Shown here: positions 1 through 2,270 of the stretch, in pieces
Layout of the letters: each line of letters begins with the position of its first letter
Position numbering within the stretch: the stretch's first letter is position 1
Assembly: GCF_003334255.1 (NCBI RefSeq)
Contig: NZ_QOWU01000138.1
DNA length: 2,270 nucleotides
Strand: one strand, 5' to 3'
DNA from: Escherichia coli
Lineage (GTDB): Bacteria > Pseudomonadota > Gammaproteobacteria > Enterobacterales > Enterobacteriaceae
Notes under the pieces: model-generated
What the model was told of the DNA's origin: nothing
Database searches by the model: none
What the model saw: only the letters and a program-made list of their open reading frames with translations
Position numbers and translations under genes: made by a program

Positions 1-25
1 GTAAGCGTAAAGCCAATGCCGTCTG
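1..25. repeat. Left terminal inverted repeat (IRL) of the IS66-family element; inner boundary approximate
   Basis: The window starts with 5'-GTAAGCGTAAAGCCAATGCC..., the terminal motif typical of IS66-family inverted repeats. The inner extent cannot be fixed because the right inverted repeat is not in the window for comparison. Confidence 0.55.
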
Positions 26-34
26 TAACACCTG

Positions 35-72
35 CTCCTTGCAGACTAAATTAGAGCTCCTTCTAAATTAGA
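35..72 (+). promoter_or_regulatory. Subterminal imperfect tandem repeat (CTCCTT[GCAGA]CTAAATTAGA / CTCCTTCTAAATTAGA) overlapping a candidate tnpA promoter; possible transposase-binding or promoter region
   Basis: Seen in sequence: CTCCTT at 35-40 and 57-62; CTAAATTAGA at 46-55 and 63-72. A TTGCAG -35-like hexamer lies at 39-44, with AT-rich -10 candidates (TCTAAA 62-67, TAAATT 65-70) 17-20 bp downstream. Functional role is inferred only. Confidence 0.25.
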
Positions 73-73
73 C

Positions 74-77
74 GGAG
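74..77 (+). promoter_or_regulatory. Shine-Dalgarno sequence (GGAG) for tnpA
   Basis: GGAG at 74-77 lies 8 nt upstream of the ATG at 86. Confidence 0.5.
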
Positions 78-85
78 TTCTATTG

Positions 86-520
86 ATGGATAAACCTACA
101 GACTGGCGCTCCGGAACCCGCCGGATATTTTCTAATGAATTTAAACTTCATATGGTTGAACTGGCTTCGAAACCAAATGCCAATGTTGCACAACTGGCCC
201 GGGAACATGGCGTTGATAACAACCTGATTTTTAAATGGCTACGCCTCTGGCAAAGAGAAGGACGTATTTCTCGTAGAATGCCTCCAACTATTGTAGGCCC
301 TACAGTATCACAATCTTTTCCGGCCTCTCCGACTCTGGTTCCAGTGGAACTTATCGACACCCCGCGCTGTGCTACAGATGCTCCTGCTCCGGAGGCATTA
401 TCAGTTGCTTGTGCAGCTTCCTGCCATGTGGAATTCCATTACGGTAAAATGATGCTGGAAAATCCTTCACCAGAGCTGCTCACGGTGTTGATCCGTGAGC
501 TGACCGGGAGGGGACGATGA
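86..520 (+). CDS. tnpA: IS66-family TnpA (orf1): small helix-turn-helix transposase accessory protein
   Basis: The six-frame track gives ORF 83..520, but 83 is a TTG. The ATG at 86 has GGAG 8 nt upstream and is the preferred start, giving 144 aa. The N-terminal region (RRIFSNEFKLHMVELASKPNANVAQLAREHGVDNNLIFKWLRLWQREG) resembles the HTH 'transposase_8'-type domain of IS66 orf1 proteins. The stop TGA overlaps the tnpB start. Confidence 0.85.
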   Translation: MDKPTDWRSGTRRIFSNEFKLHMVELASKPNANVAQLAREHGVDNNLIFKWLRLWQREGRISRRMPPTIVGPTVSQSFPASPTLVPVELIDTPRCATDAPAPEALSVACAASCHVEFHYGKMMLENPSPELLTVLIRELTGRGR

Positions 521-867
521 TTTCACTCCCATCAGGTACCCGTATCTGGCTCGTTGCCGGCGTTACTGATATGCGTAAATCCTTCAACGGTCTGGGGGAG
601 CAGATACAGCATGTGCTGGATGATAACCCCTTCTCCGGTCACCTGTTTATCTTCCGTGGCCGACGGGGAGACATGATTAAAATCCTGTGGGCTGATGCTG
701 ATGGTCTGTGCCTGTTCACCAAACGCCTTGAGGAAGGTCAGTTTATCTGGCCTGCGGTGCGTGACGGTAAGATATCCATTACCCGCTCGCAACTGGCAAT
801 GCTCCTCGATAAGCTGGACTGGCGTCAGCCAAAAACATCCCGCCTTAACGCACTGACAATGTTGTAA
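517..867 (+). CDS. tnpB: IS66-family TnpB (IS66 Orf2-like protein), 116 aa; function in transposition not defined
   Basis: ATG at 517 overlaps the tnpA stop (ATGA at 517-520) and is preceded by GGGAGGGG at about 503-510. Size and sequence (IWLVAGVTDMRKSFNGLGEQIQ...GHLFIFRGRRGDMIKILWADADGLCLFTKRLE) are typical of IS66 Orf2 proteins. Stop TAA at 865-867. Confidence 0.88.
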   Translation: MISLPSGTRIWLVAGVTDMRKSFNGLGEQIQHVLDDNPFSGHLFIFRGRRGDMIKILWADADGLCLFTKRLEEGQFIWPAVRDGKISITRSQLAMLLDKLDWRQPKTSRLNALTML

Positions 868-890
868 AAAACTCCTGACCGCATTATAAA
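862..890 (+). promoter_or_regulatory. Candidate sigma70-like promoter in the tnpB-tnpC spacer (TTGTAA -17 bp- TATAAA)
   Basis: Seen in sequence: TTGTAA at 862-867 (overlapping the tnpB stop codon) and TATAAA at 885-890 with a 17-bp spacer. The predicted transcription start would fall at about 896-898, at the tnpC ATG. No experimental support; hexamer match only. Confidence 0.18.
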
Positions 891-897
891 AACGGCC

Positions 898-2270
898 ATG
901 AGTCAGAAATACCTCATTCGCATCGCTGAGCTGGAAAGGCTGCTCTCTGAGCAGGCTGAAGCCCTCCGTCAGAAAGACCAGCAACTGAGTCTGGTTGAAG
1001 AGACGGAGGCCTTCCTGCGCTCTGCACTGGCACGTGCCGAAGAAAAGATCGAAGAAGATGAACGGGAAATAGAGCATCTGCGGGCTCAGATAGAAAAACT
1101 GCGCCGGATGCTGTTCGGAACCCGTTCTGAAAAACTGCGTCGTGAGGTTGAACAGGCTGAAGCCCTGCTGAAACAACGCGAGCAGGAAAGCGATCGTTAC
1201 AGTGGGCGTGAGGATGACCCGCTGGTTCCCCGCCAGTTGCGACAGTCGCGCCATCGTCGTCCGTTACCGGCACATCTCCCCCGTGAAATATACCGCCTGG
1301 AGCCTGAAGAAAGCTGTTGCCCGGAGTGTGGCGGTGAGCTGGATTATCTGGGGGAAGTCAGCGCAGAACAACTGGAACTGGTGAGCAGCGCCCTGAAAGG
1401 GATCCGCACAGAACGGGTAAAAAAAGCCTGTACAAAATGTGACTGCATCGTTGAAGCACCGGCACCATCCCGTCCGATAGAGCGTGGTATCGCGGGCCCG
1501 GGGTTACTTGCCCGCGTGTTAACGGGAAAATACTGCGAACACCTGCCACTGTATCGTCAGAGTGAAATCTTTGCCCGCCAGGGTGTCGAACTGAGCCGTG
1601 CCTTACTCTCCAACTGGGTTGATGCGTGCTGCCAGTTAATGACTCCGCTGAATGATGCCCTGTACAGTTATGTGATGAACACCCGCAAGGTTCACACTGA
1701 TGACACACCAGTAAAAGTACTGGCACCGGGCAGGAAGAAGGCGAAAACAGGATATATCTGGACGTATGTCCGGGATGACCGAAATGCCGATTCGCCAGAA
1801 CCTCCGGCGGTCTGGTTCGCCTACTCACCGGACCATCAGGGTAAACATCCGGAGCAACACCTTCGTCCCTTCCGGGGTATCCTGCAGGCAGATGCGTTCG
1901 CAGGTTACGATCGGCTGTTCAGTGCCGAACGTGAAGGCGGCGCGTTGACGGAAGCAGGATGCTGGGCTCATGCGCGGCGCAAAATCCACGATGTATATAT
2001 CAGTACCAAAAGCGCGACGGCGGAAGAAGCACTGAAACTAATCGGCGAACTGTACGCCATTGAGCACGAAATACGCGGGTTGCCGGTGTCTGAACGCCTG
2101 GCGGTCAGGCAAATGCAGAGTAAACCGCTACTGACTTCCCTGTATAAGCTGATGCAGGAGAAAGAACACACGTTATCGAAAAAATGCCGTCTGAGAGATG
2201 CGTTCCGGTATATCAGGAAGCACTGGGTTGCGTTGTGCAACTTCTGTGATGACGGTCTGGCGGAGGCGGA
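898..2270 (+). CDS. tnpC: IS66-family TnpC DDE transposase, 3'-truncated by the window edge (457 codons present, no stop)
   Basis: Open frame from ATG 898 to the window end with no stop, which is why it is absent from the ORF track. Translation begins MSQKYLIRIAELERLLSEQAEALRQKDQQL... (heptad, Leu/Glu-rich coiled coil). It has Cys clusters CCPEC (1315-1329) and CTKCDC (1429-1446), candidate catalytic residues in HTDDTP (1699-1704), QADAFAGYD (1891-1911) and EAGCWAHARRK (1951-1980), matching the IS66 transposase DDE signature. The antisense ORFs across this span are shadows. Confidence 0.92.
   Translation, partial: MSQKYLIRIAELERLLSEQAEALRQKDQQLSLVEETEAFLRSALARAEEKIEEDEREIEHLRAQIEKLRRMLFGTRSEKLRREVEQAEALLKQREQESDRYSGREDDPLVPRQLRQSRHRRPLPAHLPREIYRLEPEESCCPECGGELDYLGEVSAEQLELVSSALKGIRTERVKKACTKCDCIVEAPAPSRPIERGIAGPGLLARVLTGKYCEHLPLYRQSEIFARQGVELSRALLSNWVDACCQLMTPLNDALYSYVMNTRKVHTDDTPVKVLAPGRKKAKTGYIWTYVRDDRNADSPEPPAVWFAYSPDHQGKHPEQHLRPFRGILQADAFAGYDRLFSAEREGGALTEAGCWAHARRKIHDVYISTKSATAEEALKLIGELYAIEHEIRGLPVSERLAVRQMQSKPLLTSLYKLMQEKEHTLSKKCRLRDAFRYIRKHWVALCNFCDDGLAEA

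Follow-up and report, generated by a model that had tools for sequence, protein, structure and literature searches.

The question raised by this locus is whether a stretch of 2,270 nucleotides of Escherichia coli DNA (hereafter the window) belongs to a mobile element, which element this is, where it begins, and whether this particular copy still encodes a complete transposase. The preliminary description of the window had recognized an IS66-family element from the GTAAGCG motif at base 1 and from a tnpA-tnpB-tnpC gene order. The motif was read directly at bases 1-7 (the window opens with GTAAGCGTAAAGCC), and three open reading frames on the same strand, at 86-520, 517-867 and 898 to beyond 2270, follow each other in the order proposed. 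The family assignment was likewise borne out, as TnpB and TnpC match IS66-specific models and RefSeq labels the element ISEc43. Copies in which RefSeq annotates tnpC as 'IS66-like element ISEc43 family transposase' show 99.8-100% identity to the window over all of its 2270 bases and share its gene order, coordinates and ends; the name ISEc43 is taken here from the RefSeq/PGAP labels. The window almost certainly represents the left 89% of a copy of ISEc43 (IS66 family, Escherichia coli), namely positions 1-2270 of its 2541 bp, and the element most likely works like other three-gene IS66 elements. No evidence contradicting the ISEc43/IS66 identification was encountered. ISEc43 is an already catalogued and very common insertion sequence of E. 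coli; biologically, the window brings nothing new, and its value for annotation lies in an exact left boundary and in an element that can be named.

The 85-bp leader between the left terminal inverted repeat and tnpA carries, on the plus strand, two exact 10-bp direct repeats of CTAAATTAGA at 46-55 and 63-72, which might serve as a binding site or belong to a promoter. These repeats are partly kept in ISEc23, where TTAGA and TAGACGGA are retained. No sigma-70 promoter was detected in the leader by a consensus promoter and terminator scan, whose counts stood at chance level. The tnpA gene (86-520, plus strand) encodes a helix-turn-helix accessory protein of 144 amino acids that matches PF01527 (HTH_Tnp_1, E = 2.7e-10). 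The ATG is preceded by an in-frame TTG at 83 and, 8 nt upstream, by GGAG. The scores of TnpA against the NCBIfam IS66 TnpA models NF047595 and NF038385 were below the curated cutoffs (68 versus 74 and 62 versus 150, respectively), and the RefSeq coding sequence with the same coordinates, WP_001309734.1, is named only 'transposase'. The tnpB gene (517-867, plus strand) encodes an IS66 accessory protein of 116 amino acids belonging to the IS66 Orf2 family, with 119 bits against NF033819 (cutoff 50) and a match to PF05717 at E = 3.6e-36. The start of tnpB overlaps the stop of tnpA in an ATGA read directly at 517-520, this second ATG being preceded by GGGAGGGG. Since such an overlap is the usual arrangement for translational coupling, it suggests that translation of tnpB may be coupled to that of tnpA. 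Sequence searches of the PDB found no relatives of TnpB or of TnpC, and an Rfam scan of the window at a permissive threshold gave no match. Three antisense open reading frames on the minus strand (532-1254, 914-1273 and 1358-1828), which had no NCBIfam match, were taken as spurious.

The third gene, tnpC (898-2270, plus strand), encodes a DDE transposase that matches NF033517 with 354 bits (cutoff 180). As had been noted in the preliminary description, the window stops inside this gene: its frame is open to the window end, with no stop codon, and is cut at codon 457 of 537. The encoded part comprises a leucine-zipper or coiled-coil region (aa 60-130, nt 1075-1287, plus strand; PF13007, E = 2.4e-12), a zinc finger with CCPEC and CTKCDC motifs (aa 138-182, nt 1309-1443, plus strand; PF13005, E = 4.8e-10) and the DDE_Tnp_IS66 catalytic domain (aa 196-454, nt 1483-2259, plus strand; PF03050, E = 5.3e-81), which is covered over model positions 1-251 of 284. 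The motifs HTDDTP (aa 266), LQADAF (aa 329) and CWAHARR (aa 355) are within the window; DNNTAER, which starts at nt 2269, is truncated there. The final 80 codons of tnpC, which cover the surroundings of the presumed catalytic glutamate, and the right end of the element are absent from the window. In intact relatives, TnpC reaches 537 aa, with the remainder of the DDE domain and a small C-terminal PF13817 domain. Compared with WP_000080172.1, the widespread intact TnpC, the window encodes the substitutions V168G (nt 1400) and G298D (nt 1790). In our literature search, no IS66 transposase was found to have been studied structurally or biochemically, and only survey papers were returned on the IS66 mechanism and on ISEc43 and ISEc45.

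Imperfect terminal inverted repeats beginning with 5'-GTAAGCG are the hallmark of the IS66 family (ISfinder), and experimental work on the family reportedly describes them in the same terms. In ISEc43 this hallmark is present, with the left end in the window and the right end in relatives. The left terminal inverted repeat (1-25, plus strand) starts with GTAAGCGTAAA and partially matches the right end. That base 1 is the true terminus of the element, as previously proposed, was established by comparing seven contexts (loci L001-L007) in which the DNA to the left is unrelated and diverges exactly there. These contexts include a plasmid arylsulfatase-regulator gene, islands carrying iroN, pic, sepA and sat-iha, and an integrative element. 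Two uninterrupted copies (L002 and L003) measure 2541 bp and end with ...TTGACGCTTAC, or, in a longer reading, with ...AATAAGCGTCAATACGGTGCTCCGTTGACGCTTAC. The preliminary description had expected the reverse complement of bases 1-25 to lie 250-400 bp past the window. The distance held, the right end being 271 bp past the window in intact relatives, but the expected sequence did not: the right end agrees with the reverse complement of bases 1-25 at the first 8 of 8, at 10 of 11 and at 16 of 25 positions. An exact search for this reverse complement would fail, because good conservation is limited to the first 8 positions (10 of 11). A perfect hairpin of 10 bp, TAAGCGTCAA/TTGACGCTTA, is also present at the right end of the intact copies and begins at the stop codon of tnpC.

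The 8-bp target duplication anticipated for an IS66 element was recovered in relatives of the window copy, where perfect direct repeats flank ISEc43 in four contexts: AAATATCC in L001 and L009, CGAAAGGC in L002, CTTAATAC in L003 and ATATAAAT in L007. The duplication is absent in three other contexts (L004, L005 and L006/L008), which look rearranged.

Regarding the distribution of the element, megablast against complete E. coli genomes matched the window in 4613 records representing 3312 of 5426 genomes, and 379 E. coli records were at least 99% identical to it. Matches were found at 7496 chromosomal and 2343 plasmid places, and in thousands of records the alignment begins at window base 1. In PLSDB, 2949 plasmids match the window, mostly from Escherichia and Klebsiella. 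A few phage records carry ISEc43 or a relative. These comparisons also bear on the reading in which the window contains no end of a mobile element, GTAAGCG being coincidental and the genes forming a domesticated or chromosomal transposase-like operon. Nothing was found in favour of such an operon, which would have to account for the occurrence of the same 2541-bp unit at unrelated sites of chromosomes and plasmids, with a sharp edge at base 1 and 8-bp duplications, and for up to 46 places in a single genome. The sharp boundaries and the duplications across contexts refute this reading, and we consider its probability negligible.

Having identified the window as part of ISEc43, we asked whether the tnpC gene of this copy is complete beyond the window. 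The window is matched at 2270 of 2270 positions in four public assemblies (L009, L010, L011 and L012), all sharing one plasmid insertion site, and the combination of glycine 168 and aspartate 298 (G168/D298) is found in one plasmid insertion lineage only, with GCGAAAATATCC as its left flank. The closest complete records are the plasmids NZ_CP060062.1 (2269 of 2270, one mismatch) and NZ_CP060058.1 (two mismatches). The agreement with the four assemblies and with NZ_CP060062.1 far exceeds what chance would give. Both plasmids, like L009-L011, have a tnpC gene disrupted after element position 2323, 53 bp past the window, by ISEc45, a 1.45-kb element of the IS110 family whose insertion generates a chimeric TnpC open reading frame of 522 aa. 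The sequence at this site reads ...GGAAAGAAAAATTACGTGTTCTTCGG when intact and ...GGAAAGAAAAATTCTTATGGCC at the ISEc45 junction; read rightward from the window end, it is ...AAAAATTACGTGTTC in an intact copy versus ...AAAAATTCTTATGGCC with ISEc45. On the 3' side of the insert, the last 219 bp of ISEc43 are followed by the AAATATCC duplication. It had been proposed that a tnpC running into unrelated sequence would speak against IS66. Such a run-in does occur, 53 bp on, in most exact and near-exact matches, but the unrelated sequence is a nested ISEc45, which is no argument against the IS66 identity since beyond the insert ISEc43 resumes for its last 219 bp, with the target duplication after them.

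Two states of the window copy have to be weighed. In the first, tnpC is interrupted by ISEc45, so that the copy makes no full-length transposase and is mobile only with TnpC supplied from another copy. Both closest complete records are in this state, and the exact 522-aa chimeric TnpC with G168/D298 is found on six contigs, the three loci read among these (L009-L011) being identical to the window over 2270 of 2270 bases. The ISEc43::ISEc45 junction itself is present in 633 E. coli records. In the second, the copy is a complete, uninterrupted and potentially active ISEc43. All three reading frames of the window are open, and an uninterrupted element with exactly this haplotype does exist: L012 (GCA_001299315.1) matches the window at 2270 of 2270 positions, has the same left flank and encodes an uninterrupted 537-aa TnpC. 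However, intact copies with the window haplotype are the minority of the exact matches, with one contig versus six. In addition, the 8-bp duplication is missing to the right of the element in L012, which adjoins there a truncated, different IS110-family gene; with the duplication missing and the right flank replaced, L012 has been rearranged. The window ends before the ISEc45 site and so provides no direct evidence on the interruption. On balance, the interrupted state is probable and is the one we favour, and an intact copy is rather unlikely although it deserves serious consideration. To the right of the window, one should expect either that ISEc43 continues for its final 271 bp or that a nested ISEc45 begins after 53 bp; in the latter case, about 1445 bp of ISEc45 and then 219 bp of ISEc43 would place the right end about 1717 bp past the window.

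The interruption of tnpC extends well beyond this plasmid lineage. A 240-bp query spanning the ISEc43::ISEc45 junction was fully present in 633 records from 598 E. coli genomes, and full-length ISEc45 was found in 625 records from 587 E. coli genomes; comparison of these record counts indicates that nearly every ISEc45 copy lies at this junction. In the copies sampled (six taken evenly down the ranking and five seen earlier), ISEc45 was always bordered on both sides by fragments of an IS66-family tnpC, labelled ISEc43, ISEc23, ISEc22 or unnamed. The site always reads ...AAAAA(T/C)T, then ISEc45, then T(A/T)(C/T)NTGTTCTT, which is consistent with a 2-bp core of CT type flanking the insert. Four ISEc43 copies separated from one another by several SNPs carry identical ISEc45 inserts (0 mismatches in 1447), and in L001 this tnpC site holds a distinct ISEc45 variant. 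Identical inserts in differing carriers, together with a different insert at the same site, argue for repeated site-specific insertion.

How ISEc45 might select this site was addressed from its own sequence. NCBIfam names its protein 'IS110 family RNA-guided transposase', and the 250 nt of non-coding sequence that follow its gene fold better than shuffled sequences (z = -2.9). Of the two sides of the predicted internal loop of this fold, GUAAAAGAAUU resembles the left target flank (7 of 10) and CACGUAGAAAGA resembles the complement of the right flank (6 of 6); in the L017 variant, the 5' side of the loop is identical to its own left flank at 10 of 10 positions. The few variable positions of ISEc45 are concentrated in the predicted loop segments. 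On their own, 6-mer matches between putative guide and target are at about chance level. Strict covariation between guide and target was rejected, as L001 and L014 carry mismatched guide/target pairs. The whole ISEc43::ISEc45 composite gave no Rfam match in a scan at a permissive threshold. Altogether, these features are suggestive of an RNA-guided, site-specific insertion of ISEc45. A further proposal, which we make tentatively and rate a little short of an even chance, is that ISEc43 positions 2322-2323 (between LGKKN and YVFFGS of TnpC) form, just outside the window, a dedicated natural landing site for ISEc45. Almost all E. coli copies of ISEc45 would in that case be nested in the tnpC genes of several IS66-family elements (ISEc43, ISEc23 and ISEc22), and ISEc45 would be a parasite of a parasite, inactivating the transposase of its carrier. 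We found no paper describing the choice of an IS66-family tnpC as target by ISEc45, a choice that may already be recorded in ISfinder. Insertion of ISEc45 at one conserved tnpC position would offer a naturally occurring case of target selection by a recombinase of the RNA-guided IS110 type, usable for studying the tolerance between guide and target.

These observations are compatible with a mode of action modelled on other members of the IS66 family. A single transcript running from left to right would give rise to TnpA, TnpB and TnpC. TnpA would act as a small DNA-binding protein with a helix-turn-helix, and TnpB as a small accessory protein translationally coupled to it. TnpC, with its predicted N-terminal coiled coil, CxxC...CxxC zinc finger and RNase-H-like catalytic domain, would be the DDE transposase and, aided by TnpA and TnpB, would recognize the imperfect terminal repeats starting with GTAAGCGT. 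Insertion of the element at a staggered cut would then generate the 8-bp target duplication. The gene and domain content and the exact left end on which this scheme draws are read in the window, and its relatives show where the element ends on the right, how long it is and that 8-bp duplications flank it. That all three genes are needed, that the chemistry is of the DDE type and what TnpA and TnpB do is inferred from published work on the IS66 family: in IS679, all three genes are reportedly needed (Han et al. 2001), TnpC being the DDE transposase and TnpA and TnpB accessory proteins, and Gourbeyre et al. (2010) reportedly give the basis for the same three points.

Among known systems, IS679 and IS66, reportedly the family members that have been studied experimentally, resemble ISEc43 in their three open reading frames in the order tnpA-tnpB-tnpC, the tnpA/tnpB overlap, the imperfect repeats with GTAAGCG, the 8-bp duplication and a size near 2.5 kb, but they are not ISEc43 at the nucleotide level. 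To our knowledge, ISEc43 itself has not been the subject of a transposition experiment. ISEc23 shares with ISEc43 the terminus GTAAGCGTAAA and the same gene organisation, with about 80% of the aligned columns identical over the first 200 bp, and ISEc23 and ISEc22 have in common with ISEc43 the conserved tnpC position that is targeted by ISEc45. By contrast, ISEc23 and ISEc22, which RefSeq labels as separate elements, have a divergent leader and differ in the inner portion of the terminal repeat. Within ISEc43, the window copy is distinguished from the commonest TnpC by the two amino acid substitutions given above. Finally, the ISBst12 subgroup has a related DDE transposase, but ISBst12-type elements consist of a single open reading frame and lack tnpA and tnpB (PMC12898284). 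The presence of all three open reading frames thus places the window in the canonical IS66 group and not in the ISBst12 subgroup.

Within tnpC, the window carries two non-synonymous changes, at positions 1400 and 1790, that replace V168 by G and G298 by D compared to WP_000080172.1, the widespread intact transposase of ISEc43. The first of these substitutions lies in the zinc-finger region of TnpC, and the V168G/G298D pair was found only in one plasmid insertion lineage, whose left flank is GCGAAAATATCC. The sole uninterrupted ISEc43 copy with this haplotype (L012, assembly GCA_001299315.1) is without the right-hand target duplication. At its right end, in the region 5618-6178 of L012 (contig CYUC01000053.1), the element is adjoined by a truncated IS110-family gene (DEDD_Tnp_IS110) that has no DNA-level relation to ISEc45, the IS110-family element nested in tnpC of IS66-family elements. 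Two readings of the right end of L012 are suggested: a rearrangement, or the association of a second IS110-type element with the IS66 end.

In the leader of ISEc43, two exact direct copies of CTAAATTAGA, 17 bp apart, occupy window positions 46-55 and 63-72, and part of these repeats is kept in ISEc23, another IS66-family element of E. coli; a scan of the window leader for consensus promoters found none. At the right end, which lies beyond the window, a 12-nt loop separates the arms of a perfect 10-bp hairpin, TAAGCGTCAA ... TTGACGCTTA (5509-5540 in the intact copy L002, element positions 2509-2540). The hairpin begins at the tnpC stop codon and thus places a second copy of the terminal motif, facing inward, 22 bp inside the right end of ISEc43.

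TnpA (window 86-520) reached the curated cutoff of neither NCBIfam model for IS66 TnpA (scores of 68 vs 74 and 62 vs 150), which is why its RefSeq name is just "transposase". The TnpA lineage of ISEc43 is poorly covered by current models.

The window was also found, with 99.5% identity, at positions 903-3172 of phage record OR844780.1 ("Escherichia phage ECO111 5-P"). As this record is only 4468 bp long, ISEc43 accounts for over half of its length. In several lambda-like phages, an IS66 relative occurs at about 89.5% identity.

One fixed tnpC position hosts nested ISEc45 in ISEc43, ISEc23, ISEc22 and unnamed IS66-family elements. In element coordinates, this insertion point is located 53 bp beyond the window end. 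Among the compared loci, nested copies lie at 5324-6768 in L001, at 5121-6566 in L004 (with a second copy at about 7400-8690) and at about 401-1846 in each of L013-L018. The ISEc45/tnpC junction was retrieved from 633 records, versus 625 records for full-length ISEc45; tnpC pieces flanked the element in all 11 inspected copies, and the insertion site of these copies is consistent with a 2-bp core, CT/TT.

A candidate structured RNA (z = -2.9), for which Rfam gave no match, lies on the minus strand in the non-coding segment that follows the gene for the ISEc45 transposase (L004 5121-5375). The two sides of its internal loop, GUAAAAGAAUU and CACGUAGAAAGA, are similar to both target flanks, and the ISEc45 variant in L017 matches its own target at 10/10 positions. 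The positions varying between ISEc45 copies concentrate in the loop segments of this candidate RNA. It is possible that this loop corresponds to the guide loop of bridge/seek RNAs.

Follow-up and report, generated by a model that had tools for sequence, protein, structure and literature searches.

Pairing over the start of the message is a familiar route by which mobile elements restrain their own transposition genes, and we describe here a candidate for such control in the IS66 family. In IS10 and IS50, transcripts that enter from outside pair over the translation start region, whereas the native transcript starts inside the pairing and escapes. Fold-back inhibition of IS10 was reportedly described by Davis, Simons and Kleckner in 1985, and read-through protection of IS50 by Schulz and Reznikoff in 1991. 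The IS10 and IS50 fold-backs are longer in range than the compact local hairpin that we found in the ISEc43 window, and an arrangement like theirs would here come from an invariant TAnnnT at positions 47 to 52.

In the 5′ untranslated region (5′ UTR) of IS200 tnpA, as is predicted for ISEc43, the leader is folded by an inverted repeat that lies immediately within the left end, and the fold hides the Shine-Dalgarno sequence; sequestration of the transposase Shine-Dalgarno sequence by the IS200 leader stem-loop has been shown experimentally (Ellis, Trussler and Haniford 2015, PMC4513863), and the same DNA can also yield a structured antisense RNA, art200 (PMC4513863). IS200 differs in that it belongs to another family, has a single gene encoding an HUH transposase, and carries a separate terminator hairpin upstream. 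Its stem is also longer (~70 nt) and invariably forms part of the transcript as mapped. A repressive 5′ UTR structure has likewise been shown experimentally for ISPpu9 (PMC8450116). There, as in ISEc43, a strong leader structure lies over the transposase ribosome-binding site, but the ISPpu9 structure is opened by an antisense RNA, which switches translation on, and the small RNAs Asr9 and Ssr9 are involved (PMC8450116). Finally, RNA-OUT of IS10, as presented in PMC4513863, is a stable stem-loop antisense RNA that covers the start of the transposase message. The structure that we describe below appears to be a hairpin of the kind seen in the leaders of IS200, IS10, IS50, and ISPpu9.

The window, that is, the whole stretch of 2,270 bp that was analyzed, is the left part of an ISEc43-like insertion sequence of the IS66 family. 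It is 100% identical to a plasmid of E. coli G6/7 and 99.9% identical to many further E. coli records, and the transposase in the matched records carries the RefSeq name "IS66-like element ISEc43 family." A complete copy of 2,541 bp (L001, positions 1501 to 4041) ends in GTAAGCG...CGCTTAC tips and is bordered on both sides by CGAAAGGC, a target duplication of 8 bp; the L046 copy is flanked by the target-site duplication TATTGTTC. The terminal inverted repeats start with GTAAGCG, and the left tip, GTAAGCGTAAA, matches the right tip, TTGACGCTTAC, over 11 nt at 91%. The tnpA ATG at position 86 is the start annotated by RefSeq, and its product matches the NCBIfam IS66 TnpA models with an E value of 1e-18, yet falls under their curated cutoffs. 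The tnpA stop and tnpB start codons share the sequence ATGA, and the full-length tnpC is the RefSeq coding sequence at L001 2398 to 4011. With its ends, its target duplication, and its three-gene order tnpA-tnpB-tnpC, this is an ordinary member of the IS66 family. The features of the window are collected in Table 1.

Table 1. Features of the left end and the genes of the ISEc43-like element (window coordinates)
Feature	Position	Strand	Basis or remark
Left terminal inverted repeat (IRL), GTAAGCGTAAAGCCAATGCCGTCTGTAAC	1..29	+	Tip match to right end; inner limit approximate
Direct-repeat copy 1: CTCCTT (35-40), GCAGA (41-45), CTAAATTAGA (46-55)	35..55	+	Sequence reading and repeat search
Candidate weak -10 hexamer TAAATT (TAnnnT)	47..52	+	T47, A48, and T52 invariant
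Predicted leader hairpin, UAGAGCUCC.UCUA-AAU-UAGA.GGAGUUCUA	52..82	+	Folding; pair conservation across relatives
Direct-repeat copy 2, CTCCTTCTAAATTAGA: CTCCTT (57-62), CTAAATTAGA (63-72)	57..72	+	Sequence reading and repeat search
Shine-Dalgarno sequence GGAG of tnpA, in hairpin 3′ arm	74..77	+	8 nt before ATG at 86
tnpA, 144 aa, IS66 accessory protein	86..520	+	RefSeq CDS WP_001309734.1
tnpB, IS66 accessory protein	517..867	+	NCBIfam NF033819, 119 bits (cutoff 50)
tnpC, IS66 DDE transposase, truncated by window end	898..2270	+	NCBIfam NF033517, 448 bits (cutoff 180)

The original prediction had placed two tandem repeat copies and a GGAG between the left inverted repeat and tnpA and had proposed that CTCC of the repeat and GGAG could form a short hairpin that would occlude the tnpA ribosome-binding site. 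On rereading the sequence, we found both copies and the GGAG at exactly the positions given for them. The complementarity also proved to be real and its position conserved, but the stem, with CTCC and GGAG at its core, is larger than had been proposed, spanning positions 52 to 82. In this 31-base structure, positions 52 to 60 pair with 74 to 82 (9 bp, including a G56·U78 wobble) and 62 to 65 pair with 69 to 72 (4 bp), with a 1×1 mismatch of U61 and C73 between the two helices and a 3-nt loop at 66 to 68. Its predicted folding energy is −15.7 kcal/mol (z = −4.21), and none of 200 shuffled sequences was as stable. The short fold of positions 35 to 77, with CTCC (35 to 38) paired to GGAG, was no better than shuffled sequences (z = −0.6). 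A two-hairpin alternative (51 to 66 and 69 to 82, with GGAG in a loop) would consist of short A-U-rich stems that, by an estimate made without folding, are far weaker, and we do not put it forward as a switch. An Rfam 15 scan of the whole window at E values up to 10 gave no relevant family, the sole hit being at chance level (positions 1309 to 1379, E = 5.5).

The 3′ arm of the hairpin contains the GGAG and stops 3 nt short of the ATG, and the predicted probability that the GGAG is unpaired is ~0 in transcripts containing the 5′ arm. The stem, its statistics, its placement over the ribosome-binding site, and its conservation, to which we now turn, were all computed directly. Left ends were taken from diverged E. 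coli copies, from 35 genomic loci encoding TnpA relatives, from 80 metagenomic contigs retrieved with a pattern that left the hairpin unconstrained, and from eight distant plasmid-borne relatives. They include an ISEc43 clade (clade A), whose members share 49 to 68% TnpA identity, and an ISEc8/22-like clade (clade B). The 85-nt left ends of the two clades align base for base, with identical hairpin center and register. On the plus strand, 88.5% of pair cells were paired across 26 distinct sequences, compared with 26 to 43% when the partners were slid. Four pairs are altered on both sides (for example, C57-G77 to G-C and A65-U69 to G-C), and none of 500 shuffles reached the observed score. This covariation comes mostly from a single split between the two clades, so that few independent events are represented, and within the ISEc43 clade the stem is too conserved in sequence for covariation to rise above shuffles.

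Changes within the ISEc43 clade mostly preserve pairing on the sense strand. The G56·U78 wobble is replaced by G-C in several relatives and by A-U in L063, and U·G or G·U pairs occur in the stems of L006, L008, and L011. The clade A exceptions to this retention of sense-strand wobble pairs are L013, L014, L119, and L120, in which the GGAG is damaged as well. Among the relatives as a whole, the loop varies in sequence and in length, from 3 nt to about 13 nt (L027), and the arms remain complementary.

Hairpins of unrelated sequence were found at the same place in more distant lineages, namely, those of L135, of L137 (with L009 and L044), and of the Burkholderia element L139, together with a weaker one in L138 (z = −1.5). 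In each of these lineages, a purine run with GGA lies in the 3′ arm, the end of which is 1 to 5 nt upstream of the tnpA start, with z values from −1.5 to −5.5. The arms are GGAUAGUGGACACC...GGUGGACGCUAUCC in L135, GUCCAUC...GAUGGAC in the L137/L009/L044 type, and GUUCCCACUA...UAGUGGGAAC in L139. Folding of L136 gave no clean stem over the Shine-Dalgarno sequence. An equivalent tnpA leader hairpin is thus present in most of the distant IS66 lineages examined.

Since the 3′ arm contains the Shine-Dalgarno sequence, the simplest function for the hairpin is translational repression of tnpA. We consider it reasonably probable, and the best of the readings discussed here, that a stem-loop in the mRNA leader limits tnpA translation, possibly mainly on read-through transcripts. 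The tnpA-tnpB-tnpC mRNA would carry this stem-loop, encoded by positions 52 to 82, in its 5′ leader. In any transcript that includes the full stem, the ribosome-binding site would be base paired and tnpA translation would be held down, and coupled translation of tnpB would probably be reduced as well. The element would have a weak promoter of its own, with TAAATT (47 to 52) as the −10 element and a start near 58 to 60, within the 5′ arm. Its native transcripts would lack the lower stem and would be easier to translate, whereas read-through transcripts from outside would include the stem in its entirety and would be blocked. Action as RNA on the sense strand, the position of the transcription start, and the size of the effect are the elements of this mechanism that we infer.

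The putative −10 element is best described as compatible with a weak promoter. None of the 27 aligned left ends, which represent two clades, departs from T47, A48, or T52, and T47 and A48 lie outside the stem. Read by eye, the best combination pairs it with a candidate −35 element, GTAACA (25 to 30), across a 16-bp spacer, for a total of 8 of 12 consensus matches. A consensus promoter scan of both strands of the window gave no site in the leader at a threshold of 9/12, a simple scan that weak promoters could escape, and promoter and terminator scans of both strands of three relatives (L011, L016, and L017) likewise gave nothing at the leader. A second TAAATT (64 to 69), in the loop, is unlikely to be a promoter element, because its start would fall inside the Shine-Dalgarno sequence. 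The predicted cost of opening positions 72 to 90 falls from 12 to 14 kcal/mol to ~6 kcal/mol once the 5′ end lies at position 58 or beyond. In such 5′-truncated RNA, the GGAG is predicted to pair with CUCC at 109 to 112, which makes it less than certain that the ribosome site is freed in native transcripts. Our literature searches returned nothing specific on IS66 transcription start sites, the key IS66 papers lying outside the literature searched.

The left ends of the ISEc8/22-like clade raise a different reading, in which the palindrome mainly serves an antisense RNA. Such an RNA would start within tnpA and run leftwards, and its stable stem-loop would base pair with the tnpA leader and prevent translation, as IS10 RNA-OUT and IS200 art200 do. 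In the ISEc8/22-like elements, the sense-strand mismatches are without exception C·A and are thus G·U on the antisense strand, where the stem is perfect over 16 to 17 bp, with G·U pairs exactly where the plus strand has C·A. Folding energies there were −21 to −25 kcal/mol for the antisense strand versus −9 to −14 kcal/mol for the sense strand. In L017, for example (positions 1141 to 1188, about 35 nt before the tnpA ATG; L015 to L043 are ISEc8/22-like), the antisense strand reached −21.1 kcal/mol (z = −5.75) and the sense strand −9.2 kcal/mol (z = −1.6). Across the 26 distinct sequences, combined pairing was also higher on the minus strand, at 95.3% of pair cells against 88.5% (slid controls over both strands, 26 to 45%), and the observed score was reached by no shuffle on either strand. 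These features hint at an antisense RNA or some other role of the bottom strand in the ISEc8/22-like clade, and IS200 is a case in which a leader stem-loop and an antisense RNA can coexist over shared DNA (PMC4513863).

In the window itself, however, folding favors the sense strand (−15.7 kcal/mol, versus −11.4 kcal/mol for the antisense strand), and G56·U78 turns into an A·C mismatch on the minus strand. A simple consensus scan of the minus strand of positions 1 to 300 of the window and of L011, L016, and L017 detected no promoter-like or terminator-like site, the minus-strand stem is not followed by a U-rich terminator, and no Rfam family matched. We know of no small RNA for IS66. The minus-strand bias of the ISEc8/22-like clade does resemble IS10 RNA-OUT, which differs from the present case in that no antisense promoter or terminator was detected here and in that the sense strand of the window folds better. 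Overall, we regard a mainly antisense function as doubtful; an antisense RNA could, though, operate alongside the sense hairpin. A two-strand module may be imagined in which the sense strand hides the tnpA ribosome-binding site, the antisense strand provides the stem of an RNA-OUT-like RNA, and the clades have shifted the balance between them, ISEc43 towards the sense strand and the ISEc8/22-like elements towards a perfect, G·U-tolerant stem on the antisense strand only. We hold this to be improbable, but, if true, it would provide the first defined mechanism of regulation in IS66, which is among the commonest insertion sequence families in plasmids and pathogenicity islands of the Enterobacteriaceae.

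The tandem repeat on which attention had originally centered was considered separately. The two exact 10-mers (46 to 55 and 63 to 72) lie 17 nt apart in a repeat search, with a single G (position 56) between the copies and a single C (position 73) after copy 2. An exact 10-mer direct repeat within 40 nt occurred in 0.24% of dinucleotide shuffles of bases 1 to 120, and at least one such repeat occurred in 7.3% of dinucleotide shuffles of the whole window. The 10-mer repeat is therefore modestly above chance, with the second shared hexamer, CTCCTT, left uncounted. Copy 2 supplies most of the hairpin, contributing the loop, some of the 5′ arm, and the upper portion of the 3′ arm, and the 10-mer also reads as a near-palindrome (TCTAA-A-TTAGA). 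The pentamer TTAGA occurs both at the base of the 5′ arm and in the upper 3′ arm, each time with TCTA(A) as its pairing partner, and the repeat can therefore be seen as a side effect of this symmetry. The 5-mers in between (GCTCC and CGGAG) are complementary, not identical, and the upstream five bases, CTAAA, add a lineage-specific resemblance between the copies. These relationships suggest that the period-17 repeat is mainly a by-product of the nested symmetry of the stem. In the intermediate element of L034 (about 1150 to 1200), the hairpin arms, TTAGACGCCCACCTAAA and TTAGACGGGCACCTAAC, form a direct repeat of 17-nt period with 14 of 16 matches, while the central GCCC and GGGC are complementary; there, tandem repeats and hairpin are therefore one and the same sequence symmetry.

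The original prediction had further suggested that the two copies might act as subterminal protein-binding repeats, to be checked by conservation of the unit and its spacing among relatives and by an inverse copy near the right end. This reading found no support, and the checks named for it largely went against it. The two 10-mers agree at 8 of 10 positions in the L011 type, at 7 in the L134 type, and at 5 in the L072, L036, and L006 types, so that in relatives with 50 to 70% TnpA identity the agreement is just 5 to 8 of 10. The CTCC of copy 1 is lost even in ISEc43 variants that are 96 to 98% identical, where C35 is replaced by A. A search of the whole 2,541-bp element for CTAAATTAGA, in which up to 2 mismatches were allowed, gave matches only within positions 45 to 72 and none at the right end. 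As judged from these alignments, it is the hairpin, not the tandem repeat, that is the conserved unit, and we see no basis for annotating the repeat as a binding-site array. A left-end relic without tnpA (L007, positions 395 to 480), with a diverged inverted repeat, retains copy 2 and the GGAG intact and has 7 bp (TCTGAGT) inserted between the copies; the insertion was considered as evidence on spacing and given little weight, coming as it does from a relic without tnpA.

The same observations bear on whether the CTAAATTAGA units, or the palindrome as double-stranded DNA, might bind TnpA, TnpC, or a host factor, for transpososome assembly or for autorepression of the tnpA promoter. The near-palindromic units lie 17 bp apart directly inside the IRL, TnpA shows weak similarity to the N termini of helix-turn-helix transposases, and TTAGA (51 to 55), AGACGGA (70 to 76), and TCTA (79 to 82) are strongly conserved in sequence across the two clades. 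However, the putative binding unit recurs nowhere else in the element at up to 2 mismatches, and it decays in relatives while the complementarity of the stem persists. Stems of 13 to 17 contiguous pairs around loops of 3 to ~13 nt are ill suited to fixed half-site spacing, and deviations from exact symmetry nearly always belong to the G·U or C·A type, as expected of a folded strand and not of a protein operator. Variable loops between arms that stay complementary, together with these G·U and C·A departures, therefore argue for a folded single strand rather than an operator of fixed spacing. No match to the IHF consensus WATCAANNNNTTR was present in positions 1 to 200. We judge protein binding to be quite unlikely as the function of these sequences.

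It is very improbable that the hairpin is an intrinsic terminator or insulator against outside transcription, like the hairpin at positions 12 to 34 of the IS200 left end: the stem core (57 to 77) is followed by UUCUAUUG, with 5 U in 8, and the perfect stem of the relic L008 by CTTTATTG, but the terminator scan did not call the 52-82 hairpin, the U-rich tail is missing both from L011 and from all of the ISEc8/22-like clade, in which the stem runs directly up to the ATG, and a terminator here would also truncate tnpA transcripts of the element itself, should these start upstream of position 52.

Translational control by the leader stem, the reading that we prefer, would concern a widespread element. 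Relatives of the window were present in 3,312 of 5,426 complete E. coli genomes, and TnpA relatives were present in at least 5,000 plasmid records. Searchable literature, outside which the key IS66 papers lie, held nothing on control of the IS66 three-gene operon or on IS66 stem-loops or antisense RNA. A hairpin over the tnpA ribosome site offers a concrete, testable control point for transposition frequency, and it could also account for tolerance of insertion of the element into transcribed regions.

Other pairings were noted around the leader of ISEc43. In the inner IRL, GCCGTCTGTA (18 to 27) is complementary to TACAGAC-t-GGC in tnpA codons 4 to 8 (97 to 107). This long-range pairing encloses the hairpin in RNA read in from outside (z = −4.08 for positions 20 to 110) and recalls IS10 fold-back inhibition; its conservation does not extend to L011 or the ISEc8/22-like clade. 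In RNAs starting at position 59 or later, CGGAGU (73 to 78) is predicted to pair with GCUCCG (108 to 113) in tnpA codons 8 to 9, the CUCC of which is not kept in relatives. A terminator-like TCCGGAACCCGCCGGA followed by TATTTTCTAA lies on the plus strand at 110 to 125, with a tail to 135, inside tnpA about 25 nt past the start, and seemingly occurs only in ISEc43 and near variants.

Two observations concern individual relatives. L081 has a 10-bp deletion of positions 77 to 86, or of an equivalent 10 bp (the repeat makes the placement ambiguous), such that the TG of the start codon adjoins GGA. IS66 elements of enterobacterial type were found in L020, L021, L025, L027, and L029, contigs labeled as Macrococcus brunensis, Clostridia, Rikenellaceae, Segatella copri, and Bacillota metagenome-assembled genomes; contamination or misbinning is a likelier source of these labels than a genuine host range.

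At the right end, beyond the window, L001 4009 to 4040 contains a perfect 10-bp inverted repeat, TAAGCGTCAA and TTGACGCTTA separated by 12 nt, which extends over the stop codon of tnpC and gives the right end a second, inward-facing copy of the terminal sequence. Right ends were recovered for ISEc43 itself and for one uncertain relative (L119) only, and the inverted repeat is not kept in the latter. The right tip also carries an outward-facing −35-like TTGACG, 5 nt from the end of the element. We considered a junction promoter on a circular intermediate, but on reading the sequence found no spacing that would put a −10 element in the IRL. Lastly, an 11-nt direct repeat, GAAAAACTGCG, at positions 1093 to 1103 and 1129 to 1139 of the window (36 nt spacing) falls in the N-terminal part of tnpC and probably reflects a repeated Glu-Lys-Leu-Arg peptide motif.

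Follow-up and report, generated by a model that had tools for sequence, protein, structure and literature searches.

The ATGA overlap of tnpA and tnpB in ISEc43 is a family-wide feature of IS66 elements and probably couples tnpB translation to tnpA translation

The DNA analyzed here, called the window throughout, is a stretch of 2,270 bp from Escherichia coli. It represents the left 2,270 bp of ISEc43, an insertion sequence of the IS66 family with a total length of 2,541 bp. Over its whole length, the window showed 100% DNA identity to copies from E. coli that carry the annotation "IS66-like element ISEc43 family transposase"; upstream of this gene, the same copies are annotated with an "IS66 family ... 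accessory protein TnpB" and with a "transposase". The identity as ISEc43 and as a member of the IS66 family follows from this 100% DNA identity together with the family models for TnpB and TnpC described below. Sequence related to the window was present in 3,312 of 5,426 complete E. coli genomes. A search for known RNA families gave no hit in the window at E ≤ 1.

The window harbors the genes tnpA, tnpB and tnpC in this order, with tnpC following after a short spacer. All genes and features that are given with window coordinates are on the plus strand, except for the terminal repeat, which was assigned no strand. The tnpA-tnpB-tnpC layout is shared with the IS66-family elements used for comparison (IS66, IS679, ISEc8, ISEc23, ISEc43), and no difference of substance from the canonical organization of the family was seen in the window. 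The tnpA gene (86–520, stop codon TGA at 518–520) is present in the ORF list (83/86–520, 145/144 aa, C-terminal end ...ELTGRGR) and in RefSeq, and encodes an accessory protein of 144 aa with an N-terminal helix-turn-helix. Its product matched the Pfam domain HTH_Tnp_1 (E = 2.7e-10), while the scores for the two NCBIfam models of IS66 TnpA were both below the cut-off (68 bits for a cut-off of 74, and 62 bits for a cut-off of 150). The position upstream of tnpB and the helix-turn-helix domain fit an IS66 TnpA. The tnpC gene (898–2270) is cut by the end of the window; the full gene has 1,614 nt and corresponds to window positions 898–2511. Its product is a DDE transposase of the IS66 family, which matched NF033517 (transpos_IS66) with E = 8e-106 and 354 bits (cut-off 180) and is named "IS66-like element ISEc43 family transposase" in RefSeq.

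The tnpB gene (517–867, stop codon TAA at 865–867) lies directly upstream of tnpC, as is typical for IS66 elements, and encodes a protein of 116 aa with the N-terminus MISLPSG, which belongs to the IS66-family accessory proteins (PF05717/NF033819). The only NCBIfam match was to IS66_TnpB (119 bits, cut-off 50), homologs of the protein carry PF05717, and RefSeq also notes an accessory protein. An RNA-guided TnpB of the IS200/IS605 type, with about 400 aa, a RuvC-like domain and an OrfB_IS605-type match, was ruled out by the length of 116 aa and by the sole match to IS66_TnpB. For annotation this check is of relevance, since the tnpB gene of this element encodes the IS66 accessory protein and not the RNA-guided TnpB nuclease.

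The start of the window is the exact end of the insertion sequence. The left terminal inverted repeat, which begins with GTAAGCGTAAAGCC, covers positions 1–20. The ISEc43 copy of E. coli SCU-104 (L001) has the terminal inverted repeats of the GTAAGCG type and the 8-bp target site duplication that are found in IS66 elements: its ends read GTAAGCGT... and ...ACGCTTAC, the left end matched the reverse complement of the right end (GTAAGCGTCAACGG...) at 17 of 30 positions with the first 8 being identical, and the 8-bp duplication CGAAAGGC was present on both flanks. This copy is located within the transposase gene of an IS3-family element (L001 1114–1498 and 4042–5033) and is adjoined by a truncated iroN gene, representing a nest of one insertion sequence in another in the context of a virulence island.

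Between the inverted repeat and the Shine-Dalgarno (SD) region and start codon of tnpA, the window harbors two exact copies of CTAAATTAGA (46–55 and 63–72). This direct repeat comprises 10 bp with a start-to-start distance of 17 nt, and each copy includes the -10-like sequence TAAATT; it is possibly a promoter or a protein-binding site. The SD-like sequence GGAG (74–77) is positioned 8 nt 5' of the tnpA ATG. ISEc23-type elements and other IS66 relatives from E. coli and Salmonella showed 91–92% identity in a stretch beginning at about position 418 of the window and comprising the 3' end of tnpA and tnpB (window 418–800). Window positions 1–417, harboring the left end and the rest of tnpA (its 5' two-thirds), gave no match to those relatives, even in distant blastn mode. 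This pattern suggests that the IS66 family is a mosaic in which 5' parts of tnpA may have been exchanged.

At the junction of tnpA and tnpB, positions 511–520 read gggacgATGA. The tnpB start codon ATG (517–519) and the tnpA stop codon TGA (518–520) form an ATGA overlap (517–520, spacing of -4 nt), in which T518 and G519 are common to both codons. The start of tnpB thus overlaps the stop of tnpA in the way typical for IS66 elements, and the reading frame of tnpB is -1 with respect to that of tnpA. The identical copy L001 shows the same 4-nt overlap between the RefSeq coding sequences 1586–2020 and 2017–2367. Both the ATGA overlap and the placement of tnpB in the -1 phase are given as family features in the ISfinder description of IS66, where they belong to the definition of the family; the description of this hallmark dates from 2001. 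The SD sequence of tnpB, GGGAGGGG (506–513), lies within the last tnpA codons (GGG AGG GGA, encoding G R G). The junction has the sequence features of the NTGA class of gene pairs, with co-directional reading frames, an NTGA overlap and an SD inside the upstream frame. The GGAGG core (507–511) is placed 5 nt before the tnpB ATG. [quoted passage not shown] 2019 (PMC6728339). A consensus scan for promoters and terminators at the junction gave only matches at background level. The original prediction had named the two genes, the overlap with its coordinates and a G-rich SD-like stretch inside the end of tnpA. All coordinates were confirmed by the sequence, the ORF list and RefSeq, the gene names are right in the IS66 sense as judged by annotation and NCBIfam/Pfam evidence, and the G-rich stretch is the one at 506–513.

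A single overlap of this kind is unremarkable, because co-directional genes of prokaryotes are spaced by NTGA more often than in any other way, and the abundance of this overlap has been attributed to the ease by which it evolves (PMC12548453). We compared the junction across the IS66 family. Diverse TnpB representatives were gathered and 21 were aligned, 80 genomic loci were fetched, and 10 plasmid loci were added. In every locus, we determined where tnpB starts and where the reading frame upstream of it ends. This resulted in 69 distinct junctions, 59 derived from genomes and 10 from plasmid loci. An NTGA overlap (ATGA, GTGA or TTGA) was present in 64 of them, with TnpB identities of 56–95%. 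In the genome set, NTGA was found in 56 of 59 distinct junctions (36 ATGA, 17 GTGA, 3 TTGA), and in the plasmid set in 8 of 10. The hosts belong to three phyla, Pseudomonadota (alpha, beta and gamma), Acidobacteriota and Cyanobacteriota. One locus with a TnpB of 94% identity (L003) is on a contig of 3,880 bp binned as a metagenome-assembled genome of Segatella copri (Bacteroidota); contamination of the bin by Enterobacteriaceae DNA is more likely than a true S. copri host.

Some junctions lacked the overlap of four bases. In L007 (376) the sequence is ATGC and tnpA runs on for 55 nt, in L011 (2439) it is CTGA and a standard tnpB start codon is absent, and in L014 (2501) an indel has removed the tnpB start; these are probably decaying or mutated copies. 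An ISEc8-like element on an E. coli plasmid (L087, 695–710) with a TnpA of 225 aa has cacTGATGAta at the junction. The stop codon of tnpA and the ATG of tnpB overlap there by a single base (TGATG, spacing of -1) and not by four, and ATGA is still present in a frame that is not used by tnpA. L088 is a decayed copy of the L087 type.

The 30 nt upstream of the tnpB start had diverged almost completely among the junctions, and apart from NTGA the junction was not conserved. As judged by this comparison, the retention of NTGA in 64 of 69 junctions amid diverged flanks exceeds chance. Of the NTGA bases, T and G belong to the start codon of tnpB, and A opens the codon for a conserved isoleucine (Ile2 of TnpB). 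NTGA is therefore partly frozen by double coding, and its retention is weaker evidence for selection on coupling than the raw count.

This double coding is also part of an explanation without any coupling, by which tnpB initiates at its own strong SD and the overlap is compact packing, frozen because T, G and A are already fixed by the start codon and Ile2. For the element analyzed here, de novo initiation is possible, since tnpB has a strong SD (-10.5 kcal/mol) at the optimal spacing of 5 nt and an ATG start. The high frequency of NTGA in prokaryotes and its attribution to easy evolution also fit this explanation, as does bioBF, an E. coli gene pair with ATGA that can be uncoupled (PMC6728339). 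However, independent initiation cannot be the general mode in the family, since most members keep the overlap without an SD and many have GTG or TTG as start codon. We found GTG or TTG in 20 of the 59 genome-derived junctions. A strong SD (≤-8.4 kcal/mol) was present in only about 6–10 of these 59 junctions and in about 10 of 60 loci, nearly all of them enterobacterial, and the SD score upstream of tnpB had a median percentile of 0.26 against the coding background over the family, which is no better than background. We therefore rejected the SD as a family-wide feature (strong in about 10 of 60 loci); with the strong SD confined to the enterobacterial clade, it is the overlap that is shared by the family. 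The missing SD and the weak start codons of most members make independent initiation of tnpB unlikely there, and the lack of such signals argues that tnpA delivers the ribosomes to tnpB. In addition, 13 of 14 native gene pairs with overlap or close spacing were coupled in a direct test (PMC6728339). Taking both sides together, we consider tnpB initiation without coupling to be an unlikely explanation.

Based on the sequence comparison, translation of tnpB probably depends substantially on translation of tnpA. Both genes would be translated from one mRNA. A ribosome translating tnpA would stop at UGA (518–520), whose U directly follows the A of the tnpB start codon AUG (517–519), and the strong SD GGGAGGGG could keep the 30S or 70S ribosome positioned there. 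Termination-reinitiation would be the most likely route, with the TnpA-making ribosome or its small subunit restarting on tnpB, and tnpB output would then follow tnpA translation. A passing tnpA ribosome may also melt local structure over the SD and the start codon. In the enterobacterial clade, reinitiation is probably supplemented by a certain amount of independent initiation at the SD. That NTGA, and not the SD, is conserved points to reinitiation as the general route to TnpB.

The published view of the family is very similar. In a passage citing Han et al. 2001, PMC3469429 assigns translational coupling and no frameshifting to IS66-family elements, and the same tnpABC organization is cited in other papers. 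Our literature search gave nothing specific on ATGA coupling or leaderless mRNA in IS66 elements. All three genes are reportedly needed for transposition of IS679, as found by Han et al. in 2001. [quoted passage not shown] 2019; these pairs encode cellular proteins and their coupling was measured, whereas tnpA-tnpB belongs to a mobile element and its coupling is deduced from the sequence. Coupling was not uniform among the E. coli pairs with ATGA: one of five (bioBF) was uncoupled and menDH was coupled to about 60%, and the role of the SD in the tested pairs ranged from essential to none (PMC6728339).

The original prediction further stated that such an overlap typically enforces stoichiometric expression of both proteins. 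This goes too far, because coupling makes translation of the second gene contingent on that of the first and does not set a ratio of 1:1, as illustrated by the coupled pairs rplJL with about 5:1 and atpEF with about 1:10 (PMC6728339).

We also considered that tnpA ribosomes act by unfolding and not by reinitiation. By this explanation, a hairpin hides the SD and holds the AUG in its loop, ribosomes translating tnpA open it, and a new 30S subunit initiates at tnpB. An RNA hairpin with -13.5 kcal/mol was indeed predicted for positions 500–535 (z = -2.0; 6 of 200 shuffled sequences folded as well). In the predicted structure, GGGAGGGGA (506–514) pairs with UUUC(A)CUCCC (521–530) and CUGA (500–503) with UCAG (532–535), by which the SD is paired with tnpB codons 2–5 and AUGA is placed in the loop. 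The hairpin was kept in the nearest relatives L002, L003, L005 and L010 (z of -1.5 to -2.8), and native arms paired slightly better than arms swapped between loci (mean difference of -1.3 kcal/mol; Wilcoxon p = 0.011, with no correction for phylogeny). Predictions for the start sites of E. coli pairs with strict coupling also show local structure (Huber et al., PMC6728339).

Other results did not support a conserved structure. In the covariation analysis of 16 junctions, 72% of cells were paired; the shuffled controls gave 70%, and 62 of 500 reached at least the native value. The stability over 59 junctions showed no excess in the family (mean z = -0.16). For the arms of the window, 37% of the swapped combinations paired as well as the native one. 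Furthermore, two motifs under separate constraints can account for the complementarity, namely the SD (GGGAG) and the codons for Leu-Pro (CUCCC) at TnpB residues 4–5. Since covariation and stability gave no signal and the arm-swap signal was weak, we did not accept the hairpin at 500–535 as a conserved structure. It is a possible structure by the folding model, and a mechanism based on its unfolding appears rather improbable compared to termination-reinitiation.

The -1 frame of tnpB relative to tnpA is also compatible with programmed -1 frameshifting as known for IS1 and IS3, in which slippage near the end of tnpA would lead to a TnpA-TnpB fusion protein. An internal SD can stimulate frameshifting, as in dnaX and prfB, and this was counted in its favor; the same applies to fusion genes joining tnpA and tnpB in frame, which exist in one natural lineage. 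However, a stop codon (TGA, 496–498) limits the open tnpB frame to just 18 nt before the ATG. The slippery heptamer in the frame overlap that is expected for IS1/IS3-type frameshifting was absent from positions 499–516 (GCTGACCGGGAGGGGACG), where no X XXY YYZ motif occurs in the tnpA frame. Conservation of the junction across the family, limited to NTGA, also argues against it. Together with the passage in PMC3469429 by which IS66 elements do not frameshift, the frame overlap of 18 nt and the lack of a heptamer led us to reject programmed frameshifting, which we regard as extremely improbable.

The fusion genes were considered in their own right. Several database proteins join the N-terminus of an IS66 TnpA to a TnpB domain. 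Most of these are singletons and could be due to frameshift errors, and we rejected them as general evidence. Only one cluster appears genuine; it comprises four diverged fused sequences (P0223, P0270, P0273, P0274) of 246–248 aa with the motif ...GSVAMIAFPSG..., encoded upstream of tnpC. Four diverged members cannot be attributed to a single sequencing error. This metagenomic IS66 lineage (L092, 2501–3244) has tnpA and tnpB as one reading frame of about 247 aa (HTH_Tnp_1 and TnpB_IS66), followed by tnpC. A joint action of TnpA and TnpB, as assumed in the original prediction, is plausible, and the natural fusion lineage supports a joint function.

Different features were found between tnpB and tnpC. 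The region from the end of tnpB to the start of tnpC (862–903) has -35-like and -10-like boxes and a predicted hairpin, and lacks an SD. TTGTAA (862–867), which includes the tnpB stop codon, is followed by 17 nt, by TATAAA (885–890), by another 7 nt, and by the ATG of tnpC at position 898, which is 30 nt after the tnpB stop. A -10-like hexamer (TATAAA, TAAACT or TAAAAT, sometimes with an upstream TG) ended 5–8 nt before the tnpC start in 38 of 62 distinct loci, while the frequency of such hexamers was about 0–3% at nearly all other offsets. Copies from Burkholderiales have the arrangement TTGTAA-N17-TAAACT-N6/7-ATG with a different spacer sequence. No paper and no Rfam family was found that covers this arrangement.

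The predicted hairpin at window positions 871–903 (-7.1 kcal/mol, z = -2.6) has the -10-like box in its loop and the tnpC AUG in its 3' arm. Spacer hairpins were also predicted for L082 (1145–1186; -12.2 kcal/mol, z = -5.0) and, with 10 perfect pairs, for L084 (1146–1187; -14.5 kcal/mol, z = -7.6). The spacer fold had a mean z of -1.65 where the hexamer is present versus +0.06 where it is absent. In the close clade, the proportion of paired cells was 79.5%, compared to 22–41% with slid partner columns, and two double changes were seen.

As modeled from these features, the spacer may act as an internal promoter from which a leaderless tnpC mRNA is made, and a fold-back may mask the AUG on read-through transcripts. 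Because the -10 box is in the loop of the hairpin, the transcription start would fall on the AUG or directly beside it, and the tnpC mRNA would lack a leader. Alternatively, the spacer palindrome could be an operator. Fold-back inhibition of transposase translation on read-through transcripts is known from IS10 and IS50. As in these elements, the spacer hairpin is predicted to pair the transposase start codon in longer read-through transcripts, and the putative promoter of tnpC would start inside the hairpin and produce transcripts without the 5' arm. Unlike in IS10 and IS50, the predicted tnpC transcript is leaderless or nearly so, with the promoter and the start site being predictions.

A tentative view, which we hold as less likely than its opposite, is that IS66 elements consist of two separately controlled units, a coupled tnpA-tnpB pair and a tnpC gene transcribed from an internal sigma-70 promoter with fold-back inhibition. 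In the first unit, NTGA would tie tnpA to tnpB, and in enterobacterial members a hairpin occluding the SD could make tnpB strictly dependent on tnpA translation. In the second unit, tnpC would be silent on the tnpAB mRNA, because the conserved hairpin pairs its AUG and an SD is absent, and would be expressed from the conserved TTGTAA-N17-TATAAA promoter. If this view of tnpC holds, translational coupling is confined to tnpA and tnpB and does not extend to all three genes.

The ATGA overlap of tnpA and tnpB is a real, family-wide and already described part of the IS66 layout, and its interpretation as translational coupling is in essence the published one and is probably right. The comparison of junctions documents that NTGA, rather than the SD, is what the IS66 family conserves. 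If the view of tnpC as a separately controlled gene is true, it would explain how the transposase is kept at a low level and shielded from read-through transcription in a very widespread family of insertion sequences, the regulation of which has received little study.

Follow-up and report, generated by a model that had tools for sequence, protein, structure and literature searches.

Leaderless mRNAs, on which ribosomes bind the 5′-terminal AUG directly, are classically represented in Gram-negative bacteria by lambda cI transcribed from PRM and by tetR of Tn1721, whose transcripts begin with the A of the AUG, lack a Shine-Dalgarno (SD) sequence and depend on AUG as the start codon. The leaderless genes of Actinobacteria and Deinococcus carry a hallmark −10 motif 6–7 nt upstream of their start codons. 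Among insertion sequences, fold-back inhibition of read-through transcripts was reportedly described for IS10 and IS50 by Davis, Simons and Kleckner in 1985 and by Krebs and Reznikoff in 1986: an inverted repeat spans the transcription start of the element itself, and only transcripts that began upstream form the hairpin that hides the initiation region. IS10 and IS50 hide an SD sequence and AUG at the outer end of the element, against external promoters.

Elements of the IS66 family are abundant on chromosomes and on virulence and resistance plasmids, and their regulation is almost unstudied; in the literature on promoters, transcription starts and leaderless mRNA of tnpC in IS66/IS679, we found nothing on tnpC expression. 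Here, we propose that the IS66-family element ISEc43 most likely expresses its transposase gene tnpC through a leaderless mRNA, transcribed from a constitutive promoter that the gene has to itself. As in lambda cI and Tn1721 tetR, this transcript would begin with the A of the AUG and have no SD sequence; those two genes encode repressors, whereas tnpC encodes a transposase and its arrangement is conserved across an insertion sequence family in several phyla. IS66 tnpC genes share with the leaderless genes of Actinobacteria and Deinococcus a TAnnnT motif 6–7 nt before the start codon and no SD, but here a mobile element carries the motif, chiefly in Proteobacteria, a group with few leaderless genes. 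Like IS10 and IS50, ISEc43 is predicted to have an inverted repeat straddling its own start, from which only transcripts begun upstream would form a hairpin that hides initiation. Unlike theirs, judging from its sequence, this hairpin would hide a leaderless AUG and would act also against the element's own tnpA-tnpB transcript.

Gene order and the tnpB-tnpC junction of ISEc43

The window, by which we mean the whole 2,270-nt stretch of Escherichia coli DNA analysed, covers the left-hand 2.27 kb of ISEc43, an insertion sequence with the genes tnpA, tnpB and tnpC; an identical copy bears that name in RefSeq, and a match to the window was found in 3,312 of the 5,426 complete E. coli genomes. IS66 elements end in terminal inverted repeats starting GTAAGCG and produce an 8-bp target duplication, and the window begins with GTAAGCGTAAAGCC, which we take to be the usual IS66 left end. 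The window does not reach the right end of ISEc43, whose host copy is interrupted by ISEc45. Three plus-strand genes, present both in the open reading frame list and in RefSeq, stand in a row: tnpA (86–520), encoding an IS66 accessory protein, whose stop overlaps the tnpB start at an ATGA; tnpB (517–867), encoding an accessory protein of 116 amino acids; and, closely downstream, the IS66 family transposase gene tnpC (898–2270, continuing beyond the window), for which RefSeq gives the same ATG start at 898. NCBIfam models scored 119 bits for TnpB (IS66_TnpB, cut-off 50), 354 bits for TnpC (transpos_IS66, cut-off 180) and 68 bits for TnpA, the last falling under the curated IS66 TnpA cut-off of 74.

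The first-pass annotation had noticed two promoter-like hexamers, TTGTAA (862–867) and TATAAA (885–890), separated by a 17-nt spacer (868–884) and followed by the tnpC ATG at 898, and all of these coordinates were verified from the window. The gap between tnpB and tnpC is 30 nt, and ATG 898–900 is the first canonical start past the in-frame stop, lying 7 nt beyond the −10-like box. The −35-like box agrees with TTGACA at 4/6 positions and is partly under coding constraint, being the last tnpB codon (Leu, TTG) and the stop TAA (865–867). The −10-like box agrees with TATAAT at 5/6 positions; the A at −11 is present, and position 6 is A, not T. A T at that position (−7) is one of the two most conserved features of promoters, and promoter activity in ISEc43 may be low since its −10 box lacks it.

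Absence of that T is also why a standard promoter scan of the window did not list the pair, and a 9-of-12 match to consensus was not above chance there (3 sites against 2.1 ± 1.5 expected in a relaxed scan). With an approximate sigma-70 weight matrix, its frequencies following published compilations, the pair received the highest score among 22,390 position/spacer combinations on both strands of the window. The hexamers are by themselves insufficient, and the significance of the pair rests on conservation and position.

The annotation had further held that no convincing SD sequence precedes tnpC, and this was borne out. Before the ATG the window reads aaaaacggccATG, the bases immediately upstream (aaaaacggcc) contain no SD core, and the 15 nt ahead of the ATG showed no complementarity to the anti-SD (duplex energy +1.6 kcal/mol) at L008, an ISEc23-type junction that stands in for the window in this calculation and differs from it by one base, at 896. 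An internal contrast is provided by tnpB, which has a strong SD sequence, GGGAGGGG (506–513), whose anti-SD duplex reaches −10.8 kcal/mol in L008 and L007, both of which carry that box. From geometry, transcription is predicted to start at 898 on the A of the tnpC ATG, the eighth base past the −10 box, with C at −1 in keeping with the preference for a pyrimidine at −1 and a purine at +1.

We therefore read the annotation's proposal, a promoter in the tnpB-tnpC spacer giving a leaderless tnpC transcript, as supported, given the invariance of the boxes, the geometry of distant lineages and a start site mapped on the ATG of ISEc8, each described below. The 30-nt gap probably holds tnpC's own sigma-70-type promoter (TTGTAA, 17-nt spacer, TATAAA), from which RNA polymerase would initiate at A898, where the start codon also begins. 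Synthesis of the transposase would use a dedicated mRNA that has neither 5′ leader nor SD sequence, independently of the tnpA-tnpB message, and the outcome would be a weak, constitutive supply of transposase. We also considered a TnpB-TnpC fusion made by read-through of the tnpB stop codon; the two genes are in the same frame in the window, but the 29-nt spacer of L007 led us to reject this candidate.

Conservation in close relatives

Both boxes are invariant in the 13 distinct enterobacterial sequences compared (ISEc43, ISEc23, ISKox1 and metagenome variants), while central bases of the spacer and bases of the stem vary. Five of these 13 rows were retrieved with a pattern containing TTGTAA, so that the invariance of the −35-like box is partly built in; the −10 box is unaffected. 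The heptamer ATTATAA, which is non-coding and was no part of the selection pattern, is present in 13/13. Metagenomes scanned with CTGACAATGTTGTAA yielded mainly chance matches, with about 12 true IS66 junctions, from which five new variants were added to the alignment.

A start site on the tnpC start codon of ISEc8

A Cappable-seq study of E. coli O157:H7 EDL933 by Zehentner et al. (2023) lists start sites at 346224 and 1275582, seen in 8/8 conditions with read scores of about 9–15 and no differential regulation, and the bTSSfinder run of its authors places a sigma-70 promoter with the −10 box taaaat at these ISEc8 sites (PMC10469882, Table S5). In NZ_CP008957.1 both positions are the exact first base, the A of the ATG, of ISEc8 tnpC coding sequences; where ISEc8 copies are identical, their Cappable-seq reads align to more than one of them. 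In that paper we found the leaderless nature of this start nowhere discussed, a text search returning one unrelated match to 'leaderless' (PMC10469882).

ISEc8 is likewise an IS66-family element with tnpA, tnpB and tnpC, and its layout of hairpin, −10 box and ATG is that of ISEc43: the two arms of an inverted repeat (ATAAGCCCG and CGGGCTTAT) flank a loop containing the −10 box, the 3′ arm enters the ATG, and there is no SD sequence. The two elements differ in the tnpB-tnpC spacer (49 nt in ISEc8 vs 30 nt), in the −10 box (TAAAAT, with T at −7, 8 nt before the ATG in ISEc8; TATAAA, 7 nt before it in ISEc43) and in the −35 region, which is poor in ISEc8 and better in ISEc43, where it overlaps the tnpB stop. 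The start-site evidence comes from ISEc8 and is carried to ISEc43 by homology at about 60% protein identity (64% for TnpB, 61% for TnpC). The start-site supplements of Shigella M90T and P. syringae DC3000 contained no IS66 or ISPsy5 entries.

Recurring geometry in distant IS66-family lineages

Across some 34 lineages of beta-, alpha- and gammaproteobacteria and Acidobacteria, the sequences of the boxes differ and the geometry recurs: a −35-like box, a spacer of about 17 nt, TAnnnT, 6–7 nt and the ATG, with SD sequences rare. Betaproteobacteria have TTGTAA, 17 nt, TAAACT and 6–7 nt before the ATG; alphaproteobacteria TTC[AC]C[AG], 17 nt, TATAnT or TAAACT and 5–7 nt; Pseudomonas TTGCCA or CTGACC, 17–18 nt, TA[AG]CAT and 6 nt; and Acidobacteria [CG]ATACT and 6 nt. 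At the position of the ISEc43 −10 box, distant lineages carry TAAACT, TATACT, TAACAT or TAAAAT, and the T at position 6 (−7) that ISEc43 lacks is present in most of them as well as in ISEc8.

This recurrence exceeds background. Of 64 loci, 34 have TANNNT 5–7 nt ahead of the first in-frame ATG, compared with a rate of 1.5% among 7,368 background ATGs, and the ATG-anchored promoter score lies above the 95th percentile of the null in 28/34 lineage representatives, with a modal distance of 6–7 nt. A 17-nt spacer scores best in 24 of the 34 and a pyrimidine occupies −1 in 31, with an SD core 4-mer ahead of tnpC in only three lineages; the start codon had been moved to the second ATG by N-terminal homology in 3/34 (L013, L022 and L074). 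The −35 box also persists where it has no coding role: L055 and L056 keep TTGTAAAC past an earlier tnpB stop, and L018 has a second copy of the box 17 nt from its −10 box.

How far the design extends is a more general question, and we regard it as about evenly balanced whether, throughout the IS66 family in Proteobacteria and Acidobacteria, TnpC is uncoupled from TnpA and TnpB by a promoter at the start codon, with an inverted repeat silencing read-through RNA, as a two-transcript design that defines the family. No description of such a design was found in the searchable literature. Were the transposase made from a constitutive leaderless message of its own, the ratio of TnpC to TnpA and TnpB would be set by two separate promoters and not by an operon, transposase output would track physiology that favours leaderless translation, and the assumption of an operon with SD sequences in annotation pipelines and expression constructs would be wrong. 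It would also provide the Proteobacteria, in which leaderless genes are rare, with a clear and conserved example of one.

Pairing around the start codon and competing readings

In ISEc43 the loop between the arms of an inverted repeat contains the −10-like box; the 5′ arm, CCTGACCGC (874–882), pairs with a 3′ arm, ACGGCCATG (892–900), that includes the tnpC AUG. Pairing covers 6/9 positions in the ISEc43 copy and 7–10 in its relatives. An outer helix is predicted between CTGAC (853–857) and GTCAG (902–906), the latter within tnpC codons 2–3, with 91% of cells paired and compensatory changes absent. The ISEc43 fold is not significant (z = −1.19); across lineages, the 45 nt upstream are more stably folded than their shuffled versions (mean z = −0.95, p = 4.5e-5). 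Among the enterobacterial sequences covariation is modest, with two pairs changed on both sides and the observed score reached by 4/500 shuffles, and the wobble count bearing on an RNA or DNA hairpin was six G-U against eight A-C cells. Because the inverted repeat extends upstream of the predicted start, the hairpin could form only in read-through RNA, whether begun ahead of tnpA-tnpB or beyond the element; in such RNA it would pair with the AUG and probably block its use for TnpC. We infer a role either in AUG masking or in coupling translation to tnpB. Masking of the AUG as a universal feature of the IS66 family found no support, since AUG pairing was not enriched family-wide (probability 0.52 vs 0.48 in shuffles, p = 0.70).

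The same arrangement invites an explanation by translation, in which tnpC is translated only from a polycistronic tnpA-tnpB-tnpC mRNA: ribosomes stopping at 865–867 would open the hairpin, whose first base lies some 7 nt farther on, before re-initiating at AUG 898, and the hexamers would be incidental. The 5′ arm is indeed within reach of a terminating ribosome and the 3′ arm holds the AUG, enterobacterial and betaproteobacterial members have short spacers whose length is conserved (29–30 nt), the ATGA overlap makes the coupling of tnpA and tnpB clear, and relatives from Cedecea and Hafnia (L011 and L014), with a 19-nt spacer and an SD sequence, have the appearance of coupling. Such re-initiation nonetheless leaves unexplained the invariant ATTATAA of the hairpin loop, the −35/−10 geometry of lineages with spacers of 50–100 nt and no SD sequence, where coupling is implausible, and the occurrence of TTGTAAAC outside coding sequence in L055, L056 and L018, and it is at odds with the constitutive primary 5′ end on the ATG of ISEc8. 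We consider it unlikely as the sole route to TnpC, and note that re-initiation after tnpB could serve as an extra route beside the promoter in the subgroup with 30-nt spacers.

The promoter likeness in ISEc43 might alternatively be a coincidence, with selection acting on a hairpin or on an inverted or direct repeat that binds protein, such as an operator recognised by TnpA, TnpB or TnpC. An inverted repeat surrounds the box in many lineages, the folding and covariation described above point the same way, and the two boxes form an 18-nt direct repeat with a period of 22 nt. Stems, however, differ among close relatives while pairing is kept, which is in keeping with base-pairing and not with a sequence-specific operator, and many betaproteobacterial copies keep the boxes with the hairpin absent or different. 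Family-wide, the AUG is not preferentially paired, and Rfam gave no match anywhere in the window; the ISEc8 start site, moreover, shows the equivalent box acting as a −10 element. This reading is accordingly improbable, and a leaderless tnpC transcript could equally well coexist with a regulatory site that overlaps its promoter.

A third possibility concerns the minus strand, on which 883–888 read TATAAT, a perfect −10 hexamer, so that the invariant ATTATA might promote antisense transcription through the end of tnpB. This strand offers a poor −35 at best and scores 7.3 with the matrix, compared with 10.7 on the plus strand, and the box is lost in beta- and alphaproteobacterial lineages, where TAAACT and TATACT become AGTTTA and AGTATA. 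Constitutive antisense start sites are found elsewhere in ISEc8, but no minus-strand start is listed between 345430 and 347115, and hence none at the junction (PMC10469882). A conserved function for the minus-strand TATAAT was rejected on these grounds, and we regard antisense transcription as the reason for its invariance as very improbable, the promoter for a leaderless tnpC mRNA remaining our preferred explanation. Within tnpC itself, an AAAACT-N7-ATG about 200 nt into the gene was also considered as an internal promoter and set aside, as it reflects a conserved K-L-R-R-M peptide instead.

Promoter-like boxes at the tnpB–tnpC junction

Base for base, the 2,270-nt window matches the left portion of an ISEc43 copy carried by an E. 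coli plasmid (NZ_CP060062.1), and 3,312 of 5,426 complete E. coli genomes contain related sequence. RefSeq labels its plus-strand genes as a transposase-family accessory gene (tnpA, 86–520), tnpB (517–867, joined to tnpA by an ATGA overlap) and an 'IS66-like element ISEc43 family transposase' (tnpC, from 898 past the window end); TnpB and TnpC both pass the curated IS66 profiles.

The first-pass annotation had proposed that promoter-like hexamers between tnpB and tnpC would give a leaderless tnpC mRNA. Read directly from the sequence, the plus-strand boxes are right to the base: TTGTAA at 862–867, in which TTG is the final tnpB codon and TAA its stop, then a 17-nt spacer, TATAAA at 885–890, and, 7 nt further on, the ATG at 898. 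The claimed lack of a Shine-Dalgarno (SD) sequence was likewise borne out on an ISEc23-type junction one base different from the window (L008), where the 15 nt before the tnpC ATG lack any complementarity to the 3' end of the 16S rRNA; tnpB, by contrast, is preceded by GGGAGGGG. The consensus match of the pair is by itself ordinary (three sites in the window against 2.1 expected in a relaxed 9-of-12 scan), and a promoter scan omits it because the -10 box has no terminal T. Under an approximate sigma-70 weight matrix, it is nevertheless the top-scoring site on either strand of the window.

We consider it probable that ISEc43 makes two messages. The first, a tnpA–tnpB mRNA from the left end, would be translated by SD-dependent initiation and ATGA coupling, and the second, a leaderless tnpC mRNA from the predicted TTGTAA-17-TATAAA promoter, would begin at A898, the first base of the tnpC ATG. 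A main weakness of this proposal is the missing T at -7, from which a weak promoter is predicted, although low output would be fitting for a transposase. Leaderless mRNAs and internal promoters of insertion sequences are already known kinds.

Both boxes sit in an 18-nt direct repeat (853–870 and 875–892; 13 of 18 positions match, 22-nt period), and in betaproteobacterial relatives TTGTAAAC and CGTAAACT are likewise repeated, 23 nt apart. The tnpB stop and tnpC ATG (865–900) are in one frame, 10 sense codons apart, so that stop-codon read-through would fuse TnpB to TnpC; this candidate was rejected, as the shared frame is not conserved (the spacer of IS66-family locus L007 is 29 nt).

A mapped start site in ISEc8

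Using Cappable-seq on E. coli O157:H7 EDL933, Zehentner et al. 2023 (PMC10469882) reported gene-specific starts for 'IS66 family transposase ISEc8' at 346224 and 1275582 (plus strand) in every one of the eight growth conditions, with read scores of ~9–15 and no differential regulation (supplement, NZ_CP008957.1 coordinates), and their bTSSfinder analysis assigned a sigma-70 promoter with the -10 box taaaat. The two ISEc8 tnpC CDSs in NZ_CP008957.1 start at exactly these positions, and the ISEc8 primary transcript thus starts on the A of the ATG. As in the window, the ISEc8 junction, ATAAGCCCG-gTAAAATa-CGGGCTTATG, places the -10 box in the loop of an inverted repeat, here of 9 bp, with a 3' arm reaching into the ATG; identity to ISEc43 is 64% for TnpB and 61% for TnpC. 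The paper was not found to discuss this start ('leaderless' has one unrelated main-text match), and no description was found in the searchable literature. The same tables list constitutive antisense starts inside tnpC (347115, minus) and just upstream of tnpA (345430, minus), and a plus-strand start inside tnpA (345610) in stationary phase only; among the table rows covered for the second copy, none is tnpA's own.

A promoter of opposite orientation is a rival reading: the invariant ATTATA at 883–888 is a perfect TATAAT -10 box on the minus strand. Its -35 is poor, however, it scores 7.3 in the matrix where the plus strand scores 10.7, the reverse reading is not kept by distant lineages, and the Cappable-seq tables (PMC10469882) hold no antisense start at the ISEc8 junction, leaving this explanation barely credible.

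Conservation across the IS66 family

We aligned 13 distinct junctions from ISEc43, ISEc23, ISKox1, Shigella, Klebsiella and Acerihabitans copies and metagenome variants. TTGTAAAAA and ATTATAA are unchanged in all 13, and the bases between and after both vary. The invariance of TTGTAA is partly built in because five of the sequences were retrieved with a pattern containing it; that of the non-coding ATTATAA is not. One metagenome ISEc23-type copy (L174), with intact upstream boxes, has ATA in place of the tnpC ATG and is probably inactivated.

Among 80 IS66-family loci fetched through a TnpB profile (52–92% identity), distant members keep the geometry of the window with different box sequences. 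Betaproteobacterial copies have TTGTAA, 17 nt, TAAACT, 6–7 nt and ATG, and in these GC-rich hosts tnpB always ends in the rare codon TTG and stop TAA. Where tnpB stops earlier at TGA (L055, L056), a downstream cTTGTAAAC is retained 17 nt from TAAACT, and where TTGTAAAC is duplicated (L018), the second copy keeps the 17-nt distance. Alphaproteobacterial spacers of 55–70 nt contain GGATTC[AC]C[AG], 17 nt, TATAnT or TAAACT, and 5–7 nt before ATG; Pseudomonas has TTGCCA or CTGACC, 17–18 nt, TA[AG]CAT, 6 nt and ATG, and Acidobacteria [CG]ATACT, 6 nt and ATG.

With the start set blindly as the first in-frame ATG of each locus, 34 of 64 loci carry TANNNT 5–7 nt before it, a placement shared by 1.5% of the 7,368 other ATGs that these loci contain. 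For 34 lineage representatives (start reassigned by N-terminal homology in three), the ATG-anchored promoter score exceeds the 95th percentile of the null in 28, the -10 box-to-ATG distance is most often 6 nt (16 lineages) or 7 nt (nine), a pyrimidine, expected of a preferred start site, precedes the ATG in 31, and an SD core precedes tnpC in only three. The Cedecea/Hafnia elements L011 and L014 have both a G-rich SD and a spacer of 19 nt, so a minority of members appear coupled instead; the promoter-like match before tnpC is marginal in L011 (score 8.3) and none was seen in L014. That tnpC of ISEc43 is made purely by re-initiation on polycistronic RNA, the alternative raised in the first-pass annotation, is unlikely, as it leaves unexplained the invariant loop, the geometry conserved at long spacers and the ISEc8 start site. 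Conserved across the family, and matched by an overlooked entry in a public table of start sites, the predicted leaderless tnpC promoter is a solid and testable feature of how IS66 elements are regulated, and apparently one that has not been described before.

In four distant elements (L045, L062, L066, L072) tnpC seemingly starts with GTG 6–7 nt after a -10-like box (TATAAT-gcgtgg-GTG in L045), which would imply leaderless GUG starts if GTG is the start. An AAAACT or CAAGCT box 7 nt from an in-frame ATG recurs ~200–240 nt into tnpC in most loci (window ~1093–1110); it was rejected as a promoter because it reflects the conserved peptide K-L-R-R-M.

An inverted repeat around the -10 box

In enterobacterial copies, arms that pair with each other stand on either side of the -10 box (TGACCG/CGGTCA in ISEc23, TAACCGC/GCGGTTA in ISKox1, ATGGCCG/CGGCCAT in a Shigella copy), with pairing often extending to CAU...AUG. 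Across the 13 junctions, 79% of helix cells are paired, two pairs are changed on both sides, and the covariation score is reached by four of 500 shuffles, giving supportive but modest backing to a putative base-paired helix. The pairing is weakest in ISEc43 itself, at six of nine positions (fold not significant, z = -1.19). Family-wide, the 45 nt before the tnpC ATG form more stable folds than their shuffles do (mean z = -0.95, p = 4.5e-5); the AUG shows no enrichment of pairing, and the hairpin is missing from many betaproteobacterial copies. Wobble-pair counts distinguish neither RNA from DNA nor one strand from the other. That the conserved site is solely a structural or protein-binding element seems quite improbable. 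The arms lie ahead of the predicted start, which would confine the hairpin to read-through RNA. Fold-back masking of the initiation region is known in IS10 and IS50, and masking of the AUG is the most economical reading of its putative role; coupling to tnpB termination is an alternative.

Other features of the element

On NZ_CP060062.1 (L001, 3822–5208), ISEc43 tnpC is annotated as incomplete, its C-terminus missing ~50 nt past the window end. Because an IS110-family ISEc45 transposase gene lies ~250 nt beyond this truncated end, tnpC was probably cut by ISEc45 insertion, and the copy is probably non-autonomous. The stretch separating the left inverted repeat from the start of tnpA contains an exact 10-nt direct repeat, CTAAATTAGA, at window 46–55 and 63–72 (copies 17 nt apart), which may bind a protein or belong to the tnpA promoter region. 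Two E. coli TnpB homologues (P0001, P0002) of 146 and 137 aa, against 116 aa, may be extended or frameshifted variants.

Follow-up and report, generated by a model that had tools for sequence, protein, structure and literature searches.

The DNA stretch analysed here, referred to as the window, is 2270 nt long and corresponds to nt 1-2270 (the left 89%) of the 2541 bp of ISEc43, an IS66-family insertion sequence of Escherichia coli. The window has matches in thousands of E. coli records, the best of them being 99.8-100% identical and carrying the description "IS66-like element ISEc43 family transposase"; hundreds of records with ISEc43 annotated in RefSeq reach 99.9-100%. Against RefSeq records with the ISEc43 annotation, only one to three mismatches were counted over the 2270 nt, which places the window at near-identity with this element. 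In the best-matching RefSeq records, tnpB and a further transposase are annotated upstream of the ISEc43 family transposase. Window position 1 is the first base of ISEc43, and in related complete records the annotation of the flanking gene ends at the preceding base. An exact-protein look-up showed that the window sequence is also the entire contig LYBB01000321.1 (2270 bp) of the draft assembly GCA_002190285.1. The terminus and the genes are arranged as follows:

1-24, plus strand: left inverted repeat (GTAAGCGT...) at the ISEc43 terminus
86-520, plus strand: tnpA, encoding a 144-aa accessory protein that contains an HTH_Tnp_1 domain (Pfam PF01527); matched in position by the RefSeq CDS WP_001309734.1 of identical copies
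517-867, plus strand: tnpB, IS66-type accessory protein of 116 aa (NCBIfam IS66_TnpB, 119 bits against a cut-off of 50)
898-2270, plus strand: tnpC, codons 1-457 of 537, ended by the contig end inside codon 458 (open reading frame, NCBIfam and Pfam)

The window holds a tnpA-tnpB-tnpC operon with an IS66-type TnpB, in which the ATG of tnpB overlaps the stop codon of tnpA (ATGA, 517-520). TnpA matched the NCBIfam IS66-type TnpA models with E-values of 1e-18 and 4e-17, both under the curated cut-offs. Three antisense open reading frames (532-1254, 1358-1828 and 914-1273) were rejected as genes, as they had no family hits and are unannotated in the RefSeq copies. No RNA family of Rfam matched anywhere in the window, and promoter-like and terminator-like sites in it occurred at chance level.

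In related records, ISEc43 measures 2541 bp, carries GTAAGCGT... at each end and is flanked by 8-bp target duplications, which read CGAAAGGC in record L002 and AAATATCC in record L001. The right inverted repeat and the target duplication, present around ISEc43 in records L001, L002 and L005, lie beyond the end of the window. Against the right end of intact copies, the left repeat of the window is identical in its first 8 nt and agrees at about 16 of 24 nt. The same organization is found in IS66 and IS679, with three genes, the overlap of the tnpA stop with the tnpB start, a GTAAGCG... terminus, 8-bp duplications and a TnpC with leucine-zipper (LZ), zinc-finger, DDE and C-terminal Pfam domains. 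The architecture is alike, whereas the sequence has diverged; the definition of the IS66 family used for this comparison follows ISfinder and Han et al. 2001. A comparable duplication has also appeared in the literature, as a published ISEc43 insertion likewise shows 8-bp repeats (PMC6531882).

The tnpC frame from 898 to 2270 is open over 457 codons without a stop, in agreement with the initial annotation, and its assignment to IS66 TnpC was upheld by a profile-HMM check in which Pfam and NCBIfam agreed. The NCBIfam model NF033517 (transpos_IS66) scored 354.3 bits against a cut-off of 180 (E-value 8e-106), even though the protein is partial, and Pfam returned DDE_Tnp_IS66 (5e-81), LZ_Tnp_IS66 (2e-12, aa 60-130) and zf-IS66 (5e-10), all far from what chance would give. 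By these profiles, TnpC is assigned as an IS66-family transposase. The intact protein has 537 aa in records L002 and L004, as does the ISEc43 RefSeq transposase WP_000080172.1, from which the TnpC in the window differs by two amino acids, V168G and G298D. The window therefore encodes 85% of TnpC, and the contig stops ahead of the final 80 codons and of the right inverted repeat. Three of the four IS66 Pfam domains (LZ_Tnp_IS66, zf-IS66 and DDE_Tnp_IS66) occur in order within the window, and all four were found in an intact protein with identical first 457 aa, where DDE_Tnp_IS66 spans aa 196-486 and DDE_Tnp_IS66_C spans aa 494-530. What lies past the window is DDE_Tnp_IS66_C and, before it, the final 32 residues of the DDE domain. 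Since the intact TnpC is 537 aa long with a full DDE_Tnp_IS66 and a DDE_Tnp_IS66_C domain, the missing C-terminus corresponds to an assembly break.

For conservation analysis, a search of 1.84 billion cluster representatives yielded 43,972 relatives of TnpC, the top 150 cluster representatives including fragments of near-identical copies. The alignment comprised 88 full-length homologues with 33-48% identity and the intact ISEc43 protein, 89 sequences in all. An AlphaFold2 model of the full-length protein was built on 89 diverse homologues, with a pLDDT of 92.8 and a pTM of 0.81. Together, these sources delimited the following features in the N-terminal part of TnpC and its DDE domain:

907-1116, plus strand: long helix at the N-terminus, aa 4-73, showing heptad periodicity (a single helix in the AlphaFold model; occupancy test of a and d positions)
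1309-1443, plus strand: zf-IS66 zinc module, aa 138-182 (Pfam PF13005, 5e-10)
1318-1320, 1327-1329, 1429-1431 and 1438-1440, plus strand: putative zinc ligands C141, C144, C178 and C181, conserved in 82-87 of 89 sequences
1483-2270, plus strand: truncated DDE_Tnp_IS66 domain, aa 196-457 (Pfam match at aa 196-454, covering positions 1-251 of the 284 in the model)

Within aa 4-73, read in one heptad register, 70% of the a and d positions are occupied by L, I, V or M, compared with 39% in shuffled sequences, none of 2000 shuffles reaching the observed value; for the helix at aa 79-98 the same signal was not significant. The periodicity proposed in the initial annotation for about 898-1200 is consequently real, but the stretch that carries it is shorter (907-1116), and this helix is probably a coiled-coil dimerization element. 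The two cysteine clusters described there, CCPEC at 1315-1329 (aa 140-144) and CTKCDC at 1429-1446 (aa 178-183), are in frame at these positions. C140 and C183 vary across the 89-sequence alignment, and because only C141, C144, C178 and C181 of the six cysteines are conserved, the zinc site would be of the CxxC...CxxC (Cys4) type. In the model, aa 129-186 adopt a fold rich in beta-hairpins.

The first half of the modelled core consists of strand β1 (aa 264-276, with D268), β2, β3, a short helix and β4 (aa 328-330), with D332 right after it. The second half consists of a helix, β5 (aa 351-353) with E352 inside it, four helices (aa 356-370, 373-391, 397-423 and 431-451) and a helix at aa 460-476, near the start of which E463 is placed. 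The core features that fall in the window are these:

1699-1701, plus strand: D268, on strand β1, the predicted first catalytic Asp; present in all 89 sequences and paired by a weak hhalign alignment with D175 of the transposase of ISCth4
1891-1893, plus strand: D332, predicted second catalytic Asp, after strand β4; conserved in 88 of 89 (99%) and paired by a weak hhalign alignment with ISCth4 D241
1951-1953, plus strand: E352, the candidate Glu of the initial annotation, probably not catalytic; present in 73 of 89 and located inside β5
1960-1980, plus strand: CWAHARR, in which a C-x-x-H motif (C355, H358) precedes R360 and R361 and opens the alpha-helical insertion domain; C355 and H358 pair in a weak hhalign alignment with ISCth4 C262 and H265
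1960-2262, plus strand: four-helix insertion domain, about aa 355-455, between β5 and the Glu-bearing helix (helices of the model and the ISCth4 arrangement)

All of the residues to which the initial annotation had pointed are in frame, including DD at 1699-1704 (aa 268-269), D at 1891-1893 (aa 332), E at 1951-1953 (aa 352) and AGCWAHARRK at 1954-1983, in which C355 and H358 are invariant (each 89 of 89). R360 is kept in 87 and R361 in 88 of the 89 sequences. The CwAH-rR motif is present after the second Asp, and ISfinder and TnPedia reportedly describe IS66 by a DDE motif plus this motif.

When the TnpC model was compared with solved structures by Foldseek, the chains of ISCth4 alone were significant (E-values from 4e-8 to 1e-5), and sequence searches of solved structures with the TnpC protein and with the 89-sequence profile returned nothing relevant. 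ISCth4 TnpA belongs to the IS256/Mutator family (PDB 6XG8, 6XGX) and shares with TnpC an RNase-H core, a CxxH motif right after the last core strand and, in the same order, a four-helix insertion domain followed by (T/N)N-x-x-E. Its functional residues are D175, D241, E348 and C262-x-x-H265, and its four-helix insertion domain lies between the last core strand and the Glu helix (PMC7780238). The sequence recovered from a phmmer alignment shows that E348 lies in TTNTIE. The spacing is also close, D-64-D-23-CxxH in TnpC against D-66-D-21-CxxH in ISCth4. A profile-profile alignment by hhalign, not significant alone (E-value 0.13), equated D268 with D175, D332 with D241, C355 with C262 and H358 with H265, and a second one, likewise not significant alone (E-value 0.35), equated E463 with E348 (NNtAE against TNtIE). 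These alignments fit the structural mapping and fall short of significance because the profile on the IS256 side contains only close ISCth4 relatives (at least 63% identity); the hhalign comparison with the single ISCth4 sequence gave an uninformative local match. The two proteins differ in the size of the insertion domain, about 100 aa in IS66 TnpC and 65 aa in ISCth4, and TnpC, unlike ISCth4, has an N-terminal coiled coil, a zinc module, an extra C-terminal domain and the accessory genes for TnpA and TnpB. Structural similarity to Hermes/hAT, the P element and RAG1/Transib was far weaker than to ISCth4 (Foldseek E-values of at least 0.07), and these transposases have much larger insertion domains and DNA-binding domains different from those of TnpC. 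The motif order of the IS256/Mutator type, namely D, D, C/DxxH, an all-alpha insertion domain and then E, is found in TnpC, but Pfam Transposase_mut (PF00872) had no hit in the window or in the intact TnpC. TnpC resembles an IS256/Mutator-type transposase in fold and motif order only and is not a member of that family by sequence.

These comparisons bear on the third catalytic carboxylate, for which three glutamates were considered. E463 lies in the motif DNNTAER (DNN-x-x-ER) and is kept in 87 of 89 sequences (98%), and the two sequences that lack it look degenerate, one of them also lacking D332 and the other having a scrambled C-terminus. The initial annotation had instead proposed a compact DDE site of D268 (or D269), D332 and E352, with CWAHARR as a downstream accessory motif and the full set inside the window. 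Its two aspartates were well chosen, D268 being 100% and D332 99% conserved, and E352 is itself the majority residue of the family. E352 also stands two residues ahead of the invariant CxxH and for this reason probably lies near the active site. However, 16 of the 89 diverse full-length members carry L, P, R, K, S or I in place of E352 (82% conservation), and 15 of these 16 sequences keep D268, D332, CxxH and E463. In the AlphaFold model E352 lies inside a strand rather than on a helix, and its spacing of 20 from the second Asp leaves too little room for the β5 strand and the helix that have to follow this Asp in an RNase-H fold. The structural homologue ISCth4 has its Glu after the insertion domain, and both this comparison and the homologue alignment place the Glu at E463, which makes E352 very unlikely as the catalytic residue. 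A placement of the catalytic residues elsewhere by alignment is an outcome that the initial annotation had itself named as refuting its reading. A glutamate within the insertion domain, E389 (LYxIE motif, nt 2062-2064, inside the window), could also be proposed, as it is conserved in 88 of 89 sequences (99%), with Asp as the one exception; it is as conserved as E463, and conservation alone does not separate them. E389 nevertheless falls at the end of the second insertion-domain helix (aa 373-391) of the model and not on a core helix, a conserved acid is absent from the ISCth4 segment that matches it in a weak alignment, and the (T/N)N-x-x-E motif common to the IS256 family corresponds to E463 and not to E389. 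Its role as the third carboxylate is accordingly improbable, if slightly less so than that of E352.

On the strength of the alignment and the model, the catalytic triad would in all likelihood consist of D268, D332 and E463. In the IS66 family, the catalytic Glu would then be that of DNNxxER after the insertion domain, not the Glu ahead of CWAHARR. The E463 codon would occupy nt 2284-2286, 14-16 nt past the window end, so that D268 and D332 are present in the window and the best-supported Glu is outside it. The D, D, E set in the window is incomplete because the sequence is truncated, not mutated, and the "full" set of IS66 motifs that had been ascribed to it does not hold, as the DDE model is covered to position 251 of 284 and E463 and DDE_Tnp_IS66_C lie beyond its end. 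No experimental mutagenesis or solved structure of any IS66-family TnpC was found in the searched resources, and the accessible literature does not give the catalytic residues of IS66; Majorek et al. 2014 placed IS66 in a small RNase-H-like clade, nothing more.

With high confidence, the window can be described as ISEc43, a named and routinely annotated IS66-family element, comprising the left inverted repeat, tnpA, tnpB and codons 1-457 of the 537 of tnpC, with D268, D332 and E463 as the triad of its transposase. The element is already known and its architecture is that of the IS66 family. It occurs in more than 2000 complete E. coli genomes and, being named and routinely annotated, leaves the window itself with little significance.

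In the mechanism that we propose, TnpC would act as an RNase-H-fold DDE transposase in which, from the N- to the C-terminus, the heptad helix at aa 4-73 would serve dimerization and would be followed by the LZ_Tnp_IS66 segment, the CxxC...CxxC zinc module and helical DNA-binding elements. In the catalytic core, D268 would sit on β1 and D332 after β4, C355-x-x-H358 would open the four-helix insertion domain directly after β5, and E463 of DNN-x-x-ER, on the helix after that domain, would supply the third carboxylate. The three carboxylates would hold two Mg2+ ions with which the element ends are cleaved and strand transfer is carried out. H358 may contact the scissile phosphate, as does the His of the C/DxxH motif in Hermes (PMC7780238). 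Insertion of ISEc43 would generate 8-bp target duplications, which are shown in related copies, and TnpA and TnpB would act as accessory factors. In IS679, as attributed to Han et al. 2001, TnpA and TnpB are reportedly both required. The functions ascribed here to TnpA and TnpB, and to the coiled coil and zinc module of TnpC, are inferred.

The state of this particular copy is a separate question. Its activity cannot be judged because the window stops short of the predicted third catalytic residue and of the C-terminal domain, and its intactness is undecidable from the window because the identical 2270 nt precede both an intact 3' end and an insertion of another element, ISEc45. An active, autonomous ISEc43, in which the window runs into an intact 3' end, would be in keeping with the uninterrupted tnpC frame and with contig L004, on which the same 2270 nt lead into a complete tnpC of 537 aa and then into the right inverted repeat. 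The start of the contig exactly at the end of the element, which suggests a collapsed repeat, is likewise expected for collapsed copies with different flanks. On six contigs with the identical 2270 nt, ISEc45 is inserted after IS nt 2323, 53 nt past the window, giving a 522-aa read-through product. The ISEc45 continuation is thus commoner than the intact one, by six contigs to one. Among complete genomes and plasmids none matches the window at every base; the closest and only near-identical one, a 100-kb plasmid of strain G6/7, differs by one base (nt 850) and likewise has its tnpC interrupted by ISEc45 after IS nt 2323. Over nt 1380-1810, a match at 100% identity occurs in just one of 20,395 complete-genome records. 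The left flank, ...GCGAAAATATCC, is shared by all contigs that carry the identical 2270 nt. TnpC of the window has G168 at a conserved hydrophobic position where 86 of 89 family members have V, I or L. L004 shows no matching target duplication on its right side. Nothing accordingly points to a movement of this variant. The evidence leans towards a non-mobile or interrupted form of the element, and an active, autonomous copy appears unlikely. More generally, a repeat contig that ends inside a gene is uninformative on whether a given copy is intact. The condition of the copy was beyond the reach of the initial annotation, which was correct on the identity and on most of the motifs.

Two wider readings arise from these data. 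IS66 TnpC may be an under-recognized structural sister of the IS256/Mutator transposases, a relationship that may already figure in reviews; if true, IS66 elements may transpose by the same chemistry as these, copy-out/paste-in being one example. ISEc45, for its part, may be directed specifically to a conserved segment of IS66-family tnpC (codon 475), in which case it would act as a parasite, disabling the transposase of a different insertion sequence. Both are tentative proposals, on the doubtful side of even. Both readings are at the level of families and neither is specific to this window. ISEc45 is an IS110-family element of 1446 bp. The contig stops at nt 2270 and the ISEc45 junction is at 2323, records L001 and L002 being alike between 2271 and 2323.

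The window corresponds to an entire 2270-bp contig, common to four samples, whose position 1 is the exact left end of ISEc43 and whose end at 2270 falls within tnpC codon 458, 53 nt short of the known insertion point of ISEc45. This second element interrupts tnpC at codon 475 (GKKN|YVFF) in several of the ISEc43 records compared.

After ISEc43 nt 2323 (5323/5324 in record L001): ISEc45, an IS110-family element of 1446 bp, present in records L001, L005-L007 and L008-L010

A count over 5426 complete E. coli genomes shows the ISEc43/ISEc45 junction in 266 of them, at differing loci, and in E. coli 042 a second copy of ISEc45 adjoins a fragment of a different IS66-family tnpC at the homologous position. 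Taken together, this makes the conserved stretch of tnpC look like a sequence-specific target of ISEc45.

Of the contigs that carry the identical 2270 nt, L004 alone has an intact tnpC. In this contig (4644 onward), the left flank of the element reads AAATATCC whereas the right flank reads TAATAACT, and the copy therefore lacks a target duplication. Its right inverted repeat is adjoined by a truncated IS110-type gene which, together with the unmatched flanks, points to an arrangement generated by recombination or by an assembly join via the repeat.

Protein comparison identified two residues of TnpC that depart from the common ISEc43 protein.

Window 1399-1401, plus strand: TnpC codon 168, G (V in the common ISEc43 protein)
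Window 1789-1791, plus strand: TnpC codon 298, D (G in the common ISEc43 protein)

The change V168G may be harmful to TnpC, since V, I or L occupies this position in 86 of the 89 aligned full-length family members and the predicted model situates the residue in one of the zinc module's strands. A likeness to the beta sliding-clamp binding motif, whose consensus is QL[SD]LF, was observed in TnpC at amino acids 29-33, QLSLV (window 982-996). Gómez et al. are cited in this connection.

The stop codon of tnpA and the start codon of tnpB overlap as ATGA at window 517-520, an organization that suggests translational coupling, and 30 nt separate the tnpB stop from the tnpC start. An open reading frame was also considered on the opposite strand.

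Window 532-1254, minus strand: antisense frame of 240 aa, spanning tnpB plus the tnpC segment that encodes the coiled coil

As this frame showed no family match and is unannotated in the RefSeq copies, the composition of the sense strand most likely accounts for it, and it is not regarded as a gene.

In three records (L008, L009 and L010), an ISEc43::ISEc45 composite is located directly downstream of a gene for a serine protease autotransporter toxin.

E. coli 042 chromosome: pic, upstream of the composite
O104:H4 pAA plasmid: sepA, upstream of the composite
Strain 118UI: sat, upstream of the composite
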